From contig JAVCCU010000030.1 in the NCBI GenBank assembly GCA_030765335.1, forward strand, positions 5,324-69,323: a DNA stretch of 64,000 bases, in the 5' to 3' direction. Positions 1 to 64,000 of the stretch are shown here, piece by piece (the stretch's first letter is position 1; each line of letters starts with the position of its first letter). Under the pieces are notes generated by a model, which was not told where the DNA came from, did no database searches, and worked only from the letters and a program-made list of their open reading frames with translations. The stretch comes from Candidatus Kaelpia aquatica. Its GTDB lineage: Bacteria > Omnitrophota > Gorgyraeia > Kaelpiales > Kaelpiaceae. A program made the translations under genes and the position numbers.

Positions 1-1156
1 ATATCGTATAAACAGCAAAAATATTACTTTGCCATGCAGCAAGTGTAATAGAGGTCATAGCTAGTGAATTTAAATCAACCGCAGGAAGTTTTACTTCATC
101 AATCATTATATGTAGACCAGGTCTTCTATAAGAAATATCCTCAATAGATCCTGGATTAATTATTGCTTGCCACACAAACAACCATAGATTATAACGGAAA
201 ACATATTTTAGTAACCCAAAATATTGTTTTTTCTCAAAACAATAATTTATCTTTTTTAAATCTTCAACGGAAATAAGTTCCTTAAAACTCTTTTGTTCCA
301 CGTTTAAATACACAGAATTTCTGTACAATGGAAAATTATTACCAATTTTATTTAAAACTAAATTTAAATTATATCTTAATAAATTAAATTCATAAAAATA
401 TCTATGTTCAAGAACACCGTTGGTTAATTTGTTTAATATGCTTATTAAATCAGCAGAATTCAACTGAGCAGAAGTGGGAAGTTGATACCAACCGACAGAC
501 ATACAGGGGGTAAATATAAACCCTTTTATAAAATTGTTATGCTCCAAAGCAAAATCTAATAAGCTTTTAACTTCTTCTTCATTGATATTACGAGCAACAG
601 TGACTGAAAGCCACACTTTAATCTTGCCAGATCTTTTCAAATTATTTAAGGCTTCAAGTTTTGAATAATGACAAGTAGAATCCCCTCTTAAGCGTGTAGC
701 AATATTCTCATTAAGGCTATCGATAGACAAAAATATTTTTTTAACACCAGCTTTAATAAGCTTATCTACATAATTTTCATCAGCAAGCTTAATTCCATTT
801 GTATACAAAATAGGTACATTCCCAGACAACTTAATCACTTTAATTATATCAAATAGATCATCCCTTAAAGTCGGTTCTCCTCCTAAAAGAAGAATTTTTT
901 TATTTTTCCCAATCCGAGATAAAATCTGTCGTATGGTTTCAAGGCTCATTTCATCAAAGCTAAAACCCCCTTCTTCATTCTGAGCATAACAAACTTTACA
1001 AAACATATTACACCGATTAGTTATGGCTAAAGCAACATTTGAACTTCGTTTTTTAATATTTCTCCAGTTATTTTCATTTATAGGAATCCTTAAATCTTCA
1101 TAATCAAGTATGCTAGTATCTAGCTTCGCATAGTTATTACAAATTTTCATCTGCAT
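1..1156 (-). CDS. Radical SAM protein (5' portion; C-terminus lies beyond the window start)
   Basis: Minus-strand ORF reading MQMKICNNYAKLD...AITNRCNMFCKVCYAQ, with a canonical CxxxCxxC 4Fe-4S/SAM motif near the N-terminus. A strong SD (GGAGGTGA) sits 6 nt upstream of the ATG at 1156. It is absent from the ORF track only because it runs off the window edge. Confidence 0.75.
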   Translation of the reverse strand, partial: MQMKICNNYAKLDTSILDYEDLRIPINENNWRNIKKRSSNVALAITNRCNMFCKVCYAQNEEGGFSFDEMSLETIRQILSRIGKNKKILLLGGEPTLRDDLFDIIKVIKLSGNVPILYTNGIKLADENYVDKLIKAGVKKIFLSIDSLNENIATRLRGDSTCHYSKLEALNNLKRSGKIKVWLSVTVARNINEEEVKSLLDFALEHNNFIKGFIFTPCMSVGWYQLPTSAQLNSADLISILNKLTNGVLEHRYFYEFNLLRYNLNLVLNKIGNNFPLYRNSVYLNVEQKSFKELISVEDLKKINYCFEKKQYFGLLKYVFRYNLWLFVWQAIINPGSIEDISYRRPGLHIMIDEVKLPAVDLNSLAMTSITLAAWQSNIFAVYTI

Positions 1157-1267
1157 TTCTCACCTCCTAATTGACTTTATCACTCAATTATAGTTTATCT
1201 CCATTTTCCATACAAATTCAATCAAATTCGTAAATAAATAAACCTGCTTGATTTTATATAAAATTTA

Positions 1268-2251
1268 TCACTTTGCTTTAACAGGACATTGTTTACACAT
1301 AAACACATCTCTTCCCTGAGGAGTAATTAAATATTTAATTATTCTACCGACATTACTCCAATTACTTTTCTTTAATTTACACCACATCTCTTCAATACTC
1401 TCGTTATTTATATTCCCCATAAAAGTATTTTCTTGTTTTAGGCAACAAAAATGAATATCGCCGCTTGGAAAAGCAGTTAGCATAAAACAATTATGCTTTA
1501 AAATAAACTTTTTAATTTTTTCCAAAATAATGCTTGGACTTAAAAATTGATTTTGGCTTAAAAACAAACTTTTTATTTCAATAATATCTTCAACAGAAAT
1601 CATTTCACTTATCTCCAAATCTTCTGCATTCCCTACAGGCATAACTAACTTAAACGAAACCTTGGGATTAAATTCACGTATTATTGTAAGTAAATCTGGA
1701 AAATATTTTTTCAACCCTTTGCTGTACCGAATAGCCAAATGAAACTTCATGTCTAAATCTTTTAGAACCTTAAAACAGTTATAATAATTGCTAATTGGTA
1801 TATGTTCCAAATGAAATGCATCAAAACTGATAAATATTTTTCTTATCCCATATTTGTTTTTTAATATATTCAATTTCTCATATGTCTCTTTATTATCCTG
1901 AGCCCAGAGACATGAAGTAATAATTGAAATTCTATTAGAGGAATAGTATTTTTTAAGTTCTCTAACCGCATATAATAATTTATTAAAAACAGTAAATGGC
2001 TCACCACCTGAAATTCTGACATTTCTTACACCAATATTTTTAAACGATTTTGACAAAACTGTTATATTTTCTTTAGACATATCGCATTTATCCAACTTCC
2101 CATAAACACAAAAAGAGCAATTTGCAGCACATCTTGTTGTAATAAGCAAGTCTCCAAATATAAAAGGAAATAATTTATAATAAAATATACTTGAATAATG
2201 CAATACTTTCTGTATTTTAGATGTGCTCATTCTAATATCAAAATTAATCAC
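1268..2251 (-). CDS. Radical SAM protein with Cys-rich C-terminus (SPASM/twitch-like auxiliary cluster candidate)
   Basis: TTRCAANCSFCVYG carries the CxxxCxxC motif, and GGEP follows in the glycine-rich SAM-binding region. The C-terminal 70 aa hold 6 Cys (HFCCLKQ...WCKLK...MCKQCP). Confidence 0.75.
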   Translation of the reverse strand: MINFDIRMSTSKIQKVLHYSSIFYYKLFPFIFGDLLITTRCAANCSFCVYGKLDKCDMSKENITVLSKSFKNIGVRNVRISGGEPFTVFNKLLYAVRELKKYYSSNRISIITSCLWAQDNKETYEKLNILKNKYGIRKIFISFDAFHLEHIPISNYYNCFKVLKDLDMKFHLAIRYSKGLKKYFPDLLTIIREFNPKVSFKLVMPVGNAEDLEISEMISVEDIIEIKSLFLSQNQFLSPSIILEKIKKFILKHNCFMLTAFPSGDIHFCCLKQENTFMGNINNESIEEMWCKLKKSNWSNVGRIIKYLITPQGRDVFMCKQCPVKAK

Positions 2252-2287
2252 TCAATTCACTCCTTTTCTTATATGTAACAAGTACAA

Positions 2288-3847
2288 TTAGTTAGATTTA
2301 CTTGTAGTATCAAACAAGCTTACTATAACACCATCAAACTCTTGCTCTTGAATTTTTGGGTATCGCTGTTCAAACCAGCTTTTAACCGCTAACGATTCAG
2401 GATCTAGCTCTCCCTTTCTATCCCAGGAAGACGAAATAACCCAAACTCTGTCAGGGGATGGTGACAAAAATTCTTTTGATAAATTTATTATAGTCTTATT
2501 CCAGCTTTTCTGCGGCTCTATTAATTCTTTTAACACGTATACATCCTGAGAAGATGGTATATAAAAAAAGTAGAAAATATTTTCCTCACCCCAGTAATAA
2601 GGAATAGAGCAATTCACGCTCATGCTAGAAAAACCAACTGCATCGAACTTTTGCAAATTATTTTTGATATAATTTACAATCGGCTTAAAAGGCTCTTTTA
2701 TATAGTTCCCATATCCAGCAGAAGTAACTGTAGGAGCTGGGGCATAATTCTTATAATAATTTAAAATAGAAGAACCACACAAAAAAAGATATAACAAAAC
2801 AAGAATTTTTCCTACGTTCTTTTTTCTAAATAAAATAAATCCATAACTAAGCATAGATAAATAAAATGGTAAAAATATTATCATTTTTCTTATTAGGTAT
2901 ACCGATCTAATTTGAGAGACTAAAAATATTAAAAAAATTGGAATAAAAAATAGAATAAAAAAATTTAGCACTGCATTTATTTTTTTTCTATCATGGATAA
3001 AACAACTCAAAATTAGAAAGGGTGTAATGATTCGCGCAGCTAAGTAACTTATATTGTAACTATTATATCCTACATTAATAACATCCCAGGTGCAAATCAA
3101 AGTTTTTAATGAAGGTTTATTTATCCAGAAATTATCTTTTCTAAGCACATTTATTCCTTCTTGCATAATCATTAACAACCAAGGTAAAAAAAATAAAAGG
3201 CTCACCATCCAGCACATTATTACTTTAGGAACTAAACTCCATTTTTTCTCTAAAAAAAGAATGATTAATTCAGGAATAATAAGCAGAACTATAAAATAGC
3301 TGGAATACAACCCTAAAGTCGTACTAATGATAAATAAAATCCACAAATGAATTTTGTATTCCTTTTTTAGCAAAGAAATAAAAAAATAAATACTACAAAT
3401 AGAAAAGAATGTTGCTAGCGCTCCTCCTCTGGCTTCCTGAGAATACCATATATGCATAGGAGAAAAACTTAAAAGAACAGCAGAAATTAAACCTATATGT
3501 TTGTCAAAAAGAAGAGTTGTGAGTTTATAGATCCCAAAAATGCTTAATAACCCAAAAAACATTGCTGTAAATCTGAAAATAAATTCCGACTTTTGGAAAG
3601 CAAAAAGCAATACTGATGTGACTAATGAATAAAGCGGCGTCGAATCATCGCCGCTTATAGATTCGCTACCGATAGCTATATGCGCAGTCAAAGCCTCATC
3701 ATACCAGAGGTCATTAAATCCCAAATGATATAATCTTAGAGTTAAAGCTACAGTTAATATGAGTAATAACGGTAGGTACTTTTTTATGATTCGATACATA
3801 TTATAAAAATATAGAAATAAACCATACTGTTCCAGAGAATAACCCAA
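2288..3847 (-). CDS. GT-C family membrane glycosyltransferase (ArnT / PMT-like, GT39/GT83 type)
   Basis: About 11 predicted TM helices. The N-terminal loop motif NDLWYDEALTA matches the DE/DD loop of ArnT/PMT enzymes, and the roughly 150-aa C-terminus is soluble. The likely true start is the internal Met (MYRIIKKYLPLLL, about 3799), which removes the overlap with the upstream gene. Confidence 0.65.
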   Translation of the reverse strand: MGYSLEQYGLFLYFYNMYRIIKKYLPLLLILTVALTLRLYHLGFNDLWYDEALTAHIAIGSESISGDDSTPLYSLVTSVLLFAFQKSEFIFRFTAMFFGLLSIFGIYKLTTLLFDKHIGLISAVLLSFSPMHIWYSQEARGGALATFFSICSIYFFISLLKKEYKIHLWILFIISTTLGLYSSYFIVLLIIPELIILFLEKKWSLVPKVIMCWMVSLLFFLPWLLMIMQEGINVLRKDNFWINKPSLKTLICTWDVINVGYNSYNISYLAARIITPFLILSCFIHDRKKINAVLNFFILFFIPIFLIFLVSQIRSVYLIRKMIIFLPFYLSMLSYGFILFRKKNVGKILVLLYLFLCGSSILNYYKNYAPAPTVTSAGYGNYIKEPFKPIVNYIKNNLQKFDAVGFSSMSVNCSIPYYWGEENIFYFFYIPSSQDVYVLKELIEPQKSWNKTIINLSKEFLSPSPDRVWVISSSWDRKGELDPESLAVKSWFEQRYPKIQEQEFDGVIVSLFDTTSKSN

Positions 3848-4586
3848 ACATGCGAAATCTAAACCTTGTTTTAAAAGTTATACCTTTAAAAAATATTTCT
3901 CCAAGCATGTACAATTGGAATATAGATAATGCCATAAAAGCAACCATATTAATTATTCTAAACGTACATAGATATACGCTAACCCCAATACCCAAAATAC
4001 TAAAAATCATGCAAACATAATTAATTATTTTTTTACCATAAAAAACAGCACTGGTATTAATACCCGCAGAGACATCTTCATCTATGTCTCTTACCTCATG
4101 TACAAGCTGCATAATTCCAAGTAACAAAGTGAGTAACAAAAAAATTGAAAAAGATCTTAAATCAAAATTGTCAACTTCAAAATACCCTATTAAAAAGATC
4201 TGCGGAAAAGCCAACATACAACATAAGGTTCCGATTATAGGAATCTTTTTAAAACGAAAAGGTTTTACAGAATATATTATTTGTAGTGCCAAGAACAGAG
4301 CAAGAGGTACCCATTGCTTGGATGAGATAAGATGTCCACATATTATTAACAAAACTAATGGATATATAAACAATATAGATTTTTTTTCATGGTCAGTAAA
4401 ATCATTCAAAGCATAAATAAAAGCTAGAGCAAAAGAACAAATTAATAAAGTAAAGACCCCAATACCAGCTGTTTTATCGGCTATTAAAGTACCTAGAATA
4501 ATAAATCCTAAGTGATAAAGCCAATCATGAATACGATATACATCTATTTTGTCAATTTTCCTATTAATTGAAAATATTCTTTCCAT
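3801..4586 (-). CDS. UbiA-superfamily polyprenyl transferase (DGGGP-synthase/DPPR-synthase-like)
   Basis: Polytopic membrane protein. The first Asp-rich motif is ALNDFTDHE (NDxxDxE). The second is VRDIDEDVSAGINTSAV, matching the DxxxDxxxGxxTxxV motif of UbiA-family prenyltransferases. Confidence 0.6.
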   Translation of the reverse strand: MERIFSINRKIDKIDVYRIHDWLYHLGFIILGTLIADKTAGIGVFTLLICSFALAFIYALNDFTDHEKKSILFIYPLVLLIICGHLISSKQWVPLALFLALQIIYSVKPFRFKKIPIIGTLCCMLAFPQIFLIGYFEVDNFDLRSFSIFLLLTLLLGIMQLVHEVRDIDEDVSAGINTSAVFYGKKIINYVCMIFSILGIGVSVYLCTFRIINMVAFMALSIFQLYMLGEIFFKGITFKTRFRFRMFGLFSGTVWFISIFL

Positions 4587-4864
4587 TTTTGATAAATATT
4601 AACAAATTAAAGATAGAAAATCTACTGTCTTTTTAGAGCACTTATTTCTTGAATATTCTAAATTGCATCTATAAATAAGTATACCTTGATATGGAAGTCC
4701 CTTTAATCCGTTTTAATTCATATTTGCAGTAACTAATATGAATAAAAAATTTTAATTAATCTATAGCTAAAAGAAACTACCTGATATTTTTTTAAAAACA
4801 AAATAAATTTTATACAATCCGAAAAAATCTGCTTTTCCTATAATGATTGCTTTATACAACTCTT

Positions 4865-6150
4865 TTACCAAATTCTCTCGCTGTATTCTAACTGCCATTT
4901 TGCGCAATAATTTAACACCCAAATGCAATAGTTCATTTTTTTACTATTCCAAAACTCCATTAATTTAATTCCATCTTTCAATCCTATTCTATTCTGAATA
5001 TCCTGCGCAAGTTTGGTCTCAGGAAAAGGTTGGAAATTAAAAAAATGTGTAACAGAAGGAGAAAGCTTTTTTATATACCAAACACTTTTTCTAACAGTAT
5101 ATTCTGTTTCCTCATAACAACCTATAATCATATAAATCAACGAGGCTATGCTATATCTTTTTAAATAATCTAGAGCTTTTTCAATATTTTTATTGGTTAT
5201 TTTTTTGTTGTAAACCCGACTACGGATATCTTCATCGCCAGATTCCACTCCAATGCCTACCATTATGCATCCTGCTTCAGATGCAAGTTTAGCCCATTGA
5301 TTAGTCATTTTATCTGCTCGAATATGGCAAAACCACTTTATTTTTTTATACAACCACGATTTCTTATAAAGTGAGCAGAATTCGTAAAACCAATCGATAT
5401 CCAACCCAAAATTATCGTCCACAAAGTCAATGCACCGAAACCCTTTATTCCAAAATCTACCTGTTTCCGTCTCAATCTCTTCAATTATACATTGAGGACT
5501 GCGCAGTCTAAAATATTTTCCCGGAAAGTTTTTTCTGATTGCTGGAGAAGAAACAAAAGCTACAATCATACAAACAGCCTCTTGAAACTACAAATGGTAG
5601 GGATGAAAAAGCTGGTTTTGATGTATTTAGAAACACCAAAAATATCTCTTTTAGGAAATGGCAAACTATCTAAATCGCCTTTAAAAGGCCTTGACTCATT
5701 TTTTATGATCTCCTGATTATTTTTTTTATACCAAATTCCTTGAACAAAAGGCTCCTCGTCTTGCTCTAATCTATCTAAATACTCTAGAAATGCTTCCTCC
5801 CCTTCTCCAACACAAACTGCATCCACTCCTGAATACCTTAACATCACTTCGGGCAACAAAGTAGAATAAATACCTCCAAACATAATCAAGATAGAAGAAT
5901 GTCTCTGCTTAAGAAATCTTGCAATCTCTACTGCGTAATCAATATTGGCACTGTTTACTGAAAAAGCAGCTACACCAGGTACATCATTTTGAACTTCACT
6001 TAAAATAAATTTTTTATAATTTTTGGCACAAAATGCCAAATCTATAAGCTGGACTTTATGTTTTATAGAAACAGAACTAACAGTATATGGCAGCCCTAAA
6101 TATAAATACGGATAAGGGCTTTGTGGACAATTAATTAAACTTACTTTCAT
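4865..6150 (-). pseudogene. Degenerate, split class-B (B12-binding) radical SAM paralogue. ORF 5566-6150 is the B12-binding domain and ORF 4865-5569 is the rSAM/C-terminal part
   Basis: Both pieces are collinear paralogues of the intact gene at 6147-7568 (EGEEAFLEYLD vs EGEEALLELCD; KNFPGKYFRLRS vs SNFPKVYRLRS). The Cx3Cx2C cluster motif (CPFNCAFCSNF in the intact copy) is replaced by AFVSSPAIRKNF. The reading frame is broken at that exact position by a 4-nt ATGA overlap. Confidence 0.55.
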
Positions 6151-7568
6151 TGATTTCGAAACATTCCAACAAAAAAATCAATTTTATTTGCAAAATTATT
6201 ATAAAATTGACGCGAAAAAATTCTTTTTATACTTCTTGCTGGCGAAAGATAAAACGCTTTATATGCTTTATTTAGCATAGTAAATAATTCTTTTTTTGAC
6301 AATGATTCTTCCCATACAGGAGGAGAAAAATTTTCAAACGGATTTAAAACAAAATTTTTCCAAATATCATCGGAAAACAAGCCTCTTTCTACAGCTAAAT
6401 CATACAACTTTGTATCAGGAAATAACGTCAATATGGAAAAAATTGCATAATCCGGTTTTAATTTTCTAGCAAAATTTATAGTTTTTGCAATATCATTGTG
6501 GGTTTTTTCATGCGGGCAGCCAATCATAAAATAGGCTAAAGATAAAATTCTAGTTTTTCTAGTTAAATAAAATGCTCTTTTTGCTTCTTCTATTGTAATG
6601 CCTTTATTTAAAATACATAGCCCTTCATTTGTAGATGTCTCAACACCGTAATTAATAGCTCTGCACCCTGCCCGTTTAGCTAAAAATAGCATTTTTTCTT
6701 CAATATTGTTGACTCTTGCTCTAAAACTCCAGCTAATATTTAAATTCCTATTCAAAATCTCTTCACTTATCTCAATTACTCGTGAAGGAGTAATATTAAA
6801 TGTTTCATCATAAAAAATCAAATAATTAAAACCCTGATGTTTACATTCTTCCATCTCATCAACAATATTTTTTACTGAACGGAGACGGTATACTTTTGGA
6901 AAATTACTGCAAAATGCACAATTAAAAGGGCAGCCTCGACTGCTAATGATAAACGCGGAAGATTTTACGCTATTTTGAAATTTTAAATACGATTTATCTA
7001 ACTTTATTACCGAGCTTCTATCCGGGAAAGGTAACGAATCTAGATTTTCAATTAATCGAGTTTCATCTGAAAGATCAATATCTATTTTATCTTTAGTTAT
7101 CAGACCTTTAATTCCTGACAAATCAGCTTTTTCTTCTAAAGCATCGCAGAGCTCTAATAATGCTTCTTCACCCTCTCCTAAAATTACAGAATCAATGCAG
7201 GAAAAACTAAGAGATTCTCTGGGAAACATGCTAGCATGGACTCCTCCTAAAACAACGTGAATCTGGGGTAAAATATCCTTAATTAATTTTGCCAATGAAA
7301 TCATATCTATCCAATTAACCGTATAGCCAGTAATTCCAATTAAATCGGGTTTATAAAATGATAAAAAATCTCTGATTTTCAAAACTGAAGCACTATCTTC
7401 TTTACTACAATCCAATACTTCAACTTTATGTTTAGAATTATACTGCAGATAAGCGGATAAATATAAAAGCCCCAATGGCATAGAATATTTCTCCCTTGCT
7501 ATAATAAATTCGGGCAATTGAGAATAAATCATATTTTCTAGGGGAGGATTGATTAGCAATATTTTCAC
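6147..7568 (-). CDS. B12-binding (class B) radical SAM enzyme
   Basis: The N-terminal cobalamin-binding domain fold is followed by SSRGCPFNCAFCS (CxxxCxxC) and a full-length rSAM core, 473 aa in all. The LDSLPFPDR linker is typical of B12-rSAM proteins. Confidence 0.85.
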   Translation of the reverse strand: MKILLINPPLENMIYSQLPEFIIAREKYSMPLGLLYLSAYLQYNSKHKVEVLDCSKEDSASVLKIRDFLSFYKPDLIGITGYTVNWIDMISLAKLIKDILPQIHVVLGGVHASMFPRESLSFSCIDSVILGEGEEALLELCDALEEKADLSGIKGLITKDKIDIDLSDETRLIENLDSLPFPDRSSVIKLDKSYLKFQNSVKSSAFIISSRGCPFNCAFCSNFPKVYRLRSVKNIVDEMEECKHQGFNYLIFYDETFNITPSRVIEISEEILNRNLNISWSFRARVNNIEEKMLFLAKRAGCRAINYGVETSTNEGLCILNKGITIEEAKRAFYLTRKTRILSLAYFMIGCPHEKTHNDIAKTINFARKLKPDYAIFSILTLFPDTKLYDLAVERGLFSDDIWKNFVLNPFENFSPPVWEESLSKKELFTMLNKAYKAFYLSPARSIKRIFSRQFYNNFANKIDFFVGMFRNQ

Positions 7569-7589
7569 TATTTAGAAAGTAAGAATTGC

Positions 7590-8162
7590 TTATTCTAATA
7601 ACAATTCGTTTTTTACTCTATAGAGAGTATCTTTTTCATAGGGATTCTGTATATATTTTTCAGCTCTTTCCAGAGACTCAAACGCTTTGTCTTCCTCCCC
7701 TAGCTTCAGATATATTTCAGCCAAAGTGATATAACACAATCCTTTTTCGGGGTTGATTTCAATAGCTTTATTAATCAATTTAAAAGCTTTATCATATTCC
7801 ATTTTTACTTTATAACACTCAGCCAAATTGTTATAAACACTTGAGTCTGAGTAATCAGGTTTAATATCTAGCGCTTTTTGATACCATACAATAGCACTTT
7901 CATATTCACCTTGAATAATATATATATTACCCACTTTCTTACAAAAAGTATAATTACTAGGGTCTAATTCCAGCCACTTTTTAAATTCATGCTCAGCCAA
8001 AAGGAATTCCCCCTCTTCCACAAATATCCTTCCTAGCTCTAAATTCTTTTCAACTTCACTATTACCTAATTCAGGATTTTCTTCTCCAAAAACAGGTAGA
8101 GAGTAACACACAATGAACAACATAATAACTACTGTATATATAGATATAATTTTCCCCATCAT
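7590..8162 (-). CDS. TPR-repeat protein with signal peptide
   Basis: N-terminal hydrophobic signal peptide and repeated TPR consensus (W-LG-Y...A...Y-KAL...P). A strong SD (GGAGGTGAAT) lies upstream. Confidence 0.75.
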   Translation of the reverse strand: MMGKIISIYTVVIMLFIVCYSLPVFGEENPELGNSEVEKNLELGRIFVEEGEFLLAEHEFKKWLELDPSNYTFCKKVGNIYIIQGEYESAIVWYQKALDIKPDYSDSSVYNNLAECYKVKMEYDKAFKLINKAIEINPEKGLCYITLAEIYLKLGEEDKAFESLERAEKYIQNPYEKDTLYRVKNELLLE

Positions 8163-8368
8163 TCACCTCCTATTACAATTATTTTAAAACAAAAACTTTA
8201 AAAAATAAACATATAGTTTCCATAAAAAACATTAAAAATCCCGCTTAAATAAAACCAATAAAGATAATCTCTTATTAATATTCCAAAATCTATCTTAGAT
8301 AATCCATCTTTTGCCTTTCGCCTTCAAGATATTATTCTATGAAACAACCACTGTGAGCAAGTAATTTA

Positions 8369-9637
8369 TCAATTTATAACTGCTGTACCACCCATATAAG
8401 GACTTAAAGCGCTAGGTATTGAAAAAGAACCATCTTTCTGCTGATAGGTTTCAAGTAAACATATAATGACTCTGGCAAACGCAAGGCCAGATCCATTAAG
8501 AGTATGAGGATACACCATACTACCGTCTCTTCTTTTCAACTTAATATTAGAGCGTCTAGCCTGAAAATCAGTGAAATTAGAGCAGCTCGACACCTCAAGC
8601 CAACGTTCTAACCCAGGAGCCCAGGCCTCTAAATCATAACATTTAGAAGCTGCGAAAGAAAGATCCCCGGTTGATAATACTACAACCCTGTACTTTAACC
8701 CTAAAAGCTGCAATACCTCCTCAGCATCTTTAGTTAGTTTCTCATGTTCATCCCAAGAAGATTCAGGAGTAGTAATCTTTACCATCTCAACCTTATCAAA
8801 CTGATGTACTCTAATTAAACCTTTAGTATCTTTACCATAAGACCCTGCCTCTTTTCTAAAACAAGGAGTATAGGCCGTATAATATATAGGTAGAGCGTCT
8901 TCGCCTAAGGTCTCTCCTCTATGTATATTTGTTACAGGGACCTCAGCCGTAGGAATTAAGAAATAGTCTTCGCCTTCTAGCTTATACATATCATCTTCAA
9001 GCTTAGGTAACTGTCCTGTAGCAGTCATACTATCTCTATTAACAAGCAGAGGTGGCCAAACTTCACGATAAAGATGTTTTTCAGTATGCAAATCCAACAT
9101 GAAGTTCATCAATACTCTAACTAATTTAGCACCCAAACCTTTAAATAGAATAAAATTAGAACCTGTTATCTTGGTAGCTCGAGAGAAATCTATAATATCA
9201 AGATTTTCTCCAATCTCAACATGGGTTAAGGGCTTAAAATCAAACTTTTTACTTTCTCCCCACTCTCTAACTACTTTATTAGATGAAGCATCCGGTCCAA
9301 CTGGAACTGAATCATGAGGAATATTAGGGATATTCAATAGTAGTTCTTGCACCTCTTCTTCGATTTCTCTTAATTCCTGCTCTTTAAAACCTATCTTATC
9401 AGAGAGCTCTTTTAGCTCTTTTAATTTACCATCTATACTTTTGCCTTCTTTTTTTAATTTCGGAATCTGTTTATTCTCCTTATTATGTTTATGTCTTAAA
9501 TCATCAACCTCTTTTATGATCGCTCTTCTTCTCTCATCTAATTCCAAAAGATTGTTTATATCTAATTCCATGTTGCGATTTTTCAAAGACTCTCTTATTA
9601 AATCGCTATTTTCACGAATGAATTTTAAATCTAGCAT
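8369..9637 (-). CDS. serS: Seryl-tRNA synthetase
   Basis: N-terminal coiled-coil arm and a class II core with TAEVP and GLIRVHQFDKVE motifs. Full-length, 422 aa. Confidence 0.95.
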   Translation of the reverse strand: MLDLKFIRENSDLIRESLKNRNMELDINNLLELDERRRAIIKEVDDLRHKHNKENKQIPKLKKEGKSIDGKLKELKELSDKIGFKEQELREIEEEVQELLLNIPNIPHDSVPVGPDASSNKVVREWGESKKFDFKPLTHVEIGENLDIIDFSRATKITGSNFILFKGLGAKLVRVLMNFMLDLHTEKHLYREVWPPLLVNRDSMTATGQLPKLEDDMYKLEGEDYFLIPTAEVPVTNIHRGETLGEDALPIYYTAYTPCFRKEAGSYGKDTKGLIRVHQFDKVEMVKITTPESSWDEHEKLTKDAEEVLQLLGLKYRVVVLSTGDLSFAASKCYDLEAWAPGLERWLEVSSCSNFTDFQARRSNIKLKRRDGSMVYPHTLNGSGLAFARVIICLLETYQQKDGSFSIPSALSPYMGGTAVIN

Positions 9638-9664
9638 GCAACCTCCTTTTTTTCAAATCTATAT

Positions 9665-11116
9665 CTACCCTTTAATAACACCTAAGGGTCTCATCTTGCA
9701 AACTTTCTTTGATATTCCAGCCGAGACAACAACATTAACAACTTGATCTATATCTTTATATGCATCAGGCATCTCTTCAAGTAAGGTCTTCTTACCTCGA
9801 GACAGAACAAATATTCCTCTATCTTTAAGCTCTTTACTAATAGACCTATTTCTACCTTTTTTAATCGCTTCTGTTCTAGACATAACCCTGCCTGCTCCAT
9901 GGCAGGTTGAACCAAAACTCTCTTTCATTGCACGTTCAGTTCCAAGCAAGAGATAGGAGGCTGTACCCATATCTCCGGGTATGATTACAGGCTGACCTAT
10001 ATCTTTATAATCTTCCGGTATCTCAGCATGATTAGGTCCGAATGCACGTGTCGCACCTTTCCTGTGAACACATAATGTCTTCTCCTCTCCATCTACAATA
10101 TGTTTTTCAAATTTTGCAATATTGTGAGCAACATCATATACTAAATTGAGCCCTAAAGAACTCCGACTTTGATTAAAATATTTTTCAAAAACAGCCCTTA
10201 TTAAATGAGTAATATATTGCCGATTAGCCCAAGCATAGTTAGCAGCACACCTCATAGCCCCGATATAATCTTTAGCTTCGCTAGAATTAATTGGAGCAGA
10301 AGCAAGTTGTCTATCTGGAATATTTATATTATATTTGCTAACTGCCTTAACCATAGTTTTTAAATAATCATCGCAAACCTGGTAACCAAAACCACGAGAA
10401 CCAGTATGAATCATTATTGTGATAGCACCTTTCTTTAGCCCCAGGCTATCAGCAGAAGGCTCGTCATATATTTCAGCTATCACCTGAATCTCTAAGAAAT
10501 GATTTCCGGAACCAAGGGTTCCGCACTGGTCTCTACCTCTCTCGTATGCCCTATCGCTCACTTTATCAGGATCTGCTCCATCTATCTGACCGTTCTCTTC
10601 GCAATATGTTAGATCTTCCTTTACCCCGAATCCTCTCTCAACAGCCCATCTTGCACCCTTTATTAAAAGATTTCTCTCCTCCTTTTTGGACAATACAAGA
10701 TCACCTTTTGAGCCAACTCCTGCAGGAACAGAAGAATAGATAGATGAAACCAGGTTAGTAATTTCTTTTTTAATATCTTCATACTCTAAATTTGAACGCA
10801 AAAGTCTTAAGCCGCAATTAATATCATACCCAACTCCGCCAGGTGAAATAACACCGCCATTATCAGGATCGGTTGCTGCAACTCCTCCTATTGGAAAACC
10901 ATACCCCCAGTGAATATCGGGCATAGCCAGAGAGTATTTTACTATTCCTGGGAGATGTGCAACGTTGGCAACCTGCTTAAAAGCTTGACCGTCTATAGCT
11001 TTATTAAACATATCCTCAGTAGCATAGACTATTCCTGGAACCCTCATACCTTCCTGATAATCTCTAGGTATACGCCACCTATAATTATCTACTCTTTCTA
11101 TCTGAGAAGTTATCAT
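9665..11116 (-). CDS. rtcB: RNA-splicing ligase RtcB
   Basis: HLPGIVKYSLAMPDIHWGYGFPIGGV and GYDINCG motifs, with conserved His/Cys metal ligands. 483 aa. Confidence 0.9.
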   Translation of the reverse strand: MITSQIERVDNYRWRIPRDYQEGMRVPGIVYATEDMFNKAIDGQAFKQVANVAHLPGIVKYSLAMPDIHWGYGFPIGGVAATDPDNGGVISPGGVGYDINCGLRLLRSNLEYEDIKKEITNLVSSIYSSVPAGVGSKGDLVLSKKEERNLLIKGARWAVERGFGVKEDLTYCEENGQIDGADPDKVSDRAYERGRDQCGTLGSGNHFLEIQVIAEIYDEPSADSLGLKKGAITIMIHTGSRGFGYQVCDDYLKTMVKAVSKYNINIPDRQLASAPINSSEAKDYIGAMRCAANYAWANRQYITHLIRAVFEKYFNQSRSSLGLNLVYDVAHNIAKFEKHIVDGEEKTLCVHRKGATRAFGPNHAEIPEDYKDIGQPVIIPGDMGTASYLLLGTERAMKESFGSTCHGAGRVMSRTEAIKKGRNRSISKELKDRGIFVLSRGKKTLLEEMPDAYKDIDQVVNVVVSAGISKKVCKMRPLGVIKG

Positions 11117-11125
11117 TGTAAAAAC

Positions 11126-12778
11126 TTATTTAAAAACAGCTCCTGTAGACGCAGAGCTAACCAGTTTAGCATAGCGAGAGAGCCAACCTTCTTTCACTTT
11201 TAGTTCTGGGCTACGCCATTTCTTTTTTCTCTCTTTTAGCTCTTTATCCGAGATCAAAAGGTTTAACTTGCCTTTAGGAATATCGATCTCAATGACATCA
11301 CCCTCCTGAATTAAAGCAATAGCGCCACCCTCCTGGGCCTCTGGAGAGACATGTCCGATGCAAGGTCCACGAGTACCTCCTGAGAACCTGCCATCAGTTA
11401 TCAAGGCAACATCATTGGCTAAACCCATACCATATACAGCTGAAGTCGGAGCTAACATCTCACGCATGCCGGGACCACCCTTAGGCCCTTCATATCTTAT
11501 AACAACCACCGAACCTTTCTTTATCTTGCCATCTAAAATAGCCTTATTTGCAGCCTCTTCAGAATTAAACACCCTGGCCTTACCTTTAAACTTAAGCATC
11601 TCCTTAGATACAGCCGCCTGTTTAACAACTGCACCGTCTTGTGCAATATTACCTTTTAATATCGCAATACCACCCTCTTTAGAGTAAGCCTTTGCTATTG
11701 GCCGTATAATATCATCATCGAATATCTCTGCATTATCTAAAATCTTATGCACCGTATAGCCTGAGGTAGTAATATTGTTTTGAATCGACTTTTTAAGCCT
11801 CTTAAGAACAGCCGGTATACCACCTGCTCTATGTAGATCCTCCATCATGTAATCTCCAGCTGGCCTAAGCTTACAAATATTAGGGGTCTTCTTACTTATT
11901 TGATCAAATCTATCCAATGACAATTCCACTCCTGCTTCATGGGCAATAGCTTTAAGATGCAGAACCGTATTCGTTGAGCCGCCTAAAGCCATATCAACTG
12001 CTATAGCATTATCAAACGACTTACTATTCATTATATCTCTTGGTCTTATATTTTTTCTTACAAGCTCTATAACTCTTTCGCCGCTATCTCTTGCAATTCT
12101 TACTGCTTCAGCAGATACAGCTGGAGAGGTAGCACAGAAAGAAAGGCTCATTCCTAAAGCCTCCGTTAAACAAGCCATCGTATTTGCTGTATACATTCCC
12201 TGACATGAGCCAGCTCCAGGACAAGCACGGCACTCTAGCTCGGTAAGTTCATCTTTAGGCATATTACCTGCTTTATATTGACCTATAGCTTCAAAAGTAT
12301 CACGAACTAAAGAGAGTCTCTTACCTTTATAATTACCGGCAAGCATAGGCCCAGCCGTCACAACAATCGCAGGTATATTAATTCTGGCAATAGCCATTAG
12401 CATACCCGGAGTAATCTTGTCACAATTAGTGAGGCAGATCAGGCCGTCAAGCTGATGAGCATTAGTAGTGCTTTCAATCATATCTGCTATCAATTCACGT
12501 GATGGTAAAGAATATTTCATACCGCTATGCCCCATTGCAATTCCATCACAGATACCAGGCACGCTAAAATAAAAACCTACGCCGCCTCCAGAGAATACAC
12601 CCTGCTCAATTGCACGCTCTAAGACACGCATATTAACATGCCCTGGCACAAGATCGGTAAAACTTGAAACCATTCCTATGAAAGGTTTCCTCCAGGCAGT
12701 TTTAGATATTCCTGTTGCATAGAGTAATGCTCTATGTGGAGCTCTTTCCACACCTTTTTTTATTTTATCACTACGCAT
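11126..12778 (-). CDS. ilvD: Dihydroxy-acid dehydratase
   Basis: ILVD/EDD family. The CPGAGSC Fe-S motif is present, along with the N-terminal [11 protein letters not shown] and the C-terminal ITDGRFSGG. Confidence 0.95.
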
Positions 12779-12868
12779 TCTTGCCTCCTTTTATAAATTT
12801 ATTATCTAAAAACAATAACAGCTCTAAAGTTATGGATAACAAAAACAGTTTAATAAATTACAAATAAA

Positions 12869-13996
12869 TTAAAGGTATACTCTATCTTTAACCTTACCTA
12901 AACCACATAAAACTTCATAGGGAATCGTATTAGACAACTCCGCTAACTCTTCAATTCTTATCTCTTCAGTTCCCTGTTTTCCTGTAATTACAACCTCATC
13001 ACCTATTTGAGCATCTTCAATATCCCTTAAATCAACCATTGTCTGATCCATGGAAACTCTACCTAAAATAGAGACTCTTTTAGACCTCAGAAGGACTGAA
13101 CCTCTATTTGAAAAACTCCAAGGAATACCTTGACTATAACCTACAGGAATAATTCCTATTTTCATATCCGACGAAGCTTTATAGGTACAGCAATACCCTA
13201 TAGAATTGCCTTTTTTTACAGTCTTTATCTCTATGAGACGAGTTTTAAAGCTCATAGCTTGGGCTATCTTAATTCTGCTTTTTACTCCTGAATCAGGATA
13301 TACCCCATAAAGAATCAGACCTGGCCTTACAAGATCATACCAGAGAGAAGGCATGCGTAAAGTTGTAGAGCTATTGGCCAGATGAGACACAAAACTATAA
13401 CCATGCTCCTTAAGAAGATCTCTTGAATGTTGAAATCTCTCTGCTTGTAACCTTGTAAAATCTATATCTTCAGCATGTGCAAAATGAGTAAAGCAGCCTT
13501 GGACATCAAGATGCTTAGACTTAAGAAGAGCCTTTAACAGGCTATCACTCTCCTCCCATCCTACGCCCAGCCTAGACATGCCCGTATCAATCTTGATATG
13601 CACTGGTATTTTAACACCCAGATGCCGAGCTTTTTCATCGAATAATTCCAAAAACTCAATACTATTAATGGCTGGCATGATACCTTCTTCAATTATAAAA
13701 CTTATATCCTCATCCCCTAAAGGATTAGAGAGAAAGAGGATAGGCTTATCTATGCCGCACTCTTTAAGTTCAGATGCTTCGCTTAAACTGGATACCGCAA
13801 ATATATCTATTAATTCCGATAAAGCCTCGGCAGTTTCTCTTATGCCATGCTCATAAGCATTACTCTTTACAACAGCAATAATTCCGACTTCTGACTTTAA
13901 AAATTTTCTTAAATTTGCAGCGTTAGACCTTATGGCATTTAAATCTATTTCCAACCAACATCTATTAGATATTCTATTTTTTAAATTTATCTGCAT
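12869..13996 (-). CDS. alr: Alanine racemase
   Basis: AVVKSNAYEHG PLP-lysine motif and a C-terminal beta domain. 375 aa. Confidence 0.9.
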   Translation of the reverse strand: MQINLKNRISNRCWLEIDLNAIRSNAANLRKFLKSEVGIIAVVKSNAYEHGIRETAEALSELIDIFAVSSLSEASELKECGIDKPILFLSNPLGDEDISFIIEEGIMPAINSIEFLELFDEKARHLGVKIPVHIKIDTGMSRLGVGWEESDSLLKALLKSKHLDVQGCFTHFAHAEDIDFTRLQAERFQHSRDLLKEHGYSFVSHLANSSTTLRMPSLWYDLVRPGLILYGVYPDSGVKSRIKIAQAMSFKTRLIEIKTVKKGNSIGYCCTYKASSDMKIGIIPVGYSQGIPWSFSNRGSVLLRSKRVSILGRVSMDQTMVDLRDIEDAQIGDEVVITGKQGTEEIRIEELAELSNTIPYEVLCGLGKVKDRVYL

Positions 13997-14016
13997 ATCT
14001 TCTGCTATTTAATATA

Positions 14017-14694
14017 TTATCTTCTTATCGTACACTCTTTAGGATAAATATAAAAAGGCTTTAAATCAAATATATTCTCCCTCTCCCCTTTATTCCAATC
14101 GTGAAAAGCCAAACTTACTATATGTTCAGGCTTTATGATCCAGCTCTCTTTTTCTAGAATATTTAAATTACTCCCTATATCAGGATAGACTTCCTTCAGC
14201 ACATTAACTCCATCCCCCAAAATAATATCCACATCTTTTAATCTATCTCCAGCTTCTTCCGCAGATATTAGAACATGTTCGCTAACTCTTTTAAAACCAT
14301 CCTCACCTCTTCTATATTTAGAAAAATAGATATTGCCCCTCCTACCGTCCATTAAAGAGGCAACTATATCACCTTCAACAGAAGACGCATTCAAGGCTAA
14401 TAGATCCAAAGAGTTTAAAGCCACCGCATCCTTATCTAAAGCATAAGCAAGAGCCTTAACTGCTGTAACAGCTATCCTTATTCCAGTAAAGGAGCCTGGA
14501 CCTACAACAGCAGCAAAACAGCTTAAATCTTTAACTGTCACCTCGCCTTCCTCTAACACCGCATTGATATGCCCGTATAATAAAGCTGTATGCTCACGAG
14601 GATTTTCCAATGATAGACTAGAGACTAACTTGCCATCTTTACCCAATCCGATATTCAATCGGTCTGAAGAAACATCTATCCCAAGAATAAACAT
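14017..14694 (-). CDS. tsaB: tRNA t6A biosynthesis protein TsaB (YeaZ)
   Basis: ILGIDVSSDRLNIGL ASKHA-fold N-terminus. It lies adjacent to tsaE. Confidence 0.8.
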   Translation of the reverse strand: MFILGIDVSSDRLNIGLGKDGKLVSSLSLENPREHTALLYGHINAVLEEGEVTVKDLSCFAAVVGPGSFTGIRIAVTAVKALAYALDKDAVALNSLDLLALNASSVEGDIVASLMDGRRGNIYFSKYRRGEDGFKRVSEHVLISAEEAGDRLKDVDIILGDGVNVLKEVYPDIGSNLNILEKESWIIKPEHIVSLAFHDWNKGERENIFDLKPFYIYPKECTIRR

Positions 14695-14699
14695 TTTAA

Positions 14700-15161
14700 C
14701 TAAAGAACTATCTCCTTTAAAAATTTTACGTTATCTGTATCAATCTCTATGAATCGCTGCTTATCTTCAGCTAGCAGCGCTATCTTTACCAGAACATCTA
14801 GGGTCAAGACATCTTTAACTTTTTCCGCCCACTCTATAAGAACAATGTTATCTTTAGAAAAGTATCCATCCCAATCAATTTCAAATATTTCATCTTTATT
14901 GGTTAATCTATAAAGATCCATATGAATGATAGGGAACTTGGCTTTATATTCCTGAACTAAAACAAAAGAAGCGCTGGCTACATTTTTTGGATCATATCCT
15001 AAGCCTGCTAGAATACCTTTTATAAGAACGGTCTTACCAGAGCCCAGCTCTCCCTCAAAACCAACTACTACCCCAGGAGAGATAGATCTTGCCATACTCT
15101 TACCTAAACTAAAAGTCTCTCGTTCAGAATTAGTATAAATCTTTTTACTTGAAATGGTCAT
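14700..15161 (-). CDS. tsaE: tRNA t6A biosynthesis ATPase TsaE (YjeE)
   Basis: P-loop GELGSGKT. Small size, 153 aa. Adjacent to tsaB. Confidence 0.85.
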   Translation of the reverse strand: MTISSKKIYTNSERETFSLGKSMARSISPGVVVGFEGELGSGKTVLIKGILAGLGYDPKNVASASFVLVQEYKAKFPIIHMDLYRLTNKDEIFEIDWDGYFSKDNIVLIEWAEKVKDVLTLDVLVKIALLAEDKQRFIEIDTDNVKFLKEIVL

Positions 15162-16029
15162 AACCCTCCACTTTAACCTTTCTCATCCGCCCTGCCTCTT
15201 GAATAAGAATCCCTCCTCTCTTCTCTGTAATATTACCTATAGACCTAACTTTAAGACCGCAGCCTGGAATAGAGCCTGGAATATTACTCTTCCCTGAAGC
15301 AGTAAATAACAATTCAAAATCTTCCCCTTCTCTAACTGCACTGCTAAAACTAGCTGCTCTAGCTGACAAGGGGATCAATCTTTTATCTAAAATAGCACCT
15401 TTATCAGAAGCCTTACACAGTCTACTAAGATCTAAAATAAGACCGTCTGTTATATCTATCATAGAATTTATCTTAAAATTGCTACTCAACCATTGAGCCT
15501 CTTTTAATCTTGGATTAAATTTATAATGCTTAGAAGAAGAAGCAGCTCCTCCTATAGTGCCTGTAACATAGATAGCATCACCGACCTTAGCTCCAGACCT
15601 AGTAAGCAAGTAAATGCTCTTAACCTTACCCACCATAGCAATGGCCAAAAAAAGAGAGTTACTTTTAACTGTATCTCCACCCACTATCTTTATGTCATAT
15701 TTTTCAGCTATATTTTTTATTCCCCTATAAAGTTTTGATACAAATACCTTGTCCAATTTTTTAATCCCAAGATTTACAACTGCATATAAAGGCTCTCCTC
15801 CCATAGCAGCTATATCTGATATGTTCACAGCCATAGCCTTACGGCCTATATAATAAGGGCTTAATCTATTCTTTATAAAATGCCTGCCTTCAATAATGGT
15901 ATCGGTTGTAAAGAGGAGCTTCTCACCTTTTTTATATGGCAATACCGCAGCATCATCTCCAATACCTATAAAATCTCTGCCGCCTTTAAACAATGATGAT
16001 AATAAAGCTGCTAATCTATCCTCATTCAT
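15145..16029 (-). CDS. thiL: Thiamine-monophosphate kinase
   Basis: PurM-like fold with the GIGDDAAV motif. 294 aa. Confidence 0.8.
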   Translation of the reverse strand: MNEDRLAALLSSLFKGGRDFIGIGDDAAVLPYKKGEKLLFTTDTIIEGRHFIKNRLSPYYIGRKAMAVNISDIAAMGGEPLYAVVNLGIKKLDKVFVSKLYRGIKNIAEKYDIKIVGGDTVKSNSLFLAIAMVGKVKSIYLLTRSGAKVGDAIYVTGTIGGAASSSKHYKFNPRLKEAQWLSSNFKINSMIDITDGLILDLSRLCKASDKGAILDKRLIPLSARAASFSSAVREGEDFELLFTASGKSNIPGSIPGCGLKVRSIGNITEKRGGILIQEAGRMRKVKVEGYDHFK

Positions 16030-17116
16030 TTAAAACCTTCTTGATTCTTTCTTCAAAAGGTCTCTCTATTATTCCTTTTTCAGTTATTATAGCAGTTACA
16101 AACTCAGACTCAGTTATATCGAAAGCCGGATTTTCAACTTTAGTACCAAGAGGTGCAATATTAACTCCGGATATCTTGAGAACCTCATCGGAGCCTCTTC
16201 TTTCGATAGGGATATCCTCTCCTTTATTTAGAGATAGATCGAAACTGGTCGAAGGAGCTACAACATAGAAGGGCAGTTTATGCACCCCCGCAAGTCTGGC
16301 TAAAGAATAAGTACCTATCTTATTGGCAAAATCACCGTTCTTAACTATTCTGTCGGCTCCGACAAATATCTTATCTATTTTCTTCTCTTTCATTAAAAAC
16401 CCAGCCATACTATCAGTGATTAATTTATAATCTATACCTGCCTCTTTTAATTCCCAGCAGGTCAACCTGCTTCCTTGAAGCAAAGGCCTTGTCTCATCTA
16501 CATAAACGGAAAATTTCTTTCCTCTCTCTTTAGCGCTAAAAAATACAGCCAGAGCCGTACCGTAGCCCCCTGTTGCAAGTCCGCCAGCATTACAATGCGT
16601 TAGAATGTTGTCCCCATTCTCTATTAGCTCAGAGCCTAAATCTCCTATTTTGTAAGATTGCTCTATATCCTCTCTCCATATAGATAACGCATCATTTTCT
16701 ATAATATCTATCAATTCAATCAAATCTCTACCTCTATTCTTATTAAAAACTCTTTTGATTCTCTCTAGCGCCCAATATAAATTTACTGCTGTGGGCCGAG
16801 ATTTAGATAACACCTCTATTGCAATCTTAATTTGCTTCTCTAATCCTAAAATATCTTTAGGCATACCATATTTTATGCTTAGAACTACTCCAAAAGCAGC
16901 CACAATTCCTACTAGAGGTGCACCTCTAACATACATCTTTTTAATTAGATTATAGACTTCCTCTAGGTTATTTGCGCTCACCCAGGATATCTTATCGGGA
17001 AGCAGTCTCTGGTCTAAAACCTCAAGACAACTTCCATCCCATCTTAAATGTTCTATATGAAAACTCCTGCCATAGAAATCTTTAAAATCCATCATACCCC
17101 TACGTATCTCCTCCAA
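16022..17116 (-). CDS. mtnA: Methylthioribose-1-phosphate isomerase / eIF-2B-related family protein
   Basis: eIF-2B alpha/beta/delta family signature (GAPLVGIVAAFG, LTHCNAG, VGADRI). The specific function is inferred. Confidence 0.7.
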   Translation of the reverse strand: MEEIRRGMMDFKDFYGRSFHIEHLRWDGSCLEVLDQRLLPDKISWVSANNLEEVYNLIKKMYVRGAPLVGIVAAFGVVLSIKYGMPKDILGLEKQIKIAIEVLSKSRPTAVNLYWALERIKRVFNKNRGRDLIELIDIIENDALSIWREDIEQSYKIGDLGSELIENGDNILTHCNAGGLATGGYGTALAVFFSAKERGKKFSVYVDETRPLLQGSRLTCWELKEAGIDYKLITDSMAGFLMKEKKIDKIFVGADRIVKNGDFANKIGTYSLARLAGVHKLPFYVVAPSTSFDLSLNKGEDIPIERRGSDEVLKISGVNIAPLGTKVENPAFDITESEFVTAIITEKGIIERPFEERIKKVLNE

Positions 17117-18144
17117 AGAAATATCAACAACAGTATAAAGCCATTATGTAAGACATGTGCAAATATAGGACACCATAGAGAGCCTGTCTTCTCGTAAAGA
17201 TATACAAATAGAAAAGCTAAGGCTAATATGGGAAAGAAACCTATGATATTCATATGAAGAAACGCAAACAATAAGGATGAGATTAAAAGCGCCTGCAATC
17301 CTCCTATTGACTTTTTAAGAACAGTGTATAGCAAGCCTCTAAAAAACAACTCTTCAACAAAAGGCCCGATGAAAACAACAAAGAGAGAAGTTAAGGTTAA
17401 GATAAGCGGGTTCTTTTCAAAGAGAAGAAAGAAGAATAGCAACTGCGGGGAACTTGCTTTCTCATATTTGCCTAAAAATGTCAAACTTAAAACCATAACT
17501 ATAAAGAGCAGAGGGATAAATGAAAGATAACTTGATAGTGCTATCTTAAGAGGATAGAGCATATTTTTAAGCCCTACACCTATTGCAGCCAAACCTTGCT
17601 TAAAGTACTTCTTAAGCCAATATAAAACCAAAACAAATATTGTAACATCTAAAATAAATGAGTTAAAAAGATTAAAAACTATATACTCTCTTTCGGTCGA
17701 TATTTTCATAAAAAACCCCAGCAGTTCATCTGAAACAGAGAAAACTTGAAGCCAGAATATAACCCAGACTAATATTTTAAGAAAATCTTTCAGACTCCAA
17801 AGAGGAGAAGGAGAGAAATTAACTCTCTTTATGAGAGGCTTTAAGGTTAATAATCTATAGACTTGGATTAAAAACATAGCTAAACAAATGGACGCAAAAA
17901 TCAAAAATATTAAAAAAATCGGAGATCCGAAAACAGCTTTCAAATCTAAAAGCTTCTCTTCGCTTAAGGCCAACTTCTCTTCCCATGCTTGCCTTAGAAC
18001 TAAAGCCTTAGAATATAGCTGACCAAGGTATATTCTCCTTGGTATAACTGCTTCAAAAAGAGATATTACAAATGTAGAGAAAAGTATAAAGATATAAAAA
18101 CCAAACTCATCGACAAAATCCTTTAAACCTCTCTTAAAATCCAT
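17092..18144 (-). CDS. CPBP-family intramembrane metalloprotease (CAAX protease-like)
   Basis: Multi-TM protein with the EELFFRG and FAFLHM motifs of the Abi/CPBP family. Confidence 0.75.
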   Translation of the reverse strand: MDFKRGLKDFVDEFGFYIFILFSTFVISLFEAVIPRRIYLGQLYSKALVLRQAWEEKLALSEEKLLDLKAVFGSPIFLIFLIFASICLAMFLIQVYRLLTLKPLIKRVNFSPSPLWSLKDFLKILVWVIFWLQVFSVSDELLGFFMKISTEREYIVFNLFNSFILDVTIFVLVLYWLKKYFKQGLAAIGVGLKNMLYPLKIALSSYLSFIPLLFIVMVLSLTFLGKYEKASSPQLLFFFLLFEKNPLILTLTSLFVVFIGPFVEELFFRGLLYTVLKKSIGGLQALLISSLLFAFLHMNIIGFFPILALAFLFVYLYEKTGSLWCPIFAHVLHNGFILLLIFLWRRYVGV

Positions 18145-18161
18145 AATAAATTAAGCTTAAA

Positions 18162-19523
18162 TTAAATTATAGGCCTTACCCTACATTTAACTTCCAGATC
18201 ATCAGTTATTCTCCTGGCTTTTTCAATGGAGAACCCCTCTATATCTAAAAAACTTACTTCTACCCAAGGTATATATTTTTTTGACTCTTTGATAAAATCT
18301 ACAACCCCATTAAAAGTATCATCTCCGAAACTAGGCTTACAGAAAGAATTATACCTGTCTTTATCCTCGACATTCAGACTGACAGATATACTATCAATAT
18401 AGCCTTTGAGTTCGGGTAAGAGATTTCTTTTTGAGATTAAATTACCGCATCCATTAGTAACAATGCGGACTCTATAACCCTTGCTTTTTAAACCCTTGGC
18501 TATCTCTTTTAACTCTTTAAACCTAAAGAAAGGTTCTCCTATACCGCAAAAAGTAATTTCATCAAATCCTTTCTCTCTTTCTACAGCCTTTAAAACCTCA
18601 CTCACTTTAGGCTCTTTCCTAAGCCTTAAATTATGCCCCGCAAAATAATCACTACTTAAACCACTGCAAAAATAACACTTATTGCTGCATCTATTTGTAA
18701 GGTTTATATAAAGACCGTCTTTATATCTATATAGATACTTGGAAGACATATTAATGCTGCCTATACCAAATATATTCTTAGAATTTAACGCTAAGGAACG
18801 CCTAAGGTCCTCTTCTGTAATCGAGTTTTCATTTAAAACAACTTCCAAAGAATCTTTTAAAAATGCAGGCTCATTTCTACTGCCTCTTCTTGTTGAGGGC
18901 GCAAGATAAGGAGAATCTGTCTCAAGCAACAGCCTATCCAACGGGGTATGCTTAACAAGTTTTTTTAAATCTCGGCTAAACGTCAAATTAGTAGCATACG
19001 ATATATAAAAACCTCTCTTTAGACACTGCTTTAAAAAATCAATATCTCCGGAGAAACAATGCATAATAACCTTAGGAGAAAACCTCTTTATATTATCTAG
19101 AACCGACAATATGTCCTTGCCGGCTTCCCTATTGTGCACAACAAGCGGGAGATGGTTAAAATTCTGCCACAATCCAAGCAGTTTCTCTAACATTAATATC
19201 TGACTCTTAGAAGTTGAACTCTTTCTATAATAATCAAGCCCTATCTCCCCAAAAGCAACAACCTTCTTCTTCCTAAGCAGCTTCTTGAAAATCAACAAAT
19301 CTCTATCGTGAAAAGATTTTGTATTATGTGGATGAGACCCTACGGCAGCATAAATATTCTTAAACTTTCTTGCAATAGAGAGGGATTTGAGAGAGGTCTC
19401 TAAATCAATTCCTAATACAACCATATACTCAACACTATCTGCTCTAGCTCTATCTATCACTCTTTTTAAATCGAATTTGAACTCTGGGTGCCAGAGATGG
19501 GAATGAGTATCGACAAGATACAT
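18162..19523 (-). CDS. TatD-family hydrolase fused to a C-terminal radical SAM domain
   Basis: The N-terminal ~260 aa form a TatD TIM-barrel (VDTHSHL...; GEIGLDY; HCFSG). The C-terminal ~190 aa carry NRCSNKCYFCSG (CxxxCxxC) plus GIGEP. Confidence 0.8.
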   Translation of the reverse strand: MYLVDTHSHLWHPEFKFDLKRVIDRARADSVEYMVVLGIDLETSLKSLSIARKFKNIYAAVGSHPHNTKSFHDRDLLIFKKLLRKKKVVAFGEIGLDYYRKSSTSKSQILMLEKLLGLWQNFNHLPLVVHNREAGKDILSVLDNIKRFSPKVIMHCFSGDIDFLKQCLKRGFYISYATNLTFSRDLKKLVKHTPLDRLLLETDSPYLAPSTRRGSRNEPAFLKDSLEVVLNENSITEEDLRRSLALNSKNIFGIGSINMSSKYLYRYKDGLYINLTNRCSNKCYFCSGLSSDYFAGHNLRLRKEPKVSEVLKAVEREKGFDEITFCGIGEPFFRFKELKEIAKGLKSKGYRVRIVTNGCGNLISKRNLLPELKGYIDSISVSLNVEDKDRYNSFCKPSFGDDTFNGVVDFIKESKKYIPWVEVSFLDIEGFSIEKARRITDDLEVKCRVRPII

Positions 19524-19524
19524 C

Positions 19525-21087
19525 TTATTGATCTTCTACCTCTATCCTGGGAAATAAAGGTTCTCCTTTTTCAACAACCTGATTAAAAGGAACCTTGCCC
19601 CATGATGATATTTCAGAATAATCATGCTCTTTGACCTTATCCTTATACCCGAAATAAGACCATGCTTTCTGAGTAGATTCCGGAATAAAAGGAGTAAGTG
19701 CTATTAAAACAATCCTTATTACATCAGATAGAGTATATATAACATAAGCAAGCTCATCGGGATCTTCTTTCTTAAGCTTCCAGGGAGCCTTTACTTCAAT
19801 ATATTTATTTGCTGCACTTATTAATTCCCATATAACTTCTAGAACATTATGATAATTAACCACCTTCATGGACTCTTCAATCTTTTCATAGATTGATGCA
19901 ATCTTAAAAGAGAAGAATTCATCACAACTATTAACAGCTTTCTTGCTTTCCGGAATAATACCGTCATAGTACTTTACTATCATATTCAAAGTTCTGAAAA
20001 CAAGGTTTCCAAAGTCATTAGCCAAATCTGAGTTGACCCGTTTTATAAAACTGCTTTCTGAAAAGTTTCCATCCATCCCAAAAGGAACTTCTCTAAGTAA
20101 GAAATATCTCAAAGCATCGGTGCTATATCTATCAATCAACTCCCTAGGATCAACCACGTTACCTTTTGATTTAGACATCTTATCAATGCCCTCTTCTCTC
20201 TCTATTAACCACCAGCCGTGAGAGAATACCATAGCAGGAAGCTCCAGCCCTAACATATGCAACATTATCGGCCAATAAACGGCATGGTAACGCAAAATAT
20301 CCTTTGCCATAAACTGTACATCAGCAGGCCAGATGCTCTTAAAACTATCATCTTCTCTTAAAAAACCTGGGGCTGTTATATAGTTAAGCAAAGCTTCAAA
20401 CCAAACATAGGTAATATAATTATCGTCAAAAGGTAAGGTTATCCCCCAGGAAACCCTCTCTTTAGGGCGGGAGATACATAGGTCTGTTAATGGGTTTTCA
20501 AGAAAAGAGATAACTTCATTAAATCGCGATTGAGGTAAGATGAAATCTTTATTGTCTTCCAGGTAACCTCTAAGCCAATCTCTATACTCTGACACTTTTA
20601 AAAAATAGTTTTTCTCGGTTATAAACTCTAGTTCTCTTCCGCAATCAGGGCAAATCTTGTTCTCAACCTGAGACTCTATCCAAAAAGTCTCACAGGGCAT
20701 ACAATACCAACCCTCATAGTTTGATTCGTAGATATACCCTTCCTTATAAAGAAAACTGAGAATATTCTTAACCGTCTCTTCATGGCGAAACTCTGTTGTT
20801 CGAATAAAATCATCGTAAGATATATTTAAAATATCCCAGAGGCCGATAAACTTACTTACTATTGAGTCGCAGAAAACTTTAACATCATCCTCGCCTGACT
20901 CTCCAGCTGCTTTCTCAATCTTCTGACCATGCTCATCAGTGCCAGTTAAAAAATATACACTCTCTCCCCTCATCCTCATATAACGAGCTAAAACATCTGC
21001 TGCTACATTAGTATAGGCGTGGCCAATATGAGGCTCTCCATTTATATAATAAATCGGAGTAGTTATACAAAACTTCTTATTCTTCAT
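19525..21087 (-). CDS. metG: Methionyl-tRNA synthetase (short form)
   Basis: Class I HIGH motif (PHIGHAYT), KMSKS, and a zinc-knuckle region CPDCGRE. Confidence 0.95.
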   Translation of the reverse strand: MKNKKFCITTPIYYINGEPHIGHAYTNVAADVLARYMRMRGESVYFLTGTDEHGQKIEKAAGESGEDDVKVFCDSIVSKFIGLWDILNISYDDFIRTTEFRHEETVKNILSFLYKEGYIYESNYEGWYCMPCETFWIESQVENKICPDCGRELEFITEKNYFLKVSEYRDWLRGYLEDNKDFILPQSRFNEVISFLENPLTDLCISRPKERVSWGITLPFDDNYITYVWFEALLNYITAPGFLREDDSFKSIWPADVQFMAKDILRYHAVYWPIMLHMLGLELPAMVFSHGWWLIEREEGIDKMSKSKGNVVDPRELIDRYSTDALRYFLLREVPFGMDGNFSESSFIKRVNSDLANDFGNLVFRTLNMIVKYYDGIIPESKKAVNSCDEFFSFKIASIYEKIEESMKVVNYHNVLEVIWELISAANKYIEVKAPWKLKKEDPDELAYVIYTLSDVIRIVLIALTPFIPESTQKAWSYFGYKDKVKEHDYSEISSWGKVPFNQVVEKGEPLFPRIEVEDQ

Positions 21088-21901
21088 TTTTAGAAACAGA
21101 ATTGTTATCTCTAAAATTTATCTTCTTAATCCTTCCATCTTCACATTCAACTTTGACAAATCCTGTAAGATAGTTTAAATCTACTACTTTGGCCTTGCCA
21201 TCTTCTAAATCTATCTTCTGCCCTATCTTAGGCATTGTCTTGAGCGCCTGATCGTAGAACTTTTTCTCAAAACTTAAACAACACATCAACCTGCCGCAGA
21301 CACCGGATATCTTACTCGGATTCATAGGAAGGTTTTGCTCTTTAGCAAACTTAACAGTGACAGGAGAGAACGTCTTTAAAAATGAAGCACAGCATAGCTC
21401 TCTGCCGCAAACACCGTAACCGCCCAAGATCTTAGCTTCATCTCTAACACCTATCTGCCTAAGCTCTATGCGGGTCTTAAATATTTTGGCCAGATCACGC
21501 ACAAGGGAACGAAAATCTATCCTCTCTTCAGCCGTAAAATAGAAGGTTACTTTTGTCCTGTCAAATGCATATTCTGCCCCAACAAGCTTCATCTCCAGCT
21601 TATGCTGACGTAATTTTCTTTCAAATACCCTGACAGCACTTCTGGATTTTCTCTCATTTCTTTTGATTTGTAGAAAATCTTCTTTAGTTGCCTTTCTTAT
21701 AATCTTATAAGTTCCTTTTGTATCTTTATCGCTGCCCATCTCATGGGGCTCAGAGATAATCTCACCATAATCATAACCTCTCTCTACCTGAAGAATAACA
21801 GTATCTCCTGCTAGTAGAGATAGATCTTCATAAAAACAATTTATTGCATTGCCTGCCTCTCTTAAACGTACATTAACTGTGTATTTCACTTTTAAGTTCA
21901 A
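21077..21901 (-). CDS. PSP1 C-terminal domain protein (YaaT/RicT-like)
   Basis: PSP1 domain. The conserved position immediately downstream of holB matches bacterial yaaT synteny. Confidence 0.7.
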   Translation of the reverse strand: MNLKVKYTVNVRLREAGNAINCFYEDLSLLAGDTVILQVERGYDYGEIISEPHEMGSDKDTKGTYKIIRKATKEDFLQIKRNERKSRSAVRVFERKLRQHKLEMKLVGAEYAFDRTKVTFYFTAEERIDFRSLVRDLAKIFKTRIELRQIGVRDEAKILGGYGVCGRELCCASFLKTFSPVTVKFAKEQNLPMNPSKISGVCGRLMCCLSFEKKFYDQALKTMPKIGQKIDLEDGKAKVVDLNYLTGFVKVECEDGRIKKINFRDNNSVSKNEE

Positions 21902-22841
21902 CCTCCTTATATAAACTTCTAGCTACTTTATAGATAAAATCCGGATTTACGTTTGAATCTAACGCACTGTAAAGATACTCCAATTTATCGATTTTTTCAA
22001 TTAAATCTTTGGACTCAATACCTATAGCCTTCTCCCTACTGTTTAAACTCAGAAAAACTGACAGAGAATCAACACCATTGACTATACATAGAATATCTCT
22101 AATATAAAGAATTAAAATTCTAATCTTATCTTTCAGCTTCTTCCTCTGCTGATGCAAGAGACTCTTATCTCCCCTCTCCTTAAACCGTAAAGGACGAAAA
22201 GACTCTTTTAAAGTTGCCTCAATGCAAGTTAAATCTATACCATTTAAGTCAAAATCTAATCCGCCTCCAGAAAGAACCGACATTCTTGCTGACTCCTCTA
22301 TGGTCAAATTGAGCTTATCTCTCACAGTCTCTTTGCTAAGAGGCTTAAATTTCAACTCTTTACAGCGGGATTTTACAGTAGGAATTAGAGAATCCGGCCT
22401 TGAGCTAACTAAGATAATAACAGAATCTAAAGGAGGCTCTTCAAGGCTTTTAAGAAATGCATTGGCTGACTCAATATTCATCTTCTCAGCCTGATCTATT
22501 ATAAAAAACTTTCTCCTGGCATTTGCTGGAGAGAGATTTAAGAATCTCTGCAGCTCTCTTATCATATCAATAGTTATTTCATCGGATTTCTCTGCTGGGC
22601 GAACAATATAAAGATCGGAGTGAGACTCTCTCTCTATTTGAACACAACTCTGACAAACAGAACAACTATCCCCAGAACCTTGTAAACAATTAACAGATTT
22701 GGAGAACTCCTTAGCAATAGAGAACTTGCCGACTCCTTTTAATCCTGAAAATATAAAACTACCCGACACTTGATCTAACTCTATATAAGACCTAAGTATA
22801 GAGATTATCCTATCTTGATCTAAAAATTTATCCCAAGCCAT
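21873..22841 (-). CDS. holB: DNA polymerase III subunit delta'
   Basis: AAA+ clamp-loader fold with a degenerate P-loop GLKGVGK and a Cys zinc module CxxC...CxxC. Confidence 0.8.
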   Translation of the reverse strand: MAWDKFLDQDRIISILRSYIELDQVSGSFIFSGLKGVGKFSIAKEFSKSVNCLQGSGDSCSVCQSCVQIERESHSDLYIVRPAEKSDEITIDMIRELQRFLNLSPANARRKFFIIDQAEKMNIESANAFLKSLEEPPLDSVIILVSSRPDSLIPTVKSRCKELKFKPLSKETVRDKLNLTIEESARMSVLSGGGLDFDLNGIDLTCIEATLKESFRPLRFKERGDKSLLHQQRKKLKDKIRILILYIRDILCIVNGVDSLSVFLSLNSREKAIGIESKDLIEKIDKLEYLYSALDSNVNPDFIYKVARSLYKEVELKSEIHS

Positions 22842-22887
22842 TTATTTATTATACTCTAAATAACCTCAGGATTGGAGCTTTAAATGG

Positions 22888-24705
22888 CTAAAACGCCATT
22901 GCTATACCCATTGAAGCCCATCTCCCGGGCAACTGAATACCTTCTACATCAAACTGCGAAGCATTGGTTAAATTCATAAACTTTAGATAGAGATCTACGA
23001 AATTACCTTTTAAAACAATCTCTTTAGATAAAACCAGATCTAAATTAAAAAATCCGCTATTTTTAACTCTCTCCTGATAGCTTAAATCTAAATTAATATC
23101 AAGATAGTCTGTTTTTATTTTTTGGGCAGCACTGAAGCTATATTGGAGATGATTAGCGATATATTTACTATAAGATGCATTGCTCTTATGTTCCGCATTA
23201 AACAGAGCATATGAGAATTCAAAATCACCATAAGAGAGCCAGCCTTCTACTCCATCCGTTCTAGCATAAGAGACGTTCTGAGCCCTCCATACATCAGAAG
23301 CAGAGCTCCTGGCCCAATCAATTAGATTGTAATCAAAACGCCGAAAAATCGAAGCCCCGTAAGATAAGATGCCTTTCTTTGCAAAACCTAGCTCTATACT
23401 AAAAGAGTCTTCAACTGATAAACTAGGATTGCCGAGGTTGGCCGGACTAGAGTAGTAAAGTTCTGTAAAACTCGGAACTCGATACGCTCTCTGAAAAGAC
23501 GAAAAGATACTCTTCTCTTCTGTTAATCTATATTCAAGATAGAGCCCCGGACTTATCTCAATATCAAGATCGCTATAGCTATCCACTCTAAGGCTTATTA
23601 AAGAACTTAATCTATCCGATAATTCTTTAGATACCGCTGTAGACAAAGAGAGTAGAGATCTTGAATGTGTGCCCATATTTATGCTATCAATCTCCTCCTC
23701 CCTAGCTTCCAGAGAGAGATCTATCCCGGAATCAAGCATTGTAAACCTAAAGGGCAACTTAATCCCTCTAATATAATTAGTGCTAACGTTTTTAAACAAA
23801 TCAGGGTCACTCCTATCAAGAATAAATTTATCCCAATGACGACGAAAATATAAAGTCGGCGAGAAAGCAAAATTATTCCAAATAAAATCAAAATTAACCA
23901 TATAAAGGTTTGTATCTATATTCTCCTCTTCCCTGGGATAGCTAGATGAATAAAAAGAGCTGGCGCCAAACTCTTTACTGTTATGGGCAATAACAACTCT
24001 GGGTGATCCAGGCATTTCATTAAAAATTAACTTAGAGAATATGTTGAATAAACTAAAATCCGTCTCTTCTCTATAAGAGGCAGCGGAACTTTGCTGAATA
24101 CCTAGATGGTAGTTCAAAGGTTCACTGACCCTATCTAAGGCAATATTAAAAATACGCATCTGTTTCTCTCCAAAAACACTGCTCACTCTTAGGTTATTCT
24201 CTTCTGGATTAACAGTCTCAATATCAAGTACCCCGCCTATAGCATGAGAGCCATAGAGAGAAGAATTTAACCCTTTTAGCACTTTTATGCTCTGCCAATC
24301 ATAATTAGAGAACGGTAGATCCATGCTATAATGAGATGTCTGAGGATCGCTTAAGCTTATTCCGTCAACAACAACAAGATTCTGCTCAAAACTGCTAGCC
24401 CTGATATTTAACTCTGATTGCATAGCAAATAAACCGCGTTGTTGTATATCAATATTAGATTTACTCTCAATAAGATCATCGATGGAGCTATAAAGAAGCC
24501 CCTTCTCTTCTTCAGCAACCAATCTGCTGCTCGATAAAGAGAGTCCTGTAAAAGAAGAAGGATCGTCTCTAAGCGCTATAGGAGACAATTCAATTATCTC
24601 AGAAGCATCTATAGCTCTGATGGCAGCTAACAAAAGAAGAGCTAAATTTACTTTTTTAGATAAGAGAGAATACATATAACAAATATTGAGGTTAAATATG
24701 AACAA
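22888..24705 (-). CDS. TonB-dependent receptor-like outer-membrane beta-barrel protein
   Basis: Signal peptide, a plug-domain motif (NIRASSFEQNLVVVDGISLSDPQ...VLKGLNSSLYGSHAIGGVLDI), and a C-terminal aromatic residue (…GIAMAF). Confidence 0.6.
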   Translation of the reverse strand: MFIFNLNICYMYSLLSKKVNLALLLLAAIRAIDASEIIELSPIALRDDPSSFTGLSLSSSRLVAEEEKGLLYSSIDDLIESKSNIDIQQRGLFAMQSELNIRASSFEQNLVVVDGISLSDPQTSHYSMDLPFSNYDWQSIKVLKGLNSSLYGSHAIGGVLDIETVNPEENNLRVSSVFGEKQMRIFNIALDRVSEPLNYHLGIQQSSAASYREETDFSLFNIFSKLIFNEMPGSPRVVIAHNSKEFGASSFYSSSYPREEENIDTNLYMVNFDFIWNNFAFSPTLYFRRHWDKFILDRSDPDLFKNVSTNYIRGIKLPFRFTMLDSGIDLSLEAREEEIDSINMGTHSRSLLSLSTAVSKELSDRLSSLISLRVDSYSDLDIEISPGLYLEYRLTEEKSIFSSFQRAYRVPSFTELYYSSPANLGNPSLSVEDSFSIELGFAKKGILSYGASIFRRFDYNLIDWARSSASDVWRAQNVSYARTDGVEGWLSYGDFEFSYALFNAEHKSNASYSKYIANHLQYSFSAAQKIKTDYLDINLDLSYQERVKNSGFFNLDLVLSKEIVLKGNFVDLYLKFMNLTNASQFDVEGIQLPGRWASMGIAMAF

Positions 24706-25931
24706 GCTACTCCAGCTTTAAAGCCCGAAAAAGCAGATACTGCCCCAATAGAGCCTGAGACCAGCATGCCTATAAAAACAGCTCTATTTTTTATTTTCAA
24801 TCTATCTTTAAAGGGGATCAATAAGAAAGGAATAAAAACACCTGATATATAAATTGAATAGGAAGCCTTAAGAAGACTGATGATATTTTCAAAATAAAAG
24901 CTTAAAATAAATGCCAGCAATGCTACTAGGAATATAACAATCCTGGTATAAAGAACATTTTTATCCTCAGGTAGGCTCAAAATGTCATGTGTAAACATAG
25001 TAGCTGATGTCATAAGGCAGCTATCCGCTGAAGAAAGAATAGCAGAGACTAGGGCTATTAAAAAAACATAGAACAACGCGCTATGATTAAATAAAATATC
25101 AAAGAAAAGATTCAAGATACTAGGTGCATCAGAAACTCCAAAAACATTGCGAAGCATTAAAGCAGGAGATACTATCAATATAGATATAGGTAAAAGCGCC
25201 AATGCTGCCATCTTAAGAGATTTTTTTATAATATTTTTATCCTTAGAACAAAAAACTCTAGAATGTACATCAGGGCCTATAAAATAGACTGGGACCAATA
25301 TAAGAGCAAGATAGATTAAATCCCTAACAGAGAAATTGCTATTTAGAGGAAATTTTAAATAACCACAACTCTTATTTAAACAACTAAAATCAAGTTGCTT
25401 AATAAAAATATAATTAACAGCCAAAAATCCTAAAATCAACAATAGAAACTGAACTCTATCAGTGATAATTACTGCTCTCTGCCCGCCAATTATTGTATAT
25501 ACAGCCAAGAATAGTGTTACCAAAAAAACTACCATCAGAGAGGAAAGCTCAGGAATAAATATCTCTATTATTTTTTTAAGCGCAAGTAACTGGGCAGCTA
25601 TGATTCCAATCCATGCTAGGAATATAACCCAACTTGCAATCCTTCTTACGCCTAAACCATATTTTTTACCTAAAAATTCAGCTATAGTATAATTATCACT
25701 TTTTAAGAAAAAGCTAGAATAAACTAATGATAGTAAGAATAGACCTAGAGAACCAAATATAAGCCATAGAATAGCTGGCGCGCCAACGGAATAGGCGAAT
25801 CCCATTAAACCTATAGTCGAAGAGGCACCTACGATAGTGGCCAAAAGTGAGAAGGTTAGCTGAGTTACGCTAATATTCCTTCCGGCTAAATAAAAATCTC
25901 TATTTTTCATAAAACACGAAAGATAAAACAA
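24648..25931 (-). CDS. Sodium:solute symporter family transporter
   Basis: SSF N-terminal signature (DFYLAGRNISVTQLTFSLLATIVGASSTIG...TIAEFLGKKYG). About 12 TM helices. Confidence 0.7.
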   Translation of the reverse strand: MFYLSCFMKNRDFYLAGRNISVTQLTFSLLATIVGASSTIGLMGFAYSVGAPAILWLIFGSLGLFLLSLVYSSFFLKSDNYTIAEFLGKKYGLGVRRIASWVIFLAWIGIIAAQLLALKKIIEIFIPELSSLMVVFLVTLFLAVYTIIGGQRAVIITDRVQFLLLILGFLAVNYIFIKQLDFSCLNKSCGYLKFPLNSNFSVRDLIYLALILVPVYFIGPDVHSRVFCSKDKNIIKKSLKMAALALLPISILIVSPALMLRNVFGVSDAPSILNLFFDILFNHSALFYVFLIALVSAILSSADSCLMTSATMFTHDILSLPEDKNVLYTRIVIFLVALLAFILSFYFENIISLLKASYSIYISGVFIPFLLIPFKDRLKIKNRAVFIGMLVSGSIGAVSAFSGFKAGVACSYLTSIFVICILSYLKK

Positions 25932-26031
25932 TGGACAATAAAACTGATGTTAACTATTATAAAAATTAAGTAAACAAAGTCAACAAATAAATCTGTTTAT
26001 TTAAATACTATGGTTTGAAAAATAAGAAAAA

Positions 26032-26928
26032 TCAATCAGAGAAAATAGAGAGCAGCATCTTCAACTGCTTCTTCTTATCTGCATCTTCAATGTAGATCGC
26101 TAAAGCAGTACCTAGCTCAATTCTTATGCTCTGCTTAGCCTGACTTGTATTCATAAGAATATTTATAGTGTGCTGATAAATTATACTCAATATATCTTGA
26201 TTAAAATATTTCATATTTACAGCAAGACAATTAGATGCCCCAAAAAGAATTTCTCCTCTATAATCAAGATTATCTTTCTGGTTTAATCCGTCGAACAAAA
26301 GATTAACTGATGTCAATTGCGCTGTTGGTGTTAAGAATCTAATCAGCTTACTTAATTGATCTATCTGAGTTAATAACATGGCTCCTGCGCACCTTAGTCC
26401 AACTAGATCTATAATCTCTGGATTTACAGTCCCCATCTCTTTTTCATTAAGACTTGTAACAAAAAAAGACAATATGTCTATACCCTCGTCTACTCTATTA
26501 GTAGAGAGATTCTGCGGAGTTACAAATTGTCCAATAAGTCCAGTGAACACGCCGGCTGCAATATACTTTTTATAAAAATAGACTACTATCTCAAGTCTGG
26601 TTTCAGTATCCAAATAGGGAAACAACTGAGACAAGCAATACAAGGCTGTCTTTCTTTTGTATACCTCCTTACTGCTTATAGCCAAAGACGTCAAAGACAT
26701 AACCACCTCTTTTTTTATGCTTTTATCTTCTTCAGCCAACTCATTCATTAAAGATCTTAGCTTCGTTAAGCTGGCTAGTTGATTAGATGAATTTAAAACA
26801 TCAAAAATAGCAGTTATCTCAATAAGATAGCTATTAGGTGATTTTGTTCTTCTGCAAATAACACCACCTTCATCATCGGCAACGAATATTACAGATAACA
26901 ATATCACAACAAATAGAACCCTTCTCAT
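26032..26928 (-). CDS. Hypothetical secreted alpha-helical protein
   Basis: Signal peptide (MRRVLFVVILLSVIFVA). No recognisable catalytic motifs. Confidence 0.45.
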   Translation of the reverse strand: MRRVLFVVILLSVIFVADDEGGVICRRTKSPNSYLIEITAIFDVLNSSNQLASLTKLRSLMNELAEEDKSIKKEVVMSLTSLAISSKEVYKRKTALYCLSQLFPYLDTETRLEIVVYFYKKYIAAGVFTGLIGQFVTPQNLSTNRVDEGIDILSFFVTSLNEKEMGTVNPEIIDLVGLRCAGAMLLTQIDQLSKLIRFLTPTAQLTSVNLLFDGLNQKDNLDYRGEILFGASNCLAVNMKYFNQDILSIIYQHTINILMNTSQAKQSIRIELGTALAIYIEDADKKKQLKMLLSIFSD

Positions 26929-27560
26929 TCCCCCTCCCTATGTTAGCCGAGTTTCTCAACTAACTATTATTTAAAAACCTTCAAAAAACTGCTATTCATT
27001 GCCCAATCTACTGAGTAATTGTTCCGTTGGAAACTCTCTGAATAACTGTTCCAAATATTCCTCGATTAAAATATAACAATAATCCATTTAAATTTGTGAT
27101 ACCATAAAAATCATTAATACTACTGATTTATCAATTTTTTTTATTTCACCTCTTCTCACACTTTATAAAGCGTATACAATAAATATACCACATATAAACA
27201 CACTGTCAAATAACAGCATTGTTTTTTAAAAATAAATAAAAAACATCTGTAAACTATTATCATACAGAGATTTAGATATGAAAACTCCGCTTGCTATTAT
27301 TATACAACATAACATTGCTACATTAATTATTGAAATAACATTGTGTTTTTATACAGCACCTTTCTCCTCTAAGTTTCTTTTTAAGTGGTTTGTTATACTT
27401 GTAAATCTGCAATTATCTACATGTTCATAGAACGCTAATATCTTGCTAAAATCTTTAAATTCTTACCTTCTGACCTACATCTATATAAATCATTCAATAT
27501 AAATGAATAATAAGGGTAGATACTGATTTTTATACCATATAATAAAAACTTTCACTAAGA

Positions 27561-27588
27561 TTGCTAAAAGTAGAAAATATGGTATAAA
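27561..27588 (+). promoter_or_regulatory. Sigma70-like promoter (TTGCTA-N16-TATAAA) for the 27617 gene, overlapped by a 10-bp inverted repeat
   Basis: TTGCTA at 27561-27566 and TATAAA at 27583-27588. The ATG is 29 nt downstream with an AGGAT SD. The inverted-repeat halves TATACCATAT (27531-27540) and ATATGGTATA (27577-27586) bracket it. Confidence 0.35.
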
Positions 27589-27616
27589 TACAGTAGAGAG
27601 CTTAGGATAGATAAAT

Positions 27617-29077
27617 ATGAAGATCATTAAAAATTTAATTTTACTTTTAGTAATCGAAATATTTCTAGTAACACAGAACTACCCTGTATTTGCTTCTGTA
27701 CCTACCTCTTTCGATAAAATCAACGAAATAATCAATGCAACTGAGCAAAAAACAGACTTAGCAATATCCTCCGCTAATATAATCGCAAGAAGAACACGTA
27801 CGTCGCAAAACTCAGCACAAGAAATCATACGTAATTTCTTTGAAAGTCACGGTATAACGATTGTATCTGAACCTATAACAGGGGCCGTAAGCACCGAGAG
27901 CATACTATCCATGCTATCGCTTCTATTAGATTTAAAAGGACCAAATACAGAGAGTCTCCAAGATGAATTGGGTGGCATATTAGATACAATAACGGAACAA
28001 TCTGGATGTACCCCAGAAGAAGCCTGCAAATCTTTATTAGATTATATTGCACCATTTCTTATACCTCTTACATCAGAAGCAGAAGAAACAGTAGAACAAT
28101 CTTTGGTGTTTTTATTAGATTATACTACATACTTGTTTGAATTAGGGATGGAACAGAATGCAACCATAGCTGCATTTGAAAATCTTGCTCAGAATATTAA
28201 TACAACCATGATAGAACTATATAGTTCTTTGATTGCAAAAGCAAGCAATGTGGCAACTGGATTAAATTCCAACCTAGAACTTTACAGATTAAATCCTACT
28301 CTAGAACCTTCAGAAATAATAAATCATATTAAACAAATAGCCTTTAGATGCATCGATCTTTATGCTGGCAACACTGTTGAACATGTAGAAGAAAGATTTA
28401 ATGCAAACGGTGGCATAAAAGTAACAGAGTATAAACTCAGCAATTTCTTGGCAGAGAATAAGTTAACTCCTGAAGATTTTGATGAGAACGGCATTAAAAT
28501 AGACGGTATAGATGTGAATATGAACATAGATATAGAGAAATTGTGTAAATCCATTGGCATACAGGGTTTAAAAGATTTAGAATTATTGCTTGGCTTTTTG
28601 GAATCTTTAACAAAAAATATTGTTAAAAATATAAACATTTATGAACATCACTATGATAATACAGACTCAACAACTAGAATAACAGTTACAGAAACAGAAA
28701 AAAGAGTAAATATATATCTAGCAGCTGAGGACTATAGTAACTTCTCCAACGTTAACATAAACATAGGAACCTTAGCTACTCAACTAGTACAATTTAACAG
28801 AACCATGAAAGGCATGTCGAAAAGAGCATCTATAAGATTCGATCTCACCGACTATGCTAATAAATACGATGATACCAGTGAGGAAGACATGGACATAGAC
28901 CTTGAGATTGACTCTCCATGTATTGTAATAGCCTTGGCTTTTACAGGCAGTGGTAACATACACGATTATAGTCTAAGATTGTTTAATAGCGATTCTCGTG
29001 GACCTCCAGAGTTTACAGTTTTTGCACAGGCAGCTATGGAAGCTTTCGGTTTTGGTGTTTTACAAGAAGTTCCTTGA
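27617..29077 (+). CDS. Hypothetical secreted acidic protein (486 aa)
   Basis: Clear signal peptide (MKIIKNLILLLVIEIFLVTQNYPVFA). This is the only long plus-strand ORF in a 50-kb minus-strand run. No known domain is recognised by eye. Confidence 0.5.
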   Translation: MKIIKNLILLLVIEIFLVTQNYPVFASVPTSFDKINEIINATEQKTDLAISSANIIARRTRTSQNSAQEIIRNFFESHGITIVSEPITGAVSTESILSMLSLLLDLKGPNTESLQDELGGILDTITEQSGCTPEEACKSLLDYIAPFLIPLTSEAEETVEQSLVFLLDYTTYLFELGMEQNATIAAFENLAQNINTTMIELYSSLIAKASNVATGLNSNLELYRLNPTLEPSEIINHIKQIAFRCIDLYAGNTVEHVEERFNANGGIKVTEYKLSNFLAENKLTPEDFDENGIKIDGIDVNMNIDIEKLCKSIGIQGLKDLELLLGFLESLTKNIVKNINIYEHHYDNTDSTTRITVTETEKRVNIYLAAEDYSNFSNVNINIGTLATQLVQFNRTMKGMSKRASIRFDLTDYANKYDDTSEEDMDIDLEIDSPCIVIALAFTGSGNIHDYSLRLFNSDSRGPPEFTVFAQAAMEAFGFGVLQEVP

Positions 29078-30016
29078 TCCGCTAGAATAAATAACATTGC
29101 TTATACTGCCAGACTTAACGATTAAATGACCGTATCGATCTATTCCCTTAGATTTACCAGATATCTTTTTATTATCCTGAATAATACTAATACTCTTTCC
29201 GTAATCCAAAGAATGGCTCTTCCAGATAGACTTAATCTTGCTAAAATCTTTATTCTCAATCAATTCTATAAGACTATTTAACTCACTAATTATTGAAATT
29301 AAAATACTCAACCTATCTAACTTATCTTTCTTTAAGATAGAGGAGATTGAAGATAAATTTGATAACTTTGACTTAGAATTGATATCCACCCCTATTCCTA
29401 AAATTAGTTTATCAATTAAATCAATCTCTGCAACAAATTCGATCAATACCCCTGCTACTTTCTTATTACCTATTAAAACATCATTAGGCCATTTAACCTT
29501 TGCGCCAATCTTAAACAGTCTATTTAAAGCTCTAGCAACAGATAGCACCCCTATAATATTAAATATTGGAAGATAATAATACGGCAACTTAGGCGAGATT
29601 GTAAGAGAGAATAAAATATCTTTGTATTTCTGAGATTTCCATTCTTTTCCATTCCTACCCCTTCCTCTCTTCTGCTGCTCCGCAATAATCAAAGAACCTT
29701 CTTTAAGTATTCTCTTGGCAGCATTGTTAGTAGAATCAGTCTCATCAAAATAGATAACCTCTTTTACGAAACTATTCTTGGGAAGTCTTAATTGGACTAC
29801 CTCTGGAAGCAATCTGTTTCCAAAATCAATAAAGCTATAGCCCTTATTAGAGCGGGTCTCTATCTTAACACCGTTGTTTTTCAGATAGTTGATATGCTTC
29901 CAGACCGCAATCCTACTTATATTGCAGCTATCTGCAATACTCTGACCTGATACAAAGTCAGATTGACTCAGAATCTTTAAAATTTTAACCCTCTGTTTTA
30001 TGCCTTTTTTCTGCAT
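29060..30016 (-). CDS. birA: Bifunctional biotin--[acetyl-CoA-carboxylase] ligase / biotin operon repressor
   Basis: N-terminal wHTH domain followed by the ligase core with the GRGRNGKEW motif. Confidence 0.85.
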   Translation of the reverse strand: MQKKGIKQRVKILKILSQSDFVSGQSIADSCNISRIAVWKHINYLKNNGVKIETRSNKGYSFIDFGNRLLPEVVQLRLPKNSFVKEVIYFDETDSTNNAAKRILKEGSLIIAEQQKRGRGRNGKEWKSQKYKDILFSLTISPKLPYYYLPIFNIIGVLSVARALNRLFKIGAKVKWPNDVLIGNKKVAGVLIEFVAEIDLIDKLILGIGVDINSKSKLSNLSSISSILKKDKLDRLSILISIISELNSLIELIENKDFSKIKSIWKSHSLDYGKSISIIQDNKKISGKSKGIDRYGHLIVKSGSISNVIYSSGSRNFL

Positions 30017-30669
30017 ACCTTAACACATATTCCACAGATATGTTGACCTACAAAGTTTTTCTTTCTAAACTGATCCAATTTATTATAACAAGATAAGTGA
30101 TTAAAATCTCCTGGATCTTCAGCTATTGCACTAACAGGGCAAGCTGCAACGCATAGCTTGCAATCTCCGCAGCCAAATTTTAAAGGTTCTTTAAAAGGCA
30201 GTTTGATGCTGGTTAAAACAGTAGCAAATCTCAATTGAGAACCAAACTCAGGGTGAACCAAAAGGTTATTTCTGCCTACCCAGCCTAATCCTGCTAGATA
30301 GGCTATCTTTCTATGTGATAGATAAGAAGACTGCTTCTTCCAGTCAACAATCTGTGAAGCCGGTATAGCTAGAGCTCTAAAACCATCTTTTTCGATTATT
30401 CTAACAGCCTTTAAAGAGAGCTGGTCTAAAAACATATTAACCATCCTATAGTGATGAAAGTACAGTTTCGTAGGATGCTCAATGATTCCATCTAAAACTG
30501 AATCAGATAATTTAAAACCAAAACTGATAGCATAATCCAAACCCTCTAACTCTTTTTGGCTTAAATCAAATGCAGGCTTTATCTCTTTAATGGGAGCTGT
30601 TCCAAAGACAGCTGCTCCTTCTCCTAAGACAAACTCTTCTAATTTACTAGCTAACTCTTTTTCTTTCAT
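29998..30669 (-). CDS. QueG-like 4Fe-4S protein (epoxyqueuosine reductase family, short form)
   Basis: [21 protein letters not shown] resembles the QueG signature. One ferredoxin-type [12 protein letters not shown] motif plus a CGICVKVC motif. At 223 aa it is shorter than canonical QueG. Confidence 0.5.
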
Positions 30670-32534
30670 AATTTATTTCTCTTTAAATAGATCATAATAT
30701 GGGCGATTGCCGCTGGTGTAATACCCGAAATACGCGATGCCTGCCCTAAATTAAAGGGTTTAAGATTATTCAACTTCTCTCTAACCTCTAACGACAACTC
30801 AGACATATTATTATAATCTAAATCAAATGAAAGCTTTATATTTTCAATCTTCCTGAAATCCTCAACCTGTTTAAACTGCCTCTTAATATAGCCTTCATAT
30901 TTTAGCTCTATCTCTATTTGATTTAAAACATTATCACAAAATTCAACAATCTTATCATCTAACAACTTAAGGTGACTAAATTTAACTTCAGACCTTTTAA
31001 GTAAACTTGTAAAGCTTAAGGATTGAATTGAATCAGGCTGATCTAATTCAGGCAACATCTCTTTTAATGTCTGAGGTTTTATTTTATGATTATTTAAATA
31101 GCTCCGCGCTTTTATTATCTTATCTCTAAAATCTAAGACATCTCCATACCTATCCTCAGTAATCAAGCCTAATTTATAACCAAATTCACTTAACCTTAAA
31201 ACAGCATTATCTTCTCTTAATAATAACCTGAATTCAACCCGGGAAGTCATCATTCTAAAGGGTTCATTTGTACCCTTAGTAACAAGCTCATCGATTAAAA
31301 CCCCGATATAGGCCTGAGATCTATCTAGAACAAAATCAGTCCCGCCTTTAACCTTTAAAGCCGCATTTACTCCTGCCATAAGCCCTTGAGCCGCCGCTTC
31401 TTCATAACCAGTAGTTCCATTAATCTGCCCAGCAAGGTAAAGATTTTTAATCAGCTTTGTCTCTAATGTTGGATACAGCTGAGTCGGATCTATGTAATCA
31501 TGTTCTATCCCGTATGCCGGCTTCGCAAACTCAGCCCTTTCTAAGCCTGGAATAGTTCTTACCATTTTAATCTGCAGATCTAGCGGTAAAGAATTTGAGA
31601 TTCCGTTAGGATAGTACTCATCCGTCTGAAGACCTTCAGGCTCCAAGAAGACCCGATGGCGCTCGTGATGCGGGAACTTGACTACCTTATCTTCAATAGA
31701 TGGGCAATACCTCACCCCTGTTGCTTGAATGCGGCCTGAATAGAGGGGAGACCTATCTAGATTATCCCTAATTATCTTATGAGTTGCCTCATTTGTATAA
31801 GTCAAAAAACAGTCAGCCTGTTCTAATTCTTTATTTTTAGTCCAGAATGAAAAAAATGGCACCGGGTAATCACCATGCTGAGCTTGCATTTTAGAAAAAT
31901 CTATTGAATCTTTGTAGATTCTTGCAGGTGTACCGGTCTTAAATCTTCCTATTTTAAAACCCAGTTCTTTGAGATTGTTAGAGAGCTCTGAGCTTGCCTC
32001 CTCACCCATCCTCCCCGAAAAATAATTATCCGATCCTATATGTATTAAACCATTTAAAAACGTTCCTGGAGTTAGAATCACAATTCTAGCCCTAAACTCA
32101 ACAAGGCCTTCCGTTAGAACGCCTTTAACGCTCTTATCTTTTACTATAAGACTCACTGCTTTAGCTTCTCTTATATCTAAATTATCCTGATCTTCAAGCA
32201 CTCTTCTCATGTAGAGGCTGTACTTCTCTTTATCTGCTTGAGCTCGAGAAGATTGAACTGCTGCACCTTTTGAAGAGTTTAAAATCCTAAACTGTATTCC
32301 AGCTTCATCTATGGCTCTTGCCATCTCACCGCCAAGGGCGTCAATCTCTTTGACAAGCTGCCCTTTGCCTACCCCTCCTATTGCAGGATTGCAAGACATC
32401 TGGGCAATATTTACTATACTCATAGTTAAAAGAAGTGTATTAGAACCCATGCGAGCAGATGCTAGCGCAGCCTCAATACCTGCATGGCCAGCGCCAACAA
32501 CAATAGTATCATAGGACTTTTGATGAGTTAACAT
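30666..32534 (-). CDS. mnmG: tRNA uridine 5-carboxymethylaminomethyl modification enzyme MnmG (GidA)
   Basis: FAD-binding [16 protein letters not shown]. Full-length, 622 aa. Confidence 0.95.
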
Positions 32535-32589
32535 AGTGAATAATATAATAGATTGAGGTAATATTTTCTATTAAATAATGGAAAATAAA

Positions 32590-33396
32590 CTAAAGTGCTA
32601 CTATAGATATAGAATTTTCGTCTGCCTCTTTGATCGAATCAGAGACATCAAAAAACAAGGTCTTATCAGCCTCAACAGCAAGAATAGATGCTTTAAGCTC
32701 TTTTAACAACTTTATAGTATCAAGCCCAACAACAGGAAGCTCAAATCTCATATCTTGATTAGGCCGTGCCACTTTTACAACAACAAAGCCCTCTCCTCCT
32801 AGCTTAGCCCCTCTTTTAATGGCCTCATTGGTTCCTTCAACAGCCTCTATTGCCAAAGCTACTCTATCTTTAACAATAACGGTTAAACCGACATCAAAAG
32901 AAGATACTGTTTTTGCTAAATCCCATCCAAAACGAATATCTTCCCATTCTTTATCTGTCGGAGACTTCTGCGTCAAACAACCCTTTTTAACAACATAGTC
33001 ATCTAAGAAAGTCCGGGCATCTAATAGATCGATGCCGACTTTCTTCAATTCCCCAGCTAAAATATCAAGTAGATTCATATCTGATTTATTAGCAAAACCT
33101 TTCATCATGGCAAAAACTCGAGGACCAAGTTTTAAGTGCTTTAATAGATCCTCCTTTTTGACATTGCCTGCCATAATAGCAGATGAGATTTCATGTTTTT
33201 TGAAAAAATCTACTAAGGGCTGGAACTGACCAAGCTCTATCCAGATTAATTCCTCTACCTCTCTCTCAAGCTCAGACAATGTTAAACCCTTAATAGCAAC
33301 AGCATAAACTTGAACTCCCTTCAGCTTGGCCTGTTTAGCCGCTAAGAGAGGATATCCCGTGCCTCCTGCTATAAGACCAATTCTTTCTATCTGCAT
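32590..33396 (-). CDS. lpxI: UDP-2,3-diacylglucosamine hydrolase LpxI
   Basis: DUF1009/LpxI family (IGLIAGGTGYPLL). Located within the lpx cluster. Confidence 0.7.
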   Translation of the reverse strand: MQIERIGLIAGGTGYPLLAAKQAKLKGVQVYAVAIKGLTLSELEREVEELIWIELGQFQPLVDFFKKHEISSAIMAGNVKKEDLLKHLKLGPRVFAMMKGFANKSDMNLLDILAGELKKVGIDLLDARTFLDDYVVKKGCLTQKSPTDKEWEDIRFGWDLAKTVSSFDVGLTVIVKDRVALAIEAVEGTNEAIKRGAKLGGEGFVVVKVARPNQDMRFELPVVGLDTIKLLKELKASILAVEADKTLFFDVSDSIKEADENSISIVAL

Positions 33397-34151
33397 ATAC
33401 CTCTTTTTGATTTAGCCATAAAATTAAGCAGAGAATCTATCTCTTTGTTTTTATACTCTTTAGAAACAATCTCCATAGCATTCGACAGGGGGTGCTTAGA
33501 TAGAAATAGAACTTTAAAAGCCTTTTTTAAAATCATCCGATCCTCAGCGCTGTACCCTGCCCTTTTAAGACCTTCAAGATTTAAACCTCTGACTTTAGCA
33601 GGATGACCGTCACACATAGAGAAAGGCGGTATATCTTGAGTAACCTTAGAACCTCCCCCTATGATTGCTAATCTTCCCACTTTGACAAACTGATGTATTG
33701 CAGCAAGACCACCCAATATTGCGCCGTCTTCTATCTCAACATGTCCCGCTAGAGTCCCGACATTAGCTATAATAACATTGTTTCCTACTATGCAATCATG
33801 TGCAATATGTGCATAAGCCATAATTAGATTATTATTGCCTATCTCAGTCCTGCCTCCTTCGCCAGTCCCAGGGTTCATAGTTGTAAACTCTCTTATTTTA
33901 TTTCCATCTCCAATGATGAGGTAACTCTTCTCACCCTTGTATTTTAAATCCTGAGGAATGCTTCCTAAGACAGCATTAGAGAAGATGCTATTATTTTTCC
34001 CAATCTTTGTATAGCCTGAAATAGTGCAAAAAGATGCTATCTTTGTACCTGACGCTATCTCAACGTCACCACCGATAACGGTATAAGGACCTATCTCAAC
34101 ATCAGAAGCTATTTTTGATCCGCTATTGATAATTACGGTGGGATGAATCAT
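33387..34151 (-). CDS. lpxA: UDP-N-acetylglucosamine O-acyltransferase
   Basis: MIHPTVII N-terminus with left-handed beta-helix hexapeptide repeats. 254 aa. Confidence 0.9.
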   Translation of the reverse strand: MIHPTVIINSGSKIASDVEIGPYTVIGGDVEIASGTKIASFCTISGYTKIGKNNSIFSNAVLGSIPQDLKYKGEKSYLIIGDGNKIREFTTMNPGTGEGGRTEIGNNNLIMAYAHIAHDCIVGNNVIIANVGTLAGHVEIEDGAILGGLAAIHQFVKVGRLAIIGGGSKVTQDIPPFSMCDGHPAKVRGLNLEGLKRAGYSAEDRMILKKAFKVLFLSKHPLSNAMEIVSKEYKNKEIDSLLNFMAKSKRGICR

Positions 34152-34156
34152 TTTTA

Positions 34157-35473
34157 CTATTTTTCAATTAAAGCAAAGAGTAGCGATGCTTCGGCTACGA
34201 CCTTGCCGTCAACCAGCGCTCTTGTATGCATCTCACCAGTCTTTGTCCTTAATCGACCAACTTCGGCTTCGAGATACAATTGGTCTCCAGGAAGAACTGG
34301 CTTTCTAAATCTGACCTTATCAACACCCATAAAGAAAGCGAGTTTTCCTCTATGCTGCTTCTGGATTAACATTAATATGCCTGAAACCTGAGCCATTGCC
34401 TCAACTATTAATACCCCCGGCATAACCGGCCGCCCCGGGAAATGACCTTTAAAGAAATACTCGTCTAAAGCTAATTTTTTAATCCCTACAGCGCGCTTGC
34501 CATCTTCCATCTCTATAATGCTATCTACAAAAAGAAAAGGATCTCTATGAGGAAGTATCTGTTTGATCTCTTCCACTCCTAAGGGCAGCTCAAACTCTTC
34601 TAATCCACCTCTATGTATCCCGGCCTGCTGAAACCTTTTGGTCTGCTGCTCTATTCTTCTAACCATCCTTATATTCAAAGGATGACCGCTCTTTATCCCT
34701 ACTATATTAGCCTCCAACTTACAACCTATAAGATAAAGATCCCCTATTAAATCTAAAACTTTATGCCTTGCAGGCTCATCGTCTATTCTATATTGATTTT
34801 CTATAACACCTGAATCAGTTATAACTAGCGTATTATTATAATTAGCACCCTTACCTAAACCCATCTTGGTTAATTTTTCAGCCTCTTCCTCTAAGCAGAA
34901 TGTTCTACTAGGAGCAATTTCATCTTTAAATGTCGCCTCATCTAAAACATGTCTTATATATTGAGCCCTAAGCTGAGGATGATCATAATTCAAAAGATAA
35001 GAAATATTTAAATTATTACTAGGGAAAGCCATTAGAGAGGCTTCTCCATCTTCAACTAAGATAGGTTCTTTAAGCTGATAAGTCTTTCTTGCTGCATCTT
35101 GTTCAACTATGCCTGCATTTTTTATCTTTTCAATAAAAGGCAGAGCGCTTCCATCTAAACCTGGGACCTCAGCGCCGTCTATCTCAATCAAAACATTGTC
35201 TATCTTACAGGCCGCCAAAGAAGCCATGAGGTGTTCTATTGTATGGATCTCTATATTATCAATACCAATAGATGTACGTCTAAGACTTAAAGTCAACTCT
35301 AGAACATAGGAGATGTGAGCAGGTATCGGAGGAGAGCCTTCTATATCTACTCTTCTAAAAATTATTCCGCTATCAGCATCTCCGGGCTTGATTTTAAGAT
35401 TAACTTTTTCATTTGTATGAAGACCTACCCCTGAGATCGCTACTTCCTTTGAAATAGTATGCTGATGCTCCAC
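34157..35473 (-). CDS. lpxC-fabZ: Bifunctional UDP-3-O-acyl-GlcNAc deacetylase / 3-hydroxyacyl-ACP dehydratase (LpxC-FabZ fusion)
   Basis: The N-terminal ~290 aa are LpxC (TIEHLMASL, HKVLDLIGDL). The C-terminal ~145 aa are FabZ (FFKGHFPGRPVMPGVLIVEAMAQ). Confidence 0.9.
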   Translation of the reverse strand: MEHQHTISKEVAISGVGLHTNEKVNLKIKPGDADSGIIFRRVDIEGSPPIPAHISYVLELTLSLRRTSIGIDNIEIHTIEHLMASLAACKIDNVLIEIDGAEVPGLDGSALPFIEKIKNAGIVEQDAARKTYQLKEPILVEDGEASLMAFPSNNLNISYLLNYDHPQLRAQYIRHVLDEATFKDEIAPSRTFCLEEEAEKLTKMGLGKGANYNNTLVITDSGVIENQYRIDDEPARHKVLDLIGDLYLIGCKLEANIVGIKSGHPLNIRMVRRIEQQTKRFQQAGIHRGGLEEFELPLGVEEIKQILPHRDPFLFVDSIIEMEDGKRAVGIKKLALDEYFFKGHFPGRPVMPGVLIVEAMAQVSGILMLIQKQHRGKLAFFMGVDKVRFRKPVLPGDQLYLEAEVGRLRTKTGEMHTRALVDGKVVAEASLLFALIEK

Positions 35474-35474
35474 T

Positions 35475-36569
35475 TTAAGACGCCTTTGCCCGTAGTTTCT
35501 CTAGTTCAGCTTCTAAATCCTCGATCTTTTTCTGAAGACACTTGATATACTTATAGAACTCTGGCAACCTCTGCACACAAGCATTGATTCTCTTTGCTGT
35601 GCTATGAGGCCTAGCAGGATAACCCGACACTACTTCGCCTTCTGGAACTGATTTTGTAACTCCAGCCTGAGCTGCCACGCGCGCATTATCACCTATACTG
35701 ATATGGCCAACAACTCCAGACTGCCCCGCCAATATAACACCTTTACCTATATTAGTACTGCCAGATATTCCAGACTGAGCCACGATGATAGAATTTTCGC
35801 CTATCTCAACATTGTGGGCAATCTGAACAAGGTTATCAATCTTTGTTCCCCTTTTTATATGAGTTTTTCCAAAACGAGCTCTATCAATAGTAACATTTGC
35901 TCCTATCTCAACATCATCCTCTATAAATACAGTGCCTATTTGCGGAATTTTATAATGGACATCTTTGACTGTAGCATAACCAAAGCCGTCACTGCCTATT
36001 ACTGTACCAGAGTGTATTATAACATTATTGCCTATGGTCACTCGCTCTCTTATAGCAACATGAGAATGTATCACACAGCTTGACCCTATCTTACTGCGGA
36101 TCCCTATATACACACCTGCTTGTAAAACAGTATTATCTCCGATAGAAGCACCGTCTGATACCACTACATAAGGCCAGATAGAGACGTCTTTACCCAGCTT
36201 TACATCTTTACCGATTATTGCAGTAGGATGAACTCCTGGCTCCATACTGCCTTCATCAGGAGCAAAACTAGAAACCAACTTGGCAAAAGCAAGGGAGGGA
36301 TTTTCCGTCTTTATTATAGGCTTATCCGTATCTTCAACAGCTTGCAGCGAAGTAATAACGGCAGACGCTTTAGTTGTATTTATAAGCGAAATGTATTTAG
36401 GGTTGGCTACAAACGTAATGTCGCCTTCTTGAGCCTCCTTGATTCCAGATAGACCCTTAATAACAACGCTATCATCGCCTACAACTTCACCGCCTATAAG
36501 CTTAGCTATGCGTGCCAGTGTTAAATCCAGACGAGGACGAAAACCATTCTCATCATAACCTAAATCCAT
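35475..36569 (-). CDS. lpxD: UDP-3-O-acylglucosamine N-acyltransferase
   Basis: N-terminal LpxD domain plus a long hexapeptide-repeat beta-helix. 364 aa. Confidence 0.9.
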   Translation of the reverse strand: MDLGYDENGFRPRLDLTLARIAKLIGGEVVGDDSVVIKGLSGIKEAQEGDITFVANPKYISLINTTKASAVITSLQAVEDTDKPIIKTENPSLAFAKLVSSFAPDEGSMEPGVHPTAIIGKDVKLGKDVSIWPYVVVSDGASIGDNTVLQAGVYIGIRSKIGSSCVIHSHVAIRERVTIGNNVIIHSGTVIGSDGFGYATVKDVHYKIPQIGTVFIEDDVEIGANVTIDRARFGKTHIKRGTKIDNLVQIAHNVEIGENSIIVAQSGISGSTNIGKGVILAGQSGVVGHISIGDNARVAAQAGVTKSVPEGEVVSGYPARPHSTAKRINACVQRLPEFYKYIKCLQKKIEDLEAELEKLRAKAS

Positions 36570-36602
36570 CTTGGCTTATCTCCCTTATATTAGACTTAGT
36601 AA

Positions 36603-37097
36603 TTACTTATATTGTTTGTTTAAATATTCTATCAGTTCTTTAGTGACATCTAAATCATTATTTTTATAAAGAAGGGCTCTGGAGTTAAACATTATAGTAT
36701 ATTTTTTTGACTTACTGTAATCTTCAACAACCTCATTTATCTCCTGAAGTATTCCTTCTATTATCTCATTTCTCTGACGCATTAGATCTGTTCTTACCTG
36801 ACGGTCAAACTGTCTCAACTCCTCCATCTTCTGATCTAATTCAACTTTGACCTTTTCCTTCTCTTTATCTGAAAGTAAATCCATCTTCTCTTTTAATCTA
36901 TCTACCTCTTTTAACTTGGAGTCTATATCTTTCTGCTTCTCTTCACCTATCTTTGTAAGCTTTGCTTCTTCATCTTTTGTTTTTTGATACTCATTGAAAA
37001 CCTGCTCTAAGTCTACACAAGCAAACTTATCAGCAGCTTCAGCAAAACCAGAGATAAGAACAGCTACTATTAGCAGTGCAAAAAACATTCTCTTCAT
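36603..37097 (-). CDS. skp: Periplasmic chaperone Skp (OmpH)
   Basis: Signal peptide and a coiled-coil-rich 164-aa protein. Sits in the conserved bamA-skp-lpxD position. Confidence 0.8.
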   Translation of the reverse strand: MKRMFFALLIVAVLISGFAEAADKFACVDLEQVFNEYQKTKDEEAKLTKIGEEKQKDIDSKLKEVDRLKEKMDLLSDKEKEKVKVELDQKMEELRQFDRQVRTDLMRQRNEIIEGILQEINEVVEDYSKSKKYTIMFNSRALLYKNNDLDVTKELIEYLNKQYK

Positions 37098-37111
37098 ATC
37101 GCTTTCTCCTT

Positions 37112-39397
37112 TTAAAATTTATGTCCCATGCTAAAATGGACTTTTCCGCCATCAGAATCATTTTCATCCGAATCCAAAGGAAAACCATAATCCAATTTTA
37201 TAGGCCCAATGGGGGTGTTCAATCTTAGACCGCAACCAACTGAAGATTTATACCCACCCGAGGCAAAATCATCCTTCTTCTCCCAGACATTACCAATATC
37301 GTAAAAGAAAGCACCTTTTATATTTTCATAAATAGGAACAGTGAGCTCAACGTTGCCTATCAAAAGTGCTTCGCCTCCAACAGGATCACTTGTCTTCACC
37401 GTATCCTTAGGCCCTACGCTTCTCTCATCATACCCTCTGATGCTATAAGCCCCTCCTGCAAATAATCTCTCATAGAGAGGCACAGAAGACGTATCACCAT
37501 AGGTATCTATTATACCAGAGTTAAGCCTGAAGTTTAAAACCCATTTTTCACGTATTAAATAAAAATAACTAAGCTGATTTGACTGACGCAAGAAATCTAC
37601 ATCTCCGCTCATAAAACCACCTGCATTCTCAAGGCTGCTGCTAAAGTAATACCCTTCTGCAGGGTCAAAAATATTGTCCCTTCTATCTCTAGCAAAAGTA
37701 AGCTTGATTGCATAGATACTCTTCTCTCCTGCTTCAGCCGTAAGAGCGCTTGAAACATCTGTAGCAACATTAGATATATCAACCTTATCAAATCGCATTC
37801 TTAAGAAGAGGCTATTATGCTCTGATATCTCTTTGCCTAATCTAAAAGATAGACCCTGCCGCTCTTCATCCCAATCATAACCGACATCGTTTTCCCGATC
37901 TCTTGAATGCTGGTAGATATCGAAACCAAAGAGATAGGGATAGCCAAGCATCCAAGGCTCTGTAAAGCTTAACTCATAGTCATTTCTGGTTGTACCCATT
38001 TCAGTGCGTAATGAAATCCTCTGGCCTCCCCCAATAAATGTTGGAAAATTAGATATGTCAAAATTTCTCTGACTCAATTCGACAAAACCTATAAACTCAT
38101 CAACGGAGCTATATCCAGCACCAAAGCTAAACTCGCCAGTCTTAGACTCTTTTACGCGCACCAATAAATCTTCTTTATTCTCTTCATCGGCTGGTAAAAT
38201 GTCAAAATCTATCTCTTCAAAATAACCCAAATTTTCAAGCCTCTGCCTAGATCTTTTTATCTTGCTGCCATCAAATTTTTCACCCGGATACATCCTTAAC
38301 TCTCTCCGTATCACAACATCTTTAGTCTTAACATTACCCTTTATATCTATTCTATCTAAATAATGTATCTCGTTCTCTACTACAGAATATTTTATATCTA
38401 CAAGCCCGGTCTCTGAGTTAATAACTGGAACTGTTTCAATCTGAGCCCTTATATAGCCTTTATCAAAATAAAAATCCTGCAATCCCTGAGTGTCAAACTT
38501 CAAAGAATCATAACTAAACACGCTATCTCTATCGAGCTTTAGAGCACTTTTAATCTCGCTTAAAGGAAAGACCTTATTGCCCTCTAAGGATACATCTCCA
38601 ACTTGATACTGTTTTCCTTCATCAACATTTATGGTCAAAATCATCCTTCTTTTTTTGTCAAAACTCGAATCATCGCTTATCTCTACATCAAGATATCCGT
38701 CTCTTTTATAAAAATCCTCTATTCTAGATAAATCTTCCTTGAAAACCTCTTCCTTATAAGCACCTGATCTAAACCAGGTTTTTGTTCTTGTCTTTAGGAG
38801 CTTAAGAACTCTCTTCTTTTTGAAAGCCTTCACTCCAGCCAATTCAATCTTTCTTATTTTTACTCTTTCCCCTTCATCGATATTAATTACCACTGTAGTC
38901 TTATCATTGCTCGGATCAATCTCTAAATCATAATCTATAGCTACTTTTGCAAAACCTCTCTCTTGATACTTTAGTTTAATCTCCTCCATATCTGTCTTCA
39001 ATTGCCATTTGTCAAAAAACTGCCCCTTTGCAGTTTTAACCAATTTCTCCAGCTTATCATCCCTTAAAACACGATTACCCTTAAAAATAACCCCGTCAAC
39101 ATACGGTGATTCTTTCACATAAAATATAATAACAATACCATCGGTCTCCTCTTTAGCATCGACAGCAACATCGGTAAAAAACCCTGTGGCATAAAGCCGT
39201 TTTATATCTTCATCTATCATCTGCTGAGAGAAAATCTGATCAGGTCTAACTTTGATTTTAGCCACTATAGCAGATTCACTAACGTTTTTGTTTCCAGCAA
39301 TCTGAAGATCTAAGATCTTGGGCATATCCTGAGCCCAAGATGTAGAAATTAAAAATAAAAACGATAAAAAAGATGGAATAAGTTTTGTCACTTTCAA
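37112..39397 (-). CDS. bamA: Outer membrane protein assembly factor BamA
   Basis: Signal peptide, POTRA repeats and a C-terminal 16-strand barrel ending ...HFSMGHKF. 761 aa. Confidence 0.9.
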   Translation of the reverse strand: MKVTKLIPSFLSFLFLISTSWAQDMPKILDLQIAGNKNVSESAIVAKIKVRPDQIFSQQMIDEDIKRLYATGFFTDVAVDAKEETDGIVIIFYVKESPYVDGVIFKGNRVLRDDKLEKLVKTAKGQFFDKWQLKTDMEEIKLKYQERGFAKVAIDYDLEIDPSNDKTTVVINIDEGERVKIRKIELAGVKAFKKKRVLKLLKTRTKTWFRSGAYKEEVFKEDLSRIEDFYKRDGYLDVEISDDSSFDKKRRMILTINVDEGKQYQVGDVSLEGNKVFPLSEIKSALKLDRDSVFSYDSLKFDTQGLQDFYFDKGYIRAQIETVPVINSETGLVDIKYSVVENEIHYLDRIDIKGNVKTKDVVIRRELRMYPGEKFDGSKIKRSRQRLENLGYFEEIDFDILPADEENKEDLLVRVKESKTGEFSFGAGYSSVDEFIGFVELSQRNFDISNFPTFIGGGQRISLRTEMGTTRNDYELSFTEPWMLGYPYLFGFDIYQHSRDRENDVGYDWDEERQGLSFRLGKEISEHNSLFLRMRFDKVDISNVATDVSSALTAEAGEKSIYAIKLTFARDRRDNIFDPAEGYYFSSSLENAGGFMSGDVDFLRQSNQLSYFYLIREKWVLNFRLNSGIIDTYGDTSSVPLYERLFAGGAYSIRGYDERSVGPKDTVKTSDPVGGEALLIGNVELTVPIYENIKGAFFYDIGNVWEKKDDFASGGYKSSVGCGLRLNTPIGPIKLDYGFPLDSDENDSDGGKVHFSMGHKF

Positions 39398-40755
39398 CTT
39401 AAATTGACCTCCATTTTATAAAGGTTTTCAAACCTGGTATATTCTTTAATAAACGCAAGTTTGATAGTATCCACAGGCCCGTTTCTCTGTTTAGCAATAA
39501 TGACATCCGCAACGCCTTTATTCTCTCCCTCAGAAGGATTGTAATACTCTTCCCTAAAAAGCAGAACAACTAAATCAGCATCCTGCTCTATTGCCCCAGA
39601 CTCTCTTAAATCAGAAAGCTGCGGCCTCTTATCCTGTCTCATTTCAGCTGCACGCGAAAGCTGACTCACAGCAATAAGAGGGACTCCTAGCTCCCTTGCT
39701 AAATCTTTAAGACTGCGCGAAATCTCAGATATCTCCTGCTGTCTACTCTCAGAGCGATAACTGCTGCGCATAAGCTGCATATAGTCTACTATTATTAGTT
39801 TTATATCATGGCGAGCCTTTAACCTTCTTGCTTTCGCCCTTAGCTCTAAAACGCTAGAACCTGCAGTATCATCTATAAAAAGAGGAGCCTCTGCAAGCTT
39901 ACCTGCAGCAGCTGTAAGTTTAGGCCAATCTTCAGGAGTTAAGAATCCGCGTCTGACTTGATGTGCGTTAACGCGGGCATGAGAACAGAGTATCCTATGC
40001 ACTAGCTGCTCTTTTGACATCTCCAAACTAAATATTGCAACAGGGATTTTCTCTTCAAGCACTGCATGCTCTGCAATACAACATGCAAGTGCAGACTTAC
40101 CCATAGAAGGCCTCCCGGCTATAATAATCAAATCCGAATTCTGGAGACCAGCTGTCAAAGAATCGAAATCGTGATAACCTGTCGGCACCCCTGTTATGCT
40201 GCTCTGACGCTGATAGAGAGTATCTATTGTAGTAATGCTGGACTTTATAAGATCCTTCATGGAGCAGATCTTACCTTCCATCTTATTAGAGACTATTTCA
40301 AAAATAGCATGCTCTGACTCATCTAGCAGTCTATCTACATCATCAACCGGATCATAGCATTTCTTTATTATTTTGGTTGAACTATTAATTAAAGAGCGTA
40401 AGACATACTTCTCTCTGACTATTTTTGTATAATGCTGTATATTGGCAGCTGAAGGAACAGAGTTAGAGATTGCAGCCAAATATGCTGGGCCTCCAATATC
40501 ATCTAACATATCCCTGTTTTTAAGCTCATCGGAAAGGGTTAAGAGGTCTACGGCTGATGAAGTATCGTATAACTCAACTATGGTTTGGAATATCTTTTGA
40601 TGAGAATCTTTATAAAAAAAAGACCTGTCCAATGACTCGATAGACTGAGCTATAGCATCTTGAGATAACAACATTGAGCCTAGGACAGCTATCTCAGCTT
40701 CAATGTTTTGAGGCGGCAACTGCTCAGGCAAAGCTGATTTTTCTCGAGGACTCAT
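39394..40755 (-). CDS. dnaB: Replicative DNA helicase
   Basis: N-terminal PQNIEAEIAVLGSML and a RecA-like C-terminal domain with GRPSMGKS Walker A. Confidence 0.95.
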   Translation of the reverse strand: MSPREKSALPEQLPPQNIEAEIAVLGSMLLSQDAIAQSIESLDRSFFYKDSHQKIFQTIVELYDTSSAVDLLTLSDELKNRDMLDDIGGPAYLAAISNSVPSAANIQHYTKIVREKYVLRSLINSSTKIIKKCYDPVDDVDRLLDESEHAIFEIVSNKMEGKICSMKDLIKSSITTIDTLYQRQSSITGVPTGYHDFDSLTAGLQNSDLIIIAGRPSMGKSALACCIAEHAVLEEKIPVAIFSLEMSKEQLVHRILCSHARVNAHQVRRGFLTPEDWPKLTAAAGKLAEAPLFIDDTAGSSVLELRAKARRLKARHDIKLIIVDYMQLMRSSYRSESRQQEISEISRSLKDLARELGVPLIAVSQLSRAAEMRQDKRPQLSDLRESGAIEQDADLVVLLFREEYYNPSEGENKGVADVIIAKQRNGPVDTIKLAFIKEYTRFENLYKMEVNLS

Positions 40756-40762
40756 TATTAAA

Positions 40763-41206
40763 TTATTCTTTAACGACCCAAACTTTGACCTTGGCTATAA
40801 TATCGGAGCGTAAACTTATAGATACATGATAAACGCCTAGCTCTTTTATTGGCTCATCTAAATCTATCGTATGTCTGTCTATCTCAAACCCTTCACCTTT
40901 TAATGCTTTAGCAATATCGATATTTGTAATGGCTCCATACATTTTCTCTTCTTCGCCAGCCTTAACGCCTATTGTAAGTGATACCTCAGACAACTTACCT
41001 CTTAGCTCTTCCAGTCTCTTCGTCTCTCTGCCTTTCTTCTTCCCTGCAGCAGTTAACTTAAGTTCCAGCTCTTTTAAAACTCCAGCAGTTGCTTGACGGA
41101 CAATGCCTTGAGGAATTAGAAAATTACGGGCATAACCATTCTTAACATTGACCAAATCAAATTTTAAACCTAAATCTTCATAATCTTCTAGTAGAATTAC
41201 TTTCAT
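40763..41206 (-). CDS. rplI: 50S ribosomal protein L9
   Basis: MKVILLEDYEDLG...VKNGYARNFLIPQG. Confidence 0.9.
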   Translation of the reverse strand: MKVILLEDYEDLGLKFDLVNVKNGYARNFLIPQGIVRQATAGVLKELELKLTAAGKKKGRETKRLEELRGKLSEVSLTIGVKAGEEEKMYGAITNIDIAKALKGEGFEIDRHTIDLDEPIKELGVYHVSISLRSDIIAKVKVWVVKE

Positions 41207-41466
41207 TATTCAGAAACAAACGGTAGTAGAGCCATAATTCTGGCATTTTTAATAGCACTTGATACTTTCCTTTGATGTTTTGCACAATTACCGCTAGAAT
41301 TTCTAGTCCTCATCCTACTTCTATCGGCAAGAAAATTTTGCAGAAGATCAACATCCTTATAATTTATATCTTCGATATTTTTCGCACAAAACCTACAATA
41401 CTTCTTCTTTCTCTTTAAATCCTTAAGCGGAAACTTTTTTTTTGTCTTACTCTTCATATTTCTCAA
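41206..41466 (-). CDS. rpsR: 30S ribosomal protein S18
   Basis: YCRFC...IDYKDVDLLQNFL signature. 86 aa. Confidence 0.9.
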   Translation of the reverse strand: MRNMKSKTKKKFPLKDLKRKKKYCRFCAKNIEDINYKDVDLLQNFLADRSRMRTRNSSGNCAKHQRKVSSAIKNARIMALLPFVSE

Positions 41467-41894
41467 AACGGCACCTCGCCCTGATCGACAGCTCCTGCTT
41501 CTTCTGAAGAAATATCTCCTGGGACAGAACCTTCCTCAAAATCAGATAAAGCAGCTCCATCTTCTTTAGCCCTGGTCAAAAACTGAACTCTATCAGCTAT
41601 AACATCTAAAGCGTTATATTTTTTACCTTCATGTTCCCAGTTTTTATACTGTAATCTGCCTTCTATAAATACGAGCTTACCTTTAGAAATATATTGATTA
41701 CAAGATTCAGCCTGTTTTCCGAAAGTCACTACTCTAACAAAGCAGGTCTCCTCCTTCTTCTCGCCTGTCTGAGACTTAAAGACCCTATTTACAGCTAAGC
41801 CAAAACTGACAACAGAAGTACCCGAAGGTGTATAGCGAATCTCTGGATCACGAGTCAAATTACCAATTAAAAATACTCTATTTAGACTGGGCAT
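41463..41894 (-). CDS. ssb: Single-stranded DNA-binding protein
   Basis: OB-fold N-terminus (NRVFLIGNLTRDPEIRYT) and an acidic C-terminal tail ending DIPF-like (…GEVPF). Confidence 0.9.
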   Translation of the reverse strand: MPSLNRVFLIGNLTRDPEIRYTPSGTSVVSFGLAVNRVFKSQTGEKKEETCFVRVVTFGKQAESCNQYISKGKLVFIEGRLQYKNWEHEGKKYNALDVIADRVQFLTRAKEDGAALSDFEEGSVPGDISSEEAGAVDQGEVPF

Positions 41895-42195
41895 CTACAA
41901 TCTCCTTCTCTTTCTCTTTCTTTAAAATCATGGATCTTAATATGTTTGGATTTAACTTCCAATCTCCGGATAGAACCTTCACTATCTCCTCGGGCATCTC
42001 AAAATTTCCCAGCAGATAGATTCCCTCTTGAAACTTTTCTATGGAATAGGCAAGCCGCCGCCTCTGCCAGATATCCAGCTGAACAACTTTGCCCTTTAAT
42101 TTAGCCACAGAATCCTTAATCTTGCTTATCTGAGAATCTACATCCGTCTCACTCATATCCGGATTTAAGATAAGCATTATCTCATATTTTTTCAT
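41878..42195 (-). CDS. rpsF: 30S ribosomal protein S6
   Basis: MKKYEIMLILNPD...WQRRRLAYSI. The start is taken at the internal Met of the 117-aa ORF. Confidence 0.85.
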   Translation of the reverse strand: MKKYEIMLILNPDMSETDVDSQISKIKDSVAKLKGKVVQLDIWQRRRLAYSIEKFQEGIYLLGNFEMPEEIVKVLSGDWKLNPNILRSMILKKEKEKEIVDAQSK

Positions 42196-42252
42196 TAAAT
42201 ATTTTCTCCTTTTGGCTGACAATATTAACACATAATAAAATTCTTAGCAAGA

Positions 42253-42894
42253 TCAAATTACGTTTCTAAAATTATAGATTGACATTGTTTTTTCAATGCC
42301 CTCCTTTAGATAAAACTCTATGGCATCGACAACATTAGCTACTATATCAGCATACTCTGACTTCTCTTCTTTGGCTATTGGACTTAAGAGGTATTCCTCT
42401 GCTCTCTCTCCATTAGAGGCCTCTCCAATGCCTACCCTAAAGCGTATAAAGCTCTCAGTTCCAATCTCATCAATTATAGACTCTAACCCCTTATGTCCCC
42501 CAGAACCACCTTTTGCTCTAATCCTTATCTGACCCCGCTCTAAGTTCAGATCGTCAGATATGATAACTATATTATTACTTTTAATGCCATATTTATCTTT
42601 GAGGCAGGCTATTGACTTGCCGCTTAGATTCATATACATATAAGGCTTAGCTAAGACTACTCTTGTCTGAGATCCTGTCTTTTTAAATCTTAAAACATTA
42701 TTAAAAATGCTGGGTTTGGGCTTCTCTTCTTCACAATAAGGTTGAGCCATGATAACTATCTTGGCTCCGCACTTGTTCTTTCTGAATTTTAAACCATGCC
42801 TGGCTGCTAACTCATCTAGAACCATGAAACCAAGATTGTGCAAGGTATCTTTGTACTCTAACCCAGGATTGCCAAGCCCAGAGATTAAAAGCAT
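42253..42894 (-). CDS. pth: Peptidyl-tRNA hydrolase
   Basis: GLGNPG...HNLGF N-terminus. Carries a ~25-aa insertion relative to canonical Pth. Confidence 0.85.
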   Translation of the reverse strand: MLLISGLGNPGLEYKDTLHNLGFMVLDELAARHGLKFRKNKCGAKIVIMAQPYCEEEKPKPSIFNNVLRFKKTGSQTRVVLAKPYMYMNLSGKSIACLKDKYGIKSNNIVIISDDLNLERGQIRIRAKGGSGGHKGLESIIDEIGTESFIRFRVGIGEASNGERAEEYLLSPIAKEEKSEYADIVANVVDAIEFYLKEGIEKTMSIYNFRNVI

Positions 42895-42903
42895 GGCTTT
42901 ATA

Positions 42904-43593
42904 CTACCCTGTTCTCTCTTCTTTTTTAGAATCTTCAGAACCTGCCTCTTCTGATTTTTCCTTCTTCTCACTTATTACCTCAGGCTCTCTCATAACATCA
43001 CCCTCAACCTCTTCTTCAATAACCACTTCTTTAGGTGTAACAATATGCGCTACAATCTGCTCTAAATCTCCTAGAGCCTTAACTCCTTGAGGTAATTCTA
43101 AATCAGAGACATGGATTGCATCGCCTATATTTAAGTCATCAACTTTGACCTCTATCTTAGAAGGAACATTAGCCGCCTTACACTCTATCTCTATCTCCCA
43201 AATAAGATGATCTAATACTCCTCCATCCTTTTTGACTCCTACAGGCTCACCTTTGATCTCAATAGGGACTTTTATTTTGATAATCTCATCAAGGGATATC
43301 TCCTGAAAATCAACATGTATAATACTGCCTTTTATAACATCATGCTCTACCTCTTTAAGTATAGCGGTCTTAACTTCTTTATCTTTACCGGATAGAACGT
43401 GAAGCTCAGCTACTAGATTTTCAGAATGCGCCTCACGAAAGAGGTGTATCAAGTCAATCTCTTTTAGTTCTAACGGCATAGCCTGCCCCTTTTTATACAA
43501 TACCGCAGGTATAAGTCCGGCTTTCCTGATACCTTTGACATACTTTTTACCTACCCCATCTCTTTTTTTTACTTCAATTTTTAATTTTTCCAT
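42904..43593 (-). CDS. rplY: 50S ribosomal protein L25 / general stress protein Ctc
   Basis: KRDGVGKKYVKGIRKAGLIPAVLY N-terminus with an acidic C-terminal extension. Confidence 0.85.
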   Translation of the reverse strand: MEKLKIEVKKRDGVGKKYVKGIRKAGLIPAVLYKKGQAMPLELKEIDLIHLFREAHSENLVAELHVLSGKDKEVKTAILKEVEHDVIKGSIIHVDFQEISLDEIIKIKVPIEIKGEPVGVKKDGGVLDHLIWEIEIECKAANVPSKIEVKVDDLNIGDAIHVSDLELPQGVKALGDLEQIVAHIVTPKEVVIEEEVEGDVMREPEVISEKKEKSEEAGSEDSKKEERTG

Positions 43594-43674
43594 TATCAGC
43601 CTCCTTTATGAGATAAAAAGAAAATCAGCGTTCTCTTGTATATCATAGATAACATGATTTTTGCAAGGGTTTAA

Positions 43675-44613
43675 TTAGCCAAACAGTACACTTATTGAAA
43701 CTTCCTTATGTATTCTCTTGATTGCTTCCCCTAAAAGAGGCGCGACCGAGAGAACCTCTATTTTATCAATAAGCTTATCTTGGCTTAAAGGGATGGCGTC
43801 TGCCACAAAGAGCTTGCTTATTGAAGACTTCTGAAGCCTATCTATGGCAGGTCCAGAAAGCACTGGATGACTTATTGCAGCATAGACATCTTTCGCCCCT
43901 TTATTCTTAAGAGCTTCTATGGCCTCGACAAGAGAACCTGCTGTTGCAATTATGTCGTCAACTATACACACATCCTTGCCTTTTACCTCGCCCAATATAT
44001 TCATCGCCTCTGTTTTTTCAGTGCTTATCCTACGCTTATCTACTATAGCAAGAGGTACTCCAAGCTTCTTAGCATAAGCCCTGGCCATCTTAATTCCTCC
44101 AACATCGGGAGATACAACAACAAGATTAGAACAGTCTATCCTCTTTTTAATATGCTCAACGAATATCTTAACTGCAAGAAGATGGTCTAAAGGGATATCA
44201 AAAAACCCTTGAATCTGACCAGCATGTAAATCCATTGTAAGAACTCTATCAGCACCAGATACAGTTATAAGATTAGCAACAAGTTTTGCCGTTATAGGCA
44301 CACGGGGCTGATCCTTCCTATCCTGCCTGGCATAACCGAAATAAGGTATTACCGCAGTAATTCTACCTGCCGACGCCCTTTTTAAAGCATCGATAAGAAT
44401 GAGTAGCTCCATTAAATTATCATTTGACGGAAAACATATTGGTTGAATTACGAATATATCGTTGCCTCTAACATTATGTTCAATCTTAACACTAATCTCA
44501 CCATCGCTAAACTTAGAGACTATAGAATCTCCTAATTCAACACCCAGATAACCGGATATATTCTTTGCTAGCTCAGGATTAGCATTACCGCTAAAAACCG
44601 TTAACCTATCCAT
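43675..44613 (-). CDS. prs: Ribose-phosphate pyrophosphokinase
   Basis: Full-length PRPP synthetase. PRPP-binding loop DDIIATAGSLVEA. Confidence 0.95.
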   Translation of the reverse strand: MDRLTVFSGNANPELAKNISGYLGVELGDSIVSKFSDGEISVKIEHNVRGNDIFVIQPICFPSNDNLMELLILIDALKRASAGRITAVIPYFGYARQDRKDQPRVPITAKLVANLITVSGADRVLTMDLHAGQIQGFFDIPLDHLLAVKIFVEHIKKRIDCSNLVVVSPDVGGIKMARAYAKKLGVPLAIVDKRRISTEKTEAMNILGEVKGKDVCIVDDIIATAGSLVEAIEALKNKGAKDVYAAISHPVLSGPAIDRLQKSSISKLFVADAIPLSQDKLIDKIEVLSVAPLLGEAIKRIHKEVSISVLFG

Positions 44614-45868
44614 CTCTCCTCCTCCTTAAAATTTTAGCAGGAACACCTACAATAACACTATTATCGGCTATCTTACTATTCTTCGTTACAACTGAACCTG
44701 CTCCCGTTATAACATTCTTACCTATTTCAACTGGAGCAACCAATGTCGTATTGCTGCCTATAAAAGCATTATCTTTAATGATGGTCTTATTTTTTTTCTT
44801 ACCATTATAGTTTGCAACTACAGTACCTGCTCCGATATTAACATTCTTACCAACAACAGTATCTCCTATATAAGAAAAATGTTTTACCTTAGAACCATTA
44901 CCTATCTTAGAACTTGATATCTCAGCAAAATTCTCTACCTTAACATTATCACCTATATTACTATCGCCCCTTATCCTGCAAGATGGTCCTATCATACAGC
45001 TCTTTCCTATCCGAACTCCAAAACCTATATAAGCAAAAGGATACAGGGTAGTATCGCGCCCTATAGTCACATTTTTCTCTATAAAGGTATTCTCTGGAGA
45101 CAATATGCTCACCCCTTTTGATATATGTTTATCAGTATTTCTTCTGTAAATAATCTTATTAGCCTCTATTAGATCTTTCCTGCTGTTAATACCTAGCCCT
45201 TCATTTATATCTTTTAGCTTTAATGTTAGAACCTTTAGATCTTTTTTGCTATATTTTGGAAAAATCTCAGTCAGATATTTCTCCCCTTTATTTCCTTTAG
45301 GCTTAATACTGCAAAGATCTCTCTCTAAGCTGGTCTTTCTTTTAAAAATGTAGACACCTACATTAACCTCTCTTATCTTCTTCTCGGATTCATTGAGCAG
45401 ATCCTCTTCTTTTACGGCAACTACATTACCGCTCTTATCACTAAGCACTCTTCCATAGCCTTTGGGTGCATCCAAATCCATAGTCAAGAGCGTTATATCG
45501 GAGCTATGTCTATCATGCTTGTTTAGCAGGCTCTTGATTGTACTGGTTCTCAATAATGCAACATCTACATAGATAAGAACTATGGTCTTATATCTCCTAG
45601 GAATGCTCTTTAAGGCTACGAGCAATGCATCTGCTGTCCCAGCTCTTCTTTTCTGCTCTATCGTATTAACAGAAAAATTTTTATCTATAAACTTACTCTC
45701 TCCAGGTCCAGCTAAAGCATAGATATCATCTATGCCTACCTCTCTTAAATTCTCTATGGAATGCCTAAGCATAGACCATCCTGCTATCTTATGGCGATAC
45801 TTAGGTAAGGACGATTTAAGCCTCGTCCCTTTACCTGCCGCTAATATTAACCCGCAAATGTTTTTCAT
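44606..45868 (-). CDS. glmU: Bifunctional UDP-N-acetylglucosamine pyrophosphorylase / GlcN-1-P acetyltransferase (GlmU-like)
   Basis: LILAAGKGTRLKS nucleotidyltransferase motif plus a C-terminal hexapeptide-repeat domain. Conserved glmU-prs neighbourhood. Confidence 0.8.
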   Translation of the reverse strand: MKNICGLILAAGKGTRLKSSLPKYRHKIAGWSMLRHSIENLREVGIDDIYALAGPGESKFIDKNFSVNTIEQKRRAGTADALLVALKSIPRRYKTIVLIYVDVALLRTSTIKSLLNKHDRHSSDITLLTMDLDAPKGYGRVLSDKSGNVVAVKEEDLLNESEKKIREVNVGVYIFKRKTSLERDLCSIKPKGNKGEKYLTEIFPKYSKKDLKVLTLKLKDINEGLGINSRKDLIEANKIIYRRNTDKHISKGVSILSPENTFIEKNVTIGRDTTLYPFAYIGFGVRIGKSCMIGPSCRIRGDSNIGDNVKVENFAEISSSKIGNGSKVKHFSYIGDTVVGKNVNIGAGTVVANYNGKKKNKTIIKDNAFIGSNTTLVAPVEIGKNVITGAGSVVTKNSKIADNSVIVGVPAKILRRRRDG

Positions 45869-45891
45869 AAAAACCAGTATTCAGCTAAATA

Positions 45892-45962
45892 CTGGGGAAG
45901 GAGGGCTCGAACCTCCACAGACGGCTCCAAAAGCCGTTGTGCTACCATTACACTATTCCCCA
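45892..45962 (-). tRNA. tRNA-Gln (anticodon UUG)
   Basis: The reverse complement folds as a cloverleaf. The 7-bp acceptor stem is UGGGGAA/UUCCCCA with U1:A72 and G73, as in bacterial tRNA-Gln. The anticodon arm is ACGGC-UUUUGGA-GCCGU with UUG at positions 34-36. The T-loop is GGTTCGAGCC. CCA is not encoded. Confidence 0.85.
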
Positions 45963-45974
45963 AATACCTAAATT

Positions 45975-46412
45975 CTAAAGAGCTGTATCTGTAGAATCTT
46001 CTTCTAAGCCATGCTCTTCTTCTCTTTGATAACTAGGATCTTGTACCTCTTTTTCATATGCTTCCAAAACTTTTCCTTCGATGTAGGCGCGGAATTCTTG
46101 ATTGATCGGGTGCGCAATATCCTTAGTCTCTTGCTGTCTATCATGAGAATCAGGACATCTAGATGACTCAAAATCAACACCGCAATAATTGCAGAATCTC
46201 GCCGCTATACTATTGCTTCTCCTGCACTTGGAACATGGCTGTTGAACCTTCCTAGAAGGCATAGCAACAAAAAGGCCTTTATTACCATCGATAACTTTGA
46301 TGTTGCGAACAACAAAAGAGTCATCGAAGGTGACAGTTACATAAGCCTTCAGCTTAATGTTTCCTTTCACCTTGGGAAATACTTTTACCTCTGTAATCTC
46401 CAAAGCAAGCAC
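45975..46412 (-). CDS. spoVG: SpoVG-family protein with C-terminal zinc-ribbon extension
   Basis: N-terminal 90 aa are MLALEITEVKVFPKVKGNIKLKAYVTVTFDDSFVVRNIKVIDGNKGLFVAMPSRK. This is followed by CSKC...CNYC (Cx2C-x11-Cx2C) and an acidic tail. Confidence 0.8.
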   Translation of the reverse strand: MLALEITEVKVFPKVKGNIKLKAYVTVTFDDSFVVRNIKVIDGNKGLFVAMPSRKVQQPCSKCRRSNSIAARFCNYCGVDFESSRCPDSHDRQQETKDIAHPINQEFRAYIEGKVLEAYEKEVQDPSYQREEEHGLEEDSTDTAL

Positions 46413-46416
46413 CTCC

Positions 46417-47262
46417 TTAGTTTAATGACCTAACTAAAAAAGTATCATATCCCAAAGAGCCACAATAGCTCTTTAGAGAATTTAATTTATCCATATCAGC
46501 TGATACCGCATAGATTGCAGAACCGGTTCCAGTCATCCTAATTAAATCAACATCAAATCTTTTAATATCTTCCATAAGGGAGGGTATTATGGTGCTGCTC
46601 TCTAATTTCTCAAAAACATTGTAAGAATACTTATTTAAAAAATTCATTTCAACATCATCTGCGCTGCAAAATTTAATTTTATCCCAGCGGCTAGGTTCTG
46701 TCAAGGAAGGTTTCCATCTTTGATATAAATCCTCTGTCTTATTGCCGAATTTAGGAAGAATTAAAACAGCAGAGAAGACAAATGGCGTATCAATTGAACG
46801 CACTAGTTCACCCTTACCTTCAACTACCGCCCAAGTAGAATCATTTACAAAAAAAGGCACATCGGAACCGATAGCTGCTCCCAGCTTTATTAACTCTTCC
46901 TCACTGATATCTATATTGAATATCTCTCTAGCAGCTTTTAATACATAGGCAGCATTTGAGCTTGCACCGCCCAAACCTGATTCTGCAGGTATTCTTTTCT
47001 CTAGCCTTATCTCTAATCCTTCTTTAATACGGTATCTATCTTTTATAATCTTAGCAGCCTTATAACAGCTATTTTCAGATCCTTCCGGAGCATTGCCTTT
47101 AACAGAGAGAGATACTCTATCTTCCTTTAAAAGGCCAACACTTAAAACATCGCAGAGATCTATTTTAACCATCAGACTGATGATATCATGGTAATTGTCT
47201 CCCCTCTTAGAGAGTATATCAAGAAAAATATTTAGTTTGGCAGGTGTATTGAAGACTATCAA
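46417..47262 (-). CDS. ispE: 4-diphosphocytidyl-2-C-methyl-D-erythritol kinase
   Basis: GHMP kinase with the PAESGLGGASSNAA ATP-binding motif. 281 aa. Confidence 0.85.
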   Translation of the reverse strand: MIVFNTPAKLNIFLDILSKRGDNYHDIISLMVKIDLCDVLSVGLLKEDRVSLSVKGNAPEGSENSCYKAAKIIKDRYRIKEGLEIRLEKRIPAESGLGGASSNAAYVLKAAREIFNIDISEEELIKLGAAIGSDVPFFVNDSTWAVVEGKGELVRSIDTPFVFSAVLILPKFGNKTEDLYQRWKPSLTEPSRWDKIKFCSADDVEMNFLNKYSYNVFEKLESSTIIPSLMEDIKRFDVDLIRMTGTGSAIYAVSADMDKLNSLKSYCGSLGYDTFLVRSLN

Positions 47263-48194
47263 CTCTGCTTCTTTTTGATAAGCTCTTTTGCTTCTTTGAC
47301 TATAGACTCAGATGTTAGGCCAAAGGCTTCGAGCAAAATATCTGATTCACCGCTTCTTCCAAAACGATCTCTTATACCCAAAAACTTAATAAGAACAGGT
47401 TCATTTTCGGAGATAAGCTCAGCAATTGCAGAACCCATTCCTCCAAAAACTTGATGTTCTTCAACTGTAAGTATAGCCCCTGTTTCCCGGGCAGCTTTTA
47501 AAATAGCATCTCTATCTAACGGCTTTATAGTATGTAGATTTATAACACCGGCAGATATTCCTTCCTCTTTTAAAATATCAGCAGCCTTAAGTGAAATATG
47601 CACCATCTGACCCGACGCTACTATGGTGAGGTCCTTTCCTTCCCTGAATACTCGAGCTTTACCTATCTGAAAATCATCATCTAAAGAGGTTAGAAAAGGT
47701 ACTTTATTCCTAGTAAGCCTCAGATATACTGGCCCAGGATAGGAAGCAGCAGCCTCTGTTGCTTTTTTAGCTTCATAAAAATCGCAAGGAACAACTACGC
47801 TCATATTGGGCAAGACTCTCATAAGTGCATAATCTTCTAACGCCTGGTGAGTTGCACCATCTGGGCCTACTGTAATCCCTCCATGAGAACCAATAATATT
47901 CACATTAAGATTCATGTAAGCAATGGAAGTTCTTATTTGATCCCAAGCTCTTCCTGATGCAAAGACTCCAAATGTAGTTGCAAAAGGAATCTTTCCTTCT
48001 AAAGCAAACCCGGCTGCAGCAGACATCATATCCTGTTCGGATATACCAAAATTGAAAAACCTTTTTGGGAACTTTGCTTTAAAAGCACCTGCTCTAACTG
48101 ACTCTGTCAAGTCAGCTGAAAGCACAACCACTCTCTCATCTTTTTCACCTAGCTCTAGCAATGCTTCGCCGAATCCATCTCTAGTAGGCTTCAT
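47259..48194 (-). CDS. Transketolase, C-terminal subunit
   Basis: Pyrimidine-binding and C-terminal domains (GISEQDMMSAAAGFA). Pairs with the upstream N-terminal subunit. Confidence 0.9.
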   Translation of the reverse strand: MKPTRDGFGEALLELGEKDERVVVLSADLTESVRAGAFKAKFPKRFFNFGISEQDMMSAAAGFALEGKIPFATTFGVFASGRAWDQIRTSIAYMNLNVNIIGSHGGITVGPDGATHQALEDYALMRVLPNMSVVVPCDFYEAKKATEAAASYPGPVYLRLTRNKVPFLTSLDDDFQIGKARVFREGKDLTIVASGQMVHISLKAADILKEEGISAGVINLHTIKPLDRDAILKAARETGAILTVEEHQVFGGMGSAIAELISENEPVLIKFLGIRDRFGRSGESDILLEAFGLTSESIVKEAKELIKKKQS

Positions 48195-49018
48195 TTACCT
48201 TTTAACTCCTCAAGAGCTTTGCCTAATTCTTCTTTAGTAGGAGTAACTCCATGCCAACGATTATCATTCTCCATAAATGAGACGCCTTTGCCTTTAACAG
48301 TATCTGCAATAATAATAGCCGGATGCCCCTTAATGCTATCTGCCCAATCTAGTGCATCGAGTAATTCCTGGAAGTCATGGCCATTACACCTTTTTACCTT
48401 CCAGCCAAAAGAGCGCCACTTCTCTTCAAAAGGCTCTAGATTTTTAACTTCATTCACCGGACCATCTATCTGCAGCTTATTGTGATCCAGCATCACTATT
48501 ATATTATCTAGCTTGTAATGAGCAGCTGTCATAGCAGACTCCCAAACCTGCCCTTCGTTCGTCTCGCCATCGCCAAGTATACAGTAAACCCTATTCTCCC
48601 TGCCATCAAGCCTTGCAGAGAGAGCCATACCTATAGATATTGATAGACCCTGCCCCAAAGAACCAGTTGAAGCCTCTATGCCTCTAATACCCTTTTCAGG
48701 ATGACCTTGAAGACAAGAGCCGTATTTCCTTAATGTCATAAGCTCATTCTTAGGAAAATAACCGAAATCAGCCAAAATAGCATATAGAGTAGGGCAGCCA
48801 TGCCCTTTGGAAAGAATAAATCTATCCCTCTCTCCCCAGGAGGGATTCTCAGGATCATGATTTAACTTACAGTAATAAAGCGAAACTAAAATCTCAACCA
48901 AAGATAGAGAGCCTCCTGTATGACCTGAACCGGCCTCTTCTAACATAGCAAGAACATCGCAGCGTATATCCAATGATTTCTGTTTTAAAAATTCTAGATC
49001 TGTTTTTTTATTGATCAA
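48191..49018 (-). CDS. Transketolase, N-terminal (TPP-binding) subunit
   Basis: GSGHTGGSLS TPP-binding motif and the GDGETNEG motif. 275 aa. Confidence 0.9.
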   Translation of the reverse strand: MINKKTDLEFLKQKSLDIRCDVLAMLEEAGSGHTGGSLSLVEILVSLYYCKLNHDPENPSWGERDRFILSKGHGCPTLYAILADFGYFPKNELMTLRKYGSCLQGHPEKGIRGIEASTGSLGQGLSISIGMALSARLDGRENRVYCILGDGETNEGQVWESAMTAAHYKLDNIIVMLDHNKLQIDGPVNEVKNLEPFEEKWRSFGWKVKRCNGHDFQELLDALDWADSIKGHPAIIIADTVKGKGVSFMENDNRWHGVTPTKEELGKALEELKGK

Positions 49019-50474
49019 TCTTATCCCTCACTTTTTCTATCTTATCAGCCAACCCTTCTTGTTTAGGGCTAAGCTTGAGTGCCTGCTGCCATTCCGATAA
49101 AGCCCTCCCAAGCATACCTTTTTTAAGATAGATATCCCCAAGATGCTCCATGACTACAGAGTCATCTTTTTTTACTTCCTTAGCTTTCTCAAGAAATTCC
49201 AAGGCTCTATCATAATTGCCTAGCTTATAATGGACCCAGCCCATACTATCAAGGTAGGCACCATTATTAGGATCTATTTCAAGCGCTTTTTTTATCAATA
49301 GATTAGCCTCTTCTAGGTTCTTACCTTCTTCAGTGTACATATAACCTAGATAATTTAAAGCATCTGCATGCTTTGAATCTACCTCTATTGCCTTCTTGAG
49401 GCTAGATACCGCTAGATCCCACCTATCCATCTCTTCATAAGCAGCGCCGAGGAAGAAATAAGTTTCTGCATTCTTTGGTTTTACCTCAAGAGATTTCTTG
49501 AAAAAATCTACTGCTTTACTATTTTCTTTAAGCTTAAAAAAAAGAAAACCCTTTAAAAAATATACCTCAGACATATTAAAATTATCTTGCTCGGCTTTTT
49601 CCAATGCTTCCTCTGCTGATCCATAATCTGCATTTTTTATATAAAAGTATGCAATATCAAGATAGATACCCTTCTCTTGAGGAGATTCCTGAATTAAATC
49701 TTTATATGCAGCATCTGCTCTCTCTATGTCTCCAGCCTTATAATAAGCCTGAGCAATAACCTTCAGAAGCTTAGTGTCTTTTGGTTTTATATTTAAACCT
49801 TTCTGATACCACTCTATAGCTTTGTTGAAATTATTATCCATCTCATAGAAAACCCCCAAAGTGACATAGGACTGCAAAAAATCGGGATCAAGCTCAACAA
49901 CTTTCTCCATCTGTTCTATAGCCTTGCTGAGGTCTCCATTTTTAGAATAGAGTATTCCAAGATTAAAGCGCAGGGCTGGAAGATCAACCTCTTCTTCTAG
50001 TAATCTCTCATAAGCAACTATGGCATCATCTACTCTCTTCTGGAGTAAATACATATCTGCAAGAGATGCTAAAGCCATAATATCATGCGGATCTATTGTA
50101 ACTATCTTCTCATACTCCCCTGCTGCTTCATCGTATTTTCCCATTGAGCTATAGATCAAAGCTAAGACAAAATGGATTTTTATATCACCAGAGGCATGCT
50201 CTTGCGCCTTACTTAGATTAGCAGCCGACTTTTCTATTCTATTGTTTTTTAGATCTATCAAAGCAAGTTTAATATAGATTGTCGGGTTCTCGTGATCATA
50301 CTCTAGAGCCCGGAGGTATTCAACGTAAGCATCCTCAAAATTACCTCTATCTTCATAGATAACAGCCATAATAAAGTGAGCATAGGCCAAGGAGGGGGCT
50401 TCGGACTTATAGCCCTCGCTTGAAACAGCGCTCAGAATAATTAGGATAAGCGGAAGAAGAAAAAATTTTCTCAT
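49008..50474 (-). CDS. TPR-repeat protein with signal peptide
   Basis: About 12 TPR units and an N-terminal signal peptide. 488 aa. Confidence 0.8.
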   Translation of the reverse strand: MRKFFLLPLILIILSAVSSEGYKSEAPSLAYAHFIMAVIYEDRGNFEDAYVEYLRALEYDHENPTIYIKLALIDLKNNRIEKSAANLSKAQEHASGDIKIHFVLALIYSSMGKYDEAAGEYEKIVTIDPHDIMALASLADMYLLQKRVDDAIVAYERLLEEEVDLPALRFNLGILYSKNGDLSKAIEQMEKVVELDPDFLQSYVTLGVFYEMDNNFNKAIEWYQKGLNIKPKDTKLLKVIAQAYYKAGDIERADAAYKDLIQESPQEKGIYLDIAYFYIKNADYGSAEEALEKAEQDNFNMSEVYFLKGFLFFKLKENSKAVDFFKKSLEVKPKNAETYFFLGAAYEEMDRWDLAVSSLKKAIEVDSKHADALNYLGYMYTEEGKNLEEANLLIKKALEIDPNNGAYLDSMGWVHYKLGNYDRALEFLEKAKEVKKDDSVVMEHLGDIYLKKGMLGRALSEWQQALKLSPKQEGLADKIEKVRDKIDQ

Positions 50475-50486
50475 TATAGTTACAGA

Positions 50487-50582
50487 CTAGTTCTTCTTTT
50501 TCTTATGTCTATCTCTTTTTAATCTCTTTTTTCTTTTATGCGTTTTTATACTTCTTGTTTTTCTCTTTCTGCCACAAGGCAT
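50487..50582 (-). CDS. Small highly basic peptide (31 aa, MPCGRKRKTRSIKTHKRKKRLKRDRHKKKKN). It resembles a bS22/bL37-like mini ribosomal protein or an RNA-binding peptide
   Basis: Below the ORF-track cutoff. The ATG at 50580-50582 is preceded by a perfect SD (GGAGG, plus-strand CCTCC at 50589-50593) with a 6-nt spacer. 68% K/R/H content. It lies 12 nt upstream of the TPR gene start. Confidence 0.35.
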   Translation of the reverse strand: MPCGRKRKTRSIKTHKRKKRLKRDRHKKKKN

Positions 50583-50620
50583 ATCGTACCTCCGTAGATA
50601 AATTTCAAATCAAAAACATA

Positions 50621-51493
50621 TTAAAATATTACTTTATTTAAAGGATATTCTATAATAGCCTCAGCTCCGGAAAGCTTTAATTTCGGTATTAGCTCCCTCA
50701 CTACCTTCTCCTCTACTATAGTCTCAATCGCAAACCAGCCATCTTCTGCAAGCGATGATATGGTAGGTCTGCGCATAGCAGGTAATATGTTAAAGACCTT
50801 CTTAAGATCGTCTTTCTTTATATTCATCTTAAGGCCAACCTTAGATTCCGCTCCCAGTGCTCCGCTTAAAAGAAGCACAAGGCTATCTATCTTATTCTTT
50901 TTCCAGGAATTCTTCCAGCTTTTTTTATTGGCGATAAATTTTGTAGTCGAATCACATATTGTATCAACTATCTTAAGGTTGTTCCTTCTTAGGCTTTGAC
51001 CAGTTTCGGTAAGCTCGACTATTGCATCTACTAACCCGGTTGCAACCTTCACCTCTGTTGCGCCCCAGCTAAACTCAACATCGGCCTTGACTCTATTATC
51101 CTTAAGATACTGCCTAGTAACATTGACAAGCTCTGTAGCAATACGCTTGCCTTGCAGATCTTTAATACTCTTTACTCTAGAATCCTTCTTTACAGCTAAA
51201 ACCCACCTCACCGGCACCATCTGTTGTTTTGCATATATAAGTTCAGCTACCCGCACAACCTTGGAATTATTCTCGCGTATCCAATCTTCACCAGTCAGGC
51301 CAGCATCAAGTGCACCGGCTTCAACATAATAAGACATCTCCTGGGCTCTTAACATCACGAGTTCAAGTTCTGGATCATCTACTGAAGGAAAATACGATCT
51401 TGAAGTTAAAGCTATATTAAAACCGGCCTTTTTAAAAAGCTGAACCGTTTTTTCTTGTAAACTGCCCTTTGGAATACCTAATTTTAATTTCAT
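50621..51493 (-). CDS. hisG: ATP phosphoribosyltransferase (long form)
   Basis: HisG catalytic domains plus a C-terminal regulatory domain. 290 aa. Confidence 0.85.
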
Positions 51494-51545
51494 AGCTCTC
51501 TCCTAAATAAAGGAATATTGTACATGAGAGAAAAGAAAAGTCAAA

Positions 51546-51911
51546 CTATTCTCCTAAAACAGCTTTAACTTTACCGATGAGCTCTTCTGTCTCAAATGGC
51601 TTCTCAATGTAATAAGCAGCTTTATCATCCATAAAGAGTCCTTCCATTTTTATCTTCTCTTTTATTGAGAAAATAATTACAGGAATATCTGCACTCTCAG
51701 GCTGCTCCTTTAATTTATTCAATGCAGTATAACCATCCATAACAGGCATCGTCATATCCAATAATATTAGATCCGGCTTACGCTCCGCTACTATACCAAG
51801 GCACTCTTTGCCGTTAGATGCTGTATTAACATTGTAGCCCTCTATTTCAAGCCTCATCTTAACAACCGTCCTTAAATCTATATCGTCATCTACAATCAAG
51901 ATACTTTTCAC
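51546..51911 (-). CDS. Single-domain response regulator (CheY-like receiver)
   Basis: IVDDD...DLILLDMTMPVMDG phospho-acceptor signature. 121 aa with no output domain. Confidence 0.85.
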   Translation of the reverse strand: MKSILIVDDDIDLRTVVKMRLEIEGYNVNTASNGKECLGIVAERKPDLILLDMTMPVMDGYTALNKLKEQPESADIPVIIFSIKEKIKMEGLFMDDKAAYYIEKPFETEELIGKVKAVLGE

Positions 51912-52038
51912 TGCTGCTGCCTCCTTTTTTAAAAACAGCCTTTAAAAATAGCTAGCTTTATATGCTTTCATTATAGTAAAGACTAACCAATAAAGCAACT
52001 TGAAGATACCTAAAAATGCTTAAAGATAAAATAAATTA

Positions 52039-52067
52039 TTGACTATATTCAAAACTGTTTCTATTAT
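52039..52067 (+). promoter_or_regulatory. Sigma70-like promoter TTGACT-N17-TATTAT upstream of speH
   Basis: TTGACT at 52039-52044 and TATTAT at 52062-52067. The ATG of speH is 37 nt downstream. It lies in a divergent intergenic region. Confidence 0.35.
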
Positions 52068-52103
52068 ATATCATTATTATAATTGAACATTTAAGGGAAA
52101 AAT

Positions 52104-52520
52104 ATGGAAAAACAAACAATTAAAGAGTCAGGATCCGTATATTGCAAAGAAGACTCTATGAGCTATGCAGGAAAGCACCTGATTATAGAGCTGTGGGGTG
52201 CAAAAAATATAGCTTCAGAAGAGGGCACAAAAGAAGTATTAAGAAAAGCCGTAAAAGCATGCGGAGCAACTCTCTTAGAGGTTCATGCTCACACCTTCTC
52301 TCCTTACAGCGGCATCTCTGCTGTTGCCATACTTAAAGAGTCGCATATATCCGTACATAGCTGGCCGGAATTCAATTATGCAGCGGCTGATATCTTCGTA
52401 TGCGGCGATGTAGACCCTCACCTTGCAGTTCCTGTCTTAAAAGAGGGGTTCTCTGCAGAAGAGGTTCAGGTCACAGAATTAAAAAGGGGCGTCTTTGATG
52501 AAAAACACCTGGGTATCTGA
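52104..52520 (+). CDS. speH: S-adenosylmethionine decarboxylase proenzyme (class 1B, pyruvoyl)
   Basis: GKHLIIELWG and the LKESHISVHSWPE processing/active-site motif. 138 aa. Confidence 0.85.
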   Translation: MEKQTIKESGSVYCKEDSMSYAGKHLIIELWGAKNIASEEGTKEVLRKAVKACGATLLEVHAHTFSPYSGISAVAILKESHISVHSWPEFNYAAADIFVCGDVDPHLAVPVLKEGFSAEEVQVTELKRGVFDEKHLGI

Positions 52521-53358
52521 GACTCTGCATAAAGATATTGGGCTAAAATTAAAGGTTCAAAAAAAGCTTTATTCGTCTAATTCATCTTCACAGAAAATAG
52601 AGTTTCTAAAGACCAGCCGATTTGGAACTGCACTAATAATGGATGGGGCAATCCAGACAACAACAGAGGACGAGTTTATCTACCACGAGATGATGTCCCA
52701 TATCCCGCTCTTCTCACATCCAAAGCCTGAAAATATACTCATAATAGGCGGAGGCGACGGAGGAATATTGAGAGAGGTCCTAAAGCATAAGATGATTAAG
52801 AAGGTTACCCTGGTTGAGATAGAAAAAAAAGTTATAGAACAGACAAAAAAATATCTGCCCCAAATATGTAAGGATGCATTCAAAAGCAAGAAGCTAGAGC
52901 TGGTTATCACAGACGGAGCAGAGTTTATAAAAAATAAGCTGAGCCTATACGATATAGTAATTGTAGATTCAACTGACCCAACCGGACCTGCAAAGGTACT
53001 TTTTGAAAACAGCTTCTACAGAAACATATCTAAAATTTTAAAAAATAACGGCATTATGGTAAGGCAGAGCGGCTCTTCTTTCTTACAAAAAGAGGAATTA
53101 AAGGAGAACTACAAAAAATTATCTAAAATATTCAAATATACAAATGTCTATCTTGCTGCTGTTCCTACGTATATAGGAGGATTTTTTAATCTTATCTTTG
53201 CATCAGACAAAATAAACATAGAGTCCCTATCTTTAGCTGCAATCAAAAAAGAGAGTCAGAAGAACAGAATAAAAACAAGATACTACAACCCTGAGCTGCA
53301 CCTGGCATCTTTTAAGCTGCCGAACTACATAAAAGAGATAATAGGAGACAAGCAATGA
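52495..53358 (+). CDS. speE: Spermidine synthase
   Basis: Polyamine aminopropyltransferase motifs (ILIIGGGDGG, VEIE..V, DSTDPTGPA). Confidence 0.9.
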   Translation: MMKNTWVSETLHKDIGLKLKVQKKLYSSNSSSQKIEFLKTSRFGTALIMDGAIQTTTEDEFIYHEMMSHIPLFSHPKPENILIIGGGDGGILREVLKHKMIKKVTLVEIEKKVIEQTKKYLPQICKDAFKSKKLELVITDGAEFIKNKLSLYDIVIVDSTDPTGPAKVLFENSFYRNISKILKNNGIMVRQSGSSFLQKEELKENYKKLSKIFKYTNVYLAAVPTYIGGFFNLIFASDKINIESLSLAAIKKESQKNRIKTRYYNPELHLASFKLPNYIKEIIGDKQ

Positions 53359-53729
53359 AAGATAAAATTTTTGGCTGGGAGCTGATTTTAGACTTATATG
53401 ATTGCGACCCCAAAAAAATATCAACAAAAAAAGAGATCCAATCATACGTAGATAGGCTCTGTAAACTTATAAAAATGAAACAATACGGTAAAACACTGAT
53501 ACCGCATTTCGGGCATGAAAAACCACATATTAGCGGTTACTCTCTAGTGCAGCTAATTGAAACAAGCTCAATCACAGGCCATTTTTCAGAACTCTGGAAT
53601 TCGGCTCATATAAATATATTTTCCTGCAAGAGATACGACCCTAAGCTGGCAATGGAATTTTCCAAAAAGTTTTTTGAAGCCAAAAGGGTAAGCAAGAGAT
53701 ATATTGTCAGAAAAATAAAGACCGACTGA
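53355..53729 (+). CDS. AdoMetDC-like pyruvoyl decarboxylase paralogue (specificity unknown)
   Basis: GWELILDLYDCD parallels the GKHLIIELWGA of SpeH. IETSSITGHFSE parallels the ESHISVHSWPE self-processing region. Its start overlaps the end of speE by 4 nt. Confidence 0.5.
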   Translation: MKDKIFGWELILDLYDCDPKKISTKKEIQSYVDRLCKLIKMKQYGKTLIPHFGHEKPHISGYSLVQLIETSSITGHFSELWNSAHINIFSCKRYDPKLAMEFSKKFFEAKRVSKRYIVRKIKTD

Positions 53730-53734
53730 TCTTT

Positions 53735-55618
53735 CTAGAAATTCAAAAGTATATTAAACGCTTCTTTCTCTTTATTAAGCGAGATAGGAAAAGCAGGATA
53801 AGGTCCAGCCTTTTTTATAACCTCTATCGCTAAATCTCTTATAGTAGAATCAACCTCACCTACAACTGCAGGCTCACCTATCAGACCCCCTCTGCTGTTA
53901 AGAAGAAAAACGATATTCACTTCTCTGTTGAGACCCATATTTAGATAGTTCTTGCCAAAATAATCATAGATTATATTAGTAATTTTAAGGTAGTACTCTG
54001 AATAAGAACTGCGCTCTTTATCTTCTGCCAAAATTAGCTCTGTCTTAGCATGATCAAAGCTTCTAGTTAAGCCGGCTGAATCTGCCTTAGGACTCTCATA
54101 GCCAATCTGCTCATTGGCAAACTCGGCAACACTCTCACTGAAAGCTTGCTTAACGTTGCCTACTATTCTAGGGGTAAGCAGTATTACAAGCTCAGTTTTA
54201 ACCTTCTTTTTATGCTTTTCAGAAAAAAGTTTACCTATAAATGGAATATCTCCAATCCCAGGAACCTTCTCGCGTCCATCGATCTCCGTCTCTTTCATCA
54301 ACCCCGCAAGAACAATAGTATCGCCATCTTTTACTATAACTGTTGTCTCAGCTTCAGAGGTAGTCTTCTTTATATATATCGAGCCTTCCAACGCTCCTTC
54401 AACCTCTGTGCCTGAGCTAACCTCAGGTTTAATATGCATAGTAATAAAACCATCGTCAGAGATATAAGGCGTAACACTAAGCCTAACTCCTGTCTCCATA
54501 TATTCAACGCTCTCTGCATATACAGCCTCACCCGACTCTGGATATGTAATAGAGACAGAGACGATAGGCTCCTTATCCCCCACAAGAACATAGGCTTCCT
54601 GCCCATCTAAAACAGTTATATGAGGAGAAGATAGAACATCGGACTTTCCGTATGTATCAAAAGCCTTTATAATTCCAGAATATTGATGATGACCGTCTAG
54701 AGCAGCGCTAGGATCCAAGGCTGCCTTACCTACAGCAATCTGTCCTACCCCTGCACTACCTGAAGAAGGCAGAGAGAAGTTGCCGCTGTAAGATATTCCT
54801 AGATGCTTCCCAAAGACTCCTTCCCAGTCTACGCCTAAGCGGTATTCGTCGCTTAAAGTAATCTGGACAATCTTAGCTTCAATCTTAACAGCCTGAGGCC
54901 TCTTATCAAAAGCAATGAGAATCTTCTCTATATGCTCAACGTTACTGGGAATATCTGTGACTACAACCCTGTTTGAAGTTTGGTCAAATTTTATTATCCC
55001 TACATCCTTGTTTACAAGATCAACCACATTCTCTTTTATATCTTCAACCCGAGTATAGTTAAGCTGGATTACTCTCGTCTCTAATGGGGAATCTACAGAT
55101 TTTATTATTTTATCAATTTCGTAAATAACATCAGGGGCATCCAAAACAATTATAGAATTTGAAAAACTGTCAATAATCACTTTTCCTATATCACTTTTTA
55201 ACTCGCTGATAGTCTCTCCCAAAGATATGGCTTTGGCATTCTTTAAATCATATCTTCTAATTACTCTTAAGTCATAAAACGGTTTGCCGTATTTTTCTTT
55301 ATATTCTTTATTCGTCATAACGGTGATTAAATTTTTTCTTTTCTCATAAGCTAAATCATTTGCCGCAATTAAAATTTCAAAGGCATCCCACACAGAAACA
55401 TCTTTTAAAAAGACGGTGACTTTACCCCGCACTAAAGGAGAAGTAGCGATACTTAGCCCTGAACGCAGAGAAATTATTTTTAATACATCAAGTATATCCA
55501 TTCCCTTGATGTCCAAGGTAACCGGAGCACTAACATCTACCTGAGATGCATAAGCTAAAAAAGAAAACAATAAAAGTGCTACGCTAAAAACTAATCTCTT
55601 TTTCTTCATTATTAACAT
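53735..55618 (-). CDS. gspD: Type II secretion / type IV pilus secretin (GspD/PilQ family) with C-terminal TonB/TolA-C-like domain
   Basis: Signal peptide, N0/N1 domains, and a secretin core (VLSSPHITVLDGQEAYVLVG...VPGIGDIPFIGKLF...LVILLTPRIV). About 130 extra C-terminal residues resemble the TonB C-terminal domain (VNIVFLLNSRGGLIGEPAVVGEVDSTIRDLAIEVIKKAGPYPAFP). Confidence 0.85.
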   Translation of the reverse strand: MLIMKKKRLVFSVALLLFSFLAYASQVDVSAPVTLDIKGMDILDVLKIISLRSGLSIATSPLVRGKVTVFLKDVSVWDAFEILIAANDLAYEKRKNLITVMTNKEYKEKYGKPFYDLRVIRRYDLKNAKAISLGETISELKSDIGKVIIDSFSNSIIVLDAPDVIYEIDKIIKSVDSPLETRVIQLNYTRVEDIKENVVDLVNKDVGIIKFDQTSNRVVVTDIPSNVEHIEKILIAFDKRPQAVKIEAKIVQITLSDEYRLGVDWEGVFGKHLGISYSGNFSLPSSGSAGVGQIAVGKAALDPSAALDGHHQYSGIIKAFDTYGKSDVLSSPHITVLDGQEAYVLVGDKEPIVSVSITYPESGEAVYAESVEYMETGVRLSVTPYISDDGFITMHIKPEVSSGTEVEGALEGSIYIKKTTSEAETTVIVKDGDTIVLAGLMKETEIDGREKVPGIGDIPFIGKLFSEKHKKKVKTELVILLTPRIVGNVKQAFSESVAEFANEQIGYESPKADSAGLTRSFDHAKTELILAEDKERSSYSEYYLKITNIIYDYFGKNYLNMGLNREVNIVFLLNSRGGLIGEPAVVGEVDSTIRDLAIEVIKKAGPYPAFPISLNKEKEAFNILLNF

Positions 55619-56048
55619 TTATTATAACTGAACTTTGTTTTATTTTCTTAATTTTTATACCTTTTATCTCCTGACCCTCAGTAACCAAGTGTTGTTTTTT
55701 ATCTTTTTCGCTAAAAACAGCGACATATTTTTTATCCAGAACGATTATACCATTAAAAGAAAGATCGGCCAAAACATCTTTCTCTTGACTTGAGTTTTCT
55801 TCGATTACTCTCCCCCTGTCGGAGAAATCAAAAATATTCTTCTTATTCAGAATTGAAGAATATTCATCTATTTCCTTTCTTTTAGGAATATCAACGGTAT
55901 TTTTTTTTGTTCCCCTAATAGAAGCTTCTTCTAAAACTTCGTCCACATTTGCAGGTTCTCTAAGCACCCACTCTAAAAATAGCAACACAAGCGCTGCTAT
56001 TGCTGTAATTTTAGCATACTGAAATAAAGAATAATTCAGCTGTCTCAT
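55584..56048 (-). CDS. GspC/PilP-like T2SS inner-membrane component
   Basis: Single TM followed by a small beta domain (FNGIIVLDKKYVAVFSEKDKKQHLVTEGQEIKGIKIKKIKQSSVII). The position immediately upstream of the secretin fits GspC/PilP. Confidence 0.5.
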   Translation of the reverse strand: MRQLNYSLFQYAKITAIAALVLLFLEWVLREPANVDEVLEEASIRGTKKNTVDIPKRKEIDEYSSILNKKNIFDFSDRGRVIEENSSQEKDVLADLSFNGIIVLDKKYVAVFSEKDKKQHLVTEGQEIKGIKIKKIKQSSVIINVNNEEKEISF

Positions 56049-56569
56049 ATTAAAATTCTCTTTAATTTTATCAGTAACATCAATCTGTTGTTGCTGGCTG
56101 GGCTTACTTTAACATTTTCAGTAGACATCAAGCTAAAAGAACTCTCAATATAATACAAAAATTTTAATATTCCTTCTAAATCAGCCTCTACGTTTATTTC
56201 AAAATACAGCGCATGCTCATTTTCCTTATTCGAAATAGTTGTTTTTGGTGTTACGCTGCGCAATTTTACCTTACAATGACTAGCTAGCTTATTTAATTCC
56301 TTATAGACGGAAATCCGCACATCTTCATCATCACCCACAATCAGTTTGTCAAAAGCGACTTCTGCGGCAATACTTTTATAAACAGAGTTGATTTTATTTT
56401 TCTCAGAAATCAGCTTTAGAGTTTTATGGAACTTACTTTCGTTTATTCTTATAGCAGCGTTTAAACCGCTCCATTTTACAATAAGAGGTTGAACTATAAT
56501 GTATAGTAAGAGCATTATACCGATAACAGCAAATAATTTTAAATATCGCTTATCTTTCAATTTATCCAA
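56045..56569 (-). CDS. GspM/PilO-like T2SS component
   Basis: Bitopic protein with an N-terminal TM. Its size and position between GspL and GspC fit GspM/PilO. Confidence 0.45.
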   Translation of the reverse strand: MDKLKDKRYLKLFAVIGIMLLLYIIVQPLIVKWSGLNAAIRINESKFHKTLKLISEKNKINSVYKSIAAEVAFDKLIVGDDEDVRISVYKELNKLASHCKVKLRSVTPKTTISNKENEHALYFEINVEADLEGILKFLYYIESSFSLMSTENVKVSPASNNRLMLLIKLKRILI

Positions 56570-56571
56570 AT

Positions 56572-57930
56572 TTATTTTAATCCCAATTTTAAATAAAAAA
56601 CACTCTCTTGTCTTGATGTAGTATCTATCTTAAATGCCTCGACTTTAGATATCATATGAAGTTGTTTAATGTTTTCATAAAGATCATATATCGAATTCGC
56701 ATCAGAGGAGATTCCCTCTATAACTAATTGTAAATTTTTCTCATAATCTACTCTTCTTAATAAAACATTATCCGGAACTATATCAACCAATCCTTTAAAT
56801 AAATCTAAAAAAATAACATCCCGAGAATATTTTAAAAAAACTTGATTTATCCTTTTCCTTGTTTCTAAAGTTTTAACAGCAGGGCTTACGCTATCAATAA
56901 AACTCTTTAACCTGCCTAAATATACTTCCTCCCTTTTATACTCTAATCTCACAATCAGTATACAGATTAAAGCCGCTAATACAAAATAAATACCTGCTCT
57001 CTTCCTCTCTCTGTAAAGGCTTTTTTTAACAACCCGCTGAGCTATCCCAAGCGGGATTAAATCAAATTCCGGAACTTGGATAAAACTTAAACCTAATAGC
57101 TTAATTAGAGAGTAGATCTCTTCACTGTTTTCTCCAAAAAACTGAAAATCTTCTTCTTTGGAAATAAACTTTTCCTGATAAATAAATTCAACATCATCAA
57201 AAGGCAAAGATGCTCTTTCATCTTCCATAAAATTTATATGCCGAGGCCCAAGTATAGTAAGTGATTTTATGTCTTGATTTAACTTCTCCTTGTTAAATGC
57301 TGCAATGGAATTTGAAACTTCTTTCAACCATGGAGCCATGCCATTATCTTTTATAAAATAAAACCCCTTGTTGATTTCCCGGCAGAACAAAAGTTTACCG
57401 CCTCCTATTATGCACAAATTGCTGGATCTATTATCTATATCAATTAAAACTCTATCCTCATCTTTTCTTATCATTTTATAAAAACCGACAACACCCAAGC
57501 TATTTATTGTAATTTTGTTCGGCAATATAAAATGAGTAAGTTCAGATACGTACTTATTCAATGCTTCCTCCCCTACAACTGCAAGCATAACTTTTGTATA
57601 TCCATTAGACATCTTAGACAAAATATTCGCTGAATGAAGGATGTTAAAATCCTTGTAAGGAAACTGCCTCAACGCCTGATATCTTGCCATTTGATTAATC
57701 TCTTCATCTTTTTGGGAGGGAAAAGAATGGTAACTGACAGAGACCTCTCTTCTGGGAATCACAAATATTATTGACTCCTCATTTTGATGTAATAACTTCT
57801 CTAATAACTTCCCATCCTTCTCTGTTATAGGGCGCTTAAATACTCCAAGTTTGGATAAAAAAAACTTACCTTCTTTAAGTAAGACTCTAGCAAATTTAAT
57901 TTTTTCACTCTCTATTTCAAAGCTATACAT
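56572..57930 (-). CDS. gspL: GspL-like protein (PilM-like actin-fold cytoplasmic domain + TM + PilN-like periplasmic domain)
   Basis: LIDIDNRSSNLCIIGGGKLLFCREINKG matches the PilM/GspL actin-like motif. One TM helix (IYFVLAALICILIV) precedes a C-terminal periplasmic domain. Confidence 0.6.
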   Translation of the reverse strand: MYSFEIESEKIKFARVLLKEGKFFLSKLGVFKRPITEKDGKLLEKLLHQNEESIIFVIPRREVSVSYHSFPSQKDEEINQMARYQALRQFPYKDFNILHSANILSKMSNGYTKVMLAVVGEEALNKYVSELTHFILPNKITINSLGVVGFYKMIRKDEDRVLIDIDNRSSNLCIIGGGKLLFCREINKGFYFIKDNGMAPWLKEVSNSIAAFNKEKLNQDIKSLTILGPRHINFMEDERASLPFDDVEFIYQEKFISKEEDFQFFGENSEEIYSLIKLLGLSFIQVPEFDLIPLGIAQRVVKKSLYRERKRAGIYFVLAALICILIVRLEYKREEVYLGRLKSFIDSVSPAVKTLETRKRINQVFLKYSRDVIFLDLFKGLVDIVPDNVLLRRVDYEKNLQLVIEGISSDANSIYDLYENIKQLHMISKVEAFKIDTTSRQESVFYLKLGLK

Positions 57931-58896
57931 TTACTTCTCCCAGAAATTCTCCTGCCAAGATAAAATATCAAAACTGCTGCCTTTCCTTTGCACTAAAGCC
58001 TGAGCACAGCGCTTAACTCCTCTCTCTGTCTGAGCTATTATATATATTCTAAAATATTGAGAGCTCACTTTAAAGTAATTTCTCAAAACATTCCATTGTT
58101 CTACTATGTCAGCACTTGCAATTTTCGGGAAAATTTCTGAAATACTATCACTGTCAGGTATACTATTAAAAACACCGTTATGTTGACGAAATTCCAAGAT
58201 TTCTGAGACAAGAGAGTCGGGCAGCTCTAACTTTTTAAGGCATACTTCAGATACTGTATTAATATTTACTTCACTCCCTATAGTAGTAATTTGATTCTCC
58301 AGATCTTTTAAGTTAAAATCAGAAGGGCATCCTTTAATATATTTTATCTCGTATAAACTTCTGATATTGGAATTTCTGCAATTATATGTCAAAAAATTAT
58401 AATAATTTTCCTGCTCTCCTCCGTAATAATAATTTTGAAAACTATCTTCATCTACCCAATCAATTATTGATTGAGCAAGCTTTGGAGGAAAAAGATTATT
58501 CAAGACATCTAAATTTTCTTCTCTGGCAATCTGATTAATATTTATCTTTCTCTCTTCGTCCTCAATTCTGATCTGAGATATACCGTATTCATTCTGAAAT
58601 TCAATATTATCCTTGCTCCATTCTTCGCTTAAACCATCGATTCCAGAGTTATTCTCATAATCTAATCTCAGTAATTCCAGTGATTGCATAAAACCCCGCC
58701 AGATTAAATTTCGGGCATAGAAACGCTCCCTATAAAACCTAAAAGAACGCAATTCCATATAAGCCCTATAACTTATGCCAGCGGACATCAATACTGTTAC
58801 AGCAATTACCCAGAGGATAAAGATAGATATTACACCATCTTTTTTAAATGCTTTTACCGGCTGGTATGTAGATAATTTTTTCAATTTCATTTTCAT
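57931..58896 (-). CDS. gspK: Type II secretion minor pseudopilin GspK
   Basis: N-terminal hydrophobic segment (GVISIFILWVIAVTVLM) without the canonical Phe+1. KININ motif. Its size and position follow the pseudopilins. Confidence 0.55.
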   Translation of the reverse strand: MKMKLKKLSTYQPVKAFKKDGVISIFILWVIAVTVLMSAGISYRAYMELRSFRFYRERFYARNLIWRGFMQSLELLRLDYENNSGIDGLSEEWSKDNIEFQNEYGISQIRIEDEERKININQIAREENLDVLNNLFPPKLAQSIIDWVDEDSFQNYYYGGEQENYYNFLTYNCRNSNIRSLYEIKYIKGCPSDFNLKDLENQITTIGSEVNINTVSEVCLKKLELPDSLVSEILEFRQHNGVFNSIPDSDSISEIFPKIASADIVEQWNVLRNYFKVSSQYFRIYIIAQTERGVKRCAQALVQRKGSSFDILSWQENFWEK

Positions 58897-59434
58897 CTTT
58901 TACACACTTGATTTTTATCGCTTCTGGCAACTTACTGTCAGAATAAAACTGCTCGGTTAATAATTCTTTTTTATCTTCACTGTAAATTAACGCTGAGAAC
59001 TCAAAATCTGCTTCATAAACAAGGATCTCTTTTTTGTAATCCTCGAATTCAGACTCTAATCGTTTATACAGCACTTTCTTCCCCGCTTCTTCTTTGACAA
59101 AATAACTGATCTTTAATATTGGCAGAAGATAGCTAGTCTCAACGCTTTCTGAAGGACGGATTATCCAAAAAGAAATTGTTTTATTTTCTGAATCAACTAT
59201 AAAATTAGGTTCTTCGTTATAATCAAAAATACAAGCAGATCTTAAATCATTACTCAAAATTTCAAAAACATTTCTAATACCTGAAAAACGAACTGCAACT
59301 TCCTTACTTCTTACAGAAAGCCTGAAACTCAGCCAGATTAAAGAACTACTCAAGCTGAATATTAAAGAGACAATCACTACTGCCACAATAACTTCAACTA
59401 ATGTAAATGATTTTTTACTTTTCGATGGAAACAT
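58844..59434 (-). CDS. Minor pseudopilin (GspJ-like) with prepilin N-terminal methylation motif
   Basis: KKSFTLVEVIVAVVIVSL prepilin signal. 196 aa. Confidence 0.55.
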   Translation of the reverse strand: MFPSKSKKSFTLVEVIVAVVIVSLIFSLSSSLIWLSFRLSVRSKEVAVRFSGIRNVFEILSNDLRSACIFDYNEEPNFIVDSENKTISFWIIRPSESVETSYLLPILKISYFVKEEAGKKVLYKRLESEFEDYKKEILVYEADFEFSALIYSEDKKELLTEQFYSDSKLPEAIKIKCVKDENEIEKIIYIPAGKSI

Positions 59435-59855
59435 TCCCTGCTCCGGCTAAGAGAGTAATTTTTTTAATCCCAAATTTTGACGACAACTTTATCTCCGCTT
59501 TATCTAAAACTAAAGAATCCGCATATAGACGCATCTCCCCGGTAGGAAACATATCAACGCTGGTTATTTCAGAATCAATTTCATAGATAGCAGGAATTAA
59601 TAATTCCCCTGCTTTTTCATCCGATAGATATACTGACAACCCCTCCTGATTAATTTTAACTGTTACAACCTTAGCTTCCTGAATAGTTTTATTTTGAGAA
59701 AACTTAAAAACATCCAGTGTTTTAAAGCAAAAATTATCAAATTTCACCGCATTATATTTATTAGAAAAACCCGGCAAGATAATAACCGACAAAATTGATA
59801 TTATGGCAATTACAATTAAAAGCTCAAGTAAAGTAAAAGATTTTTTAGCTGCCAT
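59415..59855 (-). CDS. Minor pseudopilin (GspH/GspI-like) with prepilin N-terminal motif
   Basis: KKSFTLLELLIVIAIISIL. 146 aa. Confidence 0.55.
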   Translation of the reverse strand: MAAKKSFTLLELLIVIAIISILSVIILPGFSNKYNAVKFDNFCFKTLDVFKFSQNKTIQEAKVVTVKINQEGLSVYLSDEKAGELLIPAIYEIDSEITSVDMFPTGEMRLYADSLVLDKAEIKLSSKFGIKKITLLAGAGNVSIEK

Positions 59856-59856
59856 T

Positions 59857-60204
59857 TTATTTAAAACCTAAAGAAGAGAGCTTTGAACAAATTTTCATAT
59901 TCTTAACAACTGATACATCAATTATTTTTAAATCACCTAGCTGATCTTTATCCTCCTTAATCAACCAACTGAATTCACCATAAGTAGTATTTTTTTTGCC
60001 TTGATTTTCAAAATTATCTTCCAGTAGTAATTTATAATAAATAACATCTTCAGCTAGATAGTGACCATACAGAGACTCGTTTACCTTTCGAAACCCTCTT
60101 ATTGAAGTCTGTAGGGAGACGAGCACAGCGCTCAAGAGAATAGAAAGTATTAAAGTTGCCAAAACAGCATCTAGGAGAAAATACCCCCGATTGCTAATTC
60201 TCAA
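59857..60204 (-). CDS. Minor pseudopilin (GspI-like, degenerate prepilin motif)
   Basis: RGYFLLDAVLATLILSILL. 115 aa. Confidence 0.4.
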   Translation of the reverse strand: MRISNRGYFLLDAVLATLILSILLSAVLVSLQTSIRGFRKVNESLYGHYLAEDVIYYKLLLEDNFENQGKKNTTYGEFSWLIKEDKDQLGDLKIIDVSVVKNMKICSKLSSLGFK

Positions 60205-60646
60205 ACGTTATCTCTCCGGAATAAACAATATCATCACTCGAATCCTGAACATTCGCTCCTTGAGAAGAAATCATATAAGAACCTCCTTGATCAACTGACT
60301 CATACTGATAAGGATTACCCCAGGGATCAAGAATAGAGCTTCCTTTAACTCTTGCCCGCTTTATATAGGGCCCTTCCCAGAGATTTTTATATTCATCCAC
60401 ATCAAACCCCGAGGGTGCATCCAAACGCCATAAACACTCTAAAGAACCGGGATATCTGCCGATATCCAGTTCATACATATCAAGAGCTGTTGAAAGAGTA
60501 CCATAAATTTCAGATTCTGCTCTTTTAATCCTCGCTTCTCCAGTCCTACCTGCTAAACGGGGCAAAACAGTTGCCGTTAAAATTCCTATAATTGTAATAA
60601 CTACTAGCAGTTCAACTAAAGTAAAAGCATTTCTTTTCATATTCAT
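60194..60646 (-). CDS. gspG: Type II secretion major pseudopilin GspG
   Basis: AFTLVELLVVITIIGILTA prepilin motif plus the GspG-specific DPWGNPY calcium-loop signature. Confidence 0.85.
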   Translation of the reverse strand: MNMKRNAFTLVELLVVITIIGILTATVLPRLAGRTGEARIKRAESEIYGTLSTALDMYELDIGRYPGSLECLWRLDAPSGFDVDEYKNLWEGPYIKRARVKGSSILDPWGNPYQYESVDQGGSYMISSQGANVQDSSDDIVYSGEITFEN

Positions 60647-60651
60647 TCCTC

Positions 60652-61845
60652 CTATTTTATAATCATATTAAGTTGAAAAATCGGCAATAAAACTGCAATT
60701 ATTATAACACCTACAATGCACCCGACAAAGAGTATCATTAACGGTTCTATCAACTGAGTGGTTACTTTAAGATTATAATCCAACTCTTTTTCGTAATTTC
60801 GGGCAATATTCAAAAGAGCATTATCTAAATTGCCGCTTTCCTCGCCTACTGAAATCATGCCGGCAACATCAGGAGGTAAAAAATCTCTTATACCATAACT
60901 TAACGAAGCTCCTTCTTTTAAATCTATTTTTAATTTTTCGATACCTACTTTATATCTACTGATAGAGACCACTGACTTGGTTAAATCAAGCGCCTCGACC
61001 AAAGATACCCCTGATTTTACAAGCAGCCCTAAGCTTCTCGAAAATAAAATTATCTCTCTTTGAATCCATATTTTACTAATTATTGGAATTTTAAGCTTAA
61101 ACTCATCCCATAATAATTTTCCTTCTCCCGATTTAGTATATTTTTTAAACACTACATACTCTGCGATTCCTAATATAGCAAATAGCCACCAGAATTTTGC
61201 AAAAATACCACTGATTGCTACAACAATTCTTGTAATTAAAGGGAGTGCTTGACCTAAATCTTGGAAAATTCCGGAAATCTTAGGTATCACAAAAGAAAGC
61301 AGAAAGAAAACTGTGAGAATCCCCATCGTAAAAACCAGCGCAGGATAAAACATTGCCGATTTTACTTTATTTTTTAAATCCAGCTCTTTATCAAAGATAT
61401 TGGCTGCTTCATTTAAAACTGAATCGATATTGCCTCCCGCTTCACCGGCCGCTACTAATGCAGAGAGAATAGGAGGAAATACTCCTAAGCTATCAATAGA
61501 CTCAGAGAAACTGGCCCCGTCTCTTATTCTTAAAACCAGATCAGCTATTATTTTCCCCAGAGGCTTGTTGGCAAACTGATTCTCCAGCAAACCTAGAGCT
61601 CTTAAAATCGGCACACCTGATGAAACTAGCTCTGAAAGCCTTACTGTAAACCACGCTACATCTTTTATCTTCGGTTTTCTTCTGATTAAAAACGCACCTG
61701 CTGCTTCTTCTGCTGCATGCAAAGAAAGTATGTAAAAACCTTTTTTGGTAAGCTCTTCGATCGCCTGATGCTGTGAATCAGCATTCAGCTTATCTTCTAT
61801 TAATTCTCCGCTTTGATTGCGCGCCTTGTAATGAAAAGTTTTCAT
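60652..61845 (-). CDS. gspF: Type II secretion inner-membrane platform protein GspF
   Basis: Two repeated GspF/PilC domains and 3 TM helices. 397 aa. Confidence 0.9.
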   Translation of the reverse strand: MKTFHYKARNQSGELIEDKLNADSQHQAIEELTKKGFYILSLHAAEEAAGAFLIRRKPKIKDVAWFTVRLSELVSSGVPILRALGLLENQFANKPLGKIIADLVLRIRDGASFSESIDSLGVFPPILSALVAAGEAGGNIDSVLNEAANIFDKELDLKNKVKSAMFYPALVFTMGILTVFFLLSFVIPKISGIFQDLGQALPLITRIVVAISGIFAKFWWLFAILGIAEYVVFKKYTKSGEGKLLWDEFKLKIPIISKIWIQREIILFSRSLGLLVKSGVSLVEALDLTKSVVSISRYKVGIEKLKIDLKEGASLSYGIRDFLPPDVAGMISVGEESGNLDNALLNIARNYEKELDYNLKVTTQLIEPLMILFVGCIVGVIIIAVLLPIFQLNMIIK

Positions 61846-61847
61846 CC

Positions 61848-63521
61848 TTAGTACATCTCTTCCCTTGAAACCACCCGCAAAATTTCATCAACTGTAGTCA
61901 TGCCCTGTTTAATCTTCTGCCAACCTTCCATTTTTAAAGTCCGCATACCGGATTTAACAGCCTGCTCTTTGATTTTACTTGCCGAACTTTTCTTTGCAAT
62001 TAAATCTTTTATCTCAGGACTAACCAATAGAAACTCATAAATAGCTGTTCTGCCTCTATATTTGGTATATTTACATTCTTCACATCCCTTGGCATCATAT
62101 ATATCAATATCTTCTTTCTCTCCAAATGCTTTTAATATCTTATCAGCCGCTTTAACTTTAAATTTACACTTCGGACATAAAACTCTGACCAATCTCTGAG
62201 CGATAAAACATTCCACGGTTGAAGCAATTAAATACGGTTCAATGCCCATATCCAAAAGGCGGGTTACACCGCTTGCCGCATCATTAGTATGGATAGTCGA
62301 AAAAACAAGATGCCCTGTTAAGGATGCTCTGATTGCAATCTCTGCGGTTTCAACATCTCTTACCTCTCCAATCAAGATAATATCCGGGTCATGCCTTAAA
62401 ATCGACCGTAATCCATAAGCAAAAGAGAGCCCAATTTTAGGATAGACCTGAATTTGAGTAATACCCTTAATTCTATATTCAATAGGATCTTCAACTGTAA
62501 TAATCTTCCTGTCTTGGGTATTAAGATTTTGCAGACAGGAATAAAGAGTGGTAGTTTTCCCGCTTCCTGTCGGTCCGGTAACAAAAATCACGCCATTGGG
62601 TTTCTTTAGAACCTGCTCCAGCAGTAAGGAGTTTTCTTCTAACAATCCTAAATCTTTAAAATTAAAGAGCATCGTTTTAGATAATATCCTTAAATCTATG
62701 CTCTCGCCTTCAGGAGTAGGAAGAGTTGAAACTCTCAAATCATATTCCTCTTCACCCAGTTTAAAGAGAATCTTTCCATCCTGAGGAAGCCTTCTTTCTG
62801 CAATATTTAAATTAGCCATTATTTTTATGCGGGACGTAATTGAATTCTGAAACTGCTTAGCCCCCTGAGGAAGAGGCGTCTTATGCAAGATGCCATCTAT
62901 CCTATAACGAATTGTTAGTTCGTCTTCAAACGGCTCGATATGGATATCGGTAGCCCTATCTTTTACTGCCTGCGTTAAAACCTGATTTACAAAATTTATA
63001 ATTGAAGATTCCTCAACCCCCTGATCTTCTTTCTTTTCCTCCTTAACTTCTTCCTTATCCTCTAATCCTTCAACTGTCCCGGCTCCAAGACCGTAATTTT
63101 TGCTAATTGCATCAATAATGCTTTTTTCATATGCAATGTAAGCCTTAACATCTACGTTTAAAAGCATTCTGATATCATCCAAAACCTGAACATTTAGGGG
63201 GTCGGATACTACAATTCCCAGCAAATTATTTTTGAAACTTACTGGCATAATTTTATAATGCAGGGCAAAGCGGGCAGAAACTTTTTCTAAAGCTTCAGGG
63301 TCAATAGAAGCGGTCCTTAAGTTTATAAAGCTTATGCCTAACTGTTCGCCCAGAATACTGAACACATCTTCTTCCAGCGCAAACTTTAATTTAACAATAG
63401 TAGCTGCTAAAAACTCGCCTGTCCTTTTATGCTCAGTGAGAGCTTTTTCCAAATCCTCACTTGTTATAATTCCTGCATTAAGAAGCAGCAGTCCTATAAA
63501 ATTTCCTTCTCTTTCCTGCAT
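61848..63521 (-). CDS. gspE: Type II secretion ATPase GspE
   Basis: MshEN-type N-terminal domain, Walker A GPTGSGKTTT, a tetracysteine motif CPKC...CEEC, and Asp/His boxes. Confidence 0.95.
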   Translation of the reverse strand: MQEREGNFIGLLLLNAGIITSEDLEKALTEHKRTGEFLAATIVKLKFALEEDVFSILGEQLGISFINLRTASIDPEALEKVSARFALHYKIMPVSFKNNLLGIVVSDPLNVQVLDDIRMLLNVDVKAYIAYEKSIIDAISKNYGLGAGTVEGLEDKEEVKEEKKEDQGVEESSIINFVNQVLTQAVKDRATDIHIEPFEDELTIRYRIDGILHKTPLPQGAKQFQNSITSRIKIMANLNIAERRLPQDGKILFKLGEEEYDLRVSTLPTPEGESIDLRILSKTMLFNFKDLGLLEENSLLLEQVLKKPNGVIFVTGPTGSGKTTTLYSCLQNLNTQDRKIITVEDPIEYRIKGITQIQVYPKIGLSFAYGLRSILRHDPDIILIGEVRDVETAEIAIRASLTGHLVFSTIHTNDAASGVTRLLDMGIEPYLIASTVECFIAQRLVRVLCPKCKFKVKAADKILKAFGEKEDIDIYDAKGCEECKYTKYRGRTAIYEFLLVSPEIKDLIAKKSSASKIKEQAVKSGMRTLKMEGWQKIKQGMTTVDEILRVVSREEMY

Positions 63522-63564
63522 ATTGTTATCTTATATGAGAGAACCTGTAAAGTAAAATACGAAA

Positions 63565-63975
63565 TTAGTATAAAACTATTAGAATATACCCTAGGAAGAA
63601 AAACAATACTGCCGTAACTATCTTTATTTTACCCAAATTATGCTTCAGAAACCGCTCAAACTGACCTGAACTTACCCCTAATAGTCCCAATATAAATATT
63701 GCAATCAACGGGATAATAAACATTAAGTTATACACAAAAAGATAACTTAACGCTTTTATTTTCATAACACCGGGAAGTTGAGCCAGAAATGCAATTGTTG
63801 GAAAATATACCTGCCCCGTACAGACAGATTCTAAAATTGAAACTACAAACCCTACGCTCAACGCAATGACTACAAGCCTTATAATCCCCTGCGATTTTGC
63901 ATCTTGCCCTCGATATCCTTCACCTATAATTTTTTTAATCAAAAATTTTATCCTACCGGGTAATTGAAGTATCAA
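63565..63975 (-). CDS. Hypothetical small integral membrane protein
   Basis: 3-4 predicted TM helices and no recognisable motif. It sits at the head of the T2SS operon. Confidence 0.3.
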   Translation of the reverse strand: MILQLPGRIKFLIKKIIGEGYRGQDAKSQGIIRLVVIALSVGFVVSILESVCTGQVYFPTIAFLAQLPGVMKIKALSYLFVYNLMFIIPLIAIFILGLLGVSSGQFERFLKHNLGKIKIVTAVLFFFLGYILIVLY

Positions 63976-64000
63976 ATTTTTAGGTGTTTTTTTAATCTTA

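Follow-up and report, generated by a model that had tools for sequence, protein, structure and literature searches.

The window, which is the whole 64-kb stretch of DNA analysed, carries on the minus strand of its first 8,162 nucleotides a cluster of radical SAM (rSAM), UbiA-fold and GT-C genes. We give about an even likelihood to the reading that this is the partly eroded copy, next to serS, of a conserved operon that makes and tailors, independently of O2, an isoprenoid-based envelope glycolipid or else a closely similar lipid-linked glycoconjugate. The initial annotation had described an accessory, rSAM-dense UbiA/GT-C cluster for tailoring isoprenoid lipids or lipid-linked glycans, and this is supported by synteny, by the fold of the last rSAM enzyme (TesL) and by isoprenoid links, although the loss of the GT2 donor synthase and of one B12-rSAM had been missed. 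It had also held that the pathway was not a described one, and our literature searches found no account of the cluster or pathway. All seven co-directional loci proposed downstream of serS in Candidatus Kaelpia aquatica were recovered with tight spacing, and each family was confirmed by Pfam. The features of the region are as follows.

7590 to 8162, minus strand: TPR protein, secreted or anchored, 190 aa, first after serS (TPR_1/2/8 matches)
6147 to 7568, minus strand: B12a, intact class-B B12-binding radical SAM enzyme, 473 aa (PF02310 and PF04055)
4696 to 6150, minus strand: B12b, pseudogene of a B12-radical SAM paralogue, in three-frame pieces (intact at 490 aa in relatives)
4587 to 4695, minus strand: deletion scar, the slot of a 256-aa GT2 polyprenyl-phosphate glycosyltransferase in relatives
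3801 to 4586, minus strand: UbiA-fold intramembrane prenyltransferase of a distinct subfamily, 261 aa (PF01040)
2288 to 3799, minus strand: GT-C glycosyltransferase, PMT_2, ArnT/PMT-like, 503 aa (PF13231)
1268 to 2251, minus strand: radical SAM enzyme with a SPASM/twitch-like Cys-rich C-terminus, 327 aa (PF04055, Fer4_12, SPASM)
1 to 1156, minus strand: TesL, tetraether-synthase-like radical SAM enzyme, 385 aa (Radical_SAM, with Tes-type profile and structure matches)

There is a 4-nt overlap between B12a and B12b, and GT-C starts 1 nt past the UbiA stop. The GC content of the cluster is about 29% (range 27–32%), compared with 35–43% in the adjoining housekeeping genes. By our calculation, about 8% of codons should be stops at this GC content, so an open frame of at least 261 codons has a probability of about 1e-10, and the cluster ORFs are far beyond chance. 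The cluster was recovered without a sequence difference in several assemblies that are independent and come from different samples. Its host is an anaerobic Antarctic-lake bacterium of the Omnitrophota. The last rSAM gene had been thought to run off the window; its stop codon, which begins at window position 1, does cross that edge, but the protein itself is complete. As predicted, the cluster goes on beyond coordinate 1, by exactly one more gene: the identical contig L001 encodes a Peptidase_U32 Fe-S protein of 400 aa (5204–6406), and a 470-bp spacer followed by an unrelated gene marks the end of the operon.

Comparison of gene neighbourhoods revealed that the gene set is syntenic across several related genomes. 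The intact order is B12-B12-GT2-UbiA-GT-C-SPASM-TesL-U32, with proteins 55–75% identical to those of the window, and a sulfatase-like gene is located after U32 (L004 and L005) or after serS (L007). A distant Omnitrophota version is arranged as GT2-UbiA-B12-GT-C-TesL-U32 and shares 43% (UbiA), 39% (TesL) and 67% (U32) identity with the window. Upstream, it encodes an FPP/GGPP synthase, a second, DGGGPS/ChlG-like UbiA, a variant rSAM and a B12-rSAM, as well as several polyprenyl-phosphate GT2s and WbuX. The UbiA subfamily also occurs with the same or a related Tes family, a B12-rSAM and a SPASM protein in a marine Omnitrophota locus (L017) and an Aenigmatarchaeota locus (L013), with hhalign supporting subfamily membership at 99.8% and 99%. 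L013 additionally harbors a GT2, a Wzx flippase and a sulfatase-like gene; in L017, no GT2 was found in the ten ORFs scanned, and a weak GT-C-like fragment appears at the contig end only. The likeness of a further UbiA, SPASM and Tes-like locus (L011) is limited to domain composition. Besides this host, other ultra-small bacteria carry the operon, and so do DPANN archaea, in one version.

All window rSAM enzymes scored below the curated cut-offs of the NCBIfam families, whether housekeeping or otherwise named, which agrees with the accessory role first proposed. B12a matches B12-binding and Radical_SAM at 68 and 63 bits and is 62% identical to its L004 orthologue, while its top NCBIfam matches, namely BchE (183 bits), HpnJ (151) and the lipid B12-rSAM family TIGR04072 (142), are all far under their cut-offs. 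The SPASM protein is indeed Cys-rich at its C-terminus (SPASM 23.7 bits, cut-off 21.5), where five Cys are kept in orthologues; it reaches no NCBIfam family, and the top match, YydG, scores 49 bits where 300 are required. The weak top matches of the SPASM protein and of B12a and B12b include the RiPP enzymes YydG, ApyD and rSAM_ocin_1, PMT-type GT-Cs are involved in protein glycosylation, and the operon is led by a TPR protein. One could imagine a ribosomal peptide, or the TPR protein, as the substrate of the SPASM and B12-rSAM enzymes and as the target of O-glycosylation by GT-C. We regard this as far-fetched, however, as RiPP-family scores are all far under cut-off, the intergenic regions contain no conserved small ORF, and such a role would not account for UbiA, the Tes fold or the isoprenoid links. 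The TPR gene itself, with an orthologue of 188 aa at the matching position in L007, is absent from the L004 and L095 loci. Its product had been called a lipoprotein; the N-terminus is a hydrophobic signal or anchor sequence with no canonical lipobox (LFIVC followed by Y).

In NCBIfam, TesL scores 138 bits with TrsS and 128 bits with Tes (cut-off 450), both under cut-off. Its profile matches GDGT-MAS (7TOL) at E=1e-49, and its AF2 model aligns with GDGT-MAS (7TOM) over 363 columns at a TM of 0.69, compared with 0.44 for MoaA. Judged from the model, nearly all of TesL is predicted to be structurally homologous to archaeal tetraether synthase (GDGT-MAS). It does not contain the Zn ribbon and auxiliary-cluster Cys motifs of true Tes, and therefore tail-to-tail coupling should not be assumed. 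The tails of isoprenoid lipids are known to be modified by a set of rSAM enzymes made up of Tes, Hbs (SPASM), and Grs and Hgm (B12) (bioRxiv 10.1101/2023.10.20.563219). The archaeal GDGT system resembles the cluster in combining a UbiA-fold prenyltransferase (DGGGPS), a Tes-fold rSAM, a SPASM rSAM (Hbs/Gms) and B12-rSAMs (GrsA/B, Hgm). Apart from the missing TesL motifs, it differs in that the window cluster is bacterial, with one DPANN version, and that one operon holds all genes plus GT2/GT-C and U32. Moreover, the window SPASM protein has no match to AhbD/Hbs-type models, and neither GGGPS, G1P dehydrogenase nor an isoprenyl synthase was found in the 64-kb window.

The two membrane proteins are, as annotated, UbiA and GT-C according to Pfam, and for UbiA according to structure as well. 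UbiA (PF01040 at 47.1 bits, cut-off 34.2) shows the conserved motifs NDxxD, YSxKPxRxK and HExx[D/H]xxxD. Its AF2 model (pLDDT 87) best fits the solved structures of DGGGPS (7BPU/6M31) and AfUbiA (TM 0.73–0.75), followed by the phosphoribosyltransferase Rv3806c (8J8J, TM 0.70). The label DGGGPS-like thus holds for the best structural match, and marginally so (0.75 versus 0.70), but not for the family score, which is about 30 bits in NCBIfam against a cut-off of 296; the structural match to the model does not separate DGGGPS-like from phosphoribosyltransferase-like enzymes. The NCBIfam DPPR-synthase model gave no match, and UbiA/MenA/MqnP-type scores are negligible. The nearest NCBIfam model, as for 5 of the 10 wider-clade members scanned, is PRK12875, an unnamed "prenyltransferase" that we take to represent lycopene elongases. 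One close subfamily member is fused to a sulfatase-like domain, and distant members of the wider clade are fused to geranylgeranyl reductase (GGR) and CruF. Lycopene elongase/hydratase enzymes (LyeJ/CrtEb with CruF) are comparable through one distant member of the clade that carries both CruF and a GGR fragment as fusion partners, but any resemblance is remote (E about 1e-12 to 1e-25) and the cluster has no carotenoid genes.

The U32 protein, at 400 aa, belongs to a separate subfamily that NCBIfam does not name; it contains conserved Cys clusters and shows the highest column identity among all alignments made. It is encoded by a single gene in most versions and by a tandem pair in L102–L105. 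Among 80 metagenomic loci harboring relatives (35–51% identity), neighbours included squalene-hopene cyclase (14 loci), isoprenyl-diphosphate synthase (10), B12-rSAM (8), IDI-2 (7), DXS (5) and a GGR-like gene (3). A chorismate-mutase/DAHP-synthase fusion lies directly upstream in 10 of the 80, which fits prephenate as the oxygen donor, as in the U32 enzymes UbiU/V (PMC10990095). The O2-independent hydroxylases UbiU/UbiV, TrhP and RlhA share the U32 domain and conserved Cys clusters, but the context here is terpenoid and lipid genes, not ubiquinone or RNA. Type III PKS (12 loci) and ICMT-like methyltransferases (8 loci) are also neighbours of the U32 relatives, and such loci presumably resemble an anaerobic analogue of the Streptomyces srsABC phenolic-lipid operon. 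The product could then be a quinone-like or phenolic lipid whose aromatic head is prenylated by UbiA, hydroxylated anaerobically on the ring by U32 and C-methylated by the B12-rSAMs. Aromatic prenylation is the classic UbiA reaction, and the U32 enzymes characterised so far all act on aromatic or heteroaromatic rings (PMC10990095). Such a product nevertheless seems improbable: aromatic-precursor genes are absent from the Omnitrophota clusters, known quinone pathways have no role for GT2/GT-C or a Tes-fold enzyme, the UbiA/MenA/MqnP-type scores argue against it, and a paper silent on quinones portrays the host as a fermenter that has Rnf and FeFe hydrogenase.

GT-C (PMT_2 at 53.3 bits, cut-off 26.1) carries a YDE motif after TM1, is 74% identical to its L004 orthologue and has no PDB match at the sequence level. 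The GT2 of relatives is ArnC/PpgS/AglJ-like and lies between B12b and UbiA in L002, L004, L005 and L007. Three-component glycosylation systems (ArnC/ArnT, GtrB/GtrC, CsbB/YfhO, Ppm1 with GT-C) likewise pair such a GT2 with a PMT_2/ArnT-like GT-C, as in the operons of intact relatives. They differ in that no GtrA- or SMR-type flippase was found in the Omnitrophota loci, the relatives' operon places UbiA between GT2 and GT-C and adds four to five rSAM genes and U32, and GT2 is deleted from the window copy. GenK and BtrN are sugar-tailoring enzymes among the B12-rSAM and twitch/SPASM types. It is possible, if somewhat unlikely, that the rSAM enzymes modify a polyprenyl-phosphate-linked sugar instead of the lipid, by C-methylation, oxidation or ring contraction, within an elaborate three-component periplasmic glycosylation; UbiA would act like decaprenyl-phosphate phosphoribosyltransferase and supply a second donor, and GT-C would decorate an envelope polymer or protein. 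GT2, UbiA and GT-C are translationally coupled neighbours in all intact versions, the distant version has four ArnC/PpgS-like GT2s, two GT-Cs and the sugar amidotransferase WbuX, L013 has the Wzx flippase, and Rv3806c fits the UbiA model almost like DGGGPS. B12-rSAM/twitch-SPASM sugar tailors such as MoeK5 are known (bioRxiv 10.1101/2023.10.20.563219). The mycobacterial DPA pathway follows the same logic of a UbiA-fold enzyme (Rv3806c) with GT-C arabinosyltransferases, but the cluster has no DprE1/E2-type epimerase genes and the window UbiA is 11–12% identical to Rv3806c. Sugar tailoring would also give no reason for TesL to share the GDGT-MAS fold over the whole protein, for L093 to encode an FPP/GGPP synthase, for members of the wider UbiA clade to be fused to GGR and CruF, for the U32 subfamily to sit in terpenoid neighbourhoods, or for UbiA, Tes and B12 to occur in L017 without a GT2 in the ORFs scanned.

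The families and folds of the proteins, their synteny, their recurrence together in different lineages and the erosion in this genome are observed; for an isoprenoid glycolipid or lipid-linked glycoconjugate, we infer every substrate and chemical step. The UbiA-subfamily enzyme would join a prenyl chain, in one relative probably derived from the FPP/GGPP synthase encoded there, to an acceptor in the membrane. TesL, the SPASM rSAM and one or two B12-rSAMs may act on unactivated carbons of the prenyl lipid, likely by C–C coupling or cyclisation and by methylation, comparable with Tes, Hbs/Gms, Grs and Hgm on archaeal lipids. The U32 protein could perform O2-free hydroxylation, probably with prephenate. 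GT2 would load a sugar onto polyprenyl phosphate for transfer by GT-C at the outer face, and the sulfatase-like protein of the alkaline-phosphatase superfamily may add or remove a phospho or sulfo group. Points that weigh against this reading are the sub-threshold family scores of all the rSAM enzymes, the motifs missing from TesL, the absence of GGGPS, G1P dehydrogenase and isoprenyl synthase genes from the window, and the aromatic or heteroaromatic nature of the known U32 substrates.

In Ca. Kaelpia aquatica, this gene set is eroded. The ORFs at 5566–6150 and 4865–5569, which match B12-binding alone and Radical_SAM alone, are pieces of one broken gene, B12b, whose CxxxCxxC motif (CLYDCSFC) sits in a third frame. 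At least three lesions are present; tblastn against the intact L004 B12b gave 57–61% identity in several frame-shifted segments, with the alignment crossing a stop codon, and the break pattern is repeated in an independent assembly (contig L003). B12b had been taken for a decayed copy of B12a but is a distinct paralogue with 30% identity to it. No remnant of GT2 was detected in the window by tblastn, and the sulfatase-like gene of L004 and L007 was not found there. With these two genes missing and B12b dead, a simplified product at most could be made, or genes elsewhere would be needed. These losses and the low GC of the cluster relative to its housekeeping neighbours would also be expected of a non-functional remnant, in which the juxtaposition is real but the pathway is dead in this host and the other genes are drifting; erosion recurs in the clade, as B12a is split in L007. 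We hold this to be quite unlikely, because six genes of 190–503 codons remain fully open at 29% GC and are 62–75% identical to their orthologues, U32 leads in column identity, and the sequence is the same across the independent assemblies. The partly eroded operon of the window may be on its way to loss.

The cluster comprises seven loci running in one direction on the minus strand (window 1-8162), directly downstream of serS (8369-9637). Each of the gene families named in the initial annotation was confirmed by Pfam, and the features are as follows.

7590-8162, minus strand, TPR protein
6147-7568, minus strand, B12a, a B12-binding radical SAM protein
5566-6150, minus strand, fragment of B12b with the B12 domain
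4865-5569, minus strand, fragment of B12b with the radical SAM domain
3801-4586, minus strand, UbiA-family protein
2288-3799, minus strand, PMT_2 GT-C glycosyltransferase
1268-2251, minus strand, radical SAM protein with a SPASM-type tail
1-1156, minus strand, radical SAM protein (Tes-like, TesL)

Some of the finer labels required correction. The TPR protein, previously called a lipoprotein, has a signal or anchor sequence and lacks a canonical lipobox. The B12b remnant had been regarded as a decayed copy of B12a, but it is 30% identical to B12a and 57%–61% identical to the intact 490-aa B12b of relatives. The last radical SAM gene was thought to run off the window edge; in the 100%-identical contig L001 it encodes 385 aa, and the first base of its stop codon is window position 1. 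The cluster does continue past coordinate 1, as had been expected, by one further operon gene encoding a 400-aa Peptidase_U32 protein (L001 5204-6406), after which a 470-bp spacer leads to an unrelated secreted protein.

The GC content of the cluster is 27%–32%, compared with 35%–43% in the housekeeping genes that follow, and because GC content is this low, open frames of 190–503 codons are not attributable to chance (calculated at ~1e-10 for 261 codons). The sampled remainder of the window is ordinary and includes RtcB, IlvD, alanine racemase, TsaB, ThiL, MtnA, MetRS, HolB, and others. The second B12-binding radical SAM gene, B12b, retains both domains and is frameshifted: its remains (4696-6150) occupy at least three frames, a stop codon is crossed, the CxxxCxxC motif lies in the third frame, and the split is identical in an independent assembly. 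The gap between this remnant and UbiA is ~110 bp, and neither the GT2 gene nor the sulfatase-like gene of relatives was detected in the window by tblastn, from which we conclude that the Kaelpia copy is an eroded version of the cluster. The relative L007 carries a lesion elsewhere (a split B12a), which implies that erosion is recurrent in the clade, and the differing erosion states among close relatives show that the pathway is dispensable and in flux. Erosion in the window is a real concern, and it might be argued that the copy in the Ca. Kaelpia aquatica genome is simply non-functional. As a stand-alone reading, however, this appears improbable, as six long ORFs are still intact and conserved.

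The proposed neighborhood comparison, carried out with the UbiA and Tes-like proteins, recovered the intact cluster in relatives. In L004 and L005 the order is B12a (473 aa), B12b (490 aa), GT2 (256 aa), UbiA (261 aa), GT-C (503 aa), SPASM-type radical SAM (330 aa), Tes-like radical SAM (385 aa), U32 (400 aa), sulfatase-like protein (462 aa), and CysD/CysN. In L007 it is serS, sulfatase-like protein, TPR, split B12a, B12b, GT2, UbiA, GT-C, SPASM, Tes-like, and U32, while L002 has GT2, UbiA, GT-C, SPASM, and Tes-like. Protein identity to these relatives is 55%–75% and synonymous sites are saturated. In one lineage (L004 1631-2419 and 14316-16368; L005 13848-15884), the genes bordering the cluster encode an inositol-monophosphatase/CysQ-like protein, the sulfate-activation proteins CysD and CysN, and a 678-aa phosphodiesterase-family protein; none of them has a counterpart in the window. 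These flanks hint that the cluster product may be sulfated or that sulfur metabolism is linked to it. The sulfatase-like protein of relatives matches arylsulfatase, EptA, and LtaS models, and the CxPxR formylglycine motif was not found in its sequence.

The radical SAM enzymes that tailor the tails of isoprenoid lipids (Tes, Grs, Hbs/Gms, and Hgm) have to date been established in archaea, and, to our knowledge, no role has been proven for bacterial Tes homologues. The archaeal enzymes include Tes, Hbs/Gms (SPASM), and GrsA/B and Hgm (both B12-binding radical SAM enzymes), and some have bacterial homologues whose suspected targets are membrane-spanning lipids (bioRxiv 10.1101/2023.10.20.563219; PMC11868695). 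The 385-aa radical SAM protein of the cluster is related to the first of these. Residues C49, C53, and C56 of its CxxxCxxC motif are invariant, and its subfamily profile matches the archaeal tetraether synthase GDGT-MAS (7TOL) at E=1e-49 compared with 6e-23 for MoaA. An AlphaFold (AF2) model (pLDDT 78) aligned with GDGT-MAS (7TOM) over 363 columns at a TM-score of 0.69 in Foldseek, the next fold reaching 0.44, and from the length of this alignment the C-terminal domain is Tes-like as well. However, the protein scores 128.4 bits against the NCBIfam Tes model NF045702 (cut-off 450) over residues 40-261 only, and its 138 bits against TrsS are far below cut-off with only the core aligned. The N-terminal zinc ribbon PF23545 is absent, and the pre-core CxxC and C-terminal Cys residues of true Tes sequences are missing from the Kaelpia-type sequences. 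Judging from the model, the protein has the structural framework of Tes, yet it is outside the Tes family.

The UbiA protein scored 47.1 bits against PF01040 (cut-off 34.2), and its AF2 model (pLDDT 87) has the predicted all-alpha polytopic fold, with Foldseek matches to DGGGPS, AfUbiA, UBIAD1, ApUbiA, and Rv3806c at TM-scores of 0.62–0.75. Its motifs are NDxxD, YSxKPxRxK, and HExx[D/H]xxxD; the first Asp-rich motif, NDFTDHEKK, is an NDxxD with the third Asp replaced, and in the second, where DxxxD would be expected, invariance is limited to the His, the Glu, and the final Asp. The likeness to DGGGP synthase, earlier read from the second motif, is marginal in structure. DGGGPS and AfUbiA are the best solved matches of the model (0.73–0.75), but the phosphoribosyltransferase Rv3806c is close behind (0.70) and scores against DGGGP synthase (EC 2.5.1.42) models are below cut-off (PRK12882, 30.1 of 296 bits; PRK12883, 20.7 of 353 bits). 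The subfamily seemed rare when word-index searches returned ~10 members, an impression that was abandoned when a full HMMER search returned at least 75 cluster representatives at E<1e-30. Three fusions are among the listed hits of the HMMER search. P0137 (745 aa, from the representative library) is a close member (E=3e-55) that carries a C-terminal sulfatase/alkaline-phosphatase-superfamily domain, and its layout of a membrane domain and an outer catalytic domain is that of LtaS/EptA. P0224, a fusion of geranylgeranyl reductase (GGR) and UbiA, and P0272, a fusion of a GGR fragment, CruF, and UbiA, are more distant members.

B12a contains both PF02310 (68 bits) and PF04055 (63 bits), as is expected for class B radical SAM enzymes. 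The nearest models to the B12-binding proteins are BchE, HpnJ, and a "lipid biosynthesis" B12-binding radical SAM model, all under cut-off; NCBIfam scores and cut-offs were 183 and 481 for BchE, 151 and 578 for HpnJ, 113 and 650 for HpnR, 142 and 360 for the lipid model TIGR04072, and 124 and 600 for PhpK. The SPASM protein passes PF13186 marginally (23.7 bits against 21.5), and its five C-terminal Cys residues are conserved in three orthologues. Housekeeping assignments (MiaB, RlmN, HemW, MoaA, BchE, and others) were rejected, as no radical SAM protein of the cluster reached any curated NCBIfam cut-off; together with the UbiA and GT-C identities of the membrane proteins, this bears out the earlier reading. 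SPASM-type enzymes could also suggest RiPP or protein maturation, which we consider very improbable given that no precursor gene was found; a small-ORF search upstream of the cluster and in the SPASM-TesL spacer yielded only an AT-rich box and a ribosome-binding site, both conserved.

A more distant Omnitrophota version of the cluster (L093-L095) retains GT2-UbiA-B12-GT-C-Tes-like-U32 at identities to the window of 43% (UbiA), 39% (Tes-like), and 67% (U32). Upstream lie an FPP/GGPP synthase (266 bits), a second DGGGPS/ChlG-like UbiA, a variant radical SAM, and another B12-binding radical SAM, as well as several polyprenyl-phosphate GT2s, a second GT-C, and WbuX. Scanning genome contigs with the Tes-like profile returned mostly generic Tes-family genes and not the Kaelpia genome; by similarity to the window protein, the only informative loci among 80 of the Tes family were L013 (rank 1) and L017 (rank 5), both of which contain the subfamily UbiA (hhalign probabilities of 99.8% and 99% for the two loci). 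L013 (1-13760) belongs to a DPANN archaeon, the Aenigmatarchaeota MAG JBKHHD010000001, and has orthologues of the UbiA subfamily and of the Tes-like protein, the latter in the same subfamily as the window protein (E=1e-51). Its order is SPASM, ATP-grasp, Tes-like, B12-type radical SAM, sulfatase-like protein, 646-aa membrane protein, SPASM, GT2, Wzx, and UbiA. These orthologues imply either cross-domain transfer or an ancient module shared by two ultra-small lineages. L017 (1-15624, marine Omnitrophota MAG JAHJGZ010000199) has at least nine radical SAM genes (two zinc-ribbon Tes-family paralogues, two B12-binding enzymes, and one SPASM among them) around the same-subfamily UbiA and a SAM methyltransferase, in the order radical SAM, methyltransferase, B12, radical SAM, SPASM, radical SAM, UbiA, Tes, Tes, B12, and radical SAM. 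L011, a locus of high GC content that carries a Tes-like gene, UbiA, ICMT, and two SPASM genes, was at first considered a distant orthologous cluster; because its UbiA and SPASM proteins show no more than a generic relationship (hhalign 42%; BLASTP E ~1e-3 to 1e-4), it counts only as an analogy at the domain level.

The U32 protein scored 39.7 bits against PF01136 (cut-off 22.4), with the U32 domain 5D88 as nearest solved structure. Its three-sequence alignment has a mean column identity of 85%, the highest of all alignments made, and ten invariant Cys residues. We surveyed the neighborhoods of full-length U32 relatives in 80 metagenomic loci (L098-L177). The closest relatives (63%–81% identity) adjoin a Tes-like gene, the next tier (46%–51%; L102-L105) forms tandem U32 pairs beside the UbiA294, variant radical SAM, and B12 genes seen in L093, and more distant relatives (35%–45%) occur in other contexts. 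The tandem pairs, which are flanked by B12-binding radical SAM genes, recall UbiU/UbiV heterodimers. Isoprenoid neighbors include squalene-hopene cyclase (14/80), isoprenyl-diphosphate synthase (10/80), IDI-2 (7/80), DXS (5/80), and GGR-like proteins (3/80); type III polyketide synthase (12/80) and ICMT-like methyltransferases (8/80) were also found. In 10 of the 80 loci, a chorismate-mutase/DAHP-synthase fusion lies directly upstream of the U32 relative, and the product of chorismate mutase is prephenate. For the U32 enzymes UbiU/V, prephenate is the oxygen donor (PMC10990095). A recurrent order is isoprenyl-diphosphate synthase, chorismate-mutase/DAHP-synthase fusion, U32, (GGR), and squalene-hopene cyclase; an alternative is TetR, U32, squalene-hopene cyclase, DXS, isoprenyl-diphosphate synthase, and IDI-2. 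Operons of this type (for example L150, L153, L156, L162, L167-L169, and L171) suggest prephenate-dependent anaerobic hydroxylation of a cyclized terpenoid, and no literature description of this link between U32 and squalene-hopene cyclase was found. In L117-L130, L142, L155, and L172 the neighbors of the U32-subfamily gene encode type III polyketide synthases and ICMT-like membrane methyltransferases, an arrangement that we take to resemble an O2-independent counterpart of the Streptomyces srsABC phenolic-lipid operon, with U32 replacing the flavin hydroxylase. A prenylated aromatic or quinone-like lipid would agree with the classic chemistries of both UbiA and U32. However, such a product is ill-suited to a fermenter and leaves no place for the GT-C or the Tes-fold enzyme, and we assign it a small probability. 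Ca. Kaelpia aquatica (Omnitrophota), from the anoxic zone of Ace Lake, has been described as a fermenter with Rnf and FeFe hydrogenase (PMC8542988).

The GT-C protein matches PF13231 (PMT_2, ArnT/PMT-like) at 53.3 bits (cut-off 26.1), with the acidic-motif sequence LWYDEALTA directly after TM1; a PDB sequence search gave no match. The polyprenyl-phosphate GT2 of a three-component glycosylation system is absent from the window and present, in ArnC/PpgS-like form, in L002, L004, L005, L007, and L093. From its similarity to ArnC, PpgS, and AglJ, the GT2 of relatives is a putative polyprenyl-phosphate glycosyltransferase. No dedicated flippase (GtrA, SMR, or Wzx) was called in the Omnitrophota loci, and the DPANN locus has a Wzx-type gene. 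The tight coupling of GT2, UbiA, and GT-C and the sugar genes in L093 could also mean that the cluster tailors a glycan donor, the radical SAM enzymes acting on a polyprenyl-linked sugar and UbiA being akin to the phosphoribosyltransferase Rv3806c. This is possible, if on balance unlikely, as it accounts neither for the Tes fold and the prenyl synthase nor for the fusions to GGR and CruF and the terpenoid genes around U32.

In its general form, our hypothesis that the cluster carries out the synthesis and tailoring of an isoprenoid envelope glycolipid has about an even chance of being correct. The UbiA-subfamily enzyme would join a prenyl chain to a membrane acceptor, the Tes-like, SPASM, and B12-binding radical SAM enzymes would perform C–C coupling or cyclization and methylation at unactivated lipid carbons, and U32 would hydroxylate the lipid independently of O2. 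The GT2 and GT-C pair could then add a sugar at the outer face, and the sulfatase-like protein may handle a phospho or sulfo substituent. A more specific proposal, which we regard as quite unlikely, is that the cluster is the signature of an undescribed membrane-lipid class common to ultra-small, probably host-associated Omnitrophota and DPANN archaea. The lipid would be a prenyl-based glycolipid: a stripped-down tetraether-synthase homologue would join its chains by C–C coupling or cyclize them, B12-binding radical SAM enzymes would methylate them, and a U32 enzyme using prephenate would hydroxylate them independently of O2. If true, this would represent an archaeal-style way for bacteria to make isoprenoid lipids that are membrane-spanning or rigidified in some other manner, and a candidate biological source of orphan lipids in anoxic waters and sediments.

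All domains of the cluster are from known superfamilies, and systems for GT2/GT-C glycosylation or for radical SAM modification of isoprenoid lipids are of known kinds. Nevertheless, the initial view that the combination is not a described pathway stands: literature searches on the gene combination, TrsS, and Kaelpia turned up no account of the cluster, and it is not mentioned in the paper describing Ca. Kaelpia aquatica (PMC8542988). Nor was any published account found of how the operon is arranged, of its dedicated UbiA subfamily, of the U32 subfamily attached to it, of the Tes-like subfamily that lacks the zinc ribbon and is predicted to be single-cluster, or of the presence of the gene set in a DPANN archaeon as well as in Omnitrophota. 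One operon joins a trimmed Tes-fold enzyme, a dedicated UbiA subfamily, B12-binding radical SAM enzymes, a GT2/GT-C pair, and U32, and a DPANN archaeon also has its UbiA and Tes-like subfamilies. It offers a clonable gene set for asking whether bacteria of PVC-related candidate phyla produce modified isoprenoid lipids in the archaeal style, a question relevant to the "lipid divide" and to where sedimentary lipid biomarkers come from. The uncharacterized U32 subfamily, found in terpenoid and phenolic-lipid clusters and adjoining a prephenate-supplying enzyme, would widen the range of anaerobic hydroxylation with prephenate, now ubiquinone and RNA.

Matches in promoter and terminator scans were no more numerous than in shuffled sequence, and neither Rfam nor ARAGORN gave a relevant hit in the cluster region. 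The SPASM-TesL spacer (window 1159-1267, 110 nt) has a conserved TTGATTGAATTT box and GGAGGTGA ribosome-binding site, both kept in the spacers of L002, L004, and L007, lineages that are 55%–63% identical, and it may be an internal promoter or regulatory site. Outside the window, ~210 bp downstream of the U32 stop codon (L001 6617-6660), GGAGGCGTGGCAGAGCGGACTAATGCGGCGGTCTTGAAAACCG resembles the 5′ half of tRNA-Ser(UGA), with acceptor, D arm, and anticodon arm; the 3′ half is absent, and neither ARAGORN nor Rfam called it. An insertion or deletion at the end of the low-GC cluster may have left it behind. Finally, we note an unusual architecture with no relation to the cluster, a 453-aa ORF at window 18162-19523 (minus strand) in which a complete TatD-type hydrolase domain (228 bits) is followed, in the C-terminal part of the fusion, by a radical SAM domain (46 bits).
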